Program-made: the position numbers and the translations under genes
Shown: positions 1 through 45,414 of the stretch, piece after piece
Layout: every line of letters begins with the position of its first letter
How positions within the stretch are numbered: position 1 is the first letter of the stretch
UHGV virus genome: UHGV-0206544
Strand: one strand, 5' to 3'
From: a virus
DNA length: 45,414 nucleotides
Notes under the pieces: generated by a model
Databases searched by the model: none
What the model was told of the DNA's origin: nothing
What the model saw: the letters and a program-made list of their open reading frames with translations, nothing else

Positions 1-435
1 ATGCCTATCGACATTACATCGGCTAACAGTAAGCTGCGAATCGTCGTACCTGCTTACTACCCTGGCGGTTTTGACGTTGACGATTACGCAGCAGACAACA
101 TGTTTGAGACTGGTGCGCTACAGAACAAAGAAGACATGATGTCAGCGGATGGTAAATACCATGCTGGCTTCATCTTCAACCCGACAGAATTCACCATTAA
201 CCTCATGGCGACATCGAATGCCAGTAGCTTGCTGGATGACTGGCTGGCAGCAGAGCGAACGGCAATCTCAGCGTTTGCCTGCAACGCTGTCCTGACTGTT
301 CCGGCATTGAGTGCGAAATGGAACTTTGTTAACGGTGTGCTATATACCTGGACTCCAACGCCTCCGGGGCGTCGGGTTCTGCAACCACGTCCTGCAGTAT
401 TCCACTTCGAATCAGTAACACGGAGCGCTATTTGA
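1..435 (+). CDS. tail tube-like protein; follows the sheath gene at the window end if the sequence is circular
   Basis: 144-aa ORF starting at nt 1. The last 11 nt of the window (AAGGGAATAAACC) give an SD 7 nt upstream when circularised. It sits upstream of the tail chaperone and tape measure genes. Confidence 0.5.
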   Translation: MPIDITSANSKLRIVVPAYYPGGFDVDDYAADNMFETGALQNKEDMMSADGKYHAGFIFNPTEFTINLMATSNASSLLDDWLAAERTAISAFACNAVLTVPALSAKWNFVNGVLYTWTPTPPGRRVLQPRPAVFHFESVTRSAI

Positions 436-845
436 TGGCACGTAAAGAGATCCCCTTTATCGTTGAGGATGACAACCGCGACAAAGGGAAGGAATTTATC
501 ATCACTGAAATGTCGGCATGGGATGCCGACTCTCTGGCTCAGGATATCTTCCGGGCGATGGGAGAGTCGAACTACACAAGCATTCCTGCTGATGTGATTG
601 CAATGGGTTGTGCTGGACTGGCTACTGTCGGGCTAAGCGTAATTTCTGCATCTTCTCCTGATGTTGCTCACACTCTGCGTGACCGTCTGATGTCTACAGT
701 TGAAATCGTCATCACTCACGATGGTCAGCGTAACCGCCGCAAGGTTAATGGTGCTATCGACTTTGAAGAGGTTTCAACTATCCGCTCAGTGCTGGATAAA
801 GTGTTTGCGGTTAATTTCGATTTTTTAACCATCGCCGAAGGGTGA
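432..845 (+). CDS. tail assembly chaperone (lambda gpG analogue)
   Basis: 137-aa ORF directly upstream of the tape measure gene. Ends at a TTTTTTA slippery heptamer (821-827) with a -1 frame ORF following. Confidence 0.55.
   Translation: MMARKEIPFIVEDDNRDKGKEFIITEMSAWDADSLAQDIFRAMGESNYTSIPADVIAMGCAGLATVGLSVISASSPDVAHTLRDRLMSTVEIVITHDGQRNRRKVNGAIDFEEVSTIRSVLDKVFAVNFDFLTIAEG
821..827 (+). promoter_or_regulatory. -1 programmed ribosomal frameshift slippery site T_TTT_TTA (G/GT-type)
   Basis: The heptamer is in the 0 frame of ORF 432..845 (codons GAT TTT TTA). The -1 frame is open from 827 through 1057 (NHRRRVKYPFLEEE...). Confidence 0.6.
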
Positions 846-1057
846 AGTACCCGTTTTTAGAAGAGGAAACCCTTCCGGCAAAATTAGTTTCACCTGTCAA
901 TATATCACCGACTATCAACGCCATTATCTGTTCAGGAAAAGCCACATACATCGAGCTTCAGGAGAAACTATCCGTGCTGGATATGTATAACCTGCTGGAG
1001 ATTATTTCTGTGGAAAACTTCAATCAGCGCGTATGGCATAAACACCAGGAGCAATGA
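842..1057 (+). CDS. -1 frame extension of the tail assembly chaperone (gpGT-like fusion C-terminus), probably not independently initiated
   Basis: ORF in the -1 frame relative to 432..845. Upstream of the tape measure gene; start overlaps the downstream gene (ATGA). Confidence 0.45.
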   Translation: MKYPFLEEETLPAKLVSPVNISPTINAIICSGKATYIELQEKLSVLDMYNLLEIISVENFNQRVWHKHQEQ

Positions 1058-2817
1058 TGATCGTTAACGAGTTGGCCTATAAGGTCACAATTAAGACCGA
1101 CGAGTTCCTGAACGGCAAGCGCAAGCTGAAGAATGAAGTCAAAGAAATTGAAGGCGATTTTGACCGATCCAGTCGTAACATCAGTCAGACATTAAAGTCC
1201 ACGACTGGTGAGATGGGTAAATTTGGAACGGCTGCCGTATCTTCATTCAGAGGTGCTTACACGGCTGCTGCTGGCTTTCTTGGTATCGGTGCAGGTCTGT
1301 ACGGTATCAAGCAGTTATTTACCTCAACAGCGAATGAGATTGTCAGAGCAAGTCAGCAGGCTAAGTTCTTCGGTTCTGACGTGAATAAGATGTTCGGTGT
1401 ACGCCGTGGCTTCCAGCAGGCAGGACTGAATGGTGATGCGTTCATTTCTGCTGCTGGCAGTGCAAGAATGGCGCTGGCGAACATCGCTGACCCGACTATC
1501 TTTGGCGGGCTTACTGGTGCAGCACAGAATCTGATGGTGCTAGGCGCTCGCACAGGCCTGAATATCAATAAGCTTGGCGACCCGAACAAAGCGCTATCCG
1601 AGTTTACTCGTTACGGTAAAACGCACTCCCAGGAAAACCTGATGCAGGTAATGGCGGCGGCTGGATTCGATCCGACTGACGCAGCCAAAATTAAATCTGG
1701 TGAGTTGAAGTCACTTGTCGATTCAGAGACGAAGAAATCAAATATCACCGCTGCTCAGGTGAAAGAGCAGGAAGCGCTTGTTGCTACTCTTGGTCAGCTT
1801 GATTCTCAATTCGACAGAATCAGACAAGACCTTGCGATAGCATTTGCACCTGAAGTTATCAGTGCGATGAAAGCGTTTGGTGACTGGATGAGGGAGCATC
1901 ATGGAGACATCATTGGTTTCTTTAAAGATGCCGGTGACTCAATTAAGAAACTCTCTGAGTCGGTAGGTGGGGCTACGACATTACTGCTTTTACTGGCAGC
2001 AGGGTTAAGATCTAATCCTCTTGTAATGGCAGCTATTGCAGCATCGAGCACCGTTAATGCCATAGACAAAGCAAATGCTGAGGCAAAAATAGCCGGAAAG
2101 AATGTTGGGGATTATGTTTATGACCAGGTGCATGGAGAGAAAAAACCATTTCTGACATGGGAATCCATCAAGTCATTCTTTGGAGTAGATGAAGTCGAAC
2201 AGCATGCTCAGTCAGCAAGAATGGCACAATCATCTGGGAATATGGATGATCTTCTTCATGGCATCATGATGACAGAGTCAAGCGGTAACCCATTAGCATA
2301 TAACGTATCGTCAGGTGCTGCTGGCGCTTACCAATTCATGCCAGGAACGGCTAGAGATATGGGATTGCGTGTTGACTCTCAGGTGGATGAGAGACTTAAC
2401 CCAGAAAAGGCGAGAGCAGCAGCGTCTGTTTATATGACGCAATTGCTGAAGAGATATGATGGAAACGTTGATAATGCTCTTCGCGCATATAACTGGGGCA
2501 TGGGGAACGTAGATAAGTGGATCGCAAATGGTAGTGATATATCACAATTACCAAAAGAAACCAGAGAGTACACTGGTAAAGTATATGGGAACATGGGAAA
2601 TGCCAGAAACTACTACGCTACACAAGGAAGATTGGCTGACACCAGACCATATCAGTTAGCATCTAGTGGCGGGCAGCCCCAAATCACCAACAGCACCCAC
2701 ATCAACACCGTGAACGTAAACAGCAATCCGCAAACAGTAGACTCGTTGACGAGAAGCATTAACCAGCAAGCGCAGAGACAATCAACAAACTCATCATTTT
2801 CTTCCTCTGTTAATTGA
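1054..2817 (+). CDS. tail tape measure protein with C-terminal lytic transglycosylase (SLT) domain
   Basis: 587 aa with helical, Gly/Ala-rich N-terminal half. C-terminal motif GIMMTESSGNPLAYNVSSGAAGAYQFMPGTARDMG is typical of the SLT catalytic region. Position after the chaperone frameshift pair. Confidence 0.75.
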   Translation: MMIVNELAYKVTIKTDEFLNGKRKLKNEVKEIEGDFDRSSRNISQTLKSTTGEMGKFGTAAVSSFRGAYTAAAGFLGIGAGLYGIKQLFTSTANEIVRASQQAKFFGSDVNKMFGVRRGFQQAGLNGDAFISAAGSARMALANIADPTIFGGLTGAAQNLMVLGARTGLNINKLGDPNKALSEFTRYGKTHSQENLMQVMAAAGFDPTDAAKIKSGELKSLVDSETKKSNITAAQVKEQEALVATLGQLDSQFDRIRQDLAIAFAPEVISAMKAFGDWMREHHGDIIGFFKDAGDSIKKLSESVGGATTLLLLLAAGLRSNPLVMAAIAASSTVNAIDKANAEAKIAGKNVGDYVYDQVHGEKKPFLTWESIKSFFGVDEVEQHAQSARMAQSSGNMDDLLHGIMMTESSGNPLAYNVSSGAAGAYQFMPGTARDMGLRVDSQVDERLNPEKARAAASVYMTQLLKRYDGNVDNALRAYNWGMGNVDKWIANGSDISQLPKETREYTGKVYGNMGNARNYYATQGRLADTRPYQLASSGGQPQITNSTHINTVNVNSNPQTVDSLTRSINQQAQRQSTNSSFSSSVN

Positions 2818-2883
2818 TACGATCGATTTATTTCATGCCCTGTTTTGTTTTTGAACGATAGAATAAAGCATGGAGGAAAGTCT

Positions 2884-3063
2884 ATGAGAAGCTCTTTACT
2901 TTATCTGTTTATCTATACACTGACGCTTACTTTTATTGCCAAGCCAGTGGACATATTAATGATGATAAGCCCATGGCATGCGCTATTGCTACTTGCTGTA
3001 TGGGTTTCTGTATCTTCTGGCATTGTTCATATAATTCACTTCTGGCCTACTAAAGTACGTTAA
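2884..3063 (+). CDS. small AT-rich hydrophobic membrane protein (moron)
   Basis: Start moved to the internal ATG with SD GGAGGAAAG (ORF track 2845..3063). 59 aa, two predicted TM helices, followed by a strong terminator. Confidence 0.4.
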   Translation: MRSSLLYLFIYTLTLTFIAKPVDILMMISPWHALLLLAVWVSVSSGIVHIIHFWPTKVR

Positions 3064-3089
3064 AAGCCCGCTTCGGCGGGTTTTTTATT
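3064..3089 (+). terminator. rho-independent terminator
   Basis: AAAAGCCCGC-TTCG-GCGGGTTTTTTATT: GC stem, tetraloop, T6. Confidence 0.7.
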
Positions 3090-3918
3090 GCCTGGAGAAA
3101 CGATGAGCATCATCGACCTCAACACAGCAGATATATTCAACGCTATCGGCGGCGGCTCTCCGCTTTCTATCATCGATAGCGTTCTGCATCCTCAGTATGT
3201 GATCCGCAATAGCAAGACCAATGCTGTAGCACTGGAGTTCAGTGGCATGGCATCAATCCAGCCAAGCGGAAGGGCTCAAATAACAAATGCTCCTGTTGAG
3301 GGTGGCAAGTATCAGTCCATCAACAAGGTGAAAGAGCCGTCTGTAATTCGGTGTGAAATCATCGTTACTGGCCTTACCGGATTCTCAGGTAATATTCCCA
3401 ACATTTTCGACCTGACGTTTACCAGCCAGAGCAGTACGCTAGATACCATCAAGACGATGCTGGAAACGGCAAACACCTACGACATCGAGACACCAAAAGA
3501 AACTCTACAGAGCTATGACCTTGTTGATCACTCATACGAAGTGAATTCTCAGCGCGGTGTAAGCATGCTGACTATCTACCTGTACTTTCAGGAAGTGATG
3601 CAGCAAATGGAGGTGATTCTTTCCGGTGCGCAGACAGAAAATAAGCCAACAAACGACAATGTTAGCCAGGGCGTAACTGGAATGGGTGAGGCAACGAAGG
3701 ATGCCGGCTCATCTCCATCGACTTTAGATGAACTGGGTAAATCGTGGTCGTCTCTTAAGACATCGGTAAGCGGAATAGTTACTACGGTGTCAGATACGGT
3801 TACGGCAGGATTTCAGAGCGCACTTGATACGGTGTCGAAGCCAGTTCTTGAAGTTGCAAATAGCGCCACGCAGAAGGCGGCTGATCTCGCCAAAGAGATT
3901 AACGAGAATATCACATGA
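3088..3918 (+). CDS. tail/baseplate-associated protein (hypothetical)
   Basis: 276-aa ORF just downstream of the tape measure gene, translationally coupled (ATGA) to the next ORF. Confidence 0.45.
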   Translation: MPGETMSIIDLNTADIFNAIGGGSPLSIIDSVLHPQYVIRNSKTNAVALEFSGMASIQPSGRAQITNAPVEGGKYQSINKVKEPSVIRCEIIVTGLTGFSGNIPNIFDLTFTSQSSTLDTIKTMLETANTYDIETPKETLQSYDLVDHSYEVNSQRGVSMLTIYLYFQEVMQQMEVILSGAQTENKPTNDNVSQGVTGMGEATKDAGSSPSTLDELGKSWSSLKTSVSGIVTTVSDTVTAGFQSALDTVSKPVLEVANSATQKAADLAKEINENIT

Positions 3919-4217
3919 GAACAATACCTCTTGAACCAAAGAAATCTCAGTCGATATCCGTTGACCTTGCAGGGCAGCGTTGCACTATCAGGCTGATTCA
4001 GCGCGAAAGCTTCATATATATGGACCTAACAGTTAATGGCAACCCCATTATGCAGGGGGTGCCATGCCTGTACGGAAACAGAATGGTCAGATACAAGTAC
4101 CTGGGATTTTCTGGTGACCTGGTCTTTCTGGATAACGCAGGTCAACTTGACCCGTCTTATGAAGGCCTTGGTGGTCGCTTTGTGCTGTACTACATAGAGG
4201 AGAGCGAGCTTGTATAA
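3915..4217 (+). CDS. tail/baseplate protein (hypothetical)
   Basis: 100-aa ORF overlapping its neighbours by ATGA/8 nt within the tail module. Confidence 0.4.
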   Translation: MRTIPLEPKKSQSISVDLAGQRCTIRLIQRESFIYMDLTVNGNPIMQGVPCLYGNRMVRYKYLGFSGDLVFLDNAGQLDPSYEGLGGRFVLYYIEESELV

Positions 4218-5076
4218 CCAGCGTTCTCTCAGGTTTGAGTTTACTAACGAAACATCTTCCTTTGATGAGAAAGGTAATAACACAATTTCCATCAGTGAGG
4301 TTCGTTCAACAGTATCCTTTCAGTCTGCTGGAAACCTATTTGGCACTCAGGTAAATGTCAGCCTTTTCGGGTTGAGTATGGAGCTTCTGGCATCGCTGTC
4401 ATCAAAGGCAATGGGTTTGTTCGGTTCTGATACTGAACGAATCAGCATGAAGATTTATGTTGGCGATACTGCGATTTTCGTGGGTTACATGACGTCTTCT
4501 ATCGCGAACATGAATACCTCTCCCAATTCAGCACTAATGATCGCCGCAACAGCAAACGCTGACCTGCAAAACAAGCCGTCGCCTCCATTCTCGTTCAATG
4601 GTGCCACTCCAGTGACCAGCGTCATCACTGCAATCTGTAAAGCGGCAGGATACAGCCCATACATCACAGGCCTGGATGGCATAGTTGCAACAAACCCTCA
4701 CTATGAGGGGAGCATATTTAATCAACTTGAGAAACTGTGTGACGACTTTGAAATAGCAATGTCGGTAGCATCACCAACAATCACCTTCTGGCCTCAGAAT
4801 GAGAAGAAAGATGATGTAATGCCACTTATTTCGCCTGAATATGGACTAATAGGTTATCCGATATTTTCAAATGGTGGAGTGATGTTCCAGACGCAGTTCT
4901 CAACGCTGTTGACGACCGGTCGTAATGTCAAACTCATCACATCTCTTCCTCACGCAAGCGGCACATACAAGCTAACCAGCGTTAGCCATGAGCTTTCGTC
5001 ATGGATGCCAGACGGACCATGGCACTCGGTGTGCATCGCGAACAGAATACTAAACGAGGTCGATAATGGCGGATAA
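4210..5076 (+). CDS. baseplate hub-like protein (hypothetical)
   Basis: 288-aa ORF between the tape measure region and the spike/baseplate genes. Confidence 0.4.
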   Translation: MYNQRSLRFEFTNETSSFDEKGNNTISISEVRSTVSFQSAGNLFGTQVNVSLFGLSMELLASLSSKAMGLFGSDTERISMKIYVGDTAIFVGYMTSSIANMNTSPNSALMIAATANADLQNKPSPPFSFNGATPVTSVITAICKAAGYSPYITGLDGIVATNPHYEGSIFNQLEKLCDDFEIAMSVASPTITFWPQNEKKDDVMPLISPEYGLIGYPIFSNGGVMFQTQFSTLLTTGRNVKLITSLPHASGTYKLTSVSHELSSWMPDGPWHSVCIANRILNEVDNGG

Positions 5077-5758
5077 CCTGTTTACGCCAACCAGCGCACA
5101 GACAAGTGAAGCGGAATCCTTCTCATACATCTTTAAAAGCCTCCTTTCGGGGGCTTTTTTTATTGAGCTTGTCCAGGTGGAGGCTATTCGTGGAACTGCG
5201 CCAAATCTGGTTGTAGATGTGCTTCCTCTGGTTACAAGAACAGACCCTAGCGGGGCGATGATTGATAACTCTCCAATATATAACGTTCCAGTTTTTCGGC
5301 TCCAGCGTGGAAACAGCGCGGTCATTATGAATCCTGTTCCTGGCGATATAGGGATGATTGCTGTGTGCGATCGGGATAATTCAGTAGCCAGAGCAAACAG
5401 AAAGCAATCCATACCTGGCAGCAAAAGAACACACAGCAAATCAGATGCGCTTTACCTTGGTGGATTCCTGAACGGTGAACCGACACAATTTATAGAGTTT
5501 GCTGATGTGGCGATAAACATCACCACGCCTAACCCGGTAAATATCAACTGTTCGTCAGTGAATATCACTGCACCCGATGGTGTGAATATGACTACTCCTT
5601 TGTTAAAGGTCAGCGGAGATATTCAGGACAACTCCGGCACTCAGTCATCTACGGTTAAAAACCTCAGAGACAACTACAACTCCCACAAACACCCGGTATC
5701 AGGCGTACAAACCGGAAGTTCTACAGTTAACTCCAACACAACGGACAAGCCTACATGA
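5066..5758 (+). CDS. baseplate spike / gpV-like protein (start uncertain; GTG at 5177 possible)
   Basis: 230-aa ORF in the baseplate cluster. A terminator-like hairpin inside its first 100 nt suggests the true start is downstream. Confidence 0.4.
   Translation: MADNLFTPTSAQTSEAESFSYIFKSLLSGAFFIELVQVEAIRGTAPNLVVDVLPLVTRTDPSGAMIDNSPIYNVPVFRLQRGNSAVIMNPVPGDIGMIAVCDRDNSVARANRKQSIPGSKRTHSKSDALYLGGFLNGEPTQFIEFADVAINITTPNPVNINCSSVNITAPDGVNMTTPLLKVSGDIQDNSGTQSSTVKNLRDNYNSHKHPVSGVQTGSSTVNSNTTDKPT
5133..5163 (+). terminator. terminator-like hairpin followed by a T-run
   Basis: AAAAGCCTCC-TTTC-GGGGGCTTTTTTTATT, lying inside the N-terminus of ORF 5066..5758. Confidence 0.4.
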
Positions 5759-6114
5759 CATACAGAACCATGCAGTTAGACACGTCTACGTGGGACTTAA
5801 CACTGGATGGAAACGGGAATATTGCCATTGCTGATGAACTGTATTCAGTGGCTCAGGATGTTGCCAGTGCGTGCCTGGTATTCTCTGGAGAATGCTATTA
5901 CGACAACACTCTGGGAATTCCGTGGAAATCCGATGTGCTAGGCAAGCGTCCAACACCAGGGTACGTGGCACAGAAGATGCAGACTGAGGCCAAAAAACTA
6001 CCAATCGTTGATCAAGCACTGGCTACGGTCTTTTTCGATAAAAACACTCGTCGTATGCGCGGCACAATTCGCGTTACGGACATCAACGGTAATACAGCGA
6101 CGGCAACGATATGA
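5755..6114 (+). CDS. baseplate protein (gpW/gp25-like position)
   Basis: 119 aa, ATGA-coupled to its neighbours, lies before the baseplate J-like gene. Confidence 0.45.
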   Translation: MTYRTMQLDTSTWDLTLDGNGNIAIADELYSVAQDVASACLVFSGECYYDNTLGIPWKSDVLGKRPTPGYVAQKMQTEAKKLPIVDQALATVFFDKNTRRMRGTIRVTDINGNTATATI

Positions 6115-7340
6115 CGACTTTAGAAACTGCTGTACCTGATGTAACCATCACTGAGAATGGCCTGTCCGTCCCAGATATTTCTGATGTTCTTGCGGGTCGC
6201 CTGACAGATATGACAACCGCTCTAGGTGGTGGTGCCAGTCAATCGTTAAGCTCACCACAAGGGCAGATCGCCCAATCTGATACTGAAATCATCGCGCAGG
6301 AGTACGACAAGCTTCTATGCCTGTTTAACCAGGTTAACCCTGATTACTCAACTGGAAGGTTTCAGGATGGGATTGGTCGAATTTACTTCATGGATCGCAT
6401 CTCAGCGCAGGGGACGGTGGTCACTGCAACTTGTATTGGTCAGGTAGGAACAACAATCCCTGCTGGAAGTTCTGCGGTAGACACAAGCGGATATATTTAC
6501 CAGTCAATCGACAACGCGGTAATCCCATCGACTGGATCGGTTGACGTGCAGTTTATTAATACCACTACCGGCCCTATACCATGCGCAGCAGGGGCGCTTA
6601 ACCAGATTTACCGCGCAGTATCTGGATGGGATTCTATAACTAACCTCAGCCCGGGTGTTGTTGGTGTTGATGTTGAATCGCGGATTGCCTTTGAAACACG
6701 CCGCAGACAGTCAGTGGCGAGAAACAGCAGGAATCAGGATGCTTCTACGCTATCTGCGCTTCTTGCTACCAATGGCGTGCTGGATGCTTATGTGTGGTCT
6801 AACAGAACTGCTTCCACAGTAAACCAAGGGACGACAAGTTTTCCTGTTCTTGCCCATTCTATTTACATTTGTGTGTATGGAGGAGCGGATTCTGATGTAG
6901 CAGAGGCGATATTCAACACCTATAACCCTGGTGCCAATCTCAATGGAGATACCACATACACGATTTATGATAACGTAAACTACACCGCACCATATCCCTC
7001 TTATGACATGCAATGGCAGAAAGCCACACCAACGCGAGTCTATTTTAATGTTGAGCTTGATAGTTCTCTTAATCCTCCAAGTGATATCACTCAGCAGGTT
7101 AAAACGATGATCGCATCAGTATTTAATGGTGGTTACGAGGGAATTGGCAAGGCTCGAATCGGGGCGACTATAAACTCCGGAAAGTACTACGCACCAGTAA
7201 TTTCAATCTCTCCCGATACGGTGGGGATTCTTACGCTGGAAGTCTCTCTGGATGGAACTGCGTACGGTCCAGCGGTAACCATGGGAATAGACCAGGTACC
7301 AACCATTCAGGAATCTGACATAACTGTTACATTATCGTAA
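6111..7340 (+). CDS. baseplate J-like protein
   Basis: 409 aa with size and position typical of baseplate J (follows a gpW-like gene, precedes gpI-like and tail fibre genes). Confidence 0.55.
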   Translation: MTTLETAVPDVTITENGLSVPDISDVLAGRLTDMTTALGGGASQSLSSPQGQIAQSDTEIIAQEYDKLLCLFNQVNPDYSTGRFQDGIGRIYFMDRISAQGTVVTATCIGQVGTTIPAGSSAVDTSGYIYQSIDNAVIPSTGSVDVQFINTTTGPIPCAAGALNQIYRAVSGWDSITNLSPGVVGVDVESRIAFETRRRQSVARNSRNQDASTLSALLATNGVLDAYVWSNRTASTVNQGTTSFPVLAHSIYICVYGGADSDVAEAIFNTYNPGANLNGDTTYTIYDNVNYTAPYPSYDMQWQKATPTRVYFNVELDSSLNPPSDITQQVKTMIASVFNGGYEGIGKARIGATINSGKYYAPVISISPDTVGILTLEVSLDGTAYGPAVTMGIDQVPTIQESDITVTLS

Positions 7341-7350
7341 GGGGTGAGGC

Positions 7351-7989
7351 ATGTTGGAAGACACCATTCTTACCCAGTACTCAGCGAGCCAAAAACTATT
7401 ATCCATCATCGATACGTTTAATCAGGCGATAAGCCTTGATGATTTCACAGATGAGTTTATTAACAAAGTATGGGATTTAACTACCTGTGAAACATTCGGT
7501 CTTGATATGTGGGGAAAGATAGTTGGAATCAGCCGCTACATTAACGCACCGATAGAAAGCAGTTCATTCGGCTTCAGTGAAGCTGATGATGCAGATCCAG
7601 ATTACCCTACACCATTCAATGAATCACCTTTCTTTGGTGGTGTTCAGGAAACTACAAACGTCAGGCTTGGAGATGACGCTTACAGAACACTGATATTCTG
7701 TAAAGCATTTACAAACATTAGCATTGCGACAATTCCAGATATAAATAAATTCTTAAAGATTTTGTTTTATCAGCGAGGGAGAGCATATTGTGTAAATTAT
7801 AGAAACATGACAATGGGTATTACATTTGAATTTGAACTTGCTCCATATGAAGAGTCAATTCTAACAAATTATGATGTAACACCAGTACCCAGCGGCGTTC
7901 TTGTTAATATCAGGCAGATTATATCACCGTATTTTGGATTTGCTTCAGATGCATATCCATTCAATGACGGCACATTCTACAGAGACTAA
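7351..7989 (+). CDS. baseplate/tail protein (gpI-like, DUF2612-like position)
   Basis: 212 aa between the J-like gene and the tail fibre gene. The C-terminal third is markedly AT-rich. Confidence 0.45.
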   Translation: MLEDTILTQYSASQKLLSIIDTFNQAISLDDFTDEFINKVWDLTTCETFGLDMWGKIVGISRYINAPIESSSFGFSEADDADPDYPTPFNESPFFGGVQETTNVRLGDDAYRTLIFCKAFTNISIATIPDINKFLKILFYQRGRAYCVNYRNMTMGITFEFELAPYEESILTNYDVTPVPSGVLVNIRQIISPYFGFASDAYPFNDGTFYRD

Positions 7990-7991
7990 AT

Positions 7992-8771
7992 ATGAACCGT
8001 TCAGATTCTCCAGCAAAGCAACCCGTCCCTTTCGGACATAATGGACAAAGAGAGCCAATACTGGCGACCACTCCATCCGGTGATAACACAGCATCTTACG
8101 ACTTAGGCTTCCCACCAATAACAATGACATTAAAGTCAGCGGGCGGCCTACCCCCTAAAGGACAGGATATGAACCAAATCCTGTACGAGCTATCTGCACT
8201 TTCCAGATGGAGCAGCACTAACGCTATAAACAGGTACGATGCAACATTCTCCACCTCAATAGGTGGATACCCACAGGACGCATTGGTACTAGGAGATGAT
8301 GGGATCACTGTATGGAGAAGTAGTAGTAATAATAATACGAACAATCCAAACTCCGTAACAACTGGTTGGGTAAAAGTAGCAGATGATATCTCATCAATTC
8401 TCCAACTAGGAACGGCATCCAAAAGAGATGTTGGAGTAGGAGCAAACCAGATACCTGATATTAGCTACTTTACAAAAAGCACTGCCGGTGGGGCCGCAGT
8501 AATATTCACATTGCCAGGAGGAATGATAATACAGTGTGGAAATATTGGTCCGTTATCAGCCGGGGCCTCCGTTACTGTTACCTATCCAATCCCATTCCCT
8601 TTAGCTATGGGGTTTGTTATTCCCGCAGCGTCTGCATCCGTTGATTCAACCACTCCTGTTGCTCTCGCATTTGACTCTGCCTCAGTTGCTGACTCCAGAA
8701 ATACTGTAATATTTAGAAACTGTTCTACTCGCGGCAACCCTGGAACTCGATATCTTGCTATTGGATACTAA
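7992..8771 (+). CDS. tail fibre protein
   Basis: 259 aa. Conserved N-terminal anchor (GFPPITMTLKSAGGLPPKGQDMNQILYEL) followed by a divergent AT-rich C-terminal domain. Followed by a tail fibre assembly gene. Confidence 0.6.
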   Translation: MNRSDSPAKQPVPFGHNGQREPILATTPSGDNTASYDLGFPPITMTLKSAGGLPPKGQDMNQILYELSALSRWSSTNAINRYDATFSTSIGGYPQDALVLGDDGITVWRSSSNNNTNNPNSVTTGWVKVADDISSILQLGTASKRDVGVGANQIPDISYFTKSTAGGAAVIFTLPGGMIIQCGNIGPLSAGASVTVTYPIPFPLAMGFVIPAASASVDSTTPVALAFDSASVADSRNTVIFRNCSTRGNPGTRYLAIGY

Positions 8772-8774
8772 AGC

Positions 8775-9209
8775 ATGAAAAATTTCATATTCAGTGCGTT
8801 AAACAATGCGTTTTATCCACTTTCACTAAAAAGCCGTTACATAGAAGCAGGTAGTTGGCCTGATGATTGTGTAGAGGTTGATGACGAAGTCTTTCAAAAA
8901 TACACTGGAGAGCCTCCTGCAGGGAAGGTTCGTGGTGTAAAAGATGGACTCCCTTGCTGGATTGACTTGCCGCCACCAACCCAAGAAGAGCTTGAAGCTA
9001 TAAACAAACAAACACAATTCAAATTAAGAGATATTGCAGACTCTGAAATAGCATGGAGGCAGGATGCCGTTGAGTCTGACTTTGCTACAGAAAAGGAAGT
9101 GACTGAGTTATATGAATGGAAAAAATACCGCGTATTGTTGATGCGGATTGATACCAGTGCTGAGCAAACCATAGAATGGCCAACCCCTCCAGAAGCCTCT
9201 ATCCTGTAG
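8775..9209 (+). CDS. tfa: tail fibre assembly protein (Tfa family)
   Basis: 144 aa. N-terminus MKNFIFSALNNAFYP...WPDDCVEVDDEVFQ and C-terminal EAINKQ...WRQ are typical of the Tfa family. Confidence 0.65.
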   Translation: MKNFIFSALNNAFYPLSLKSRYIEAGSWPDDCVEVDDEVFQKYTGEPPAGKVRGVKDGLPCWIDLPPPTQEELEAINKQTQFKLRDIADSEIAWRQDAVESDFATEKEVTELYEWKKYRVLLMRIDTSAEQTIEWPTPPEASIL

Positions 9210-9446
9210 CTAATAGGATTAGCTCAACATGACTAGATAAGTGCGTTTTGCGCTAACGCAATGGCTATGCGTGTGACGTCGATGAATCATAAAACAGTAG
9301 CAACATGCGGCGATATTTGTTGCCTGTGCATGACTCATTGCCTATCATGAGTATGCAGTTGTAAGGTTGCAATTATTGACCACATGTCTAGGTTTTTTAA
9401 TTAAACCATAGCTATCGTCACGATGATACTGAAAACAGGAGAGAGC

Positions 9447-10100
9447 ATGAAGCTGTATGGCATTGTTGGTGCAGGTGGGTATGGAAGAGAAGTCATGCCA
9501 CTTGTACAAGAGGTAATGTTAAAATCTCATCTTTCAGCGGACACGCAATGTGTATTTGTCGTTGAGAATGCCAAAGAAAAAGTGGTTAATGGATTTCCCG
9601 TTTTATCACCAGAAGAATTTTTCGCAATTCCGGCCGATGAAAAGTATTTTAATGTGGCAATTGCAGCCAGCAGGGCAAGAGAAAGGATTTCAACTTTATT
9701 TATAGACAAAGGGATCCTCCCTTTTTCCGTAACTAGTAACCATTCAGTAATTTACAGTACATCAGAAATTGGCGAAGGAGCTATTATTAATCCCTTTGCA
9801 ATTATATCTGCAAATTCAAAAGTCGGCAGATTTTTCCATGCAAACGTATACTCATACATAGCTCACGATTGTATTATAGGGAATTACGTTACATTTGCCC
9901 CTGGTGTAAAATGCTGCGGAAATGTAGTTGTTGAGGACCACGCCTACGTTGGTGCGGGTGCAGTAATCAGACAAAATACAGCAGAACAACCAATTATCAT
10001 TGGCGCAGGAGCGGTAATAGGAATGGGAGCCATTGTCACAAAGAGCGTTCCTGCAGGAATAACTGTTGCTGGAAACCCAGCCAGACCGCTAATAAAATAA
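9447..10100 (+). CDS. hexapeptide-repeat acetyltransferase, NeuD/PglD-like family (moron)
   Basis: Start at ATG 9447 with SD AGGAG. N-terminal MKLYGIVGAGGYGREV (Rossmann-like) and C-terminal left-handed beta-helix hexapeptide repeats (IGEGAIINP...IGNYVTFAPGV...VGAGAVIRQN...IGAGAVIGMGAIV). AT-rich relative to neighbours; a TTGACC-17-AATTAA promoter candidate at 9376-9404. Confidence 0.8.
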   Translation: MKLYGIVGAGGYGREVMPLVQEVMLKSHLSADTQCVFVVENAKEKVVNGFPVLSPEEFFAIPADEKYFNVAIAASRARERISTLFIDKGILPFSVTSNHSVIYSTSEIGEGAIINPFAIISANSKVGRFFHANVYSYIAHDCIIGNYVTFAPGVKCCGNVVVEDHAYVGAGAVIRQNTAEQPIIIGAGAVIGMGAIVTKSVPAGITVAGNPARPLIK

Positions 10101-10208
10101 TCGTAGATGGCGTTAGTTTAAACCATAACTATATTGGTGTGACTATAAGAAAATATAACTGTCTTACAGTAACTTAACTTCTAACCACCAATTAGGACTT
10201 GATAGCGT

Positions 10209-10243
10209 TGACTCAAAAAATGATACTGTAATTATATACAGTA
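10209..10243 (+). promoter_or_regulatory. SOS-regulated promoter: -35 TTGACT, -10 ATTATA embedded in a perfect LexA box TACTGTAATTATATACAGTA
   Basis: CTGT-N8-ACAG palindrome at 10226-10241 with TA flanks. Sits 18 nt upstream of the humD-like start. Confidence 0.6.
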
Positions 10244-10260
10244 TCATAGAGGTGGTTATC

Positions 10261-10650
10261 ATGGGTTTCCCATCCCCAGCAGCGGACTACGTAGAGAGAA
10301 GCATTTCGCTTGACGAAAAATTTGTTGAACATCCAGCATCTACATACTTCATGAGAGCAGGGCAAACATACTGGCGAGAAGGCATCCAGAATGGTGCCTT
10401 GCTGGTCGTGGATAGCTCACTTAAGCCATGTGATGGCTCTCTGCTCGTTTGTAGGATAGATGATGAGTTAAGGATAAAGCGTTACCGCGCCCATCCAAAG
10501 CCTCATTTGGTGAATCTTGAGAACGGCAAGCGTGAAGAGATACCGGGGAAGACTGGAGACTACAATGTGTCATCACCGGTATTCGGGGTGATCACCTACA
10601 TCATCAACGATGCTCGCTCTGGTGAGTTTGATGATTGTCCGGTGATGTGA
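10261..10650 (+). CDS. humD: UmuD'-like protein (P1 HumD-like), naturally lacking the N-terminal cleavable arm
   Basis: Begins MGFPSPAADYVE, the N-terminus of processed UmuD'. It aligns along UmuD' with GQTY in place of GDSM and K retained (RIKRY vs TVKKL). SD AGAGGTGG. Confidence 0.75.
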   Translation: MGFPSPAADYVERSISLDEKFVEHPASTYFMRAGQTYWREGIQNGALLVVDSSLKPCDGSLLVCRIDDELRIKRYRAHPKPHLVNLENGKREEIPGKTGDYNVSSPVFGVITYIINDARSGEFDDCPVM

Positions 10651-10773
10651 GACAAGAATGGGACACACAAAGCTTTGCATCGGTTTGCAAGGCTTTGCAT
10701 GTTTTTAGAAGGTGGGACGTGTGAGCGCTGTTGTGATGGGGTAAGTTATTGTTATCTTAGATAGTCCTAGGAA

Positions 10774-10818
10774 CTTCTAAGCCGTCGGTCACAGGTTCGA
10801 ATCCTGTAGGGGGCGCCA
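10774..10818 (+). other. attP core: 45-nt 3' fragment of tRNA-Arg(UCU), from anticodon loop to CCA
   Basis: CTTCTAAGCCGTCGGTCACAGGTTCGAATCCTGTAGGGGGCGCCA. Anticodon loop, T-arm (ACAGG-TTCGAAT-CCTGT) and acceptor 3' strand plus CCA are present. No matching 5' half upstream. Adjacent to the integrase gene. Confidence 0.6.
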
Positions 10819-10833
10819 TTATAAATCAACGAT

Positions 10834-11997
10834 TTAACCATTTCCGCCAGCCTCCATATTTCCCTCGTGGGACATATTTGGGACATCATCGTTAAAAATC
10901 GAGTCAATTTGCTTCGCATGTTCGGTAAGGTGATTGGGCGCGAGATGAGCATATCGGCGTACCATTTCTATCGATTCCCAGCCACCCATCTCCTGAAGAA
11001 CAGACAACGGTACACCTGACTGAATAAGCCAGCTTGCCCATGTATGTCTGAGGTCGTGAAACCGGAAATCTTCGATACCTGCACGCTTACATGCAGACTT
11101 CCATGCGCGACCATCATCGACTCTCATTTTCCTGACTGCTGGAGTGACAGAACCATCAGGCCTTCTTCCTGCCTTTGTGTGTACGAACACAAATTTATGA
11201 TGATTACCTATCTGGTCACGCAGAACCTTACATGCGGTATCATTCAGCGCTACGCCAATAGCCCTGTTTGATTTGCTGTCTTCCGGGTTAACCCATGCCA
11301 CCCGGCGCTGCATGTCTATCTGTTGCCACTCCAGATTGATGATGTTCGAACGCCTTAAACCTGTTGCCAGCGCAAACTTGACGACAGACTTTAACGGCTC
11401 CGGACATTCATCAATCAGCCTTTTTGCTTCATCCTTCTCCAGCCATCTAACCCGCTTATTGCGCACTGCCGGTATCTTGATGACAGGTGCTTTCTCAAGC
11501 CATTTCCAGTCGCGTTCTGCCGCTCTCAGAATGGCTTTCATCAGTGCAAGATGTTTGGCTTTGGTAGAGGTTGTTACAGACTTAGCAACATAATCCGGGT
11601 CTGGATTTCCTTTCTTCCTTGCTGCTGCCACCTTTGCCTTCCATATCTCCAGATGACTCCGGTTATGCATCCTGCTGACTGCTGAGTAAATCCTTGCCTC
11701 AGTAATATCCTTCAGTCTCACTCCTTCAAATTGCTCAAGCCAGAATCCCATCCGGCCTTTATCTGTATCGAGCGACTTCTTATCTGATTTCTCTTCAATC
11801 CAGCGTAAACACGCCTCCTCAAAAGTCACATCAGGAAAGTCACCGAGTCTGTCTACTCGCCAGAGTTCGGCTTTTCGCTTGTCGTGCAACTCCTGCGCTT
11901 GCCGTTTGTCCGCTGTGCCAAGAGATTCCTTAATTCGCTTCCCGCCCGGGAGCGAGTACGAGGCGTACCATATTTCACCTCTGCGGAAGATGGACAT
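10834..11997 (-). CDS. int: tyrosine site-specific integrase
   Basis: 387 aa. C-terminal catalytic region with [11 protein letters not shown]...VRRYAHL (R..HxxR..Y); N-terminal arm-binding region. Adjacent to the tRNA fragment. Confidence 0.9.
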
Positions 11998-12224
11998 TTG
12001 CGATCCTCTTTATGTGCATCACCCGCGCTCACCTCCACAGTATGCAGCGGAGACTGAAGCGCCGCAATGCAGGCTTGTCGAGTAGTGAGGTAAGGGGACT
12101 TTGGTTTGGTGGGGTCTTTGCGTGTTGCCTGAAGGCGGCCTGTGCGTATCCAGTTGGTAGCGGTAGGTCTGGATATCCTGAGAAATGCACAGGCCTCATC
12201 GAGTGTGAGGCTGTGTGATTCCAT
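11853..12224 (-). CDS. xis: excisionase / AlpA-like DNA-binding protein (C-terminal extent uncertain)
   Basis: N-terminus [35 protein letters not shown] is an HTH typical of phage Xis. Immediately upstream of int and overlapping it. Confidence 0.55.
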
Positions 12225-12238
12225 GGTTACTCCGTTAA

Positions 12239-12553
12239 TTAAAGCTTCGGGAAATGCTTAGAATTCCTTTGCTTATTTTCCGCGTTGCGCTTGAGATTTC
12301 CTGCTGCCGCATACCAAACGTAGTGCCTTAAAAGCAATCCAAAGGCTGGTTTGCATTTAACACCATTAAATTCTTCGACATCACAAAAGAATGGACCGTT
12401 ACCAAGCCAAAGCCTGTATCCATCACGCTTTGCCGTTAGGGCTTCTTCGCAATGGGAATTAATGATAGGCTCCCATTCGCCGCGTTTTATTTGCTCTACA
12501 ACATTTCTTGCGTTATGTAATCTGGCGAGAAAGTCTGACAGAAAAGTAATCAT
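12239..12553 (-). CDS. hypothetical protein
   Basis: 104-aa ORF between xis and a terminator. Confidence 0.35.
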   Translation of the reverse strand: MITFLSDFLARLHNARNVVEQIKRGEWEPIINSHCEEALTAKRDGYRLWLGNGPFFCDVEEFNGVKCKPAFGLLLRHYVWYAAAGNLKRNAENKQRNSKHFPKL

Positions 12554-12561
12554 TATCTATC

Positions 12562-12586
12562 TCCAATAAAAAACCGCCATTGCGGC
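12562..12586 (-). terminator. rho-independent terminator (minus strand)
   Basis: Minus strand reads CCGCCGCAATGGCGG followed by TTTTTTATT. Confidence 0.6.
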
Positions 12587-12589
12587 GGT

Positions 12590-13177
12590 CTAGTAGATTA
12601 CGGTTACACCAGGAAGCGTTGGTAGCATGCTGTATAGCTTCTCTCTCACAATGGACTCCTGCCTATTATTCATTGCGTGAAGGTCAACGCATTCAATAAG
12701 CTGACGAACGAACTCTTTAACAGCCTCATCGCGTTTCCTTTCAGCTTCTGAGCGAATGGGGCGGAATTCTGCACGATTGTATCCAGCAGAGAACTTTTCT
12801 AGGCGGTCATTGAGATACTCATTTTCAGATTGAACAATTCCTATAACCTCACCATTGTGGACATAGACAACATCTATAACCAGCCAGCAGCCTTCAAAGT
12901 CATCTGCCTTCACTTCTACGCGACAGCCAACCGGAGGCAATCCCTCGCCATCCCATTCTGTCTTGCTGGCCGCAAGTGCGGCTTCGTACTGTTTTCTGTT
13001 TATCTTTACGTGAGCATCGTAATGCTGTCTTCTGTGGTCTTCGCACAACTCATCATGAAACCACCCAAGAGGCCTCATCATTTTGTCGTAATCCTGCCAA
13101 ATTTCCTCGACACCTTCAGGCCAACCTCCGCGACGAGGTAACTCCTGTACTAATGCTTCAATCAGTTTCACATCCAT
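12590..13177 (-). CDS. hypothetical protein
   Basis: 195-aa ORF in the early-left operon. Confidence 0.4.
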   Translation of the reverse strand: MDVKLIEALVQELPRRGGWPEGVEEIWQDYDKMMRPLGWFHDELCEDHRRQHYDAHVKINRKQYEAALAASKTEWDGEGLPPVGCRVEVKADDFEGCWLVIDVVYVHNGEVIGIVQSENEYLNDRLEKFSAGYNRAEFRPIRSEAERKRDEAVKEFVRQLIECVDLHAMNNRQESIVREKLYSMLPTLPGVTVIY

Positions 13178-13186
13178 CTCCTTATG

Positions 13187-13426
13187 CTAATTTCTTATAC
13201 AAGCGAGGCTCATCAACAGTAGCGCGCGAAGTTCGTGTTCGTGATGCACCGAGTAGTTGCCGTCATCCCAACGCACCCACGTTTTCGGATGGTCGCTATC
13301 CGGCTCAATCAGGCTCTCAACCATCCCTCTGATGCCTCCAGACTTAAGCTGCACTAACGCGCCCACAGCAAATTTAGCCATAACAAGCCCTCTGATTGAT
13401 GTGCGAGTGAAGAGATAGCCATCCAT
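13187..13426 (-). CDS. small protein, DUF2158/YodC-like
   Basis: MAKFAVGALVQLKSGG...WVRWDDG pattern. Likely start at the internal M. Confidence 0.35.
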   Translation of the reverse strand: MDGYLFTRTSIRGLVMAKFAVGALVQLKSGGIRGMVESLIEPDSDHPKTWVRWDDGNYSVHHEHELRALLLMSLACIRN

Positions 13427-13534
13427 GCAATAAGAGCCATGATGACGAGTGTCACAGGGTTAAGGTGCATAGGGACTCCGGATAAAAGAAAACCTCGACT
13501 GTGCGAGGTTTGTTAGTTGCGCCCTGCTGGGGAT

Positions 13535-13768
13535 TTAGCCATGTAAATCCCTCTTCCCACATTTCAGGAAAATCGCTGTGCTATCGTCTTCAAACCACCA
13601 GTCATGTTTGCATGAAGATTGCGCTTCACTTCTTTTCACATGAGGCAGAAGCATGCGGTAAGCCTCCAGAGCAAAATCTTCTTTCAGAGACCGCTGGCAG
13701 GTTTCCAGTTCAGCAATTCTGGCAGTCAGTGTATCCTGAGTCACCTTAGCCATTTTCCACCCCAACAA
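13535..13768 (-). CDS. hypothetical protein
   Basis: 77-aa ORF. Confidence 0.3.
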   Translation of the reverse strand: MLGWKMAKVTQDTLTARIAELETCQRSLKEDFALEAYRMLLPHVKRSEAQSSCKHDWWFEDDSTAIFLKCGKRDLHG

Positions 13769-13936
13769 TAACCATGGCGATGATAAAAAATGGTGCGCAG
13801 ATAGCAGCCAAAAACAGCAGCATCCAGATCATGAACATCGCATTCTGAAAACGGTAAAATCTAATCAATATATGGTGCGTTTTCTCAGCATCGCCAATTT
13901 GCATGCTGATTACAGGCTTATGGTTAATCCCTCCCA

Positions 13937-14509
13937 TCATTCAGCCTCCTGCTGCGGTGCTGCTGAAAAATGCTCAACACCTTTAGCCCAGATGGCTTTG
14001 ATGTTCGTCCAACTGACAGGAACTGTAATTTCAATTCTTCCGCTGCCGTCACAGGTTTCGCATTCATCATCACCAAAATATCCCTGCCATGTTTGTGAAC
14101 CAATTACCGAGCCCGCTTGTCTGCCACTGAAGTTAGCTTTTGCTGTAAGGACACCCGTTTCTGGGTTGTAATCAATGAGGTCTCTGATATCACCTACCGA
14201 CATAAGTAGGTGCTTCTTAAGCCCTTCAATCTCCTTCTCCAGTGGTTCGGTCGCCTCGCGTTTAACTTCAGCCAGGAAAGCGTCTGTCGATGGGGTTTCT
14301 GCCCATAAATCAGGCATCACGTCATCCCACTTAGCAATGTCACCGTTCAGGTGATAGCCAACAATACCGTCTGATTCGTAGTAGAGCGTTTGCACATCGC
14401 CGATTACCTGCTGCATATGCGCATTCTCCGCAGCCAGCGCCAGGCATTTCGCTTCCAGTTCTTCATAACTCGGTTTCATTTCCCACCTCTCAGCATCGCA
14501 TTCAGCCAC
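13937..14509 (-). CDS. Ead/Ea22-like protein
   Basis: N-terminus MKPSYEELEAKCLALAAEN is shared with ORF 24621..25010 ([17 protein letters not shown]). Confidence 0.45.
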   Translation of the reverse strand: MAECDAERWEMKPSYEELEAKCLALAAENAHMQQVIGDVQTLYYESDGIVGYHLNGDIAKWDDVMPDLWAETPSTDAFLAEVKREATEPLEKEIEGLKKHLLMSVGDIRDLIDYNPETGVLTAKANFSGRQAGSVIGSQTWQGYFGDDECETCDGSGRIEITVPVSWTNIKAIWAKGVEHFSAAPQQEAE

Positions 14510-14656
14510 TTGTTGTTCTGGAGTCGTGTTTTCGTATCGAAAGAGTCGCGCTTGAGTAACTCCTGCTTATCTGGCATTGGCTTGAAGCGGTGACGTGCTA
14601 CGAGTTCGTTTGGAGAAATGCCAGGGTCGTATGTGTTGCCTATCATGATGAATTCC

Positions 14657-14950
14657 TTAGTCGTCTCGTCTGTTGCCGTAGCGTCCATAACGAACAACCA
14701 TGCGCGGGTCGATGGACTCTTTGAATTTCTCTAGTGGTTTGCGGAACGGACGGATTGATGTCTGGTAGATGGCTTCGCGCTCTTCTTTTTCCGCAAGCCA
14801 GATAAGATGGCGAACTTCCTTTTCTGCTTTCGTTTCCTGTGGCATAGCCATAATCAGGTCGTAGTTCTTTCTGAAATTATCCAGCACCTCCGATACGGAA
14901 TTACCAGATAACCGGCGCGGGTCGTCCGCACCGTATAGAGGCGCTGGCAT
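14657..14950 (-). CDS. hypothetical protein
   Basis: 97-aa ORF upstream of ssb. Confidence 0.35.
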   Translation of the reverse strand: MPAPLYGADDPRRLSGNSVSEVLDNFRKNYDLIMAMPQETKAEKEVRHLIWLAEKEEREAIYQTSIRPFRKPLEKFKESIDPRMVVRYGRYGNRRDD

Positions 14951-14963
14951 TTGTTACTCCTGA

Positions 14964-15467
14964 TTAAATTGCGTGAATTGTGTGGCGAGGGAATGAGAGT
15001 GTTACTGGTGCAAATGGCACATCATCATCAAAATCCATCGGTGGCGCATTGTTGGTAGATGATGCACTCTGTTGCTGACTTCCTTGTTGTTGTGGTGCTG
15101 ACTGGCGATTACCATCCTGTTTACTGCCAAGCATTTGCATCACTCCACCAACACCAACGAGCACTTCCGTTGTGTATTTTTCAACACCGGACTGGTCTGT
15201 CCATTTTCTAGTTCGTAACTTTCCTTCCAGGTATACTTCAGAACCTTTTCTGAGATATTCACCTGCGATTTCTGCTAACTTCCCACTGACTACTACACGG
15301 TGCCATTCTGTTTGCTCTTTCTGCTCACCGGTCTGCTTGTCTCTCCATTGTTCCGATGTGGCTACGGTCATGTTGGCAAATACAGCACCAGAAGGCGCAT
15401 AGCGCACTTCCGGATCCTGACCTAATCGACCTACGATGATTACCTTGTTGACGCCTCTGCTAGCCAT
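14964..15467 (-). CDS. ssb: single-stranded DNA-binding protein
   Basis: OB-fold N-terminus ([18 protein letters not shown]), Gln/Gly-rich linker and acidic tail ...MDFDDDVPF. Confidence 0.85.
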
Positions 15468-16199
15468 TTATGCCGCCTTTTTAAGTTCACTGATACGAGT
15501 ATTCATTGCCTGTACGCACTTCTCCTGATGCTCAGGGTGTCCATTCATTAACTGCCAGTCTGACTGATAGCGTTCAATCAGATTTTTCTTCACCGTTTCC
15601 GTTAGTGCATAAGCGCAAAAGTCAGCCAATACCTTGTCGGCATCAATGGCGTCGGCGTTGACTCCCTCAGCGTTTTCGCTGCTTGTATCAGCGGGTAAAT
15701 GCTGTTCTTGGTTTCCCGCAGGAAGAGCCCACGCAGGAAGTTGAGGAGGTGACCAGTAGAAAACGCCAAGCTCTTTTGTTTTTGCGTAAATGAAGCCTTT
15801 TTGACGTTCCGCTGATACTGTTGCAAACACTTCAGTGAGGTCATACAGGTATCTTCCAATTCCCCATTGAACAGCTGCGCGCTTCATAGCTCCAGAGCGA
15901 CCGCCTTTTACCGCCTCAACCTGTGTGTTTTCTGCCGCATCCCACTTGGTGATCCATTCTCCTTCAACCTTGATGGAAATACCGCACTCAACGCCGCCAC
16001 CATTAGGGATATCGCGATACTCGTTACGCCATCCTGACTTGCCGCAAACCTCATCAAGGCGCTTCATGATTGCCCGATTGGTTACATAAGCCAGAACCTT
16101 AGCCCAGATACCGCTATTGTTTTTACCGGCCTGCTGGATGCGCCACTCAATATCATTGCTGGCAAATGGCTCATCTAATTTTTCCAAATCCATAAGCAC
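15468..16199 (-). CDS. Rad52/Sak-like single-strand annealing protein
   Basis: 243 aa. Motif AAVQWGIGRYLYDL. Immediately upstream of ssb in the recombination-module position. Confidence 0.55.
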   Translation of the reverse strand: MLMDLEKLDEPFASNDIEWRIQQAGKNNSGIWAKVLAYVTNRAIMKRLDEVCGKSGWRNEYRDIPNGGGVECGISIKVEGEWITKWDAAENTQVEAVKGGRSGAMKRAAVQWGIGRYLYDLTEVFATVSAERQKGFIYAKTKELGVFYWSPPQLPAWALPAGNQEQHLPADTSSENAEGVNADAIDADKVLADFCAYALTETVKKNLIERYQSDWQLMNGHPEHQEKCVQAMNTRISELKKAA

Positions 16200-16200
16200 C

Positions 16201-16371
16201 TCAGAACGGGCATCCGCCCAGGAAATAACGTTGATTAAGCACCTCTAAGCGCGACAGGTTGAGATACATACGCATGCGCTCTCTGTCACCCTTGTGACGC
16301 CACCACAGAGCTTGTGTCGTTGTCATGCGGCGCTGTAGCTGGCTTTCTTTCACTGTCGTTGTCGGCTGCAT
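16201..16371 (-). CDS. small hypothetical protein
   Basis: Internal ATG with SD GAAGGAGG. 56 aa. Confidence 0.3.
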   Translation of the reverse strand: MQPTTTVKESQLQRRMTTTQALWWRHKGDRERMRMYLNLSRLEVLNQRYFLGGCPF

Positions 16372-16446
16372 GGAGACCTCCTTCGCTGCCAATTAAATCT
16401 TGCATGAGACGCACAAAGGCATCTTCTGACCAGGTATCTGCAATGC

Positions 16447-16617
16447 TCACGGCTGCACCTTCTGATTCAGAAATTCAACCAGACGCTCCAGCAAGCTCTT
16501 AACGCGAGGCTGCTTGAAGTCTGCGCCGGTAATGATGTTCTGGCGTGAATGCTGGACGGATAAGATAGGGTCGAAAGGGCGAACCGATGCCGCCCCTGCA
16601 ATAGCGAACTGTTGCAT
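16447..16617 (-). CDS. cIII: cIII-like small protein (possible FtsH inhibitor), missed by the ORF track
   Basis: 56 aa MQQFAIAGAASV...KSLLERLVEFLNQKVQP with a perfect SD AAAGGAG. Resembles lambda CIII (MQYAIAG...SLLERI...LNQ). Confidence 0.45.
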   Translation of the reverse strand: MQQFAIAGAASVRPFDPILSVQHSRQNIITGADFKQPRVKSLLERLVEFLNQKVQP

Positions 16618-16687
16618 GGTGTGCTCCTTTTAAATTGATTGGCATAGCGCTGCACTCGAAATGAATGCACTGATATGCGGATATGAA

Positions 16688-16712
16688 AAAGCCGCACTCA
16701 GGCGGCTTCTGA
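16688..16712 (-). terminator. rho-independent terminator (hairpin AAGCCGC-N6-GCGGCTT with T-run on the minus strand)
   Basis: Perfect 7-bp stem overlapping the stop of gene 16698..16949. Confidence 0.45.
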
Positions 16713-16949
16713 TTTCTCGTCTTCGTAACGCTCAATAATCTCATCGCTGTATCCGTTTTCTGTTAGATAAGCGATTATTTCATCCATGTTCATGTCACCA
16801 AATGCAGCATCAAGAAGAGTTTCACGAAAGCGCTTTAGCTCATCTCCAACATTCACTGTGAAATTAATTGTTGTTCCGTCTTCTTTAACCGTGACGTCTT
16901 TCCAACTTGCTGAACCGTAGTTGTTGCAGCCGCGAATGCTTATTTCCAT
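16698..16949 (-). CDS. hypothetical protein
   Basis: Start at the internal ATG with SD GGAGGAAAG. 83 aa. Confidence 0.4.
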   Translation of the reverse strand: MEISIRGCNNYGSASWKDVTVKEDGTTINFTVNVGDELKRFRETLLDAAFGDMNMDEIIAYLTENGYSDEIIERYEDEKSEAA

Positions 16950-17100
16950 ACTTTCCTCCAGGCAAAAAGAATGCCGCCCTGACTGCTGGCGGCAAAGACA
17001 TAACAAGGGATTTCCATCTATCAGACACTATCGAATCGTCTCCGATAGTACGGTGCGGTATTACACCCAATAGCTAACTCAGAGAATTAGCTATCAGCTG

Positions 17101-17322
17101 CTATTCGCTTGGTGGTTCAGGTAATGGCATCCAGTGGGTTACAGGCCATCCACTGAATGCTTCAATAAACTCACCGCTTTCATTTTGCCAATGCTCATCT
17201 TCATCAAGATGCTCATCGTTTCGGTATATACCCATATCAACCCCACCCAAACTAACGTTGCATATGAGCACCCAGCAATCTGCATCAGGCATTCGCTCAC
17301 TACATTTAATCCACTCCATCAC
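17101..17322 (-). CDS. DUF551-like protein
   Basis: C-terminal W..MPLPEPP motif. Confidence 0.4.
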   Translation of the reverse strand: MMEWIKCSERMPDADCWVLICNVSLGGVDMGIYRNDEHLDEDEHWQNESGEFIEAFSGWPVTHWMPLPEPPSE

Positions 17323-17582
17323 TCCTCCCCCAGAGCCTTGCTGATGGCTACCATATCTTCTGCGTATTTAATATTCAGTGACAGAGTGGCTATACCAACC
17401 TGTTCTGCATTCCCGAAATCAACCATGCTAATCAGGTCACCACGACAAAATCCTGTATGTCCTGGCTCTCCGTTCTCTATAGCTACTGTCGGCAATTCGC
17501 TAAAACGGCTTGCAGGGTAGGCGTATTGCTTCCCTGTGAATTTGTTCCGAACAACTATCAATTTGTCAGTGACCATATTCAC
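17319..17582 (-). CDS. hypothetical protein
   Basis: 87 aa, ATGA-coupled to its neighbour. Confidence 0.35.
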   Translation of the reverse strand: MNMVTDKLIVVRNKFTGKQYAYPASRFSELPTVAIENGEPGHTGFCRGDLISMVDFGNAEQVGIATLSLNIKYAEDMVAISKALGEE

Positions 17583-17612
17583 CTCTGTGGCTTGCTGCCA
17601 AAAGAATGCCGA

Positions 17613-17807
17613 CTATGCGGCCTTTAGTTTCTCCAGCTCCCTGGCAATCATTGCCGTGGTTCTTATTGCCCATCTATCGACAATCTTTCCATCCTCTCTA
17701 ACAAGAGCCATTTCCTCAGGTTTAACCATGCATTCAGCATCAAGCTTGCAGCCTTTGCATTTCACATAGCGACCGCACCATTGATTAGTATCAATAGTCA
17801 TAGTCAT
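17613..17807 (-). CDS. small Cys-rich hypothetical protein
   Basis: 64 aa containing CxxC...CxxC. Confidence 0.3.
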   Translation of the reverse strand: MTMTIDTNQWCGRYVKCKGCKLDAECMVKPEEMALVREDGKIVDRWAIRTTAMIARELEKLKAA

Positions 17808-17884
17808 ATGGATAGTCCTGGTATTGGCTCATGTCATCCTGTGGATGCTCGTCAAACTCCTCAAATTCTTCTTCCATATTCACC

Positions 17885-18166
17885 TCAAATAAGTGGCTTG
17901 CTGCCTAATTTCATTTTCTGCCGTCCTGCACAAGTCACTCCCATTTCACGGGTTGGCTTGCTGTAGTACAGGAGATTAGTTTTCTGCGGTGCTTCCTGCT
18001 CTTTCTTATCGCGCAGACTTCCGAGCGAAGTGGCTCTGTCTACCCGATGCATATCGTTGGCTTTCTGTAACGCATTCTGAGAAGCTTCAGCGCGTCGCTT
18101 TGCAATCAGCTCACCACGCTTCAGATAACGCCGTGTAACGCTGTTGTGTGCGGTAAAGTTGGTCAT
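17885..18166 (-). CDS. N-like transcription antiterminator
   Basis: First gene downstream of the pL/oL candidate. N-terminal arginine-rich motif TRRYLKRGELIAKRRAEA. SD GGAGGA. A boxA-like element lies upstream. Confidence 0.45.
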   Translation of the reverse strand: MTNFTAHNSVTRRYLKRGELIAKRRAEASQNALQKANDMHRVDRATSLGSLRDKKEQEAPQKTNLLYYSKPTREMGVTCAGRQKMKLGSKPLI

Positions 18167-18371
18167 ATGTCCTCCGGTGGTTGCTTTGGTGGTGTGACGG
18201 ATGGAGTCGAACCATCTTCCATCGGTGCGATGCCGATTGCAGTACGCGCAGCGTTCCGCTACATGACTAGTATTTTCACAGTCGCCTATCTGCTAGCTCG
18301 CCGTTGAGCTTCGTCACACCCCAAAGCAACATCCTTTGGTCTCCCACAAGGGCGGGAGAAGTAACCCCATC

Positions 18372-18384
18372 AATGTTAAAGAGC
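18372..18384 (-). promoter_or_regulatory. nutL boxA-like element (GCTCTTTAACATT on the minus strand)
   Basis: Matches the boxA consensus (T/C)GCTCTTTAACAA. A candidate boxB hairpin TCTCCC-N8-GGGAGA lies just downstream. Confidence 0.4.
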
Positions 18385-18430
18385 TGAGACTCGATTCCTT
18401 GTCTCGGTGGTGCGTCCTGCTGATGGAACA

Positions 18431-18496
18431 AACAATAGCACTGAGTATTGTTAATAGCAATGCGTATTGAATCTAATTAATAGCAAATGCTATTAA
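18431..18496 (-). promoter_or_regulatory. oL/pL region: repressor operator repeats TTAATAGCAATGC and TTAATAGCA-AA-TGCTATTAA, with a pL candidate (-35 TTGCTA, -10 TATTGT on minus)
   Basis: Inverted-repeat half-sites TAATAGCA. The same motif recurs at oR (21141-21179). Confidence 0.5.
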
Positions 18497-18751
18497 ACAG
18501 TTGATAGCTAAATGAATTTAGTTTTTAAGAATTTGTATGAGGTGAGGATGTGAGCGAAAAATGAGCGAATTTTTGGTATGAGAGGATTAGCAATGCCGCA
18601 GTAACGCTATCAGAAGATGTGTCTGATTGTGGGTGGCGTTGTTTTTTTATGGTGACTGACGGGATTCGTACGGAATTAGAAATATGGACAGGGGGGGGTG
18701 ATGAAGACCGGTTACATTGTATTGAGCTTGCCGTTACGCCGATGGAAGGGT

Positions 18752-18780
18752 GTGCAAAAGAAAACCCGGAATGACCCGGG
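18752..18780 (-). terminator. rho-independent terminator ending the cI-cassette transcript (tImm-like)
   Basis: Minus strand reads CCCGG-GTCATT-CCGGG followed by TTTTCTTTTGC, 16 nt after the lipoprotein stop. Confidence 0.55.
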
Positions 18781-18795
18781 CATCTATTTGTTTTG

Positions 18796-19176
18796 TTAAT
18801 CAGCCCAACCTGATTTTGTGTTGATAGTTGACTCGGCCATGGTGTACTTCTGCACCTTGTCGTCTTTAAAGAGAATGGTCAGCTCTTTTTTGGTGCCGTT
18901 TGTTCCGTTATGGAACAGACCATAAAAAGGGATAAAGGAAGTGCCGTTAACTTTAACTTTGGCGAAGGCATACTTCCAGATTTCGTTACCGCCATCAGTG
19001 TAAGAAACAGCGTCAGGAGATCCGAACACTGACTTCACTTCAGCTTTGGTGGTTTTCCCCTCCTGGATTTTCGACTGAACGCTTGTTTCAGTCTCGTTTT
19101 TCAGTTGCTGATTTCCTGAAGATGCACATCCTGCCAAGGTTACTGTCAAAGCGACTGCCAGAGCTATTTTTTTCAT
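18796..19176 (-). CDS. outer-membrane lipoprotein with BamE/SmpA-OmlA-like domain
   Basis: Start at MKKIALAVALTVTLAGC (lipobox LAGC). Motif KTTKAEVKSVFGSPDAVSYTDGGNEIWKY resembles the SmpA_OmlA fold signature. Confidence 0.55.
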   Translation of the reverse strand: MKKIALAVALTVTLAGCASSGNQQLKNETETSVQSKIQEGKTTKAEVKSVFGSPDAVSYTDGGNEIWKYAFAKVKVNGTSFIPFYGLFHNGTNGTKKELTILFKDDKVQKYTMAESTINTKSGWAD

Positions 19177-19267
19177 TTCTAAGGTTCCATTGATTGCAAT
19201 CGGAAGCATCTTAACATTGTGTTTTGCACTGATAAAGAAAACCCGGCTTGGAGGCCGGGTTAGGGAA

Positions 19268-20242
19268 TTATTTGTTAACTTTAGCTAGCGCTGCTTCATA
19301 CGTTTCTTTTTCTTCAAACAGTTCAGACACTGCAAGTACCTTACCTATTTGTTGTCTTAGTGCTCTAACGCCAACCTCTTGTAAGAACTGATGGATTTTA
19401 TCTCCACGCTTCCCGTTTTCATCTCTGCTTTTTTTAGCAAGATCAAGTATCACGCCCTGACTTTTCGCCAATGGTGTGTAAATCTGCTCTATCGTTAATT
19501 TGCTGAAAAGGAAAGGGCGTCCTCTTTCTGGTTTGTTGAGTTGGTATATTTTGTACCATGCCTCATACAACTCATCTGGGAACTCTTTTTCATATTGTCT
19601 TGCCTCTTCCCGTACGTAGGCTTTGAAGGAATCAATAACTTCCTGTACTTCAGGCCTGTATCCTGCAATCGCATAACCAAGCCCCTTGAGCCCAGCTTTC
19701 ATTGATGCGGTAACAAGTCTTTGAGCAAGACTGGCAGATTTTGATCTTGAAGGTGGCAGAGCGCCAGCTCGGTCAGCATTAATCATTGCTGTAGCTATAT
19801 CACCGATAAGGGCAATATCGTAACCGTGCGCCTCGTCAGCCAGTGGATTTGGTGCTGAGTTTGGGACCGGACTTCGCCATTGAAAAATAAGCGGTTTTTG
19901 GAATTTTTCCAGCAGTAATGGATCAACAAAATCTGCCATATAATTTGTGTTTAGAAAACGGTCTACATCCCTGCCATGCTCACCGATTCCTAGTAATTTA
20001 GCTAGACCTGTTTTACTAACTACAACCGTTTTGTCATTATCATCAAGTACGTAACATTCTGCATCAATGCCGAAATCATCAACGAAGTTGCCCTTTCTGA
20101 TCGCTCTTAGTGGCTTACCTTCCCAGCGTTTTGCCGCTGCTTTTTTAGCAATCTCGGTACGCTGTTCTTTAGTAAGTGATTTTGCTCGAGCTACTCCACC
20201 TTTCGCCTTTCCGGTAGGTTTTATGTTCTCTTCATTAGACAT
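19268..20242 (-). CDS. P63C-domain-like protein in the immunity region (start alternatively at 20275)
   Basis: 324 aa from MSNEENIKPTGKAKGGVARAKSLTKEQRTEIAKKAAAKRW. AT-rich. Located between cI and oL. Confidence 0.45.
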   Translation of the reverse strand: MSNEENIKPTGKAKGGVARAKSLTKEQRTEIAKKAAAKRWEGKPLRAIRKGNFVDDFGIDAECYVLDDNDKTVVVSKTGLAKLLGIGEHGRDVDRFLNTNYMADFVDPLLLEKFQKPLIFQWRSPVPNSAPNPLADEAHGYDIALIGDIATAMINADRAGALPPSRSKSASLAQRLVTASMKAGLKGLGYAIAGYRPEVQEVIDSFKAYVREEARQYEKEFPDELYEAWYKIYQLNKPERGRPFLFSKLTIEQIYTPLAKSQGVILDLAKKSRDENGKRGDKIHQFLQEVGVRALRQQIGKVLAVSELFEEKETYEAALAKVNK

Positions 20243-20351
20243 ATGCAAGCACCATGTTGTGAAATGTGCTTGCATTTAATCACTGTATAAATAAACAAGC
20301 AAGCATTATTAATTAAAATATGCATGCAATTGATAATAAAAAAGGCCGCTT

Positions 20352-20378
20352 CCATGCGACCTCTTATCACCAATCCCA
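20352..20378 (-). terminator. possible terminator/attenuator between cI and the downstream cassette
   Basis: Minus strand reads GGTCGC-ATGGAA-GCGGCC followed by TTTTTTATT. The stem contains one G.U pair. Confidence 0.35.
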
Positions 20379-20392
20379 CCTAGGTCGGTATA

Positions 20393-21097
20393 TTAACCAT
20401 GCTTTCTGTATGTCTGTGGCATGCTACCAATAACCTTCCCGAAAACAAATATTCGGTTCATTTCATCCCCTTCTATCGGGTCCCAAGCTGTATAATTCTT
20501 GTTATCAGATATGACTAGGAGCTTGTCTTTTACTTTTTGCAGACGTTTAACATGGGATGTCTCATCGTAGATGAATGCATATATCCCGTCCCCATCAAAA
20601 TGCTGAACACTTATATCGACGAATAGCAAGTCGCCTGGCTCAATCGTGCCAGACATACTGTCTCCTCGAACGTTGATGATCCTAATCTGCTCTGCTTTTC
20701 TACCATTGAACATCCGGCGGGCATCTTCAACTGAATATTCCACGGATTTTAGAACCTCTACAAACTCGCTATTGATTGCGCCAGGTCCTGCACTCACACA
20801 AAAATCAAGCGCCTCAATGCGGAAAGTGTCGGAAGATACACCCTCTATTTTTTGCTTAGGGAGATATGGCGTCTGTCCATCATCTCGCATGGGGCCAGCA
20901 CCTGTAGAAAGCCACTCTGTTCTTACTCCAAGAGCGTTAGCAATTTCAACAATCTTAGTCGATCCGCGAGCATTGCCACTAGTAAGCCTCCAGATAGTTG
21001 GCTGCGCAACTCCAGACGCCTTAGCCAGAGCGCCCTGTGACATTCCTGATAATTCCATCGCCTGATTCAGGCGTTCTGCAAGGGTTTCTTTTTTCAT
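20393..21097 (-). CDS. cI: CI-like prophage repressor (HTH_XRE + S24 LexA-like peptidase)
   Basis: N-terminal HTH (LAERLNQAMELSGMSQGALAKASGVAQPTIWRL). C-terminal S24 domain with GDSM nucleophile and VKRL lysine. Confidence 0.85.
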   Translation of the reverse strand: MKKETLAERLNQAMELSGMSQGALAKASGVAQPTIWRLTSGNARGSTKIVEIANALGVRTEWLSTGAGPMRDDGQTPYLPKQKIEGVSSDTFRIEALDFCVSAGPGAINSEFVEVLKSVEYSVEDARRMFNGRKAEQIRIINVRGDSMSGTIEPGDLLFVDISVQHFDGDGIYAFIYDETSHVKRLQKVKDKLLVISDNKNYTAWDPIEGDEMNRIFVFGKVIGSMPQTYRKHG

Positions 21098-21140
21098 AAA
21101 TTTAAATGTATACGCTTGCGTATTGATGGTCAAAACACGT

Positions 21141-21179
21141 TTAGCTATTGCTAATGCCAATACTCATTGCTATTATTGA
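21141..21179 (+). promoter_or_regulatory. oR/pR region: operator repeats (TTAGCTATTGCTAATG, CATTGCTATTATTG) overlapping pR (-35 TTGCTA, 17-nt spacer, -10 TATTAT)
   Basis: Shares the CATTGCTATTA / TAATAGCAATG motif with oL. Lies between the divergent cI and cro genes. Confidence 0.5.
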
Positions 21180-21207
21180 TGTTGTGCAATACCTAAAGGA
21201 ATTAATA

Positions 21208-21423
21208 ATGACCAATAAAGCTATTCAAAAAGCTGTTGCCATAGCTGGAAGCCAGCAGAAACTCGCATCTCTATGCGGCGTTAAGCAGCCAACTGTATGG
21301 CGATGGTTGCATGGTGGTGGCATCGATGCTCGGTACATCACTGCAATCGTTAAGGCGACAGGAGGAAGGGTAAAGGCCCATGAACTTAGGCCAGATTTAG
21401 CAGAACTCCTTGCCGCAAGTTAA
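21208..21423 (+). CDS. cro: Cro-like repressor
   Basis: 71 aa with HTH (QQKLASLCGVKQPTVWRW). Divergent from cI. SD AAAGGAA. Confidence 0.7.
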   Translation: MTNKAIQKAVAIAGSQQKLASLCGVKQPTVWRWLHGGGIDARYITAIVKATGGRVKAHELRPDLAELLAAS

Positions 21424-21530
21424 GCAACACCGCTCTTTAACAGTTCTGGTCATCTTCTCCGCCCGTGTGGAGATAACACAACGCATCAAACGATGCGTAT
21501 TCAACTATTTAACTATGGAAATAATACGTA

Positions 21531-21812
21531 ATGGAAAACGCAAGTTACAGCAAACCATCTCAGCGCGATATCGACCGTGCTGAAACAGATTTACTCATCA
21601 ACCTCTCTACAGTCACTCAGCGTGGACTGGCGAAGATGGTTGGATGTCATGAGTCGAAGATAAGCCGTACTGACTGGCGATTTATTGCAGCCGTTCTGTG
21701 CGCGTTTGGGATGGATTCAGACATCAGTCCGATAAGTCGTGCATTCAGGCATGCACTGGAAGGAATCACAAAAGAAAAACGTCCAGTTGTTGGTAGCAAT
21801 CTGGACGCTTAA
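21531..21812 (+). CDS. cII: CII-like transcriptional activator
   Basis: Resembles the lambda CII core (GLAKMVGCHESKISRTDWRFIAAVLCAFG vs AEAVGVDKSQISRWKRDWIPKFSMLLAVL). Confidence 0.5.
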   Translation: MENASYSKPSQRDIDRAETDLLINLSTVTQRGLAKMVGCHESKISRTDWRFIAAVLCAFGMDSDISPISRAFRHALEGITKEKRPVVGSNLDA

Positions 21813-21995
21813 ACACACTGTGTTATGTCATTCACACAGGAGATATTTTAATGCGAAAGCGTAGAAAGTACCAGGAAAAAGAAGAGATTCGACACCCTGA
21901 TTCACCTGAAGGATTAGTGGTTACAGCAGCCAATAACCGTGCGTTCGCAGAGCGTCTTATTGGCGTTTACAGATTAGCCAAAGCAGGAGTGAAGA

Positions 21996-22808
21996 ATGGG
22001 CGTCGCTAGACTTGAAGACTATCGCAAACCTCCCAGCGAGGTTGTGGAGCATCGTGTGGCAGAACTCGACGATGGTTACACCCGGACTGCAAACACACTG
22101 CTGGAGGCTGTCATGCTCTCCGGGCTGACCCAACATCAACTACTGATCGTTATGGCTGTATGGCGTAAGACATACGGTTACAACAAGAAAATGGATTGGA
22201 TCGGAAACGAACAGTTTTCTGAGCTTACTGGCATGGCTGCTACCAAATGTTCTACAGCTAAAAACGAGCTTATCAGGATGGGTGTTCTCATCCAGGAAGG
22301 TCGTCAGGTTGGTATGAACAAGAATATTGCTGAGTGGAAAACGAAGATTAACCGAATCGGTAAAACATTTACCGAATCAGTAAAGATAACCTTTACCAAA
22401 TCGGTAAAAAGGTCTTTACCGAATCAGTCAAACACAAAAGACAATATTCAAAAGACAGAAAGAAAAGAAAACAAACAGTCATCTTGCGATGACCGCGAAC
22501 CGATTAAACCTGAAAAGCGAAAGACCGTTCGCATCAACTACAACGAGTATCTCGAAGCCTACAACGAAATCGTTGGTGACAGATTACCTCACGCTGTAGA
22601 GGCCAACGCAGAGCGTCAGCGAAAACTCAAGAAGCTGATTAACTCTCTTGCTACCAAAAACATCGACGGCTATCGGGCATACGTAAAAGCGTTCATGACC
22701 GCTGCAAGGCCATTCCACTTCGGAGATAACGATCGCGGCTGGGTAGCGACGTTTGATTACCTGCTGCAACCGAAAGTATTAACCGCAATTCGTGAGGGAA
22801 CACTATGA
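21996..22808 (+). CDS. replication initiator, lambda O-like N-terminal domain
   Basis: [37 protein letters not shown] matches the phage O N-terminal motif. Iterons lie inside the gene. Confidence 0.7.
22349..22433 (+). repeat. origin iterons: four ~19-bp direct repeats TTTACCGAATCAGTAAA (variants) followed by an A-rich tract
   Basis: Repeats at about 22349, 22368, 22392 and 22415; A-rich region 22433-22490. Arrangement inside O matches lambda ori. Confidence 0.65.
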
Positions 22809-24178
22809 GACAGGATATCGAGGCCAGCGTTATCGGCGGACTTCTCCTCGGCGGGTTAACGCCTGCAGCAAGTGACGTTCTGGCAACGCTAGAGCCGGAA
22901 GCATTCTCCATCCCGCTCTACCGGAAAGCATTTGAGGTGATCTGCAAGCAAGCGCGTAACCGAAACCTGATTGACGCTCTGATGGTTGCTGAGGAATGCG
23001 GTGATGAGCATGCTACCGACGTGATGATGACTGCGAGGTCATGCCCAAGCGCTGCCAACCTGAAAGGCTACGCCAACATGGTTGTTGATAACTATCATCG
23101 CCGTCTGGTTCTGAGTCTGATTAGCGAAATGCGTGAGCCCATCGAAAACGGAACCATCGATGCGTCATGTCAGGCAATGGACGAACTGGTAAATCGCCTG
23201 TCAGCCATCAGGAAGCCGCGTGATGAGATTAAACCTGTTCACCTTGGCGATATCATCACCGACTACACAGAGACGCTTGATAAGCGTCTGCGCAATGGTG
23301 AAGAGTCAGACAACCTGAAGACCGGCATTGACGAGCTTGATGCAATCCTTGGAGGAATTAACGCCGAAGACCTGATCATCGTTGCTGCCCGTCCTGGTAT
23401 GGGTAAAACGGAATTCTCGCTGAAACTGGCAGAAAGTGTCGCAAGCAGGACATTGCCTAACTCAGAGCAAAAGCGCGGGGTGCTGATTTTCTCGATGGAG
23501 ATGAGCGCATTGCAGATTGCTGAGCGAAGCATTGCCGGCGCAGGAATGATGTCTGTTAGCGCACTGAGAAACCCAACGCACATGAACGACGAGGCGTGGG
23601 GAAGGGTAGCTGAAGGAATGAGGCGTCTGGCTGACCTTGATGTGTGGGTTGTCGATGCATGTCGACTTTCGGTTGAGGAAATCAGGTCGATCGCAGAACG
23701 CCTGAAACAGGAGAATCCACACCTCTCTCTCATCATGGCTGACTACCTAGGCCTCATTCAGAAGCCAAAATCAGAACGAAACGACCTGGCTATTGCTCAC
23801 ATCTCCGGAAGCCTGAAGGCTATGGCGAAGGAGCTTAAAACCCCCGTCGTATCACTAAGCCAGTTATCCCGTGAAGTCGAAAAACGCCCTAACAAACGCC
23901 CAACCAACGCAGACCTGCGCGACTCAGGCAGTATCGAGCAGGATGCAGACTCAATCATCATGCTGTATCGCGAGGCTGTTTATGACGAAAACAGCCAGGC
24001 CGCACCATACGCAGAAATCATCGTGACTAAAAACCGGTTTGGTTCCCTGGGAACTGTGTATCAGGGATTCCGAAATGGTCACTTTGTTGGATGCGACCAG
24101 GAAGAAGCCAGAGCGAAATGCACAGCTGCAAGCCAGCCACAACAAAAAGGCAGGCGCTATTCAGGAGCCGACGTATGA
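22805..24178 (+). CDS. DnaB-family replicative DNA helicase
   Basis: Walker [14 protein letters not shown], motif [12 protein letters not shown], and C-terminal [19 protein letters not shown]. Confidence 0.85.
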
Positions 24179-24624
24179 ATACACGAGACAAAATACTCAA
24201 CCACCTTGAAACACACGCCCACGCATCCCTCGCAGAACTTCGAAGAATACCCAACACAAACCGAGACACCGTAGCCATTACTCTCAAGGAGATGGTTCAG
24301 GCCGGTGACGTCGAATTCTACATCGCCAAAAACAGGGCAAAGCGATATCGCCTGACTGGATACCCTAAGCGCTTTGAGCCGGTAGTCGAATATCTGGAGC
24401 ATCACGAAGAGGCATTCGCATCTGACCTCGCTGAACACACGGGATTGGATAAGCAGCACATGGCGAAAATTCTAAAGGACATGCATGAGCAGGGCGAGAT
24501 TTACCGCGACTGGAGCGATCGAAGGAAGACGTGGGTATACAGCAGAAAGCGTGCCATTAACTGGGGATGCGCTAACCCACTGACTGCATTTATCAACAAG
24601 GCATTAAGAGAGGTACGGACATGA
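24175..24624 (+). CDS. winged-helix protein (DUF977-like)
   Basis: Start ATGA-coupled to the helicase stop. 149 aa. Confidence 0.35.
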
Positions 24625-25010
24625 AACCAACGTATGAAGAATTAGAGGCCAAACTTTCAGCCGCTGAAAACAACGAGCTCGATGCTAGGTGCCATATTGC
24701 TGAACTGAAGGATGAAAACGAGTACATCCGCAACCGATTCAAAGAGCTTGATCGCATGTTCGGGAAGAACCTTCTCGTTATGCAGGCGGCGATTATTGAC
24801 TGGCGAGTGACCGGAGATGCGAAGGAAGGTATGGAATGGATTTTTAACACGCTTCTTGGCCCAGGTGAGTTGCCAAGCGAAGAAGAAAAAGATGCCCAAG
24901 CATATTTCGATCGTGAGTATGCACAAATCGATGCAGAACTGATGGAGCTTCATCAGTGGTTTTACGAACGATACAAGAAGTCCCATGCCGCTAACACCCC
25001 AGCACGCTGA
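24621..25010 (+). CDS. Ead/Ea22-like protein
   Basis: N-terminus [17 protein letters not shown] is paralogous to 13937..14509. Confidence 0.45.
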   Translation: MKPTYEELEAKLSAAENNELDARCHIAELKDENEYIRNRFKELDRMFGKNLLVMQAAIIDWRVTGDAKEGMEWIFNTLLGPGELPSEEEKDAQAYFDREYAQIDAELMELHQWFYERYKKSHAANTPAR

Positions 25011-25022
25011 TGGAGAGGAAAG

Positions 25023-25217
25023 ATGAACAAGAAGAAAGCAGACAAGTTATTTCAGGAAGCAATGATGGCAGTACACGCAGCAGGTGAAGACCGCGTTAAC
25101 TATTGCCTCAGCTTTGTACGTGGCTATCTGGATAGCGTTGGCAAAACCGAGATGCTTCACGAATGGGATGACGGAACGATGCGCGTGAAGATGACAATTG
25201 GCGAGCAGGTTCATTGA
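25023..25217 (+). CDS. hypothetical protein
   Basis: 64 aa. Preceded by a TGATGGAGAGGAA coupling motif. Confidence 0.3.
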   Translation: MNKKKADKLFQEAMMAVHAAGEDRVNYCLSFVRGYLDSVGKTEMLHEWDDGTMRVKMTIGEQVH

Positions 25218-25519
25218 TGGAGAGGAATATGGACAAATCAAGAAAGCAGTTTGAAACAGAAATGGCAAAGCTAGGCGACTGCGTAGATATGCGCAGAGCA
25301 AAGAATGGCAATGAGGAATACATGTCATGGGATGTAGGCCTAGCCTGGAAATTCTGGAACCTGTCTCGCTCCGCTATCGAGATAAAAGCACCGCGCTTTA
25401 TCAGCAGCAGAGAAGCGCTAGCCAAAGGATACACAGTGGATTATTCCAATGGCTTCGGTGATGGAATGGATGCTTATGAAGAAGCCATTTGCGCCGCTGG
25501 AATCAAAGTGAAGGAGTGA
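25214..25519 (+). CDS. hypothetical protein
   Basis: 101 aa. The same coupling motif TGATGGAGAGGAA lies upstream. Confidence 0.35.
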   Translation: MMERNMDKSRKQFETEMAKLGDCVDMRRAKNGNEEYMSWDVGLAWKFWNLSRSAIEIKAPRFISSREALAKGYTVDYSNGFGDGMDAYEEAICAAGIKVKE

Positions 25520-25521
25520 GT

Positions 25522-25707
25522 ATGAGCTTACCAAAACCATGTCCATTCTGCGGAAGCGGAGACGTCAGTATAGATAGTTACTTCGATGAGGCTTGGTTCT
25601 ACGTCTGCTGTCGCGAGTGTGCTGCAAGTGGACCCGAAGATTCAACGGAAGTTAAAGCGGCTTTAGCTTGGAACCGGAGAGCGGGAGATGAAGAAAATAA
25701 CGTTTGA
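25522..25707 (+). CDS. lar: Lar-family restriction alleviation protein
   Basis: MSLPKPCPFCGSGD...CCREC...ALAWNRRA zinc-ribbon signature. SD AAGGAG. Confidence 0.55.
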   Translation: MSLPKPCPFCGSGDVSIDSYFDEAWFYVCCRECAASGPEDSTEVKAALAWNRRAGDEENNV

Positions 25708-26125
25708 ACTAAGAAGCCCCATTCATCAGCAGAACGCAATTCAAGCCATACAGCAAATTTTACCCTCCTACGACAAGCCAATCATTGTGACCATTCAGGA
25801 ACGCAACCGCAGTATTGACCAAAACAGGAAACTTTGGGCTTGCTTAGGTGATGTCTCGCGCCAAGTTAACTGGCATGGTCGATGGCTTGATGCTGAAAGC
25901 TGGAAGTGCATCTTCACCGCAGCGTTAAAGCAGCAGGATGTGGTTCCTAACCTTAACGGTGATGGATTCGTTGTGATAGGCCAGTCAACCAGCAAGATGC
26001 GCGTCGGTGAATTTGCAGAGCTTCTGGAGCTTATTCAGGAATTCGGTGTAGAGCATGGCGTTCGTTGGTCTGATGAAGCTAGGTTAGCTCTGGAGTGGAA
26101 ATCCAGATTCGGAGATGCGGCATGA
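25688..26125 (+). CDS. ninB: NinB/Orf recombination protein
   Basis: [30 protein letters not shown] is characteristic of the NinB family. Confidence 0.75.
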
Positions 26126-26298
26126 TTCGATGCGACCGATGCGGCGAGCGCAAAGACGACTATCGATTTCGACCTGGGCAACCGTACTGGCATCGATGGT
26201 GTATTCGGTGTGAAAGGTCACCGGTAGGTGATTTCCCACAGCCAGAGACAAAGGAGGATGTGTGGCACGACGAACATACTTCTACCACTCACCTATGA
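26095..26298 (+). CDS. small Cys-rich hypothetical protein
   Basis: CDRCGE...CIRC zinc-ribbon-like. Confidence 0.3.
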
Positions 26299-26465
26299 CC
26301 ACAGACGAAGCCAATCAACTAATCACTCTCTACCACTCCCGCAACGTAAAGACCACAAAGCACCTTAGCGCCGACCCACGCCTGTGGATAGTCGGAGCCT
26401 TGTTGCCCGAGTACGCCAGCGAGCCAAAGGGTAGGAGTCAATTTCAATCGAGGATTTGGCAATGA
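26262..26465 (+). CDS. hypothetical protein
   Basis: 67 aa. Confidence 0.25.
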
Positions 26466-26693
26466 TTACTTCACTAGACGATGACTACGCAGACCGACTC
26501 GCTGACCTTCTCGAAGATATGGAAGGTGACGGAGTTGACTCTGTCGGAATGATTATGAACTGGGTAGCCGGATATGTGCAGGGAAAGTTATAGGGCAGAG
26601 ACGCTCAGGCATACATATACCAGTTCGAAGATGCCGACATGATTATCCAGTTACAGGAACCTGAAGAAACCACAGCAGCGAGGTTGCATTGAT

Positions 26694-27089
26694 ATGGACT
26701 ATTCACAGTTATCAGATTTTGAAATTAACAAACTCGTCGCTAAGGCTACTGGCACGCAAATTGAGGAAACATATCAGTTCGTAAATGGCGGTGAAGATAT
26801 TACAGACCACATGAGCGGCATTGTGCTGATGCGCAAGATAACCAGCAATCGTAAGCACTGGAAGTTGTATGACCCATGCAACAACCCGGCAGACGCATGG
26901 CCGATGATCGTTGATAACGAAATCTCACTGAACAGTTACAGCGGCACATGGGAGGCATCGTACGAATATGACGCGCCAATTGGGGCGTTCGGCACTGATG
27001 AGTTAGTCACAAAAGCTGTTGAGGGTAAGAATCCACTTCGTACCGCAATGATTGCCTTCCTGATGAAGCAGGAGCAGGCCAATGCTTAG
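26694..27089 (+). CDS. NinX/DUF2591-like protein
   Basis: MDYSQLSDFEINKLVAKA N-terminus typical of this nin-region family. Confidence 0.4.
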   Translation: MDYSQLSDFEINKLVAKATGTQIEETYQFVNGGEDITDHMSGIVLMRKITSNRKHWKLYDPCNNPADAWPMIVDNEISLNSYSGTWEASYEYDAPIGAFGTDELVTKAVEGKNPLRTAMIAFLMKQEQANA

Positions 27090-27250
27090 CCCCCACGAAG
27101 CCCAATCCTACGAGCAGCAGAGTATAGCGAGAGCAATGACGTGCGCTAACTGCGGTAAGAAGCTGCATGTGCTGGAAGTTCACGTATGTGAAGTGTGTTG
27201 CGCAGAGCTAATGTGCGTTCCAAATAGCTCAATGTACGAGGAAGAAGACG

Positions 27251-27541
27251 ATGACTAACCTACGCAAAGAAGCGCGCGGTCGAGAATGCCAGATACGGAT
27301 TTATGGCGTATGCAACGGCAATTCAGAAACTACAGTTCTGGCCCATTACCGAATGGCAGGCATTTGCGGAACTGGAATGAAGCCAGATGACCTGCTGGCA
27401 GCATGGGGATGTAGCGCATGTCACGATGAGGTTGATCGCCGTACGCACTTTATCGATAACCATGACGCCAAACTCTACCACCTTGAAGGGGTGATTCGGA
27501 CGCAGGATATTCTTCGCAAGGAGGGGAAGATAAAGACATGA
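27251..27541 (+). CDS. DUF1364-like zinc-binding protein
   Basis: C..C...C..H pattern. Typically precedes rusA. Confidence 0.45.
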   Translation: MTNLRKEARGRECQIRIYGVCNGNSETTVLAHYRMAGICGTGMKPDDLLAAWGCSACHDEVDRRTHFIDNHDAKLYHLEGVIRTQDILRKEGKIKT

Positions 27542-27933
27542 CGCAATATCGACTCAAACTACCATGGCCGCCATCTAACAATCGATACTGGCGACACTCA
27601 CGAGGCATCCACTACATCAGCGATTGGGGCAAGAGATACCGAAAAGAAGTAATCGAAATAATCCAGCAACAAAGGCTAGACATCAAAATCACACCTCGCA
27701 TCAGAATCACCATCCACGCAGCACCTCCCGATAACCGCAAACGAGATTTGGACAATCTGCCCAAAGCCGTTTTTGACGCACTCACAAGTGCGGGCTTCTG
27801 GCTGGATGACGGCCAGATAGACGATATGCGCATCAAGCGCTGTCAGGCGATTAAAGGCGGAATGCTTGTGCTGGTAGTTACTGAGACGTGCGGGAGCTTG
27901 CCAATGATTACAGAACTACTGGAGGCAGCATGA
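27538..27933 (+). CDS. rusA: RusA Holliday junction resolvase
   Basis: LPWPPSNNRYW...RKRDLDNLPKAVFDALT is the RusA signature. Confidence 0.8.
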   Translation: MTQYRLKLPWPPSNNRYWRHSRGIHYISDWGKRYRKEVIEIIQQQRLDIKITPRIRITIHAAPPDNRKRDLDNLPKAVFDALTSAGFWLDDGQIDDMRIKRCQAIKGGMLVLVVTETCGSLPMITELLEAA

Positions 27934-28586
27934 AGTGCAAGATTGAAGGTTGCGATCGGGAATGTAGATACATGGAGCAGCAGATATGCCAAAAGCATTA
28001 TTTCAGGATGATGCGATATGGGACATATGAGCTCACAAAACATGGGAAAGGAAAGGGATTCTCTACTAACGCCAAGGGATACGTGATGATTAAAGAGCCA
28101 TCTCATCCACTGGCAATGAAAAATGGATTTGTGTACGAGCACAGAAAGGTTGTGTTTGCAAAGTTCGGAGAGCAGTTACCACCATGCGAATTATGCGGAA
28201 AAGCTGTTACCTGGAAGAATGCGCATATTGACCACAAGGATGATCAAGTCAACAACAACGAACCGGATAATCTCAGAGTTCTGTGCAATGCCTGCAATGT
28301 GATGCGATCGCGTATTCACATCCCATCCCACACCAGAAAAAGAAGCCACGCCATCACGTTCAATGGGGAAACGAAAACCCCAGCAGAATGGTCGCGAGAC
28401 CCAAGAGTAAGCGTCGCTGGAAATACGATTCTGTTCAGGCTCAGGAAAGGTATGAGCGTAGAGCAGGCGCTTTTCGGTGAAAAGCTCACCCATCGAGGGA
28501 AGAAGGCAAATGGCTACCAGCCGAAATACGGCGAGTATCAGCAGAAGCTTAAAGACCTGCGTGAAAGCAGAAGCGAGGCAGCATGA
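27930..28586 (+). CDS. HNH endonuclease with N-terminal zinc finger
   Basis: HIDHKDDQVNNNEPDNLRVLCNACN (H-N-H); N-terminal CKIEGCDRECRY...C. SD GGAGG; ATGA-coupled to rusA. Confidence 0.75.
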   Translation: MKCKIEGCDRECRYMEQQICQKHYFRMMRYGTYELTKHGKGKGFSTNAKGYVMIKEPSHPLAMKNGFVYEHRKVVFAKFGEQLPPCELCGKAVTWKNAHIDHKDDQVNNNEPDNLRVLCNACNVMRSRIHIPSHTRKRSHAITFNGETKTPAEWSRDPRVSVAGNTILFRLRKGMSVEQALFGEKLTHRGKKANGYQPKYGEYQQKLKDLRESRSEAA

Positions 28587-28807
28587 GCAAAATCCAATAC
28601 CCAATGACCACGGCGGCAATATTCGATGATGTTGTCTATCCGCTGCATTTCGATAATTCCGGGAATGTTGAACAAGAAATGGACGGCGCTGTTAACTGGT
28701 TCTGCCGATGGTGCAACGAAGAAAAGGCCGTTGTGAAAGCAAGAGTGCTTGTCAGTTGTTGGGGCCAGTATTTGACTCATGAGCAAGTTATGCAGGAGGC
28801 CGCATGA
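28583..28807 (+). CDS. hypothetical protein
   Basis: 74 aa, ATGA-coupled. Confidence 0.35.
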   Translation: MSKIQYPMTTAAIFDDVVYPLHFDNSGNVEQEMDGAVNWFCRWCNEEKAVVKARVLVSCWGQYLTHEQVMQEAA

Positions 28808-29007
28808 CGTTCTCTGTAAAAACCATACCCGACATGCTCATTGAGACATACGGGAATCAGACAGAAGTAGCCAGGCGATTATCGTGCCATCGCAACACGG
28901 TAAATCGCTACGCATACGACAACGAAGCAAAGTATCACGCCATCGTTAACGGCGTTCTCATGGTTCATCGTGGATGGAGTGGAAGACATGACCGTAACCA
29001 GCATTAA
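28804..29007 (+). CDS. ninH: NinH
   Basis: MTFSVKTIPDMLIETYGNQTEVARRL...AIVNGVLMVHRGWS closely resembles lambda NinH. Confidence 0.65.
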   Translation: MTFSVKTIPDMLIETYGNQTEVARRLSCHRNTVNRYAYDNEAKYHAIVNGVLMVHRGWSGRHDRNQH

Positions 29008-29325
29008 CGCAGCACAGCAGCGTCACAAAGACAGAGAGTTGCTTAACGACATCGACATGGCGCTTCAGACGAACGAAGAGACACGTCAGCGACTGGAGGC
29101 AATGCGTCGTGAGGTTATCAATCGCTTGGGTATCAATAAGCCTGACCATGACCCGGAGGCTGCATAGATGATAAAGCCAATCCATAACCGCGAAGCAATA
29201 AAGATCCTCTCAGCAGCATTCTTCTTCCCACCAATCAGATTTAAACGCCGCTCACTTCTGGCAAGAGAGTGCAACGCACTTATTCAGGCTGACAGGTATT
29301 TATCTCAGGCAGATAAGGGGAAAGC

Positions 29326-29937
29326 ATGAGGCACACTCCGATATTCGGCATGGTCAACTTCATCGACGATGCTCATTTCCGACGTGTATGGAAGCACCCA
29401 AAGAAAACCATCAACACCCGACAGAAAGCATGGGTTCACTACATGCTTCAGGTATGGGGAAAGGTGAACGCCGGTGATGATTCTCCTGGTGGTGCAATCA
29501 ACGTAATCGGTCGCCTGATGATTCGTAGCCAGTGGAGTGATGACAAGGCCAAACAGATTGAGTCTGTCGTCATGCGCCTTTACGAAGAAGATGGACTGCG
29601 TGGAGATGCGCTATACAAGAAAGCTCGCGAACTGGTCATCCCTCAATCATCATTCAGCAACATCATCGCTCTCGCCAAAGAATCCGATGATGCTGCTTTC
29701 GTTGAACGTGTGATGGTCAAGACGTTTCACCGTGAAAGCCCCGTCCGCGATGTAGCTATTAAGCGATATTGCAATCGCAATTGCACGCAAGATATTGCCA
29801 GGCTGATGAATGCAGTCACCGGAATGGATATCCAGTCATGCAGGCGTAGGGTCGTCTGGTGCGAGAATGTGCTCGATTCGGAAATCTTTTATGCGATGAA
29901 GCGCGAAATTGAGAAGGAATTTCCACGGGGAGTATAA
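29326..29937 (+). CDS. putative late-gene antiterminator (Q-like) by position
   Basis: 203 aa. Last gene before the pR'-like promoter, tR' and the lysis genes. No firm motif match. Confidence 0.35.
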   Translation: MRHTPIFGMVNFIDDAHFRRVWKHPKKTINTRQKAWVHYMLQVWGKVNAGDDSPGGAINVIGRLMIRSQWSDDKAKQIESVVMRLYEEDGLRGDALYKKARELVIPQSSFSNIIALAKESDDAAFVERVMVKTFHRESPVRDVAIKRYCNRNCTQDIARLMNAVTGMDIQSCRRRVVWCENVLDSEIFYAMKREIEKEFPRGV

Positions 29938-29962
29938 TTTTTAGGTGAATTTTCCTAAATAA

Positions 29963-29995
29963 CTTGATTTCGCAAAATTGAAGGTATATATTTCA
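29963..29995 (+). promoter_or_regulatory. late promoter pR' candidate (-35 TTGATT, 17 nt, -10 TATATT)
   Basis: Located between the Q-like gene and tR'. Confidence 0.35.
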
Positions 29996-30164
29996 TGTAT
30001 GCTCGGCAGTCAAAGACGAAAGAGCGTGGTGGTGAGATAACCGAGGCGGCGCTCACCACCGATTCCGCCTAGTTGGTATCTTCGGCTAATGGCCTGGTAC
30101 TCCAACCATCACAGGCTGAGAGGTCTGTAAGAGTTGACGCGGTACAGGTTACGAAAGTGACCAT

Positions 30165-30197
30165 AAAAGCCCTGAGTTAATAGCTCGGGGCTTTTTG
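30165..30197 (+). terminator. tR'-like rho-independent terminator
   Basis: AAAAGCCCTGAG-TTAATAG-CTCGGGGCTTTTTG. Confidence 0.6.
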
Positions 30198-30360
30198 CGT
30201 TCATACCGATAGCAAAACACATCGTCATCGTGGCGGTGTTATCTTGCATGAGGTGGAAGAGTAGCGCTCCTTCCCGTCAGCTCCACGAAACGGAGCCCAC
30301 AACAGGTAAGAGCATTCTCCCGTAAGGGGCTTGGCTTAAATGCACTGAGTGCTCTTTCCG

Positions 30361-30473
30361 TTGTGGTTAGCTCAGGAATTGGTTAGAGCTCCATCCATGC
30401 TTGCCATTGCTGCATGGGCGGGTAATGGGTTCCGAAAGGATCGCCGCGCAGGTTCGAATCCTGCACCACAACC
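30361..30473 (+). tRNA. tRNA-like element / disrupted tRNA (113 nt) with canonical acceptor, D-arm and T-arm but an oversized central region
   Basis: TTGTGGT...ACCACAA acceptor pairing, D-arm GCTC-AGGAATTGGTTA-GAGC, T-arm GCAGG-TTCGAAT-CCTGC. The 58 nt between the D and T arms cannot form a standard anticodon or variable arm. Confidence 0.3.
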
Positions 30474-30623
30474 TTACCTGCTACCTCAGGCAATCGGTCG
30501 AAAGACGCCGGATAAACGTAACCGGCCTTAATTGCACGACCTTTCTGAAAGCGCATCCCACTAAATACCAGACAGACAAAACCCTCACCTTATCCGCTGT
30601 GGCTACGGTGCCGGTGCGCTTTG

Positions 30624-30652
30624 CAAAAAAGAAAACCCGCTCAATGGCGGGC
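30624..30652 (-). terminator. minus-strand rho-independent terminator in the late leader region
   Basis: Minus strand reads CCCGC-CATTGA-GCGGG followed by TTTTCTTTTTTGC. Confidence 0.5.
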
Positions 30653-30922
30653 TTCGTGAAAATGGGCGACCGTAAGTTGGTGGAACAACCTACAGTCATC
30701 TTGCTCATGACGCTAATCACGAACAAAGACCGAGGCCCATATCGTCTGATCAGACGGATGAAACTTAGATCGGATTTGTTCATTACACAAGAACCACATT
30801 AATAAATGTGAACAAGTCCCTCAATTTGAGGGTCGCATCTTAGCGGCCTGGCTAGTCTCTTCCCGCGCCGTTTAACGGCCAGGCGCATTTAAAGCAGCCA
30901 CCTGAGTGGTGGAGACTACGCA

Positions 30923-31216
30923 ATGGCAAACGGAATCGAATTCATTCCGGCTCTGCTTCTCGCGGTCATCATGAATCTGGTTGGCTCACTGGCAAAATAT
31001 GCTTACAGCTCTCCCGATCAAAGGGTTCCTCTCCTTAATCATGTGCTCGTGTCGCTCTTTGCCGGAATGATGATGTTTTTATTTTCAATGACGAACGGGT
31101 GGTCGTTATACGTTATGGGTATTGGTTGCGGTGCTGCTGGCTGGCAGGGCGCATCAATTATAAGGCGTATCCATCCACCTGGATTCGGACCAGATGGTGA
31201 CAATGATGACAAATAA
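30923..31216 (+). CDS. putative holin (three predicted TM helices)
   Basis: 97 aa. First gene of the lysis cluster. Confidence 0.4.
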   Translation: MANGIEFIPALLLAVIMNLVGSLAKYAYSSPDQRVPLLNHVLVSLFAGMMMFLFSMTNGWSLYVMGIGCGAAGWQGASIIRRIHPPGFGPDGDNDDK

Positions 31217-31544
31217 CGTTGAGCTGAAGGTTGGGCGTTATGTTATCGGGATTATGCCTGTGCTTTTTTTCCTCATAACTGCATACGCCTGTTACAACAT
31301 CCAGGCGGTTATTGACAATGGTCAGAAGACAATCGCCCAGATGCAAAAAGAAAACAGCAGCCTCTCAAAGCGGTTGGCTGCTTCAGATTTAAAAAGACGA
31401 GATGCCGAGCAAGAACTGGCTTCTCAGCAATCAAAAGGTGGTCAGTCACCCGGCGTGGTGATCATCTCTCCTGAAGGTTCAAAAGTTCACACCTTTGATG
31501 CGCCCAGAGCTTATCCAAGCGTACAGAAAGACCTCATCTTCTGA
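31194..31544 (+). CDS. lysis-associated membrane protein (one N-terminal TM plus coiled coil; antiholin or spanin-like)
   Basis: 116 aa between the holin candidate and the endolysin. Confidence 0.3.
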   Translation: MVTMMTNNVELKVGRYVIGIMPVLFFLITAYACYNIQAVIDNGQKTIAQMQKENSSLSKRLAASDLKRRDAEQELASQQSKGGQSPGVVIISPEGSKVHTFDAPRAYPSVQKDLIF

Positions 31545-31555
31545 AGGAATTAATA

Positions 31556-32023
31556 ATGAGCAGCATTGTGAAAATCCTCAATTATGAAGAGGGGTATAAA
31601 GAGCGCCCGTACATCGATACTGAAGGTTATCCAACAGTGGCTTGCGGTGTGAAGATTGGTCCAAAGGGTGCTCCTCTTAGCAATTACACATTCACAGTAC
31701 CACGTGAAGTTGGTGATGTGTGGCTTGAGTCGTTCGTTGCATCAACAATCAAAAAGATGAACGAAAATCCACTCATTATTTCCGCGATGAAAGCATGCAA
31801 TCAGGAGCGCAAAGACATCCTGGTCAGCATGGCTTATCAGATGGGTGTACAGGGACTAGCTGGATTCAAGAACACACTCGCTATGGTGGCTGCCGGAAAC
31901 TTCTCTGGTGCTGCATCAGGAATGCTGTCCAGCAAATGGGCAAAGCAAACGACAAACCGGGCAAATCGCCACGCAGAGGTAATGCGAACCGGAACGCTTG
32001 AAGCGTATAAGGGGATTATCTGA
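31556..32023 (+). CDS. endolysin, T4 lysozyme-like (GH24)
   Basis: YEEGYKERPYIDTEGYPTVACG carries the E-D-T catalytic triad spacing. 155 aa. Confidence 0.85.
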   Translation: MSSIVKILNYEEGYKERPYIDTEGYPTVACGVKIGPKGAPLSNYTFTVPREVGDVWLESFVASTIKKMNENPLIISAMKACNQERKDILVSMAYQMGVQGLAGFKNTLAMVAAGNFSGAASGMLSSKWAKQTTNRANRHAEVMRTGTLEAYKGII

Positions 32024-32361
32024 TGAAAATATTCATCGCTTTCTGCCTGGTGGCTATCGTCGCTCTGTTAATGGCCCAGAGATATACCCGTCTTGAGTTC
32101 GTTGCTCATGCAAAGCTGTTGTTTAAAACGTGGTCAGTATGGCTTGCATCATTTGGTGCAATGCTAGGAGCGTGGATTCAAAGCTTCCCGGAAACTGCTA
32201 TTCAGGCATGGGCATTTCTTCCTGAAGACATCAAGGGTTACATTCCCCACGACATCCTCGGTTATATCAGTCAGGGGATGGTGGCGCTGGCAGTGCTGGC
32301 TCAGTTTGTACGCCAGTCAAAGCTGAAGGATAAAGCAGCTGAACTGAGGGAATCGAAATGA
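32023..32361 (+). CDS. membrane protein in the lysis cassette (possible second holin/antiholin)
   Basis: 112 aa with about three hydrophobic segments. ATGA-coupled to the endolysin. Confidence 0.35.
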   Translation: MKIFIAFCLVAIVALLMAQRYTRLEFVAHAKLLFKTWSVWLASFGAMLGAWIQSFPETAIQAWAFLPEDIKGYIPHDILGYISQGMVALAVLAQFVRQSKLKDKAAELRESK

Positions 32362-32645
32362 GTTCGTTAATGGCTGTCGGATGGGAATACATACTTGGTG
32401 CCATCGGGATTATTGGTGCTATTGCTCTCACATGGTTCACAGCGAAAAGCAAAGGCCAGACAGAGGCAAAAGCCGAGGCTGATGTTAAGAGTGCTAACGC
32501 CGAAAAAGAGTCAGCACAGAACATCACCACTAAGCAGGAAGTCACCATTAAGGCGGTGAAAGATGTCGCACAAGCAAATCAATCTCTGTCTGATAGCGCT
32601 GCTCGTGAGCGCATGCGGACTTCAAAATACCACACCGCAGATTAA
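32358..32645 (+). CDS. i-spanin (Rz-like)
   Basis: N-terminal TM followed by a periplasmic coiled coil. The o-spanin gene is embedded in the +1 frame. Confidence 0.5.
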   Translation: MSSLMAVGWEYILGAIGIIGAIALTWFTAKSKGQTEAKAEADVKSANAEKESAQNITTKQEVTIKAVKDVAQANQSLSDSAARERMRTSKYHTAD

Positions 32646-32784
32646 GTATGTGTATGTAGACAACGCATGCACCGCATTCCAGCCAATCATCACCCATGGG
32701 AAAGACCCTGATGTGATGGATAGCAGAACGGTAAAAGCGATAAACACCCATAACGAAACATGGGATAGGCTGTGCGCTAAATGA
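32563..32784 (+). CDS. o-spanin (Rz1-like lipoprotein) overlapping the i-spanin gene
   Basis: Signal peptide and lipobox LVSAC. 73 aa. Confidence 0.5.
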   Translation: MSHKQINLCLIALLVSACGLQNTTPQIKYVYVDNACTAFQPIITHGKDPDVMDSRTVKAINTHNETWDRLCAK

Positions 32785-32914
32785 TTTGTGTGACCCTCAA
32801 AGGAGCGTGATCCACATCTTGGCAAGCCGGAACAGACGGAAGTGACCAATCACTACTGAGAAGCAGAGAAACCGTTGCGCTAATGGCAACCAATATAATG
32901 ATCAGGAGCAAACA

Positions 32915-33124
32915 ATGACACAACGAGTAATCTCCACTGGTGGTGTGCCTGTAAGCGTGCCAAGCACAAGTGATGTACCAGGTACTGCAACCACTACTAC
33001 TGCGGGTACTGTGAAACAGGCAGCAGCACAGGCAGATTCAGTTGCTACTGATGTGGCTGGTCTGGTGACCGACTTCAATGCACTGTTAGCAAAACTACGT
33101 GCTGCCGGAATCCTGGCTTCCTGA
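32915..33124 (+). CDS. small Ala/Thr/Val-rich hypothetical protein
   Basis: 69 aa with SD AGGAG. Confidence 0.3.
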   Translation: MTQRVISTGGVPVSVPSTSDVPGTATTTTAGTVKQAAAQADSVATDVAGLVTDFNALLAKLRAAGILAS

Positions 33125-33392
33125 TATTTAATTCTGTGAAATGCGATTCGCTCGTGTGGGCGTAAAGCAGGAAATTCTGATATGACAAAGAAATTCGAAG
33201 AGATGCCACCAGACGTGCAGGAGTGAATCCTTCGCACTATTGAATGGCGTCTTACTCATGGATGTTCAAATAATAGCGAGCGTGATGTTGATGAAGTCAT
33301 GTCAGCTTATTGCCGACTGTTTCAGTCATCATCCACAACCAAAGTTGGTGAGATTGTAGTAAACGTCACCACGGTGCATGAGAGTACATAAC

Positions 33393-34049
33393 ATGGCAAA
33401 GCTCACCGACAAACAAGAGCTGTTTGCCCGTGAGCCACGACCATCTCCGGGCGAAAACTTCATCACTGAGTTTCACCCTTACAACAGACTTATTCCCGCT
33501 GATGGTGTTTATGACTGGGTGCACCAAAACATCATCTCAAACACTGGTGCTATCCATAATCCAGACCATGCTCACCTTGAAGGGGCTGATATAGCTTTCC
33601 TTTGGGCGCAGCATGGATTTACCAAAAAAGGTCGCACCGTTCTCGGTCAGGCAGAGGAAGTTATGTTTCGTGCAGGAGGATGGCAAAAGGCACGCATGGA
33701 ACAGCAGATGAACGATTGGTTCGGACACCAACCGGATTACATCATCACACTGGCCGCTGACTTTTGTTCTCAATGCTCCGATCTGGAGTTCTGCGCCCTG
33801 ATAGAGCATGAGCTTTACCATATAGCGCAAGAGACTGATGATTTTGGTGCGCCGAAGTTCTACAAAGAATCAGGGATGCCAAAGCTCTGCATGCGCGGAC
33901 ACGACGTAGAAGAGTTCGTCGGTGTGGTTCGTAGATATGGACCAAGTGTCGATGTTCAGGAACTGGTCGATGCTGCAAATAAACCCGCCGAGGTGGCGAA
34001 AATCAACATAGCCAGAGCGTGTGGCACCTGCCTTATGAAACTGGCTTAA
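33393..34049 (+). CDS. putative zinc metallopeptidase (HExxH)
   Basis: Motif IEHELYHIAQE. Upstream of the terminase genes. Confidence 0.45.
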   Translation: MAKLTDKQELFAREPRPSPGENFITEFHPYNRLIPADGVYDWVHQNIISNTGAIHNPDHAHLEGADIAFLWAQHGFTKKGRTVLGQAEEVMFRAGGWQKARMEQQMNDWFGHQPDYIITLAADFCSQCSDLEFCALIEHELYHIAQETDDFGAPKFYKESGMPKLCMRGHDVEEFVGVVRRYGPSVDVQELVDAANKPAEVAKINIARACGTCLMKLA

Positions 34050-34080
34050 TTTTTATACTCGTCTATACGGATGGTGAAGC

Positions 34081-34590
34081 ATGGCTGCATTAAAGCCAGA
34101 AGTGAAAGCCTTCATCGTCCAGCAGCTTGCGTGCTTCGACACCCCCTCACAAATTGTCGAGGCCGTACAAAATGAATTCTCTATTCAAATAACCCGCCAG
34201 CATGTGGCGTCACACGATCCAACAAAAGCTGCTGGCGTGAATTTGGCTAAGAAGTGGGTGGATTTGTTCCACGCGACGCGCGCCCGATTCCAGAGTGATA
34301 TTTCCGATATACCCATCGCTAACAAGGCGTATCGACTCCGCGTGCTAGACAGGATGACTGTGAAAGCAGAGGGTATGCGAAACATGGCTCTAGCTGCATC
34401 TCTCATGGAGCAGGCGGCAAAAGAATGCGGAGACGCTTACACCAATAAGCTGAAAGTCGAAAGCACCGGAGCTGATGGCGGTCCAATCAAGTATTCCGAC
34501 ATCACCGAAGAAGAGTTAGACGAACGCCTTAAGGAGCTTGGTCATGGCCGACATCGATCGCAGCTCGCTGAGAAACAGGCAGACTCTTGA
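34081..34590 (+). CDS. terminase small subunit
   Basis: 169 aa immediately upstream of and overlapping TerL. N-terminus MAALKPEVKAFIVQQLACFDTPSQIVEAV. Confidence 0.55.
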   Translation: MAALKPEVKAFIVQQLACFDTPSQIVEAVQNEFSIQITRQHVASHDPTKAAGVNLAKKWVDLFHATRARFQSDISDIPIANKAYRLRVLDRMTVKAEGMRNMALAASLMEQAAKECGDAYTNKLKVESTGADGGPIKYSDITEEELDERLKELGHGRHRSQLAEKQADS

Positions 34591-36067
34591 GGCATTCAAG
34601 CGACGGGCGATAGCGGAAGCCAGAGAATCCCTGATGGGGTTTACTCTCTACACTAACCCTCTGTATGAGACGGGATGGTTTAACGAGCTTCTTTCAGCTG
34701 AGCTTGATCAGTTTCTTGCTGACGTTGAAGCCGGAAAGATGCCGCGATTAATGATATTTGCACCCCCTCGTTCCGGTAAGAGCGAAAAAGCATCACGGCG
34801 ATTCCCTGCTTATGTGCTGGGTAAGCACCCTGACTGGAATGTGATCGCCTGTTCGTATTCGTCTGACCTTGCAAACCGCATGTCACGAGACACGCAGCGC
34901 ATTGTTGGTTCGAAGAAGTACGCCGATGTATTCCCTGACACCTCACTGCCATCAAGCCGAACAGGCGCAGGTGGTGCCATACGCACTGCTGAGTTATGGG
35001 AGGTTGTTAACGGTAGCGGAGAAATTCACGGTGGATCATATCGTGCAGCAGGCGTTAACGGCGGTATCACCGGGCAAGGCATGAATATCGGCATCATTGA
35101 TGACCCGGCAAAAGACTACAAAACAGCATCTTCTCCAACCTATCAGGAGGCGGTGATCGACTGGTATGACACGACTTTCTTCACCCGTGCAGATCCGAAG
35201 ATAAACGGAATCATCATCATCCTTACCCGCTGGCATCAGAATGACCTGGCTGGTCAGTTGCTGAAGAAAGCAGAAGAGGGTGGTGAGCAGTGGCGCGTGG
35301 TTAGCTTCCCGATGGAGGCTGAGAAAGAAGAGGTTCATGAGCTCAACGGCAAAAAGTATCTGCTGCGAAAACCTGGTGAAATCCTCTTTCCTGAGCGTAT
35401 GCCACAAGAGTTCGTCGACAAGGCCAAGCAACGCGGCTCACTGGTATGGAATGCCCTGTATCAGCAGCGCCCAACCGCTAAAGGCGGCGGACTGATTAAA
35501 TCGGAATGGTTCGGTGAATACTCCGTGCTTCCTCCTATGCAATGGCGAGCCGTATATGGCGACACCGCGCAGAAAACGAAAGAGGTTAATGACTTCTCCG
35601 TATTCGAGCACTGGGGGTTAGGTACAGACGGATATATCTACCTGATAGACATGATCCGCGGTAAGTGGGAAGCCGAAGAGCTTCAGCGTCGCGCTGTCGC
35701 GTTCTGGGATAAATGCAAAATCCTCAAGAATGGACCACTCCGTCACATGGCGATAGAGGACAAATCATCCGGAACTGGACTGATTCAGAACATCCGTAAG
35801 AAGGCGATATGCCCTATCAAGGCCATTCAGCGCGATAAAGACAAATACACTCGCCTGATGGACGTGCAGGGATACATTGAGTCCGGGTATATCAAGCTGC
35901 CCAGCAACGCACCATTCATTAACGACTTCCTCGTCGAGATGGAAGCCATCAACCCTGATTTCAATACGCACGACGACCAGTTAGATCCGATGATGGATGC
36001 CATCGACGAAATGAAAAATGGCAATGGTCCGTTACGCATATCTGAAGAACTTTTGAGGCTCGCATAG
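34538..36067 (+). CDS. terminase large subunit
   Basis: Walker A FAPPRSGKSEKASRR. C-terminal nuclease region. 509 aa. Confidence 0.85.
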   Translation: MVMADIDRSSLRNRQTLEAFKRRAIAEARESLMGFTLYTNPLYETGWFNELLSAELDQFLADVEAGKMPRLMIFAPPRSGKSEKASRRFPAYVLGKHPDWNVIACSYSSDLANRMSRDTQRIVGSKKYADVFPDTSLPSSRTGAGGAIRTAELWEVVNGSGEIHGGSYRAAGVNGGITGQGMNIGIIDDPAKDYKTASSPTYQEAVIDWYDTTFFTRADPKINGIIIILTRWHQNDLAGQLLKKAEEGGEQWRVVSFPMEAEKEEVHELNGKKYLLRKPGEILFPERMPQEFVDKAKQRGSLVWNALYQQRPTAKGGGLIKSEWFGEYSVLPPMQWRAVYGDTAQKTKEVNDFSVFEHWGLGTDGYIYLIDMIRGKWEAEELQRRAVAFWDKCKILKNGPLRHMAIEDKSSGTGLIQNIRKKAICPIKAIQRDKDKYTRLMDVQGYIESGYIKLPSNAPFINDFLVEMEAINPDFNTHDDQLDPMMDAIDEMKNGNGPLRISEELLRLA

Positions 36068-37602
36068 TGTTTGAACGCTGGAAAAAGAAAAAAGCTGAGC
36101 CTCCAAAGGAAGAGGCGAAACAGCCCATGTCGCTGGCTACTGCGCTGGCGATGATGAATGAGCAGGAACGCATCAAATCTGAAGGTGAAGTGCTTCGCAA
36201 GATTGAGCGATACACACCGCCGCCGGGAGTTATCCCTGAGCATATCGGTGATGCAGCTCTGGCGATGGACTCCACGCCGTACAGTTACCTAAATTCGGCC
36301 AATATCACAGCATATGGATACGGTGGCTTTCCCGGTTATCCATACCTGTCACAGCTCGCTCAGTTGCCGGAGTATCGCAAGATTACCGGCACGATAGCGG
36401 AAGAGATGACACGCAAGTGGATTGAGCTGAAGCACATCGGCAAAGATGACGGAGATGATAAGGCCGACAAGATTCGACAGCTTGATGATGCGTTAAGACG
36501 CTTTCAGGTGCGAGAAAAGTTCCGTGAAGCAGCAGAGCATGACGGTTATTTCGGACGCGGACAGATTTACATCGATGTGAAGACGCCAAGCGGTAACTCT
36601 GCCTGGCTGGTTCCTGACGAACTGGACAAGAAGCTCTACATCAGCCCACGCAAGATAACAAAAGGAAGTCTGAATGGTTTCCGCGTTATCGAGGCAATGT
36701 GGACATACCCGGGTGTGTATAACGCTGACAACCCACTCTGCCCTGACTTCTTCAACCCGGCTGAATGGTACGTCATGGGGCGCACAGTTCACGCCAGCCG
36801 CATGCTGACGATGATTTCCCGACAAGTGCCGGACATTCTCAAGGCGGCTTACAACTTCGGCGGCCTGTCTCTTAGCCAGATGGCAGAACCATACGTGCAG
36901 AACTGGCTGAGAACGCGTGACAGCGTGAGCGACCTGGTTCATTCGTTTGTGGTGTACGGTCTGAAGACGAACATGCAAAACGCGCTGTCCGGAGTTGCAG
37001 ACCCCAACCTGTTCATGCGTGCTGAGTTCTTCAATAAGGTCCGCGACAACCGTGGAATGTTCATGGTTGATAAGGAATCTGAAGAGTTCTTCCAGTTCGT
37101 GACAAGTTTGTCCGGTGTCGATGCTCTTCAGGCGCAAGCACAAGAGCAGATGGCCTCGGTATCAAGCATTCCTCTGGTTAAGTTGCTCGGCATCACTCCA
37201 AACGGGCTAAACGCTTCATCTGATGGTGAGATTCGCGTCTTCTACGACTCAATTCACGCCATGCAGGAGAATCTATTCAGGAGCCCACTGAAAACCGTGC
37301 TGGATGTAATCCAGTTAAACGAATTCGGCGAGATTGACCCTGACATAGATTTCGAGTTCCTGCCGCTGTACGAGCTTACAGAAGCTGAGAAAGCCGAGGT
37401 AATGAAGCATCAGTCTGAGGCTGACAAGAACTATGCCGAAGCCGGAGTATTCGACCTCGACGCAATCAGAAGTATGCGCCAGTCCGACAAGGCCAGCCCA
37501 TACCACATGATGGAATCTGAAGATGACGAAGAAGAGTACGAAAACGAGTCCATCAAAGAAGGATTCGAAGACCCAGACAACCCTTCGTCCAGTCAGGGCT
37601 AA
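36067..37602 (+). CDS. portal protein
   Basis: 511 aa directly after TerL with an acidic C-terminus. Confidence 0.75.
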   Translation: MFERWKKKKAEPPKEEAKQPMSLATALAMMNEQERIKSEGEVLRKIERYTPPPGVIPEHIGDAALAMDSTPYSYLNSANITAYGYGGFPGYPYLSQLAQLPEYRKITGTIAEEMTRKWIELKHIGKDDGDDKADKIRQLDDALRRFQVREKFREAAEHDGYFGRGQIYIDVKTPSGNSAWLVPDELDKKLYISPRKITKGSLNGFRVIEAMWTYPGVYNADNPLCPDFFNPAEWYVMGRTVHASRMLTMISRQVPDILKAAYNFGGLSLSQMAEPYVQNWLRTRDSVSDLVHSFVVYGLKTNMQNALSGVADPNLFMRAEFFNKVRDNRGMFMVDKESEEFFQFVTSLSGVDALQAQAQEQMASVSSIPLVKLLGITPNGLNASSDGEIRVFYDSIHAMQENLFRSPLKTVLDVIQLNEFGEIDPDIDFEFLPLYELTEAEKAEVMKHQSEADKNYAEAGVFDLDAIRSMRQSDKASPYHMMESEDDEEEYENESIKEGFEDPDNPSSSQG

Positions 37603-38341
37603 CGCAGGAGTTCACGAATGGTATCGTGCTGAGCTTCTCAAGCTGGTACGGGAGATGAACAAGTCTTACCGGTACTGGCTTGAGGCATGCTACAAAGACA
37701 GCATGGCGATGGATGCCAGTCCGGCAAATGAGTTGAAACGCAGGCTGGCTAAACTTGGTAAACAGTGGGAAGGAAAGTTCAACGAACTTGCGAAGAAACT
37801 GGCAGATCGCTTCGTCGATAAAACACTACGCAACACTGATGTTTCATTGCACTCTGCGCTAAAGGCTGGCGGCTTCACTGTTAAGTTCACGATGAACGAT
37901 GAGCTTAAAAACGCGATGCAGGCAGTCATTAATGAGAACGTAAATCTTATCAAGTCGATACCAGAGCACTACCATACTCAGGTGGAGACGATGGTCATGC
38001 AGTCTGTCAGTCGGGGCCGTGACCTTGGCTATCTCACTGATGAACTGGTTAAGCGTTACGGCATCACACGCAGACGCGCGGAGACCATCGCTCGTGACCA
38101 GAACAACAAGGCTACGGCGGTAATTCAGTCTGAGCGACAGAAGAAGTTAGGCATCACCAAAGGCATCTGGCGACACTCTCACGCCGGGAAGCAACCAAGG
38201 CCATCCCACGTTAAAGCAGACGGAAAAGAGTTCGACCTCGATAAGGGGCTGTATCTCGATGGTGAATGGGTTCTGCCGGGAGAGGCTATCAACTGTCGCT
38301 GCACATGGTCTCCGATCATACCAGGGCTGGAGAAAAAATGA
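37523..38341 (+). CDS. head morphogenesis protein (Mu F / SPP1 gp7-like); start uncertain
   Basis: Position after portal. The ORF overlaps the portal 3' end by 80 nt. Confidence 0.6.
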   Translation: MTKKSTKTSPSKKDSKTQTTLRPVRANAGVHEWYRAELLKLVREMNKSYRYWLEACYKDSMAMDASPANELKRRLAKLGKQWEGKFNELAKKLADRFVDKTLRNTDVSLHSALKAGGFTVKFTMNDELKNAMQAVINENVNLIKSIPEHYHTQVETMVMQSVSRGRDLGYLTDELVKRYGITRRRAETIARDQNNKATAVIQSERQKKLGITKGIWRHSHAGKQPRPSHVKADGKEFDLDKGLYLDGEWVLPGEAINCRCTWSPIIPGLEKK

Positions 38342-38459
38342 TAACTGTCTATTGGTGTCCATGCTGTGGGAAGATTAAGGAGTACACATACCTTACCCCG
38401 CTATCATATTTTCCACGATGCTGCCATTCATCGATAATGATAAGAAAGGTCTAGTTGAT

Positions 38460-38561
38460 ATGATTGAAGTGTTCAAGGCTCTAGGCCTGACATTGATATT
38501 TGGCGGCCTAATTATAGCCGTGCTGACAATAACGTCTCTGAAGAAAAACAACGGTCGCTGA
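38460..38561 (+). CDS. 33-aa hydrophobic peptide with basic C-terminus
   Basis: MIEVFKALGLTLIFGGLIIAVLTITSLKKNNGR, followed by a terminator. Confidence 0.25.
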   Translation: MIEVFKALGLTLIFGGLIIAVLTITSLKKNNGR

Positions 38562-38577
38562 GGCGGCCTTTTTTATT
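38553..38577 (+). terminator. rho-independent terminator
   Basis: GGTCGC-TGAG-GCGGCC followed by TTTTTTATT. Confidence 0.5.
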
Positions 38578-38598
38578 GCCTGAAGAAAGGTAAATGCA

Positions 38599-38793
38599 GT
38601 GGAAGAATTGCGCATCCTTGCCTTGTTGATGTTCCTATGCGGACTAGTGATTGGGTTTGTTTTTGGAATTATGTGCAAGCCCAATCGAGAAGAGCATGAA
38701 TATAAGCCCATCGCTCCATTAAGGCGGTTATCAGGATATCAGCCACTAAGAAGTTCTCTTACGAAAGAAAATCCTCCTCCCAAAAATAGATAA
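38599..38793 (+). CDS. small membrane protein
   Basis: 64 aa with an N-terminal TM. Confidence 0.3.
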   Translation: MEELRILALLMFLCGLVIGFVFGIMCKPNREEHEYKPIAPLRRLSGYQPLRSSLTKENPPPKNR

Positions 38794-38803
38794 AGGTAAA
38801 CCC

Positions 38804-38986
38804 ATGAAGAACATTGATGTTGTTTTTGAGCGTCAAGGCGATTGCTCATACACAATAGTTAATGCGGGACATTTAATTGCCATGGTTGAGCAGGTTGGCG
38901 CGAATAAAACGATTTCAATTTACGGAAGAGGAAATGTACGACAACTGAAAGCTATTGCCCGTAAAGACCACAAAGCAAACCAATAG
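38804..38986 (+). CDS. hypothetical protein
   Basis: 60 aa. Confidence 0.3.
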
Positions 38987-38994
38987 GTAAATCC

Positions 38995-40299
38995 ATGCCC
39001 GTACGAAAAGTTGACGGCGGCTGGCAATGGGGAAATCACGGTAAGGTTTATCCAACCAAAGAAGAGGCAGAAGAGCAGGGGCAAGCGGCTTACGCTAATG
39101 GCTATGCCGATGACTCCGCTTTGGCATTCGACAGGGCAACGGTGCGATCCTTTGACAAAGATGGTCGTCTGCACATCGAATTGACGCCAATCAGCAAGGC
39201 TAACATCTGCCCCTACTATGGCCGTGAAATACCCAACTCCAGATCGCTAGGCCTACAGCCTGACAAAGTTTACTACTTGCTTCGCGACCCGAAAGAGTTA
39301 GCCAAAGCAGCATCAACATTCAACAACATCCCGCTACTTAACGAACACATCCCGGTAACCGCCGCAGACCCTCAGAAGATGGCTGTGGTTGGTTCTACCG
39401 GTACTGATGCTGAGTTTGACGGGACTTACCTCAAAAACTCTCTTGTCGTTTGGGATGCAGATTCTATCGCTGGAATTGAGACGGACGAGAAGAAAGAGCT
39501 TTCGTCGGCTTACAGATATGTAGCTGACATGACCCCCGGCGTGCATGAAGGCCAGACATACGATGGCGTAATGCGCGATATCGTCGGGAACCACGTTGCT
39601 CTTGTAATAGAGGGCAGAGCCGGATCCGACGTCGTTGTCGGGGATTCAATACCTACAGGAATGAAATCAATGTCAGAACTTACCAAAAAGTTGATGGAAA
39701 TTATCACGCCCATGCTGGCAAGTGATGAGAAGCCAGAAGACGTGGAAAAGAAAGTACAAAAGGTTGTCGAGGACGAAGCCACGCAGGCAGAGAAAGACAA
39801 CGAATCAGAGGCCGAACGTCTGAAACGCGAAGAGAAAGAACTCAAAGAGCGTGAAGAGCGTGAACGTAAAGACCGTGATCGCGACCGCAAAGAAGCGGAA
39901 GACGAAGATGATGACGGCAAAGAGAAAAAGAAAGCCGAAGATGAAGATGATGAAGAGGACAAAGCAGCTATGGATGCCGCGTTAATCCGCAAAGCTGAAG
40001 AAAATGTGATGGGTCGAATCCGTCAGGCCAATGAAGCGCGTGAATGTGTTCGCTCTCTGGTAGGCGACGTGAGTCTGGTCGCAATGGATTCAGCAGAGTC
40101 TATTTATCGATTCGCTCTTGATTCCATCGGCGCAGACCATAAAGGCGTCCATCCTTCAGCACTGAAATCGATGGTTGAGTTTGCCATCAACCAGAAATCA
40201 GAGGTTCGCAAGCCAACCAATGTCATCGGCATGGATTCAGCGGCAACCAATTCCTTCGCTAAGGCATTCCCTGGCGCAACCAAAATGAAACGGAGCTAA
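38995..40299 (+). CDS. prohead protease/scaffold protein (DUF2213-like) with a highly charged E/K/D/R low-complexity segment
   Basis: 434 aa. Lies between the portal/F genes and the capsid gene. Contains a coiled-coil charged block [28 protein letters not shown]. Confidence 0.55.
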
Positions 40300-40302
40300 G
40301 CA

Positions 40303-40782
40303 ATGAGCGACTTTCAAAATCAAATTAATCAGCAGCAGGCACCGGGTGTTGAAGGTGATTTCGCGTCTGCTAACCCGAAAGCAAGTTTGCTGGCGGGTGA
40401 AGGTGCTCTGGTAGCTGGCACCAATGGTGTGATCGTCGGTCGATTCGGTTGGGTAACCAACGGCGTTGTCGACAATACCGGTACTGGTGTTCCGGCTGGC
40501 TTCGTTCATCGCGAAGGACAGGCGTCGATTACCACCTGGCTGGCTGAAGCATCAATGACGGTTCAGCCTGGCTTCCAGATGACCCTGATGACTGCTGGCG
40601 ACTTCTGGGTAAAAACCGCAGGCGTTGCAACTGTTGGTCAGAAAATCTTCGCCAAACTGTCAGATGGTTCCATTACCACTGGCGCAGCCGGTGCAACGAT
40701 TTCCGGTTATGTAGAAACCAAATTTGTTGTTGGTAGCGCTGGCGCTGCTGGCGAACTGATTCAGATGGGCACCTGGAGCTAA
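40303..40782 (+). CDS. head protein (DUF2190-like), Gly/Ala/Thr-rich
   Basis: 159 aa immediately upstream of the major capsid gene. Confidence 0.45.
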   Translation: MSDFQNQINQQQAPGVEGDFASANPKASLLAGEGALVAGTNGVIVGRFGWVTNGVVDNTGTGVPAGFVHREGQASITTWLAEASMTVQPGFQMTLMTAGDFWVKTAGVATVGQKIFAKLSDGSITTGAAGATISGYVETKFVVGSAGAAGELIQMGTWS

Positions 40783-40785
40783 TCA

Positions 40786-41826
40786 ATGAATAACGCAGAA
40801 TTTTTACAACACAAAGCGATGGCTGAACGGGATTACGGTGTAATCCTTCCGGAAGCCAAAGCCTATCTGACTGACGCGGAAGCGCGTAGCTATTCCTACG
40901 CAATGGATGCCCAGCCAACGCTGGTTACTGCCAGTAACTCCGGTATTCCGTGGTATTTCACAAACTACGTCGATCCTGAACTGATTCGCATCCTGGTTAC
41001 CCCGATGAAAGCGGTGGAAATCATGGGCGAAACCAAGAAAGGTGACTGGACCACCATGACCGCGCAATTCCCGGTCGTAGAATCCACTGGTCAGGTCTCC
41101 AGCTACGGCGACTACAACAACAACGGTCAGGTAAGCGCGAACGTAAACTGGGTTGCTCGTGAATCCTACCTGTACCAGACCATCACTCAGTGGGGTGAAC
41201 TGGAACTGGACCGTTACGGCGAAGGTCGTATCGCATGGGCGCAACAGTTGAACACCGCTTCAGCTCTGACCCTGAACAAGTTTCAGAACAAGTCATACTT
41301 CTTCGGTGTTGCAGGTCTTAAGAACTATGGATTGCTGAATGACCCTAACCTTCCGGCGTCAATCACCCCGGGGGCAACTGGTACTGGTGGCGGCACCACA
41401 TGGGCAACCAAAGATGGCCAGGCTGTGTATGACGATATTCAGGCGCTGTACACGCAACTCATCACTCAGACCAAGGGTTATGTTGAACGCGATAGCAAAA
41501 TGACGCTGGCGATGTCTCCAGAGTCTGAAGCTAACCTGACTAAAACGAACATGTACAACGTGAACGTGTCAGATCAGCTGAAGAAAAACTTCCCTAATCT
41601 TCGCGTTGTTACTGCTGTTGAGTACAACACCGCATCCGGTCAGCTTGTTCAGCTTATTGCTGACGATCTGGATGGTCAAGACACTGGCTACTGTGCATTC
41701 ACTGAAAAAATGCGTGCGCATCCAGTGGTTGTAGACCTGTCAGCGTACAAACAAAAGAAAACCGGTGGCACCTGGGGCGCGATCATTCGTCAGCCTCTGG
41801 CAATTGCAAGCATGTTAGGAGTTTAA
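40786..41826 (+). CDS. major capsid protein
   Basis: 346 aa following the scaffold and decoration-like genes. Confidence 0.7.
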
Positions 41827-41829
41827 TTC

Positions 41830-42177
41830 ATGGCAGAAATGGTAAGTGTTGGCTGCAAATTGCCAAACGGCCTTCAGGTCACTATTGATGGCGTAACTGT
41901 AATCCTGAAAGGGGCGGCTAGTACCGCCCTCCGTCAGCTTGATGGAGCAATTCCTGAAGGTGCTTTCGGTGTCACTCAGGTTGAAAAAGAATTCATGGAC
42001 AAATTCATGAAGATGTATCAGGACGCACCCTACATCCAGAACAATGCCATCTTTATTCAGAAAGACGAACGCAGCGTGAAGGCTCAGGGTAAAGAACTGG
42101 AAAAAGCCAAAACTGGCCTTGAAGGTCTTGATCCGGAAAAACCGGCTCCTGGCGTTAAAAAGGCTGACACCAAATAG
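41830..42177 (+). CDS. head-associated protein
   Basis: 115 aa. Confidence 0.35.
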   Translation: MAEMVSVGCKLPNGLQVTIDGVTVILKGAASTALRQLDGAIPEGAFGVTQVEKEFMDKFMKMYQDAPYIQNNAIFIQKDERSVKAQGKELEKAKTGLEGLDPEKPAPGVKKADTK

Positions 42178-42189
42178 CGGGAGTTGTGA

Positions 42190-42621
42190 ATGGGCGTCGT
42201 AATATTTGACCCCGTCGCATTTAAGCTACGCTACCCTGAATTCTCATCTGTCGACAACGCACTCCTTCAGCAGTATTTCACGCAGGCAACCATCTATCTC
42301 GATAACACCGACTTTAGTCGCGTGTCGGATTTGGCTGTCCGCGCAATGCTGCTGAATATGCTGGTTGCCCATATCGCCTTTCTGTATTCGGGCGCCAATG
42401 GACAGTCTCCATCAGGATTGGTTGGTCGAATTGACAGTGCTTCAGAGGGTTCAGTTAGCGTTCATGCGGATATGCCAGGGGTAACAGCAAACTCAGCATG
42501 GTACATGCAAACAAAGTATGGCGCTGATTACTGGAATGCTACGGCACCATTCCGCACCTTCCAGTATATAAGCGGCCACTCCCCATCCAACTATCCGTAC
42601 GGATATTACCGGAGGTACTGA
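42190..42621 (+). CDS. head-tail connector protein
   Basis: 143 aa, ATGA-coupled. Confidence 0.4.
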
Positions 42622-43067
42622 TGGATGAGGTAATGGACGCTCTGGATAAAGCAGCAAACTCGTTTGAAAACCTGCAACTAAAAGTTGGATTCCTTGAAGG
42701 TGCAACATATCCGGACGGGACACCAGTCCCTATGGTTGCTGCAACGAACGAATTCGGAAACCCGGCAAACAATCAACCTCCAAGACCATTCTTCAGAAAT
42801 GCGATTGCAAGCCATGAATCTGAATGGCAGGAATCGACAGCAAAACTGATTGAAAATGGTGGCGAGATAAGAGATGTCCTTTCGTTGCTTGGTGAAATCA
42901 TCGTTGATGACATCAAAGAGTCGATTCGCACCCTTGATTCTCCTCCATTATCTCCTGTGACGATTGCAAGAAAGGGGTTTGATAAGCCGCTGATTGACAC
43001 GTCTAACATGTTAAACAGCGTTAGTTATGAGGTGGGTGAAATTGAATCTTCGACAGATAGCCAATAA
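42621..43067 (+). CDS. head-tail joining protein
   Basis: 148 aa. Confidence 0.35.
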   Translation: MDEVMDALDKAANSFENLQLKVGFLEGATYPDGTPVPMVAATNEFGNPANNQPPRPFFRNAIASHESEWQESTAKLIENGGEIRDVLSLLGEIIVDDIKESIRTLDSPPLSPVTIARKGFDKPLIDTSNMLNSVSYEVGEIESSTDSQ

Positions 43068-43413
43068 CGCGATCACCAGCATTAATCCAAACATCTCAGC
43101 AATCCTGAAGAAGTACGCCGGTGAAACCATCGGTCCCGGTCGCAAGCCGGCTCCGTATTACCTTCCTGACCAGAACGTCACCATTCAACTACAGCCAATC
43201 AGCCGCGGCGATATGCAGCACGTAGACGGACTGAACATCCAGGGGCTGGCGAAGGTGATTTACGTCAATGGCAACTATTTCAGCGTCCAGCGCGAGATGG
43301 AGCAGGGCGGCGATATCTTCGTGATTAACGGTGAGCAATGGCTTGTCGTCGAACCGGTAGAGTTGTGGGATTCATGGTGTCGTCTGATTGCTGTATTGCA
43401 GGTGAGCACATGA
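43027..43413 (+). CDS. neck/tail completion protein
   Basis: 128 aa. Confidence 0.35.
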   Translation: MRWVKLNLRQIANNAITSINPNISAILKKYAGETIGPGRKPAPYYLPDQNVTIQLQPISRGDMQHVDGLNIQGLAKVIYVNGNYFSVQREMEQGGDIFVINGEQWLVVEPVELWDSWCRLIAVLQVST

Positions 43414-43919
43414 ATGACCTCACCGTAGATGATGTTATCGATGTCCTGGCTGATTACATCGAGCCTATATGCGGAACATGCCAGCAAGCGCAGGCTAACC
43501 GTGTACCGATGCCTAAAGGACAGTTCTGCATCCTGACCCCTTTGCGATTCATTCGGCTATCCACGACGAGAGACATCAAGCAGGACACAGGCTCTCCGTC
43601 GACAAGTGCGATGGGATATACCGAGGTTCGCCAGGCCGATATTCAGGTGGATATCTATGGTCAGGGTGCAGGGGATCGAGCCATCGCTCTCGAAACCACA
43701 TTCACCAGTAGCTACGCCTACGACAAAATCAAAGCTATCGAGCCGCGATTAGCGCCGCTCTACTCATCTCCAGCCATTCAAGCGCCGATGATTGACGCTG
43801 AGAGTCAATGGCAGGAACGCTACACAATTACGCTATCCCTACAGGCTCACATTACCGTGTCGTTCCCACAGGATTACTTCGACAAGGCCGAAATCACTTT
43901 ACAACAGGTAGATATATGA
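43410..43919 (+). CDS. tail terminator/neck protein
   Basis: Start at ATGA overlapping the upstream stop. 169 aa. Confidence 0.35.
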   Translation: MNDLTVDDVIDVLADYIEPICGTCQQAQANRVPMPKGQFCILTPLRFIRLSTTRDIKQDTGSPSTSAMGYTEVRQADIQVDIYGQGAGDRAIALETTFTSSYAYDKIKAIEPRLAPLYSSPAIQAPMIDAESQWQERYTITLSLQAHITVSFPQDYFDKAEITLQQVDI

Positions 43920-45403
43920 CCATTCCATTATCAACGGATTTTAATATCACGCCCAATGTCGTTACGCCTGCCGGTTCTGCGGTTGATGCTAACGGCCTGA
44001 TGCTGACCGATAACGAGCTTATACCGGTCGGCGCGGTGCAATCTTATTTCTCATCTGCCGATGTCTCTGCTCTGATGGGCAGTGAATCGAAAGAGTTCCT
44101 TGCCGCTCAGCAGTATTTCAACGGCTACGAAAACTCATCTGTTATTCCTGGTGAGTTGCTGATGTACCGCATCGTTACTGCTGACGTAGCCGGGTATTTG
44201 CTGTCCGGTAATCTGAAAGGTGTTGCACTTGCAACTCTGAAAGCTATTCCTGCAGGCACTATCACACTGTCTGTTGATGGCGTATCGACTACCAGCGCAT
44301 CGATTGACCTATCCACAGCAACAAGCTTCTCTGATATCGCTGACAAACTGGAAACAGGAATCGGAGCAAGCAAGGTATCCGTAGAATGGTTGCCAATTGC
44401 TAACCGCTTCATCATTCGCTCAGCGACTACCGGCGCAGACAGCGAGGTTTCTTTCGCGTCAGATGGTGTTCTTGCTACCGGACTGCTGTTAACAGCCGCA
44501 ACAGCTGCAACTGTTTCACCTGGCTCTGATGCTGTCACCCTGACCGATACGATGAATAACATCATCAACACCAACCAGAACTGGATTTTGTTTAACTCGC
44601 TTGTTGAGTTAACCGATGATCAGAAAGGTGAGTTGTGTGCGTGGGCGAACAGCAGCAAAAACCGCTATGGGTATGTTGTGCATGACACTACTCAGGCCGG
44701 AACGATTGCCAATAATGCAAACTGTTTCGTTCAGCAGGTAGTTGTGGCTAACGGATACGAGAACATCTTCCCGGTGTACGGCACATATCTGTACAGCGTA
44801 ACAGCGCTGGCCTATGCCGCATCAATTGACTTTGCTCGAACTAACGGGCGCATTTCGTTCAAGTTCCGTGGATTCTCAGGCTTAGCTCCTAACGTGAGCG
44901 ACCTTGCAACTGCACAAGCTCTGAAGTCTAACGGTTATAACTTCTACGGCTCCTATAGCCTGAATAAAACAATGGCGCAGTATGCGTCTGATGGTGCGAT
45001 TACGGGTAAGTTTGTCTGGCTTGATAGCTTCATCGACCAGGTGTGGATTAACGCCAATCTGGTAGGGGCATTTGCCAACCTGTTCACCAATAACCAGTCA
45101 TATCCGTTCAATGCAACTGGCTATGGTGCAGTATCTGCTGCCGTGATTGATGTTGCCGAGCAAGCTCTAAACTTCGGAGCAATTCAGCGCGGAGTAACTC
45201 TGGACAACGCTCAAATCCGCATTGTGAACAACACGGTAGGCAAAGATATCTCTGCGACGCTGTACTCTCAGGGGTGGTTCTTGTACATCCCGACTCAACC
45301 AGGTTCGGCTCGTATCGAGCGCGATCTGCAGGGTGTCATTTTCTATTATGTTGATGGACAACTTATCCAGTCCATTACAATGTCCTCAACCGCTATTTTA
45401 TAA
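43916..45403 (+). CDS. tail sheath-like protein (DUF3383-like)
   Basis: 495 aa from the ATGA overlap. Large protein that precedes the tube gene when the sequence is circularised. Confidence 0.5.
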   Translation: MTIPLSTDFNITPNVVTPAGSAVDANGLMLTDNELIPVGAVQSYFSSADVSALMGSESKEFLAAQQYFNGYENSSVIPGELLMYRIVTADVAGYLLSGNLKGVALATLKAIPAGTITLSVDGVSTTSASIDLSTATSFSDIADKLETGIGASKVSVEWLPIANRFIIRSATTGADSEVSFASDGVLATGLLLTAATAATVSPGSDAVTLTDTMNNIINTNQNWILFNSLVELTDDQKGELCAWANSSKNRYGYVVHDTTQAGTIANNANCFVQQVVVANGYENIFPVYGTYLYSVTALAYAASIDFARTNGRISFKFRGFSGLAPNVSDLATAQALKSNGYNFYGSYSLNKTMAQYASDGAITGKFVWLDSFIDQVWINANLVGAFANLFTNNQSYPFNATGYGAVSAAVIDVAEQALNFGAIQRGVTLDNAQIRIVNNTVGKDISATLYSQGWFLYIPTQPGSARIERDLQGVIFYYVDGQLIQSITMSSTAIL

Positions 45404-45414
45404 GGGAATAAACC

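Follow-up and report, generated by a model that had tools for sequence, protein, structure and literature searches.

A soluble NeuD/PglB/VioB-family sugar N-acyltransferase gene in the cargo slot of a temperate Citrobacter phage, a candidate for lysogenic conversion at the level of nucleotide-sugar precursors

Introduction

Known serotype conversion by phages consists of the addition of glucose or O-acetyl groups or of an altered polymerization, and it acts on the already assembled O-unit. In the genome of the virus UHGV-0206544 (45,414 nucleotides, all of which were analyzed and are referred to as the window), an AT-rich gene for a hexapeptide-repeat transferase is found between the tail genes and the phage attachment site. 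This raises the question of what a soluble enzyme in such a position modifies, and whether it converts the host. An initial annotation, made from the sequence, had described the gene as a NeuD/PglD-family acetyltransferase moron. Here, we followed up this proposal using profile, structure and comparative genome analyses.

Results

The acyltransferase gene lies in a swappable cargo slot

An open reading frame spans positions 9423 to 10100 on the plus strand of the phage genome. Since an AGGAG motif (9437-9441) is located just ahead of the ATG at 9447, we favor this codon as the likely start, and the gene (9447-10100, plus strand) would then encode 217 amino acids. Profile, structure and alignment matches assign the product to the NeuD/PglB/VioB-family left-handed beta-helix sugar N-acyltransferases of the WeeI/PerB-like kind. 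The initial annotation let the feature begin at 9210; this position is the end of the tail-fiber-assembly gene. As had been pointed out, the GC content is low. It amounts to 41.1% (GC3 30%) compared with 47.8% for the whole window, which places the gene 29th lowest among 896 segments of equal size, and the intergenic stretch in front of it (9210-9446, plus strand) has 40.9%. A comparison with the 78-79% identical homolog in L003 gave a dN of 0.135 with saturated dS, indicating that the gene is under purifying selection.

Besides the AGGAG ribosome-binding site, the intergenic stretch contains a sigma-70-like site (TTGCCT-17-TATCAT, 9320-9348). The gene had been credited with its own promoter-like sequence; such a site exists, but it is weak (9 of 12 matches), and the region holds 10 promoter-like sites compared with 5.6 +/- 2.3 in shuffled sequence. 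A terminator scan revealed no terminator-like site between the tail-fiber-assembly gene and the acyltransferase gene, and none directly downstream of the latter. With no terminator and only a weak promoter-like site, the acyltransferase could be mainly a late gene. An Rfam scan of positions 9000-11000 returned sub-threshold chance matches only. TRF found no tandem or heptanucleotide repeats within 9100-10300, in line with the earlier remark that 5' repeats of the neuO type are missing, and hence there is no evidence of phase variation. Shared upstream regulatory DNA among homologs was considered and rejected, as the nucleotide homology with L003, L004, L005 and L018 is restricted to coding sequence, from 9429 on.

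Upstream, the gene is preceded by a tail fiber gene (7992-8771, plus strand, 259 amino acids; Pfam Gp53-like_C, PHROG tail fiber), which becomes part of a variable block from about 8380 on, and by the tail-fiber-assembly (chaperone) gene in the same block (8775-9209, plus strand, 144 amino acids; Caudo_TAP 106.5 bits, PHROG 188). Downstream follows humD (10261-10650, plus strand), a second cargo gene that is kept in all sibling prophages and codes for a UmuD'-like translesion subunit of 129 amino acids with an S24 peptidase fold (NCBIfam HumD 219.1 bits, Pfam Peptidase_S24, PHROG 811). The promoter-like hexamers of humD are overlapped by the sequence TACTGTAATTATATACAGTA (10224-10243), which, by the known consensus CTGT-N8-ACAG, we take to be a perfect LexA (SOS) box, and from this sequence humD is read as LexA-controlled. 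A terminator-like hairpin with a T run (10668-10707, plus strand) lies 3' of humD. The attP core (10774-10818, plus strand) corresponds to the 3' 45 nucleotides of a tRNA-Arg(UCU) (anticodon loop through CCA) and resembles the argU-type attP of phage epsilon34; ARAGORN detected no complete tRNA, and in the integrated form L001 identity to the phage genome stops at 10820. A tyrosine integrase reading frame (10834-11997, minus strand, 387 amino acids) follows, and the early region is P22-like. The gene was therefore rightly placed between the tail genes and attP, but humD, which intervenes, had been overlooked.

Baseplate J homologs associate the phage with Citrobacter, and sister prophages have a baseplate J that is 97-98% identical. 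These prophages differ in what they carry between the tail-fiber-assembly gene and humD. The slot is empty in L160 (C. amalonaticus), it contains gtrA-gtrB-gtrC in the Citrobacter sibling L161 (97% identical baseplate J), and in L162 it is occupied by a 431-amino-acid gene of unknown function. DNA homology breaks off at 8272 (L160) or 8380 (L161) on the left and resumes on the right at 10223, a point marked by the LexA box. The acyltransferase gene is thus located in a swappable cargo slot between conserved tail genes and humD. Both a variable slot and an atypical composition were found, as in lysogenic-conversion morons, and the gtrABC genes or empty slot of the siblings bear out the proposal of a moron in a conversion slot.

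The phage enzyme resembles N-acetyltransferases of 4-amino sugars

In NCBIfam, the protein matched TIGR03570 (NeuD/PglB/VioB) with 167.6 bits (cut-off 160.8), residues 6-213 covering model positions 4-202 of 202. Pfam recognized Hexapep (PF00132, 52.8 bits) and PglD_N (PF17836, 25.7 bits; cut-off 23.4). Pfam and an AF2 model (pLDDT 83, pTM 0.80) agree on a Rossmann-like PglD_N domain that is followed by a C-terminal left-handed beta-helix. A structure search for the closest characterized member, as had been suggested, succeeded: Foldseek aligned the model with WeeI (TM 0.82), Pcryo_0637 (0.81), PglB-ATD (0.75), VioB (0.74) and PerB (0.71). Among PDB sequences, WeeI (4m9c) matched with E = 8e-72 and Pcryo_0637 with 8e-60, and PglB-ATD, VioB, PglD and PerB were also recovered. 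The assignment to the NeuD/PglD-family hexapeptide transferases is hence confirmed, and so is the N-terminal GAGGxGR motif, which reads G8-A-G-G-Y-G-R14 (GAGGYGRE). Soluble crystal structures align with the protein from end to end, as expected for the soluble enzyme that had been proposed, and its sole hydrophobic stretch falls within the beta-helix. It was also correctly set apart from the Oac-type O-acetyltransferases, which have an integral-membrane AT3 domain, whereas the phage enzyme has no match to Acyl_transf_3 (PF01757). Among PHROGs, the protein gave nothing but weak matches to families without a known function, and PADLOC reported no defense system.

The residues expected of an active enzyme are in place. 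All family-invariant residues are intact, His140 (YIAHDC) aligns with the catalytic His125 of PglD and His142 of Pcryo_0637, and the counterpart of the sugar-contacting Gln178 of Pcryo_0637 is conserved. Since all solved full-length relatives (WeeI, Pcryo_0637, PglB-ATD, PglD, PerB and VioB) N-acetylate the C4 amine of NDP-4-amino-4,6-dideoxy sugars, we expect cytoplasmic N-acylation of a nucleotide-sugar precursor and not O-acetylation. The predicted reaction is an acyl-CoA-dependent N-acylation of an NDP-4-amino sugar. The phage's own tail fiber, one of the substrates suggested initially, is poorly supported.

The closest solved enzymes are WeeI (QhbA) of Acinetobacter baumannii, a UDP-2-acetamido-4-amino-2,4,6-trideoxy-D-glucose N-acetyltransferase with 52% identity to the phage enzyme, and Pcryo_0637 of Psychrobacter cryohalolentis (7l7y), with the same activity and 45% identity. 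They share with it the two-domain fold, the catalytic histidine and the sugar-contacting glutamine, but belong to a different clade of the tree, and WeeI-type genes accompany an aminotransferase in capsule or O-antigen loci, whereas the phage gene stands alone. Furthermore, the phage enzyme lacks the Asp-Asp/Ser signature of UDP-diNAcBac synthases. Asp40/Asp41 of Pcryo_0637, which bind the UDP ribose, and Ser11, which binds the phosphate, are replaced by Val39-Glu40 and Gly10, and the PglF-type dehydratase and PglE-type aminotransferase linked to such synthases are absent from the window. A valine-acid pattern is also seen in clade members from dTDP-sugar contexts (F-I-V-D-D in the O49 enzyme, F-V-V-E-G in P. 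salomonii). As a guide to the nucleotide (dTDP, GDP or UDP), Val-Glu versus Asp-Asp is only suggestive, and HMMER and MAFFT placed the LDN motif of VioB differently. Near the sugar site, the phage protein and L003 have KCCGN and [RK]QN, where relatives have KCNGN and KQG, and in the phage enzyme an asparagine takes the place of the glycine that, in Pcryo_0637, makes a backbone contact with the sugar. With these odd substitutions, specificity may differ.

Among enterobacterial enzymes whose role is known or inferred from a structure, the nearest are PerB/WbdR of E. coli O157, a GDP-perosamine N-acetyltransferase (56% identical), and the acyltransferase encoded in the rfb cluster of E. coli O49 (53% identical). 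Both fall into the same broad clade as the phage enzyme and share its predicted type of reaction on an NDP-4-amino-4,6-dideoxyhexose. Unlike the phage gene, however, they are encoded in a chromosomal O-antigen cluster beside an aminotransferase. Using tblastn, with the phage integrase as reference query, we found no homologs of DegT aminotransferases, dehydratases, Rml proteins, glycosyltransferases or MaoC anywhere in the window. Consequently, the amino sugar must come from the host.

Homologs are prophage cargo or belong to amino-sugar loci

The exact phage protein is known from one metagenome sample only. Its closest homolog (L003) is encoded directly 3' of fliE on a C. amalonaticus-like chromosome, and a scan of GTDB species representatives found no relative nearer than 59% identity (Serratia nevei). 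Homologs were gained independently behind tail-fiber genes that belong to at least three tail types unrelated to one another. One homolog (64% identical) comes from L004, a prophage with a P2-like tail, and another (58% identical) from an E. coli prophage whose baseplate is Mu-like. On IMG/VR contigs, genes of the clade lie beside an integrase, Oac-type Acyl_transf_3 genes or tail fibers, and the prophage relatives are often accompanied by a MaoC dehydratase. Clade members from Pseudomonas and Buttiauxella adjoin DegT aminotransferases, accompanied by rmlBDAC or as part of a glycosylation island between fliC and fliA. The closest homologs are hence prophage cargo, O-antigen cluster and flagellin-glycosylation-island genes, and not the housekeeping enzymes that would have spoken against the initial proposal. 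Among GenBank phages, Acinetobacter phage TPWB-05 has the only full-length protein relative (49% identity), in an uninformative context, and a literature search for phage-borne PglD/WeeI/VioB-type N-acetyltransferases found nothing relevant.

In 5426 complete E. coli genomes, neither a DNA search with the acyltransferase gene nor megablast with the phage baseplate genes gave a match. Six of these genomes (D9, D4, S3, O39:NM F8704-2, OY754416 and OY754389) carry the prophage-borne pair of acyltransferase and MaoC genes. The E. coli enzyme belongs to the same clade as that of the Citrobacter phage, and its gene begins about 235 nucleotides past the tail-fiber-assembly gene, compared with 237 in the Citrobacter phage, both being cargo between tail and att. 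The E. coli prophage differs in its Mu-like tail module, its MaoC partner and its further cargo. A 517-amino-acid "sigma-70 family" protein encoded after MaoC has no Pfam domain; it is unlike the FliA of Buttiauxella, and an origin of this cargo from a flagellar acyltransferase-MaoC-fliA island was rejected.

The E. coli prophage homolog co-occurs strictly with host vioA. All six carriers, which as vioA-positive strains make dTDP-viosamine, are among the 38 genomes with megablast-detectable vioA, although this association concerns a 58% identical, MaoC-paired homolog, whereas the Citrobacter phage gene has no MaoC. A vioA cluster without its own N-acyltransferase was found in only eight E. coli genomes, and five of these, S3, D9 and D4 among them, carry the prophage pair. 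The other three (H14, S21 and ET565) do not, and the pair is therefore not obligatory. The true O116 and O39 clusters have an acyltransferase of their own (the O39 rfb cluster was read from the genome). The co-occurrence could reflect host range, by receptor use, instead of enzymology; the link to a viosamine O-antigen would stay. In E. coli O49, the genes of the cluster are arranged as rfbBDAC-vioA-acyltransferase-MaoC. The O49-type enzyme, with MaoC as its partner, presumably uses 3-hydroxybutanoyl-CoA; the phage gene lacks this partner. The cluster makes N-3-hydroxybutanoyl-viosamine: the O49 O-antigen includes 4-[(S)-3-hydroxybutanoylamino]-4,6-dideoxy-D-glucose, according to a reference given in PMC7685785.

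Discussion

From homology, position and co-occurrence, we consider it fairly probable that the acyltransferase gene serves lysogenic conversion and that its product N-acylates an NDP-4-amino sugar of the host. The carrier is a temperate Citrobacter myovirus whose early genes are lambdoid, and the acyltransferase gene is exchangeable cargo. The enzyme, soluble, cytoplasmic, acyl-CoA-dependent and probably trimeric like others of the WeeI/PerB/VioB kind, would be made in lysogens and perhaps, through transcription running on from the tail operon, in late infection as well. It may act on a nucleotide-linked 4-amino-4,6-dideoxyhexose made by a host dehydratase and a DegT-type aminotransferase, most likely a dTDP-viosamine-type intermediate or, alternatively, GDP-perosamine. 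The C4 amine would become acetylated; the acetyl group is suggested by the absence of a MaoC partner. The modified sugar would be incorporated by host glycosyltransferases into a surface glycan, be it the O-antigen or a different one. Given the predicted N-acetylation of a precursor and the gtr-type slot, the host surface polysaccharide is probably changed. The structure recognized by phages and the serotype could change with it, resulting in precursor-level lysogenic conversion or superinfection exclusion. In this model, we infer which sugar is the acceptor, that the acyl group is acetyl, that lysogens express the gene, and that the cell surface is altered.

The genomic logic, AT-rich cargo between the tail-fiber genes and att/int, is shared with gtrABC of P22, SfV, SfII and other phages, with the Oac/Acyl_transf_3 O-acetyltransferases of Sf6, D3 and the A. 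baumannii prophage (Atr29/30), and with NeuO of CUS-3. GtrABC and Oac, however, act at or beyond the membrane on a finished or lipid-linked glycan and NeuO acts on a polymer, whereas the phage enzyme is soluble, has a predicted cytoplasmic precursor target and would transfer an N-acyl instead of an O-acyl or glucosyl group.

Alternatively, the gene might be a passenger that was captured together with the fiber C-terminus and chaperone module, expressed by late read-through only and neutral or of use in the lytic cycle. The missing terminator after the tail-fiber-assembly gene, the weak promoter-like site, the location within the block that is swapped with fiber tip and chaperone, and the single sample would fit such a gene. 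We regard it as rather improbable, since strong purifying selection, intact invariant residues, independent gains behind at least three unrelated tail types and the non-random tie of the E. coli homolog to host vioA all argue against it.

Tailoring of a flagellin glycan is unlikely, too. In that case the enzyme would N-acylate a flagellin amino sugar and thereby alter flagellar antigenicity or the adsorption of flagellotropic phages. The position of the L003 gene next to fliE points in this direction, as does the Buttiauxella agrestis clade member, which is part of an island with the order fliC - methyltransferase/TPR/GT41 - DegT - acyltransferase - MaoC - fliA and groups with the E. coli prophage enzyme in an NJ tree. 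However, the L003 gene lies outside the flagellar operon, on a 2-kb contig with no glycosyltransferase or DegT gene, the slot of the sister prophage holds gtrABC, an O-antigen system, and the E. coli homolog follows vioA of the rfb cluster.

We assign a very low probability to a universal enterobacterial precursor, namely dTDP-Fuc4N of the ECA pathway or UDP-Ara4N of the lipid A pathway, as a serotype-independent substrate. Both depend on a DegT-family aminotransferase for their synthesis, and with a universal substrate a lone mobile transferase would work in any host. Against this, the E. coli prophage homolog would then not be confined to vioA-positive genomes, and ECA is already served by its own acetyltransferase, WecD. 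Moreover, the C4 amine that is acetylated by the characterized relatives is equatorial, in a gluco or manno configuration, whereas Fuc4N has the galacto configuration. Finally, O-acetylation of sialic acid or of a polysialic-acid capsule, as by NeuO of prophage CUS-3, is highly improbable: NeuD stands in the name of the NCBIfam family and NeuO is likewise a prophage-borne hexapeptide-repeat enzyme, but its match (3jqy, E = 1e-4) is weak and covers the C-terminal repeats only (residues 159-214), all strong matches are 4-amino-sugar N-acetyltransferases, the 5' heptad repeats of NeuO are absent, and the homologs adjoin DegT aminotransferases and not neu genes, so that sialic acid, another of the substrates suggested initially, is poorly supported.

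Returning to the N-acylation of a host NDP-4-amino sugar, we tentatively put forward a wider view, which we hold to be possible but somewhat doubtful. Temperate phages of the Enterobacterales may use soluble NDP-4-amino-sugar N-acyltransferases, alone or paired with MaoC hydratase, as serotype-conversion cargo of a class not yet described, which would re-tailor or even complete the host's O-antigen synthesis while the sugar is still nucleotide-linked. The acyltransferase-less vioA cluster of E. coli might then be prophage-dependent or prophage-converted, and the Citrobacter phage might carry an acetyl-only version. If this is true, serotype conversion could also be reached by another route, in which a cytoplasmic enzyme changes the N-acyl group of an amino-sugar precursor, and the chemistry of an O-antigen would not always be readable from the rfb cluster alone. 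The eight E. coli genomes with an acyltransferase-less vioA cluster, five of them with the prophage pair, provide a test case. Such a route would be relevant for sequence-based serotyping, for the design of glycoconjugate vaccines and for the prediction of phage host range.

A phage-encoded member of a sugar N-acyltransferase family

The initial annotation had described an AT-rich NeuD/PglD-family hexapeptide acetyltransferase at 9210-10100. The ORF list gives a plus-strand frame of 225 aa (9423-10100). Since the ATG at 9447 has AGGAG 5' of it (9437-9441) and homologues all begin at the equivalent Met, we place the gene at 9447-10100 (217 aa); the gene itself stands, while 9210-9446 is intergenic. 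The low GC content was confirmed (41.1%, GC3 30%, versus 47.8% for the window), ranking 29th lowest among 896 windows of equal size. The promoter-like sequence proposed for the gene is present (TTGCCT-17-TATCAT, 9320-9348), but it is weak, matching at 9/12 positions, and 10 such sites occur in the region against 5.6 +/- 2.3 in shuffles. Between the tail-fibre-assembly gene and the acyltransferase gene there is no terminator-like site. Tandem Repeats Finder detected no repeats in 9100-10300, in agreement with the described lack of 5' heptanucleotide repeats. Comparison with the closest relative, which is 78-79% identical, gives a dN of 0.135 with dS saturated; the gene is thus kept by selection.

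Family membership was corroborated by Pfam (Hexapep, 52.8 bits; PglD_N, 25.7 bits, cut-off 23.4) and by NCBIfam TIGR03570 ("NeuD/PglB/VioB family sugar acetyltransferase", 167.6 bits, above the cut-off of 160.8). A sequence search of the PDB returned WeeI of A. baumannii (4m9c, E = 8e-72), Pcryo_0637 (7l7y/7l7z, E = 8e-60), the PglB acetyltransferase domain (4m98, E = 3.5e-22), VioB (7txp, E = 9e-18) and, at E about 8e-12, PglD and Caulobacter PerB; NeuO matched at E = 1e-4 only, through its C-terminal repeats. Foldseek, queried with an AlphaFold model (pLDDT 83.3, pTM 0.80), recovered the same relatives in slightly different order, with WeeI as the best structural match (TM 0.82), followed by Pcryo_0637 (0.81), PglB-ATD (0.75), VioB (0.74) and PerB (0.71). 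All of them are N-acetyltransferases whose target is the C4 amine of nucleotide-linked 4-amino-4,6-dideoxy sugars. Identity to the phage protein is 56% for E. coli O157 WbdR/PerB, 53% for the O49 acyltransferase, 52% for WeeI, 45% for Pcryo_0637 and 30% for VioB. As an enzyme, the phage protein is an additional member of a well-studied family.

We mapped the residues described for Pcryo_0637 (PMC8040287) onto the phage protein. The catalytic His142 corresponds to His140 and Gln178 is also kept, while Ser11 is replaced by Gly, Gly179 by Asn, and the ribose-binding Asp40-Asp41 by Val39-Glu40. Asp-Asp is present in the UDP-/GDP-using enzymes WeeI, Pcryo_0637 and WbdR. The Val-acid pattern is common to relatives from dTDP-sugar contexts (F-I-V-D-D in E. 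coli O49, F-V-V-E-G in P. salomonii) and hints at a dTDP-sugar, short of proof. Unusual substitutions lie near the sugar site (KCCGN versus KCNGN of relatives, [RK]QN versus their KQG), so the exact acceptor sugar may differ from theirs.

The gene occupies an exchangeable, probable conversion slot

The window represents the whole genome of a temperate phage, in which P22-like early genes are combined with an E217-like contractile tail. Proteins of Citrobacter amalonaticus, C. farmeri and Citrobacter sp. share 96-97% identity with its baseplate J, E. coli prophage proteins 88-89%, which makes a member of the C. amalonaticus group the very probable host. The exact acyltransferase protein was found in a single metagenome sample, on one 45.4-kb contig and on one 62-kb scaffold in which the prophage is integrated adjoining a P4-like element. 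On this scaffold (L001, 11539-20654) both lie in tandem at the same tRNA-Arg site, and the P4-like element carries an Arm-DNA-bind_3 integrase, AlpA, primase and DUF927.

We compared the locus with three sibling prophages whose baseplate J is 97-98% identical to that of the window. In C. amalonaticus L160, fibre and tail-fibre-assembly genes are followed directly by humD; in Citrobacter sp. L161, gtrC, gtrB and gtrA (minus strand) lie in between; in L162, the fibre is followed by a 52-aa ORF, a 431-aa protein without Pfam domain and humD. The 431-aa protein (13257-14552 of L162) fills the space between tail-fibre-assembly position and humD. DNA homology to the siblings stops within the fibre gene, at 8272 or 8380, and restarts exactly at the LexA box, at 10223. 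By these break-points, one swappable block holds the acyltransferase, the receptor-binding end of the fibre and the fibre chaperone. The acyltransferase thus sits where a sister phage carries a classical O-antigen glucosylation cassette, which is the strongest positional evidence for it being conversion cargo and bears out the lysogenic-conversion slot suggested initially.

Across 8272-8771, the C-terminal part of the fibre and the entire chaperone gene vary relative to all three siblings, and fibre lengths among the sister prophages are 259, 300, 255 and 347 aa. Receptor-binding specificity thus changes along with the adjoining cargo.

The annotated order, from tail fibre assembly gene to acetyltransferase to attP, is correct, but the gene does not directly adjoin attP: a HumD (UmuD'-like) gene intervenes (10261-10650, 129 aa, NCBIfam 219 bits), with its own perfect LexA box TACTGTAATTATATACAGTA (10224-10243). 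The attP core, the 3' 45 nt of tRNA-Arg(UCU), follows at 10774-10818, and the integrase at 10834-11997 on the minus strand. humD is present in all siblings, making it a predicted SOS-regulated translesion-synthesis accessory gene and a fixed cargo beside att.

Relatives in prophages and glycan loci

The homologue search yielded 2988 proteins, and contexts were read for the closest ones. The nearest (P0002, 78-79%) is a chromosomal gene just after fliE, and the FliE encoded there shares 91-92% identity with C. amalonaticus FliE. A 292-aa protein adjoins this homologue on the opposite strand (L003, 1259-2137, minus strand), with a C-terminus hexapeptide-repeat-like by eye and without Pfam match. 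In a P2-like prophage, P0003 (64%) comes after the tail-fibre-assembly gene and precedes a MaoC dehydratase, recA and integrase; P0009 (58%) follows a tail-fibre-assembly gene in an E. coli prophage with Mu-like baseplate. MaoC is present there and beside P0005 (61%) as well. Among IMG/VR contigs, clade members are flanked by lysis genes and an Acyl_transf_3 gene (L119), by endolysin and integrase with an AT3-SGNH gene on the contig (L120), or adjoin tail fibres (L121 and L047, the latter with MaoC).

Chromosomal clade members directly adjoin DegT-type aminotransferases, as in a Pseudomonas O-antigen cluster that also holds rmlBDAC and wzm/wzt, a flagellin glycosylation island (fliC-fliA) of Buttiauxella and many further loci. 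A rough NJ tree places the window protein among prophage and enterobacterial members, near WbdR and apart from the WeeI/Pcryo_0637 clade. Homologues of DegT, Rml, glycosyltransferases, MaoC and AT3 proteins are absent from the window itself.

The prophage acyltransferase-MaoC pair tracks viosamine-making hosts

The acyltransferase-MaoC pair occurs in prophages of 6 of 5426 complete E. coli genomes, and its flanking genes differ between strain D9 and the O39 strain. Using the O39 vioA region as query, we detected vioA in only 38 genomes, including all six pair carriers; this is a lower bound, as megablast misses divergent alleles such as O49 vioA. Even with vioA in a few per cent of genomes, the overlap would by far exceed what chance predicts for two or three independent lineages.

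The O39 cluster (L111) encodes vioA with a 193-aa acyltransferase, and the true O116 cluster (cq9, L165) vioA with one of 188 aa. The remaining five carriers share an rfb cluster with O116-family wzx and no N-acyltransferase (galF-rfbB-rfbA-wzx-vioA-GT-wzy-GT-GT2-glf-GT-gnd). This cluster is found in exactly 8 of the 5426 genomes, among them NZ_CP010228 (L113), NZ_CP010152 (L112) and NZ_CP010177 (L164); five carry the prophage pair, which was not found in the other three. The pair thus tracks hosts that make dTDP-viosamine.

In O49, a divergent acyltransferase-MaoC pair immediately follows vioA, and the listing in PMC7685785 gives 4,6-dideoxy-4-[(S)-3-hydroxybutanoylamino]-D-glucose as a component of the O49 antigen (Perepelov et al., 2008). 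In A. baumannii the family is split into the acetyl enzyme QhbA (= WeeI) and the 3-hydroxybutanoyl enzyme QhbC (PMC9676051). Taken together, these observations indicate that acyltransferase plus MaoC is a viosamine N-3-hydroxybutanoylation module.

In O39:NM F8704-2, the sole O39 strain with the pair, vioA is annotated as frameshifted (L111, 16979-18090), and either faulty sequencing or a genuine pseudogene could account for this; the same cluster is found in 14 other genomes at 99.6-99.9% identity. Its prophage carries, after the pair, a 517-aa protein (L108, 11007-12560) annotated as "sigma-70 family RNA polymerase sigma factor", with no Pfam match and no similarity to FliA. The strain D9 counterpart (L018, 11906-13459) is split into two ORFs.

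A proposed route to surface conversion

In the mechanism we propose, lysogens produce the enzyme, which may also be synthesised late in infection. The host pathway would supply an NDP-4-amino-4,6-dideoxyhexose, which the enzyme would bind and, with His140 as base, acylate at the C4 amine using acyl-CoA as donor. An acetyl group is more likely, because the window gene and its closest relative are without MaoC partner.

We compared the enzyme with the known phage cargo gtrABC, Oac/AT3 enzymes (including Atr29/30 of A. baumannii prophages) and NeuO, from which it differs in its predicted cytoplasmic action, precursor substrate and amide product. The initial view that it belongs to a class other than the membrane Oac type therefore holds, with cytoplasmic N-acylation of a precursor as predicted activity. 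A review of E. coli O-antigens mentions gtr genes as the only prophage contributions, and in the literature searched we found no description of a phage module for cytoplasmic precursor N-acylation.

The initial observation is confirmed, and its interpretation is supported and sharpened: precursor N-acylation is a plausible conversion function of this gene. Host glycosyltransferases would use the modified precursor, and the resulting change in O-antigen (less likely in a flagellin glycan or another polymer) may alter phage adsorption and serotype.

Follow-up and report, generated by a model that had tools for sequence, protein, structure and literature searches.

The locus raises the question of whether a small umuD'-like gene, standing alone at one end of a temperate phage genome, encodes a UmuD' made ready for use, and of what the altered residue at its former active site then means. 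The gene lies in a stretch of 45,414 bp that was analysed as a whole and is referred to here as the window. It comprises a compact set of elements, all on the plus strand, which run from the promoter to a terminator:

10208..10213, plus strand: -35 hexamer TTGACT (direct reading and consensus scan)
10224..10243, plus strand: LexA (SOS) box TACTGTAATTATATACAGTA, overlapping the -10 region at 10227-10236 (consensus scan)
10250..10256, plus strand: Shine-Dalgarno sequence GAGGTGG, 4 nt ahead of ATG 10261 (direct sequence reading)
10261..10650, plus strand: humD-like coding sequence of 129 aa, a pre-truncated UmuD' homologue with NCBIfam, Pfam, PHROG, PDB and Foldseek matches
10668..10707, plus strand: hairpin and T-run resembling an intrinsic terminator, beginning 18 nt past the humD stop (consensus scan)

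The reading frame opens with the ATG at 10261 and its stop codon ends at 10650. The product starts MGFPSPAADY, has MGFPSPAADYVE and MGFPSPAADYVERSISLDEKFVEHPASTYFMRAGQTYWREGIQNG at its N-terminal side and ends in NDARSGEFDDCPVM. A mechanical ORF list had placed the start at GTG 10252, a candidate that is ruled out, as it has no ribosome binding site and the relatives begin MGFPS. The ATG at 10261 is preferred because GAGGTGG serves it and because the M-G-F-P-S start is exact in 120 of the 127 close relatives aligned. Two minus-strand ORFs within humD (10213-10365 and 10421-10576) are unsupported; a comparable minus-strand 'hypothetical protein' is annotated over the humD pseudogene in the record of Salmonella phage BTP1.

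Residues M1-G2 of the window protein fall on C24-G25 of UmuD, the site of RecA-stimulated cleavage, in both the HMMER and the MAFFT alignments, which bears out the original prediction that the ORF starts at the N-terminus of RecA-processed UmuD'. A single residue precedes the cleavage-site glycine in 120/127 close relatives, and the N-terminal arm is absent. Methionine aminopeptidase removes the initiator methionine when glycine comes next. Since removal of Met1 ahead of Gly2 is expected, the mature window protein should begin GFPSPAADY, the same N-terminus as that of UmuD'.

The protein is assigned to the HumD family by NF051876, the curated NCBIfam equivalog with the name 'HumD family translesion DNA polymerase'. 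It scores 219.1 bits with this model, for which the cutoff is 120, and its residues 1-129 pair with all 129 positions of the profile. Matches to Peptidase_S24 of Pfam (PF00717; 37.2 bits, cutoff 23.3) and to PHROG 811, 'UmuD-like protein' (4.9e-47), have also been identified. Among structures in PDB the best HMMER matches are E. coli UmuD' (1umu, E-value 8.5e-19, aligned end to end with the window protein; also 1i4v and 1ay9) and UmuD bound to the RecA filament (8gmt), with LexA far behind. An AF2 model with diverse representatives in the alignment is of moderate quality (pLDDT 67, core 76-81), adequate for fold assignment and insufficient for active-site geometry; it supersedes a run on a shallow alignment of 65 sequences, all at least 67% identical, that gave a pLDDT of 46. 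The top Foldseek matches of this model are UmuD' (1umu/1ay9) and UmuD-RecA (8gmt), with target-normalised TM-scores of 0.72-0.76, and they include the C-terminal domains of LexA and lambda cI. The S24 beta-fold, on which the original prediction hinged, is conserved in the window protein. Two features of S24 peptidases are absent, namely the serine nucleophile, which is replaced by Thr36, and the scissile Ala/Cys-Gly bond, which is missing because the protein begins at the cleavage-site glycine. The label 'S24 family peptidase' therefore describes the fold and not the function, and the protein should not be classed as an active S24 peptidase. The window gene carries all the features by which the HumD family is recognised at the sequence level and is, on that footing, a HumD orthologue.

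Searches of phage genomes with tblastn have revealed homologues that are identical over the full length at 64% (HumD of P1 and P7, and Enterobacter phage vB_Ecl_MII_003), 67% (N15 gp26 and phiKO2 gp23), 69% (HK639) and 71% (HK140). A large protein database holds 609 relatives, mostly of 128-129 aa and from Citrobacter, Enterobacter and E. coli, many of which are already labelled 'HumD family translesion DNA polymerase'. HumD of phage P1 (AAQ14073.1), to which the original prediction had compared the gene, likewise has 129 aa, aligns with the window protein over residues 1-129, starts with MGFPSPAADYVE, carries the tail NDARSGEFDDCPV(I/M), has a LexA box 17-19 nt upstream of its start codon and is without a cognate umuC. 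It differs in having Ser at the nucleophile position (ADSH) where the window protein has Thr (GQTY), and in its setting: P1 humD is part of a plasmid-prophage, beside lxr, hot and phd-doc, whereas the window gene is the last before the attP of an integrating lambdoid/P22-like mosaic myovirus. The homologues of N15, phiKO2, HK639 (gp28) and HK140 (gp028) share with the window gene Thr at the nucleophile position and a LexA box before the gene or operon, and they come after the tail-fibre genes, where the lysogeny or partition module begins or ends. Differences within this group include a Met in place of the catalytic Lys in HK639, and an additional small ORF between LexA box and humD in HK140 and one Citrobacter prophage. 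In phiKO2 (locus 1181-1884) and HK140 (locus 910-1890) a divergent dinI homologue shares the LexA-box region of humD; the window gene has no adjacent dinI. E. coli UmuD' (1umu, 1ay9, 1i4v) shares the S24 beta-fold and, once Met is removed, the GFPSPAADYVE N-terminus, but it is the product of a cleaved 139-aa precursor encoded in an operon with umuC, has the GDSM/Lys97 dyad and is without the 14-residue acidic tail. HumD also has a one-residue deletion at Ser57 of UmuD.

A more distant HumD, 37-38% identical and with the tail EFHDNLPF, comes from a contig that resembles a phage-plasmid and also encodes ParA, TacA/T and a DnaB helicase; there, a LexA box TACTGTACATCCATACAGTT (contig locus 3889-3908) lies 112 nt upstream of the gene.

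The positions of UmuD that carry the cleavage chemistry correspond to the following codons, in the HMMER alignment to 1umu/8gmt as well as in MAFFT:

10366..10368, plus strand: ACA, codon of Thr36, at the position of the UmuD nucleophile Ser60
10477..10479, plus strand: AAG, codon of Lys73, at the position of the UmuD general base Lys97

The GDSM motif of UmuD thus reads GQTY in the window protein while the Lys is retained, as had been noticed from the sequence. The replacement is real. The nucleophile column of the 127 close relatives comprises T in 95, S in 29, A in 2 and M in 1, with Thr in N15, HK140, phiKO2, HK639 and the Enterobacter phage; in the aligned sequences threonine is the majority state of the HumD family and no peculiarity of the window gene. 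The Lys column reads K in 124, M in 2 and R in 1.

An exhaustive HMMER search covered 1.84 billion representatives of clusters formed at 50% identity, and the complete matches were classified. The Ser and Lys dyad is kept in only 1 of 28 pre-truncated representatives (start M-G-F-P-S) as against 41 of 47 that have the N-terminal arm of true UmuD (Fisher p = 1.5e-13). At the nucleophile position the pre-truncated forms have T, A, S, H, D, L, P, N, I, Y, C or R, and at the base position R, K, C, V, L or Q. The free replacement of both residues in distant pre-truncated relatives lends support to the earlier proposal that self-cleavage is dispensable. It supports the view that the chemistry of cleavage decays once a protein is encoded already cut, the dyad being under relaxed constraint because no self-cleavage would be needed.

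The close enterobacterial clade shows a different pattern, in which the hydroxyl (T or S, 124/127) and the Lys (124/127) are more conserved than the variable positions that flank them. This conservation is left unaccounted for if the dyad is taken to be wholly without function. It could be thought that Thr36 and Lys73 are still catalytic and that HumD cleaves in trans, for example host UmuD in a heterodimer, an activity that we consider highly improbable. The remainder of the GDSM motif is degenerate, with a highly variable Asp59 column and Met61 replaced by His or Tyr in the same 127 relatives; distant pre-truncated relatives carry non-catalytic residues at both positions, and HK639 has Met in place of the Lys. 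To our knowledge, no S24 enzyme uses Thr as its nucleophile. The simplest reading of the conservation in the clade is a structural role, e.g. a hydrogen bond between Ser/Thr and Lys.

The regulatory region points to SOS control. The LexA box at 10224-10243 is the sole site in the 45,414-bp window with at most 3 mismatches to TACTG(TA)5CAGTA, and such matches occurred in 0 of 100 dinucleotide-preserving shuffles of the window. The box had been called perfect, a description that fits its CTGT-N8-ACAG core; the full 20-mer agrees with the idealised consensus at 18 of 20 positions, and the 2 that differ fall within the central AT spacer. Its overlap with the -10 of the TTGACT promoter is confirmed, and the 17-nt spacer with ATTATA given originally is one of two readings, the other being a 16-nt spacer with TGT-AATTAT. 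The distance from the end of the box to the ATG is 17 nt, and not the 18 nt first stated. A minus-strand terminator-like match at 10247-10220 has been discarded, since it is merely the palindromic LexA box followed by an A-run.

Each of the ten related loci examined (P1, N15, HK140, Ecl_MII_003, phiKO2, HK639, BTP1, two bacterial prophage copies and the phage-plasmid-like metagenome contig) has a LexA box of the form CTG-N10-CAG upstream of humD. The box is in a position equivalent to that in the window in P1, N15, phiKO2, HK639, Ecl_MII_003, BTP1 and the two bacterial prophages, and in HK140 it stands upstream of a two-gene operon that holds humD. LexA sites are annotated in the GenBank record of P1, 19 nt ahead of humD, and in that of phiKO2. 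A predicted SOS-type LexA operator is a trait of the HumD family, in keeping with the description of humD as a LexA-regulated SOS gene (PMC9603915).

At the other end of the gene, the region of phage epsilon34 homologous to the humD terminator is an annotated terminator, and terminators are also annotated behind N15 gene 26 and phiKO2 gene 23. The hairpin at 10668-10697 sits between humD on the plus strand and int on the minus strand, near attP. It could work in either direction, as terminator of humD and, downstream of int, as an element like sib/tI.

The window holds the complete genome of a mosaic temperate phage. The early and lysogeny part resembles that of P22 (int, eaA, c2 and genes 18/12, about 78% identity), and nin genes and a tail and head of myovirus type are also present. 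Tail fibre, tail-fibre assembly, hexapeptide acetyltransferase, humD, attP and int follow one another in this order, so that humD is the last cargo gene before attP, at one end of the prophage:

10766..10820, plus strand: attP core, the 3' part of a tRNA-Arg(TCT)-like sequence, ...CTTCTAAG...GGTTCGAATCCTGTAGGGGGCGCCA
10834-11997, minus strand: integrase, just past attP

No intact tRNA was found in the window by ARAGORN; the tRNA-like stretch at 10766-10815 comprises a 3' portion alone, which is attP. A 62-kb metagenome scaffold is 100% identical to window positions 7261-10820 and divergent after them, position 10820 being the junction of prophage and host. Past attP (scaffold locus 3506-3560, equal to window 10766-10820) the scaffold continues into a different integrase of P4 type, from which the attP site appears to hold tandem elements. 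The identical HumD protein is also encoded on a 45,394-bp Logan contig. A megablast against E. coli genomes matched the integrase side alone, at about 80% identity, and gave no match to humD at that sensitivity.

Equivalent placement of humD is found in HK639, HK140, Ecl_MII_003, BTP1 (after gtr genes), a Citrobacter farmeri prophage and others. The slot between the tail-fibre assembly gene and humD is occupied in the window by a PglD-like hexapeptide acetyltransferase (9423-10100), possibly a lysogenic-conversion gene; the same slot holds the O-antigen-conversion genes gtrABC in BTP1, Ecl_MII_003 and one further locus (L008). The DNA that P22 shares with the window begins exactly at the humD stop codon (10642 onward). 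The humD gene of BTP1 (locus 1501-1873) has become a pseudogene, interrupted in frame by a stop at codon 29 and frameshifted further on, but its LexA box is intact. In mEp234, Sf101, E212 and Stx1/Stx2-converting phages a 3' part of humD (aa 45-128 or 73-128, 53-59% identical) survives without annotation, and many lambdoid and Stx phages have such remnants close to the ends of the genome or to attP. The BTP1 pseudogene and the survival of 3' remnants alone in several lambdoid and Stx phages suggest that the cassette has been lost repeatedly and that humD is readily dispensable.

The gene was originally proposed to be an orphan, and this stands. No umuC-like or IMS (Y-family polymerase) gene has been found in the 45-kb window, where Pfam places all ten ORFs of at least 330 aa in other families (tape measure/SLT, baseplate J, integrase, P63C, DnaB helicase, terminase, portal, DUF2213, capsid and sheath). 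Nor does a Y-family polymerase gene lie beside the homologues in P1, N15, phiKO2, HK140, HK639, Ecl_MII_003 and three bacterial or metagenomic contexts.

We favour, with a probability of roughly 0.8, the explanation that the locus is a self-contained SOS cargo cassette of promoter, LexA operator, ribosome binding site, coding sequence and terminator, which would supply a HumD orthologue, a pre-activated UmuD', to pair with host UmuC. It builds on the observed anatomy of the locus, family membership, homology at the level of the fold, the LexA box throughout the family, the absence of umuC from the window and the decay of the dyad in pre-truncated relatives. LexA binding, removal of the methionine, partnership with UmuC and a benefit to the phage are what we infer for the window HumD.

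In a lysogen, host LexA bound to the box that overlaps the -10 would keep humD off. DNA damage would activate RecA to RecA*, LexA would be cleaved and humD transcribed; methionine aminopeptidase would then strip Met1 to leave GFPSPAADY, like the RecA-processed protein, and the slow RecA*-dependent step of self-cleavage would be skipped. Early in the SOS response, a HumD dimer could join host UmuC (and RecA) in a translesion polymerase of Pol V type, by which damaged host and phage DNA would be replicated at the cost of mutagenesis. In the 1999 study of P1 HumD, good complementation was reportedly obtained only from a high-copy plasmid. The functional part of the explanation is drawn by analogy from P1 HumD: the GenBank record states that it 'functionally complements E. 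coli UmuD'', PMC9603915 treats humD as an SOS gene, and the title of McLenigan et al. 1999 (J Bacteriol 181:7005; PMID 10559166, PMC94175) describes HumD as a functional UmuD' homologue that aids SOS mutagenesis. This analogy is what points to host UmuC, one of the two partners originally suggested; the other, DinB, found no support.

The structural matches also bear on a second explanation. UmuD/UmuD', LexA and lambda repressor dock on RecA filaments via the same fold, and 8gmt, 8gms and 8gmu are among the structures matched. HumD might therefore act mainly on the host SOS system or RecA, by binding RecA* filaments or by forming heterodimers with uncleaved UmuD, rather than as a polymerase subunit. 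It might in this way adjust recombination, the checkpoint exerted by UmuD2C or, during induction, the rate at which the prophage repressor is cleaved. The divergent humD-dinI pair of phiKO2 and HK140, in which the two genes share a LexA box and dinI encodes a binder of RecA filaments, fits such a role, as does the carriage of humD by temperate phages with RecA*-dependent induction. Against it, the sole experimental statement at hand, that of the P1 record and the title of McLenigan et al., concerns complementation of UmuD' in mutagenesis. We regard modulation as the main function as unlikely, and it would be compatible with a part in Pol V. The partnership with host UmuC remains our preferred reading.

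At its C-terminal end the protein carries an extension that UmuD lacks:

10606..10647, plus strand: C-terminal extension NDARSGEFDDCPVM (aa 116-129, 14 residues), absent from UmuD/UmuD' and made up of nearly invariant columns in 127 relatives

The window protein ends in EFDDCPVM, for which UmuD, ending in ...HVVKAMR, has no counterpart. The columns of the tail rank among the most conserved of the HumD family in the 127 relatives, and residues 122-129 have a pLDDT below 50 in the AF2 model and are predicted to be disordered. The tail motif has been identified in 9 of 28 pre-truncated as against 0 of 47 arm-bearing representatives (p = 5.5e-5), and distant variants of it read EFDDTPF, EFHDNLPF, EFDAEPFLI, EFDEIPCI and EWDDLPVI. 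The conservation of the tail hints at a partner additional to, or different from, that of UmuD'.

In the flexible tail, acidic residues give way to Pro and a hydrophobic residue where the chain ends, a pattern that resembles the C-terminal tip of SSB (SSB-Ct), for which the motif DDDIPF is given in PMC5872125. The likeness serves as a lead and not as membership, as EFDDCPVM is merely similar to the DFDDDIPF of SSB and the two proteins are unrelated. It raises the idea that the tail mimics SSB-Ct, and either directs HumD or the HumD2-UmuC complex to proteins and sites that recognise SSB-Ct or blocks them. Such mimicry would be in line with the near invariance of the tail, its confinement to pre-truncated forms, its predicted disorder and the closeness of the distant ends EFDDTPF and EFHDNLPF to the SSB motif as quoted there. 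The motif is a short acidic-hydrophobic one, so that the likeness could be a coincidence; the window protein ends in PVM and not in IPF, and the tail could rather stabilise the dimer or touch UmuC or RecA. We consider the mimicry improbable. A broader proposal, that the phage HumDs form a distinct lineage which gave up the dyad and gained an SSB-Ct-like acidic tail, and with it a mode of partner choice or targeting that UmuD' lacks, seems doubtful as well. If true, the tail might dock onto, or block, SSB-Ct-binding replication and repair proteins during the SOS response or prophage induction.

The architecture described here is already known from phage P1 since 1999 and is annotated in N15, phiKO2 and many prophages of Citrobacter and Enterobacter. 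The window gene is an ordinary member of a known and experimentally characterised family, which would not surprise a specialist, and by itself it is of little weight; automatic annotation would give 'HumD family translesion DNA polymerase'. The small additions of the current analysis are the decay of the dyad across the family and the conserved, lineage-specific C-terminal tail. The cassette of LexA box, gene and terminator is a mobile cargo unit, which occurs at the tail-fibre/attP border of temperate phages of myo-, sipho- and podovirus type and in phage-plasmids. The Ser-to-Thr replacement that first drew attention to the gene belongs to a general and statistically clear decay of the dyad, and offers a natural confirmation that the cleavage chemistry serves activation alone.

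Follow-up and report, generated by a model that had tools for sequence, protein, structure and literature searches.

The two minus-strand genes that lie between the cI-type repressor gene and the left operator of this phage are separately mobile, self-contained accessory genes, and they are neighbors by chance. One encodes a protein of the P63C family and the other a small lipoprotein. New here are a four-box DNA element of the P63C family and a suggestive profile match between this family and BstA, the abortive-infection protein of Salmonella prophage BTP1, whose self-immunity DNA element is named aba (PMC8585504). The reading put forward, which has about an even chance of being right, is that two unrelated morons stand side by side, a BstA-like P63C defense protein and an envelope-acting lipoprotein, and that they do not form a functional pair. 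The window is the whole stretch of DNA that was analyzed (45,414 nucleotides). The features of the locus are listed here in the order of transcription of the minus strand.

20393-21097, minus strand: cI-type repressor gene (Pfam Peptidase_S24 E 2e-16, HTH_3, Phage_CI_repr)
20333-20365, minus strand: intrinsic terminator after cI, hairpin at 20340-20365, GGTCGCATGGAAGCGGCC followed by a T-run
20243-20329, minus strand: candidate promoter/operator region of the P63C gene, four ATGCAAGCAT boxes in the orientation +,-,+,-
20320-20329: box 1, degenerate
20297-20306: box 2, contains the -35 TTGCTT (20297-20302)
20266-20275: box 3, abutted by the -10 TTAAAT (20274-20279)
20243-20252: box 4, ends at the P63C start codon
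19268-20242, minus strand: P63C-domain gene, 324 amino acids (Pfam P63C, phrog_2384)
19233-19261, minus strand: intrinsic terminator of the P63C gene, hairpin at 19240-19261, CCCGGCC-N6-GCCGGG followed by a T-run
19208-19236, minus strand: predicted lipoprotein promoter, -35 TTTATC at 19231-19236, 17-nucleotide spacer, extended -10 TGtTAAGAT
18796-19176, minus strand: lipoprotein precursor gene, 126 amino acids (lipobox LAGC, BamE/OsmE/BLIP-type domain)
18755-18781, minus strand: intrinsic terminator of the lipoprotein gene, hairpin at 18764-18781 (terminator scan, RNA fold)
18600-18774, plus strand: frameshifted remnant of a small convergent ORF (frame comparison with BTP1_037, MCRIVGDVVF...QLQCMKLAV)
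18445-18500: oL, with three exact TTAATAGCA half-sites at 18451-18496

The placement of two minus-strand ORFs between a cI-type repressor and the left operator, as given in the preliminary description, is borne out by the ORF, Pfam, and half-site data. The repressor is composed of HTH and S24 peptidase domains (Pfam), and its start codon is likely the ATG at 21097 and not the TTG at 21160 given by the ORF finder. Sites related to the oL half-sites are present in oR at 21140-21180. The location is, as proposed, the accessory slot between cI and N/pL, and bstA of BTP1 occupies exactly that position (PMC8585504). The remnant related to BTP1_037 forms the pL-proximal edge of the slot; intact small convergent ORFs are found at its position in phage S107 and in two other loci (L004 and L010). 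The AT-richness described earlier was also recovered, with a GC content of 0.426 compared to 0.478 for the window, which places the locus within the lowest 5% of same-size windows. An Rfam scan of positions 17800-21300 returned no match.

Three intrinsic terminators were identified, and for each of them none of 200 shuffled sequences folded as stably. The hairpin after cI has a predicted energy of −19.7 kcal/mol (z −6.1). It had been described as a possible attenuator; the hairpin is real and is read here as an intrinsic terminator. It also lies 5’ of the P63C gene and 3’ of several differing repressor alleles in other loci, and is kept in L004, L006, L017, L019-L021, and L104 and in 14 of the 80 viral loci. 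The P63C-gene terminator (−14.4 kcal/mol) is a recurrent junction sequence in the cI-pL slot, and hairpins of the same CCCGGCC-N6-GCCGGG type are located 3’ of P63C genes and 5’ of lipoprotein genes in many loci. The lipoprotein-gene terminator (−13.2 kcal/mol), which the preliminary description had already noted, coincides with the end of a 92% match to phage S107.

That match also takes in the lipoprotein promoter. The TG of its extended -10 is at 19215-19216 and the hexamer at 19208-19213. The sequence TG(T/A)TA(A/G)GAT is kept approximately 35 nucleotides before the lipoprotein ATG in copies from the cI slot and from tail modules, and the -35 of the homologues is often TTGACC. The P63C gene and the lipoprotein gene each have a separate conserved promoter region. 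The locus had been presented as a single terminator-bounded cassette. A third terminator between the genes and an own promoter for each of them indicate two transcription units rather than one cassette.

Distribution of the two genes

The P63C gene and the lipoprotein gene are adjacent in only one (L104) of the 167 loci fetched for either gene. The lipoprotein is present in none of the 80 viral-contig P63C loci, and in none of the 87 P63C loci of a further set apart from L104, which was fetched by way of the lipoprotein scan. Conversely, a P63C gene adjoins the lipoprotein gene in 1 of 88 lipoprotein loci, again L104, where the P63C allele shares just 53% identity. The nearest P63C relatives, at 98% and 89% identity, stand alone between cI and N. 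The lipoprotein module, from terminator to terminator, occurs without the P63C gene in Salmonella phages S107, S135, and S137, where it is 92% identical and the neighbors differ. The co-occurrence check therefore speaks against the earlier suggestion of a functional pair or two-component Abi.

The P63C gene is directly downstream of the repressor in the window, in L004-L006, and in 14 of the 80 viral loci, and many copies are located elsewhere. It is found at the sieA position of P22, between gene 16 and mnt/arc/ant, and between Q and the holins. In many other phyla, the gene is carried in 2.2-kb units beside an IS1-like transposase, and in approximately half of the non-enterobacterial loci it adjoins such a transposase.

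The lipoprotein is 73-98% identical across prophages of Citrobacter, Enterobacter, Salmonella, and E. coli. Its gene directly follows cI in approximately 30 loci, and the geometry of cI and the lipoprotein gene in other phages is that of co-transcription. Within the cI slot, the gene's upstream neighbor can also be one for a ParA-like protein or for a BstA of 94% identity. Elsewhere it follows genes for KilA-N, Rha, or Arc-like proteins, and other copies lie in tail modules, ahead of the tape-measure gene. The idea of a constant partner of the lipoprotein was rejected, as its upstream neighbors belong to many unrelated clusters. The carriers are phages of different tail types, which is a poor fit to simple blocking of the carrier’s own receptor.

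Both genes resemble the morons of lambdoid phages in having their own promoter and terminator, a lower GC content, and a patchy presence at several insertion hotspots. Taking a moron as an autonomous promoter-gene-terminator unit between conserved genes, both fit without difference.

The P63C protein and its upstream boxes

The larger ORF had been called P63C-like, and the HMM search confirms this identity. The protein matches Pfam P63C (PF10546) over residues 207-293 with 48.6 bits against a cut-off of 26.1, and the match is present in 45 of 45 aligned homologues. It belongs to phrog_2384 (E 8e-81). The start codon is the ATG at 20242, giving 324 and not 335 amino acids, because this start fits the homologue N-termini and the conserved upstream region. 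The N-terminus is a basic helix hairpin (KGGxARAxxLTxxQRxxIAxxAAxxRW). It is followed by an alpha/beta domain (residues 45-142) and a helical C-terminal half that includes the P63C domain. The AF2 model has a pLDDT of 74.6, and the protein is without a hydrophobic segment (maximum KD19 0.95). NCBIfam and a PDB sequence-profile search gave no match for this protein.

PADLOC-DB v2 contains no family that matches the P63C protein or the lipoprotein at E up to 0.1, and a literature search on P63C/PF10546 and on BamE-like or SmpA/OmlA prophage lipoproteins found no relevant paper. The earlier statement that the two proteins are not a characterized defense module agrees with both results.

The P63C family was compared to the BstA family using hhalign, which gave a probability of 42% and an E value of 2.6e-4 over 170 colinear columns. 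None of the 22 controls, reversed or block-shuffled, exceeded 3.5%, and with a single BstA sequence the probability was 6.7%. The profile match is weak and lies in the twilight zone, and it is suggestive of a distant relationship between the two families. The aligned columns include the KilA-N-like region of BstA. The two proteins are close in size (307 amino acids for BstA, 324 for the P63C protein), both are cytoplasmic, and both have an N-terminal alpha/beta domain and a helical C-terminal half. Both genes lie directly downstream of a prophage repressor and have a DNA element across the 5’ end, which is aba for bstA and the four boxes for the P63C gene. Each family extends across many phyla at approximately 50% identity.

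The two families also differ. They have no Pfam domain in common, with PF10546 for P63C and PF26567 annotated on BstA homologues; the Pfam set used gives BstA itself no match. The bstA gene has neither a terminator nor a promoter of its own and is believed to use the cI promoter (PMC8585504), whereas the P63C gene sits behind a strong terminator and has its own operator-like promoter. The aba element is 63 bp with CCCGCC direct repeats (PMC8585504), while the P63C element is composed of four 10-bp inverted boxes.

Of the genes known from these hotspots, lambda rexAB in the cI-to-pL slot and P22 sieA between gene 16 and mnt share their positions with the P63C gene, and all are prophage-expressed. 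There is no similarity in sequence or architecture (no PADLOC match). RexB and SieA are inner-membrane proteins, while the P63C protein is soluble. HepS (PMC13043305) was also checked and is unrelated.

The four-box element spans from approximately -90 to the P63C start codon. Members of the family always have four ATGCAAGCAT boxes, which overlap the -35, the -10, and the start codon, and this layout is found in enterobacterial loci in all slots. In 83 loci, exact boxes occur at 9.2 per kb upstream of the P63C gene and at 0.029 per kb elsewhere. In the viral loci (n=79), the values are 13.9 and 0.017 per kb, so that the enrichment is about 300- to 800-fold. Four exact boxes with spacings of approximately 23, 31, and 24 nucleotides are present in 32 loci. 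The orientation and spacing are fixed from Enterobacterales to Acidobacteriota and Firmicutes. The boxes have a single constant partner, the P63C protein, and the promoter and boxes travel with its gene.

This upstream enrichment indicates that the P63C gene is probably autoregulated through its own boxes. The window has no further box clusters, which leaves the phage without another visible target. The inverted repeat of boxes 3 and 4 could also fold as RNA (−15.3 kcal/mol). A hairpin that hides the ribosome-binding site was rejected as the main reading because further copies of the boxes stand upstream of the -35, and variant loci have mismatches without compensating changes. The -10 abuts box 3, which would leave this box mostly untranscribed and also counts against an RNA hairpin.

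The main alternative for this gene, which is possible but unlikely, casts the P63C protein as a Bro/KilA/antirepressor-type regulator and not as a defense protein. It would then control its own gene, the divergent transposase of the IS-like units, or the repressors of other prophages. The four operator-like boxes that overlap its promoter are consistent with such a role. A divergent IS1-like transposase shares the intergenic region with the boxes in 33 of the 87 P63C loci, none of them from Enterobacterales. Regulation of the mobile element would account for the boxes without a defense function. Foldseek against BFVD gave weak matches, mostly to Mx8 p63, Bro-N, KilA, antirepressor, and repressor-domain proteins, with E values of 0.07-3 for the Bro-N and KilA proteins. 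Pfam KilA-N (PF04383) and Bro-N (PF02498) were found in 0 of 45 family members at E up to 1, and hhalign of the family with a KilA-N protein was negative (0.15%). Against a purely regulatory role are the confinement of box clusters in the window to this one promoter, the presence of the gene where exclusion and Abi genes are known to reside (the sieA position and the cI-N slot), and the remote colinear similarity to BstA.

Under the preferred, BstA-like reading, the P63C protein would be a cytoplasmic, sequence-specific DNA binder that represses its own promoter through two inverted-repeat operators made of the four boxes. Autorepression would keep the protein at a low and steady level in the lysogen. 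At a guess from the comparison with BstA, it may engage the DNA of a superinfecting phage, so that replication is blocked. The boxes would be its operator and might, in addition, act as a decoy for self-immunity while the prophage replicates.

The lipoprotein

The lipoprotein starts at the ATG at 19176 (MKKIALAVALTVTLAGC) and has the lipobox LAGC with Ala at the +2 position. The signal peptide ends in this lipobox (MKKIALAVALTVTLAG-C). Within the family, Gly16 and Cys17 are invariant, and the +2 position is Ala, or Val in 2 of 26 homologues, and never Asp. All homologues are 126 amino acids in length. They share an invariant aromatic loop, FIPFYGLFHNG, at residues 81-91. The protein belongs to phrog_3135 over its full length (E 6e-44).

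The protein had been described as BamE-like, and a BamE-type fold was found. The Pfam SmpA_OmlA/BamE score of 23.2 bits is equal to the 23.2 cut-off, and distant members of the family score from 16 to 35 bits, which makes the match borderline family-wide. NCBIfam matches are limited to the signal peptide and include none to BamE. The PDB sequence-profile search gave signal-peptide noise only and matched no solved BamE. The lipoprotein differs from BamE, OsmE, and BLIP in an identity of 22% or less and in its own aromatic loop, and its gene is prophage-borne rather than at the chromosomal bamE locus. The BamE fold is common to proteins of very different roles, including BLIP, OsmE, and T6SS immunity proteins, and therefore carries no information on the target.

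Cor (phi80, N15, HK022, and T1) and Llp (T5) are phage lipoproteins that block the FhuA receptor, and Cor-type exclusion genes are found near immunity regions and in tail modules. A comparison with Cor in the preliminary description does not extend to homology, as the match to phrog_1119 (E 1.5e-4) covers residues 12-74 only, which are the signal peptide and N-terminus. The likeness lies in their being small phage lipoproteins predicted on the periplasmic side of the outer membrane, and accessory genes near tail genes or immunity regions that are expressed in lysogens.

Envelope action by exclusion is the reading preferred for the lipoprotein. After export and lipidation at Cys17, the protein would be placed in the outer membrane, on its inner face. 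In the lysogen, the extended -10 promoter of the gene would drive expression; in other phages, read-through from cI would do so. The BamE-type fold of the protein may act as a small protein-binding module. Its most likely partner would be an outer-membrane protein that it contacts from the periplasm, so that entry is altered, as superinfection exclusion in the style of Cor or Llp rather than as a replacement of BamE.

Two other roles are each considered quite unlikely. The first is that of a true BamE mimic acting on BamA/BamD, with altered outer-membrane protein assembly or RcsF-type signaling, by which receptor display or envelope stress would be changed indirectly. The second, about equally improbable, is that of a host-fitness or virulence factor without an anti-phage role, such as Bor/Iss-type serum resistance or protection from envelope stress. 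The constitutive-looking promoter, the conservation across prophages of the four hosts named above, and the fold shared with the stress lipoprotein OsmE are consistent with this role. The lack of similarity to the Bor family (Pfam) argues against it, as do the positions by the immunity region and in tail modules, which match those of Cor-type exclusion genes.

A single two-component module for Abi or exclusion, with the P63C protein as cytoplasmic sensor/effector and the lipoprotein in the envelope, is highly improbable: the genes are adjacent on one strand in the window, are juxtaposed a second, independent time with the divergent P63C allele of L104, and are both probably expressed in the lysogen, but the near absence of each from the loci of the other, the separate promoters and terminators, the solitary copies of each in the cI-pL slot and in other slots, and the lipoprotein’s varied neighbors (BstA, KilA-N, Rha, Arc-like, and ParA-like) stand against it.

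Implications

The idea of a single system is replaced by two testable ones. The repressor-to-pL slot is an established home of prophage defense genes, including rexAB and bstA, and two widespread gene families occupy it. For the P63C family, the analysis provides an exactly defined putative binding site and promoter architecture, together with a possible relationship to BstA. With the lipoprotein, the BamE fold would become the third structural class among phage lipoproteins with an action on the outer membrane. Should neither gene have a phenotype related to phages, both would be ordinary morons.

A broader proposal, held tentatively and rather doubtful at present, is that the P63C family is a large, cross-phylum sister group of BstA. 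Its members would be single-gene Abi systems that recognize replicating DNA of foreign origin. Their boxes would be both autorepression operator and aba-like decoy, with the decoy turning the protein off during replication of its own element, and gene and boxes would be carried at three prophage hotspots and on small IS1-like transposons. If so, the P63C gene and its boxes would be a self-contained defense or addiction cartridge that travels on transposons. If the BstA-like reading is true, a defense gene with built-in self-immunity DNA would be far more common than the BstA family alone, and it would also move on small IS-like elements.

Organization of the cI-oL slot

The window has the appearance of a complete temperate phage, with an integrase gene (10834-11997), genes for baseplate J-like, terminase, portal, and DUF3383 proteins, and a lambdoid regulatory core. 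The P63C and lipoprotein genes lie between cI and oL/pL, as assigned in the preliminary description.

Features of the cI-oL region, listed from cI to oL
20393-21097, minus: cI-type repressor with HTH and S24 peptidase domains
20333-20365, minus: strong hairpin with T-run, 3' of cI (-19.7 kcal/mol)
Between the post-cI hairpin and the P63C ORF, minus: AT-rich region of 87 bp
19268-20242, minus: 324-aa ORF (P63C gene)
19233-19261, minus: second terminator, between the P63C and lipoprotein genes (-14.4 kcal/mol)
Between the second terminator and the lipoprotein ORF, minus: short promoter-like spacer
18796-19176, minus: 126-aa lipoprotein ORF
18755-18781, minus: third terminator, 3' of the lipoprotein gene (-13.2 kcal/mol)
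18600-18774, plus: decayed small convergent ORF, a frameshifted remnant related to BTP1_037, between the lipoprotein terminator and oL
18451-18496: oL, three exact TTAATAGCA operator half-sites, with matching sites in oR (21140-21180)

Each of the three hairpins exceeds all 200 shuffles in folding stability. The GC content of the region is 0.426, versus 0.478 for the window, and falls within the lowest 5% of equal-sized windows. The preliminary description is thus largely right as an observation, its GC content, ORFs, and hairpins all being confirmed. Its terminator-bounded cassette has the flanking terminators, but the terminator between the two genes was overlooked.

That internal terminator (CCCGGCC-N6-GCCGGG plus T-run) is a repeated junction between unrelated cI-pL slot genes. 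It occurs at equivalent sites in fetched loci L004, L006, L017-L021, and L104, and in many lipoprotein loci. The post-cI hairpin (GGTCGC...GCGGCC) is likewise repeated as a junction in this slot. Both look like shared linkers where modules are swapped.

The remnant at 18600-18774 has a strongly positive GC skew (+0.38). Small intact ORFs of 56-75 aa, some mutually unrelated, are convergent at its position in BTP1, S107, L004, and Citrobacter prophages. The protein in the Cro position (21148-21423, plus) matches Pfam YdaS_toxin (E 2.6e-17) and not lambda Cro, as is the case in Rac-type prophages. Between the tail/baseplate genes and the integrase gene, 9423-10100 (plus) encodes a hexapeptide-repeat acyltransferase whose N-terminal domain is PglD-like; this is possibly a conversion gene modifying surface polysaccharide.

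Separate distribution of the two genes

For the P63C family, 80 genome and 80 viral loci were fetched; for the lipoprotein, 80 viral loci and several annotated phages. By megablast, the lipoprotein module alone (18746-19259, terminator to terminator) matches Salmonella phages S107, S135, and S137 at 92% identity; there it also occupies the cI-N slot, beside different genes. The P63C gene alone is found at approximately 86% identity in 17 E. coli genomes, and the closest P63C proteins (98% and 89% identity) are located alone between cI and N. None of the 80 viral P63C loci contains the lipoprotein. A P63C gene is present in one of the 88 lipoprotein loci (L104), the only case of adjacency among the fetched loci, and that allele is only 53% identical. 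The paired module proposed from the sequence is therefore not supported, and the two genes are independent morons. Each is also predicted to be its own transcription unit, because each has its own conserved promoter region upstream. Neither gene matched a model in the defence-protein search, the region of neither matched an RNA family, and literature searches returned no publication dealing with either gene.

The P63C gene itself occupies several positions. Among the 17 E. coli genomes, the two loci examined (L002 and L003) are P22-like prophages in which P63C is flanked by a gene-16-type ejection protein on one side and mnt/arc/ant on the other, where P22 has sieA. Neighbour clusters assign approximately 24 of the 80 viral loci to this immI (sieA) position and approximately 24 to the interval from antiterminator Q to the holins. 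A cI-type terminator lies upstream in 14 viral loci, with a repressor gene detected upstream in 10 of these. The Q-holin slot, occupied in L198, L235, L239, L240, L255, and approximately 20 other viral loci, is where Stx phages carry stx. Approximately 14 Q-holin loci have a 123-aa signal-peptide protein nearby on the opposite strand.

The lipoprotein: contexts and predicted role

The lipoprotein gene directly follows the repressor in 16 loci, with a gap of approximately 49 nt and no terminator, and is downstream of repressors in approximately 30 loci overall. Within the cI slot it also follows a 306-aa Pfam-less protein, a ParA-like ATPase, or a BstA homologue. The last arrangement (cI, BstA homologue, same lipoprotein) is seen in three viral contigs, L106, L113, and L120 (e.g., L106:4942-5910 and 6001-6378, with 94% identity to BTP1 BstA), placing the lipoprotein downstream of a proven Abi gene as well. 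In a few other loci its upstream neighbour is an Arc-like protein. Further copies are part of tail modules and lie upstream of the tape-measure gene, with immediate neighbours including KilA-N and Rha proteins. Copies in both the cI slot and tail modules have an extended -10, TG(T/A)TA(A/G)GAT, approximately 35 nt before the ATG, frequently with a TTGACC -35. The window promoter reads TTTATC, a 17-nt spacer, and TGtTAAGAT.

The lipobox is LAGC with an invariant Cys17, followed at +2 by Ala (Val in 2 of 26 homologues). From the +2 rule established for E. coli, outer-membrane sorting is predicted. The family is large (1859 representatives at E ≤ 1e-3). The BamE Pfam score of the window protein is exactly on the cut-off, with distant family members scattered around it, and the protein is not a member of the Cor family to which it had been compared. 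The AF2 model (pLDDT 75.7) has several structural matches. Being a generic module for protein binding in the periplasm, the fold does not point to a particular target; for an interaction surface, the obvious candidate is the invariant aromatic loop FIPFYGLFHNG. Recurrence by immunity regions and in tail modules, together with probable expression in the lysogen, is typical of exclusion lipoproteins. Phages of different tail types carry the lipoprotein, which argues against a simple block of the carrier's own receptor.

The P63C gene: upstream boxes, IS1-like units, and BstA

The layout upstream of P63C is identical in every enterobacterial locus, whatever the slot.

Elements upstream of the P63C gene, in order
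1: forward box ATGCAAGCAT
2: reverse box holding the -35 (TTGCTT or TTGCAT)
3: TAnnAT -10 abutting the third, forward box
4: approximately 13 nt with the Shine-Dalgarno sequence
5: fourth, reverse box, its end at or overlapping the start codon

Across 83 loci, upstream windows totalling 21.6 kb hold 199 copies of the exact 8-mer TGCAAGCA (9.2 per kb), versus 26 copies in the other 908 kb (0.029 per kb). The corresponding densities in 79 viral loci are 13.9 and 0.017 per kb. Four exact boxes are present in 32 loci, 31 of them in +,-,+,- order; the modal spacings are 23, 31, and 24 nt. The window has boxes at 20243-20252, 20266-20275, and 20297-20306 and a degenerate fourth at 20320-20329; no further box cluster was found in its 45 kb. 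An RNA hairpin of boxes 3 and 4 (-15.3 kcal/mol) is possible but leaves boxes 1 and 2 unexplained, and variant loci show mismatches with no compensating changes. The P63C protein is the only component shared by all box contexts. Most simply, it would bind two predicted inverted-repeat operators and repress its own promoter.

P63C is divergent to an IS1-like DDE transposase (Pfam DDE_Tnp_IS1) in 33 of 87 loci, all 33 outside Enterobacterales, mostly with a gap of 30-140 bp or a slight overlap. The taxa represented include Acidobacteriota, several Proteobacteria classes, Abditibacteriota, and a Firmicutes MAG. An 80-90-aa ORF is convergent to P63C in 20 of the 33, and its C-terminus shares the motif KGGxARAxxLTxxxRxxIAxxAAxxRW with the P63C N-terminus. 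The motif corresponds to window 20120-20212; the small ORFs occur in L025-L093 (e.g., L029:6968-7234; 64% identity over 31 aa). The shared motif might mark a competing or antagonist partner.

Nucleotide similarity between these loci is confined to a unit of approximately 2.2 kb and ends at the unit edges; in L025, 48-nt imperfect terminal inverted repeats flank it. The unit, with the divergent transposase on one side and the small convergent ORF on the other, is found in many phyla (L022-L092; e.g., L025:4947-7307, L029:5000-7270) and resembles an IS element with passenger genes. P63C and its boxes therefore also appear to be moved as cargo by a small transposon, which argues against dependence on the lipoprotein. 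Such carriage fits an autonomous function in defence, addiction, or element regulation.

The AF2 model of the P63C protein (pLDDT 74.6) has three parts. At the N-terminus, residues 12-39 form a basic helix hairpin; residues 45-142 form an alpha/beta domain that is well predicted; and the C-terminal half is helical and includes the Pfam P63C domain. No hydrophobic segment was found. In the family alignment, the C-terminal third (residues ~225-300) has two alternative versions, e.g., LNKPERGRPFLFSKLT...LDLAKK and LNRPEKGRPIRFGQLTNMQ...LEQIRA. These are combined with differing N-terminal halves, suggesting intragenic recombination.

A BstA family alignment was built and compared by profile because BstA occupies the same slot in BTP1. 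The profiles align with 42% probability (E 2.6e-4) over 170 colinear columns, covering BstA residues 31-206, including the KilA-N-like domain. Reversed or block-shuffled controls (n = 22) gave at most 3.5%, the two reversed controls aligning 18 and 24 columns. This profile match is suggestive, not proof, of remote homology. BstA, an abortive-infection protein, localises to phage DNA undergoing replication. The element that switches it off, aba, is a 63-bp stretch of DNA made up of the 29 bp before bstA and the first 34 bp of the gene (PMC8585504). The four-box element of P63C lies in an analogous place, at the 5' end of its gene. Among the new results, those of greatest use are the conserved four-box P63C operator, as predicted here, the possible distant kinship with BstA, and the adjacency to an IS1-like transposase.
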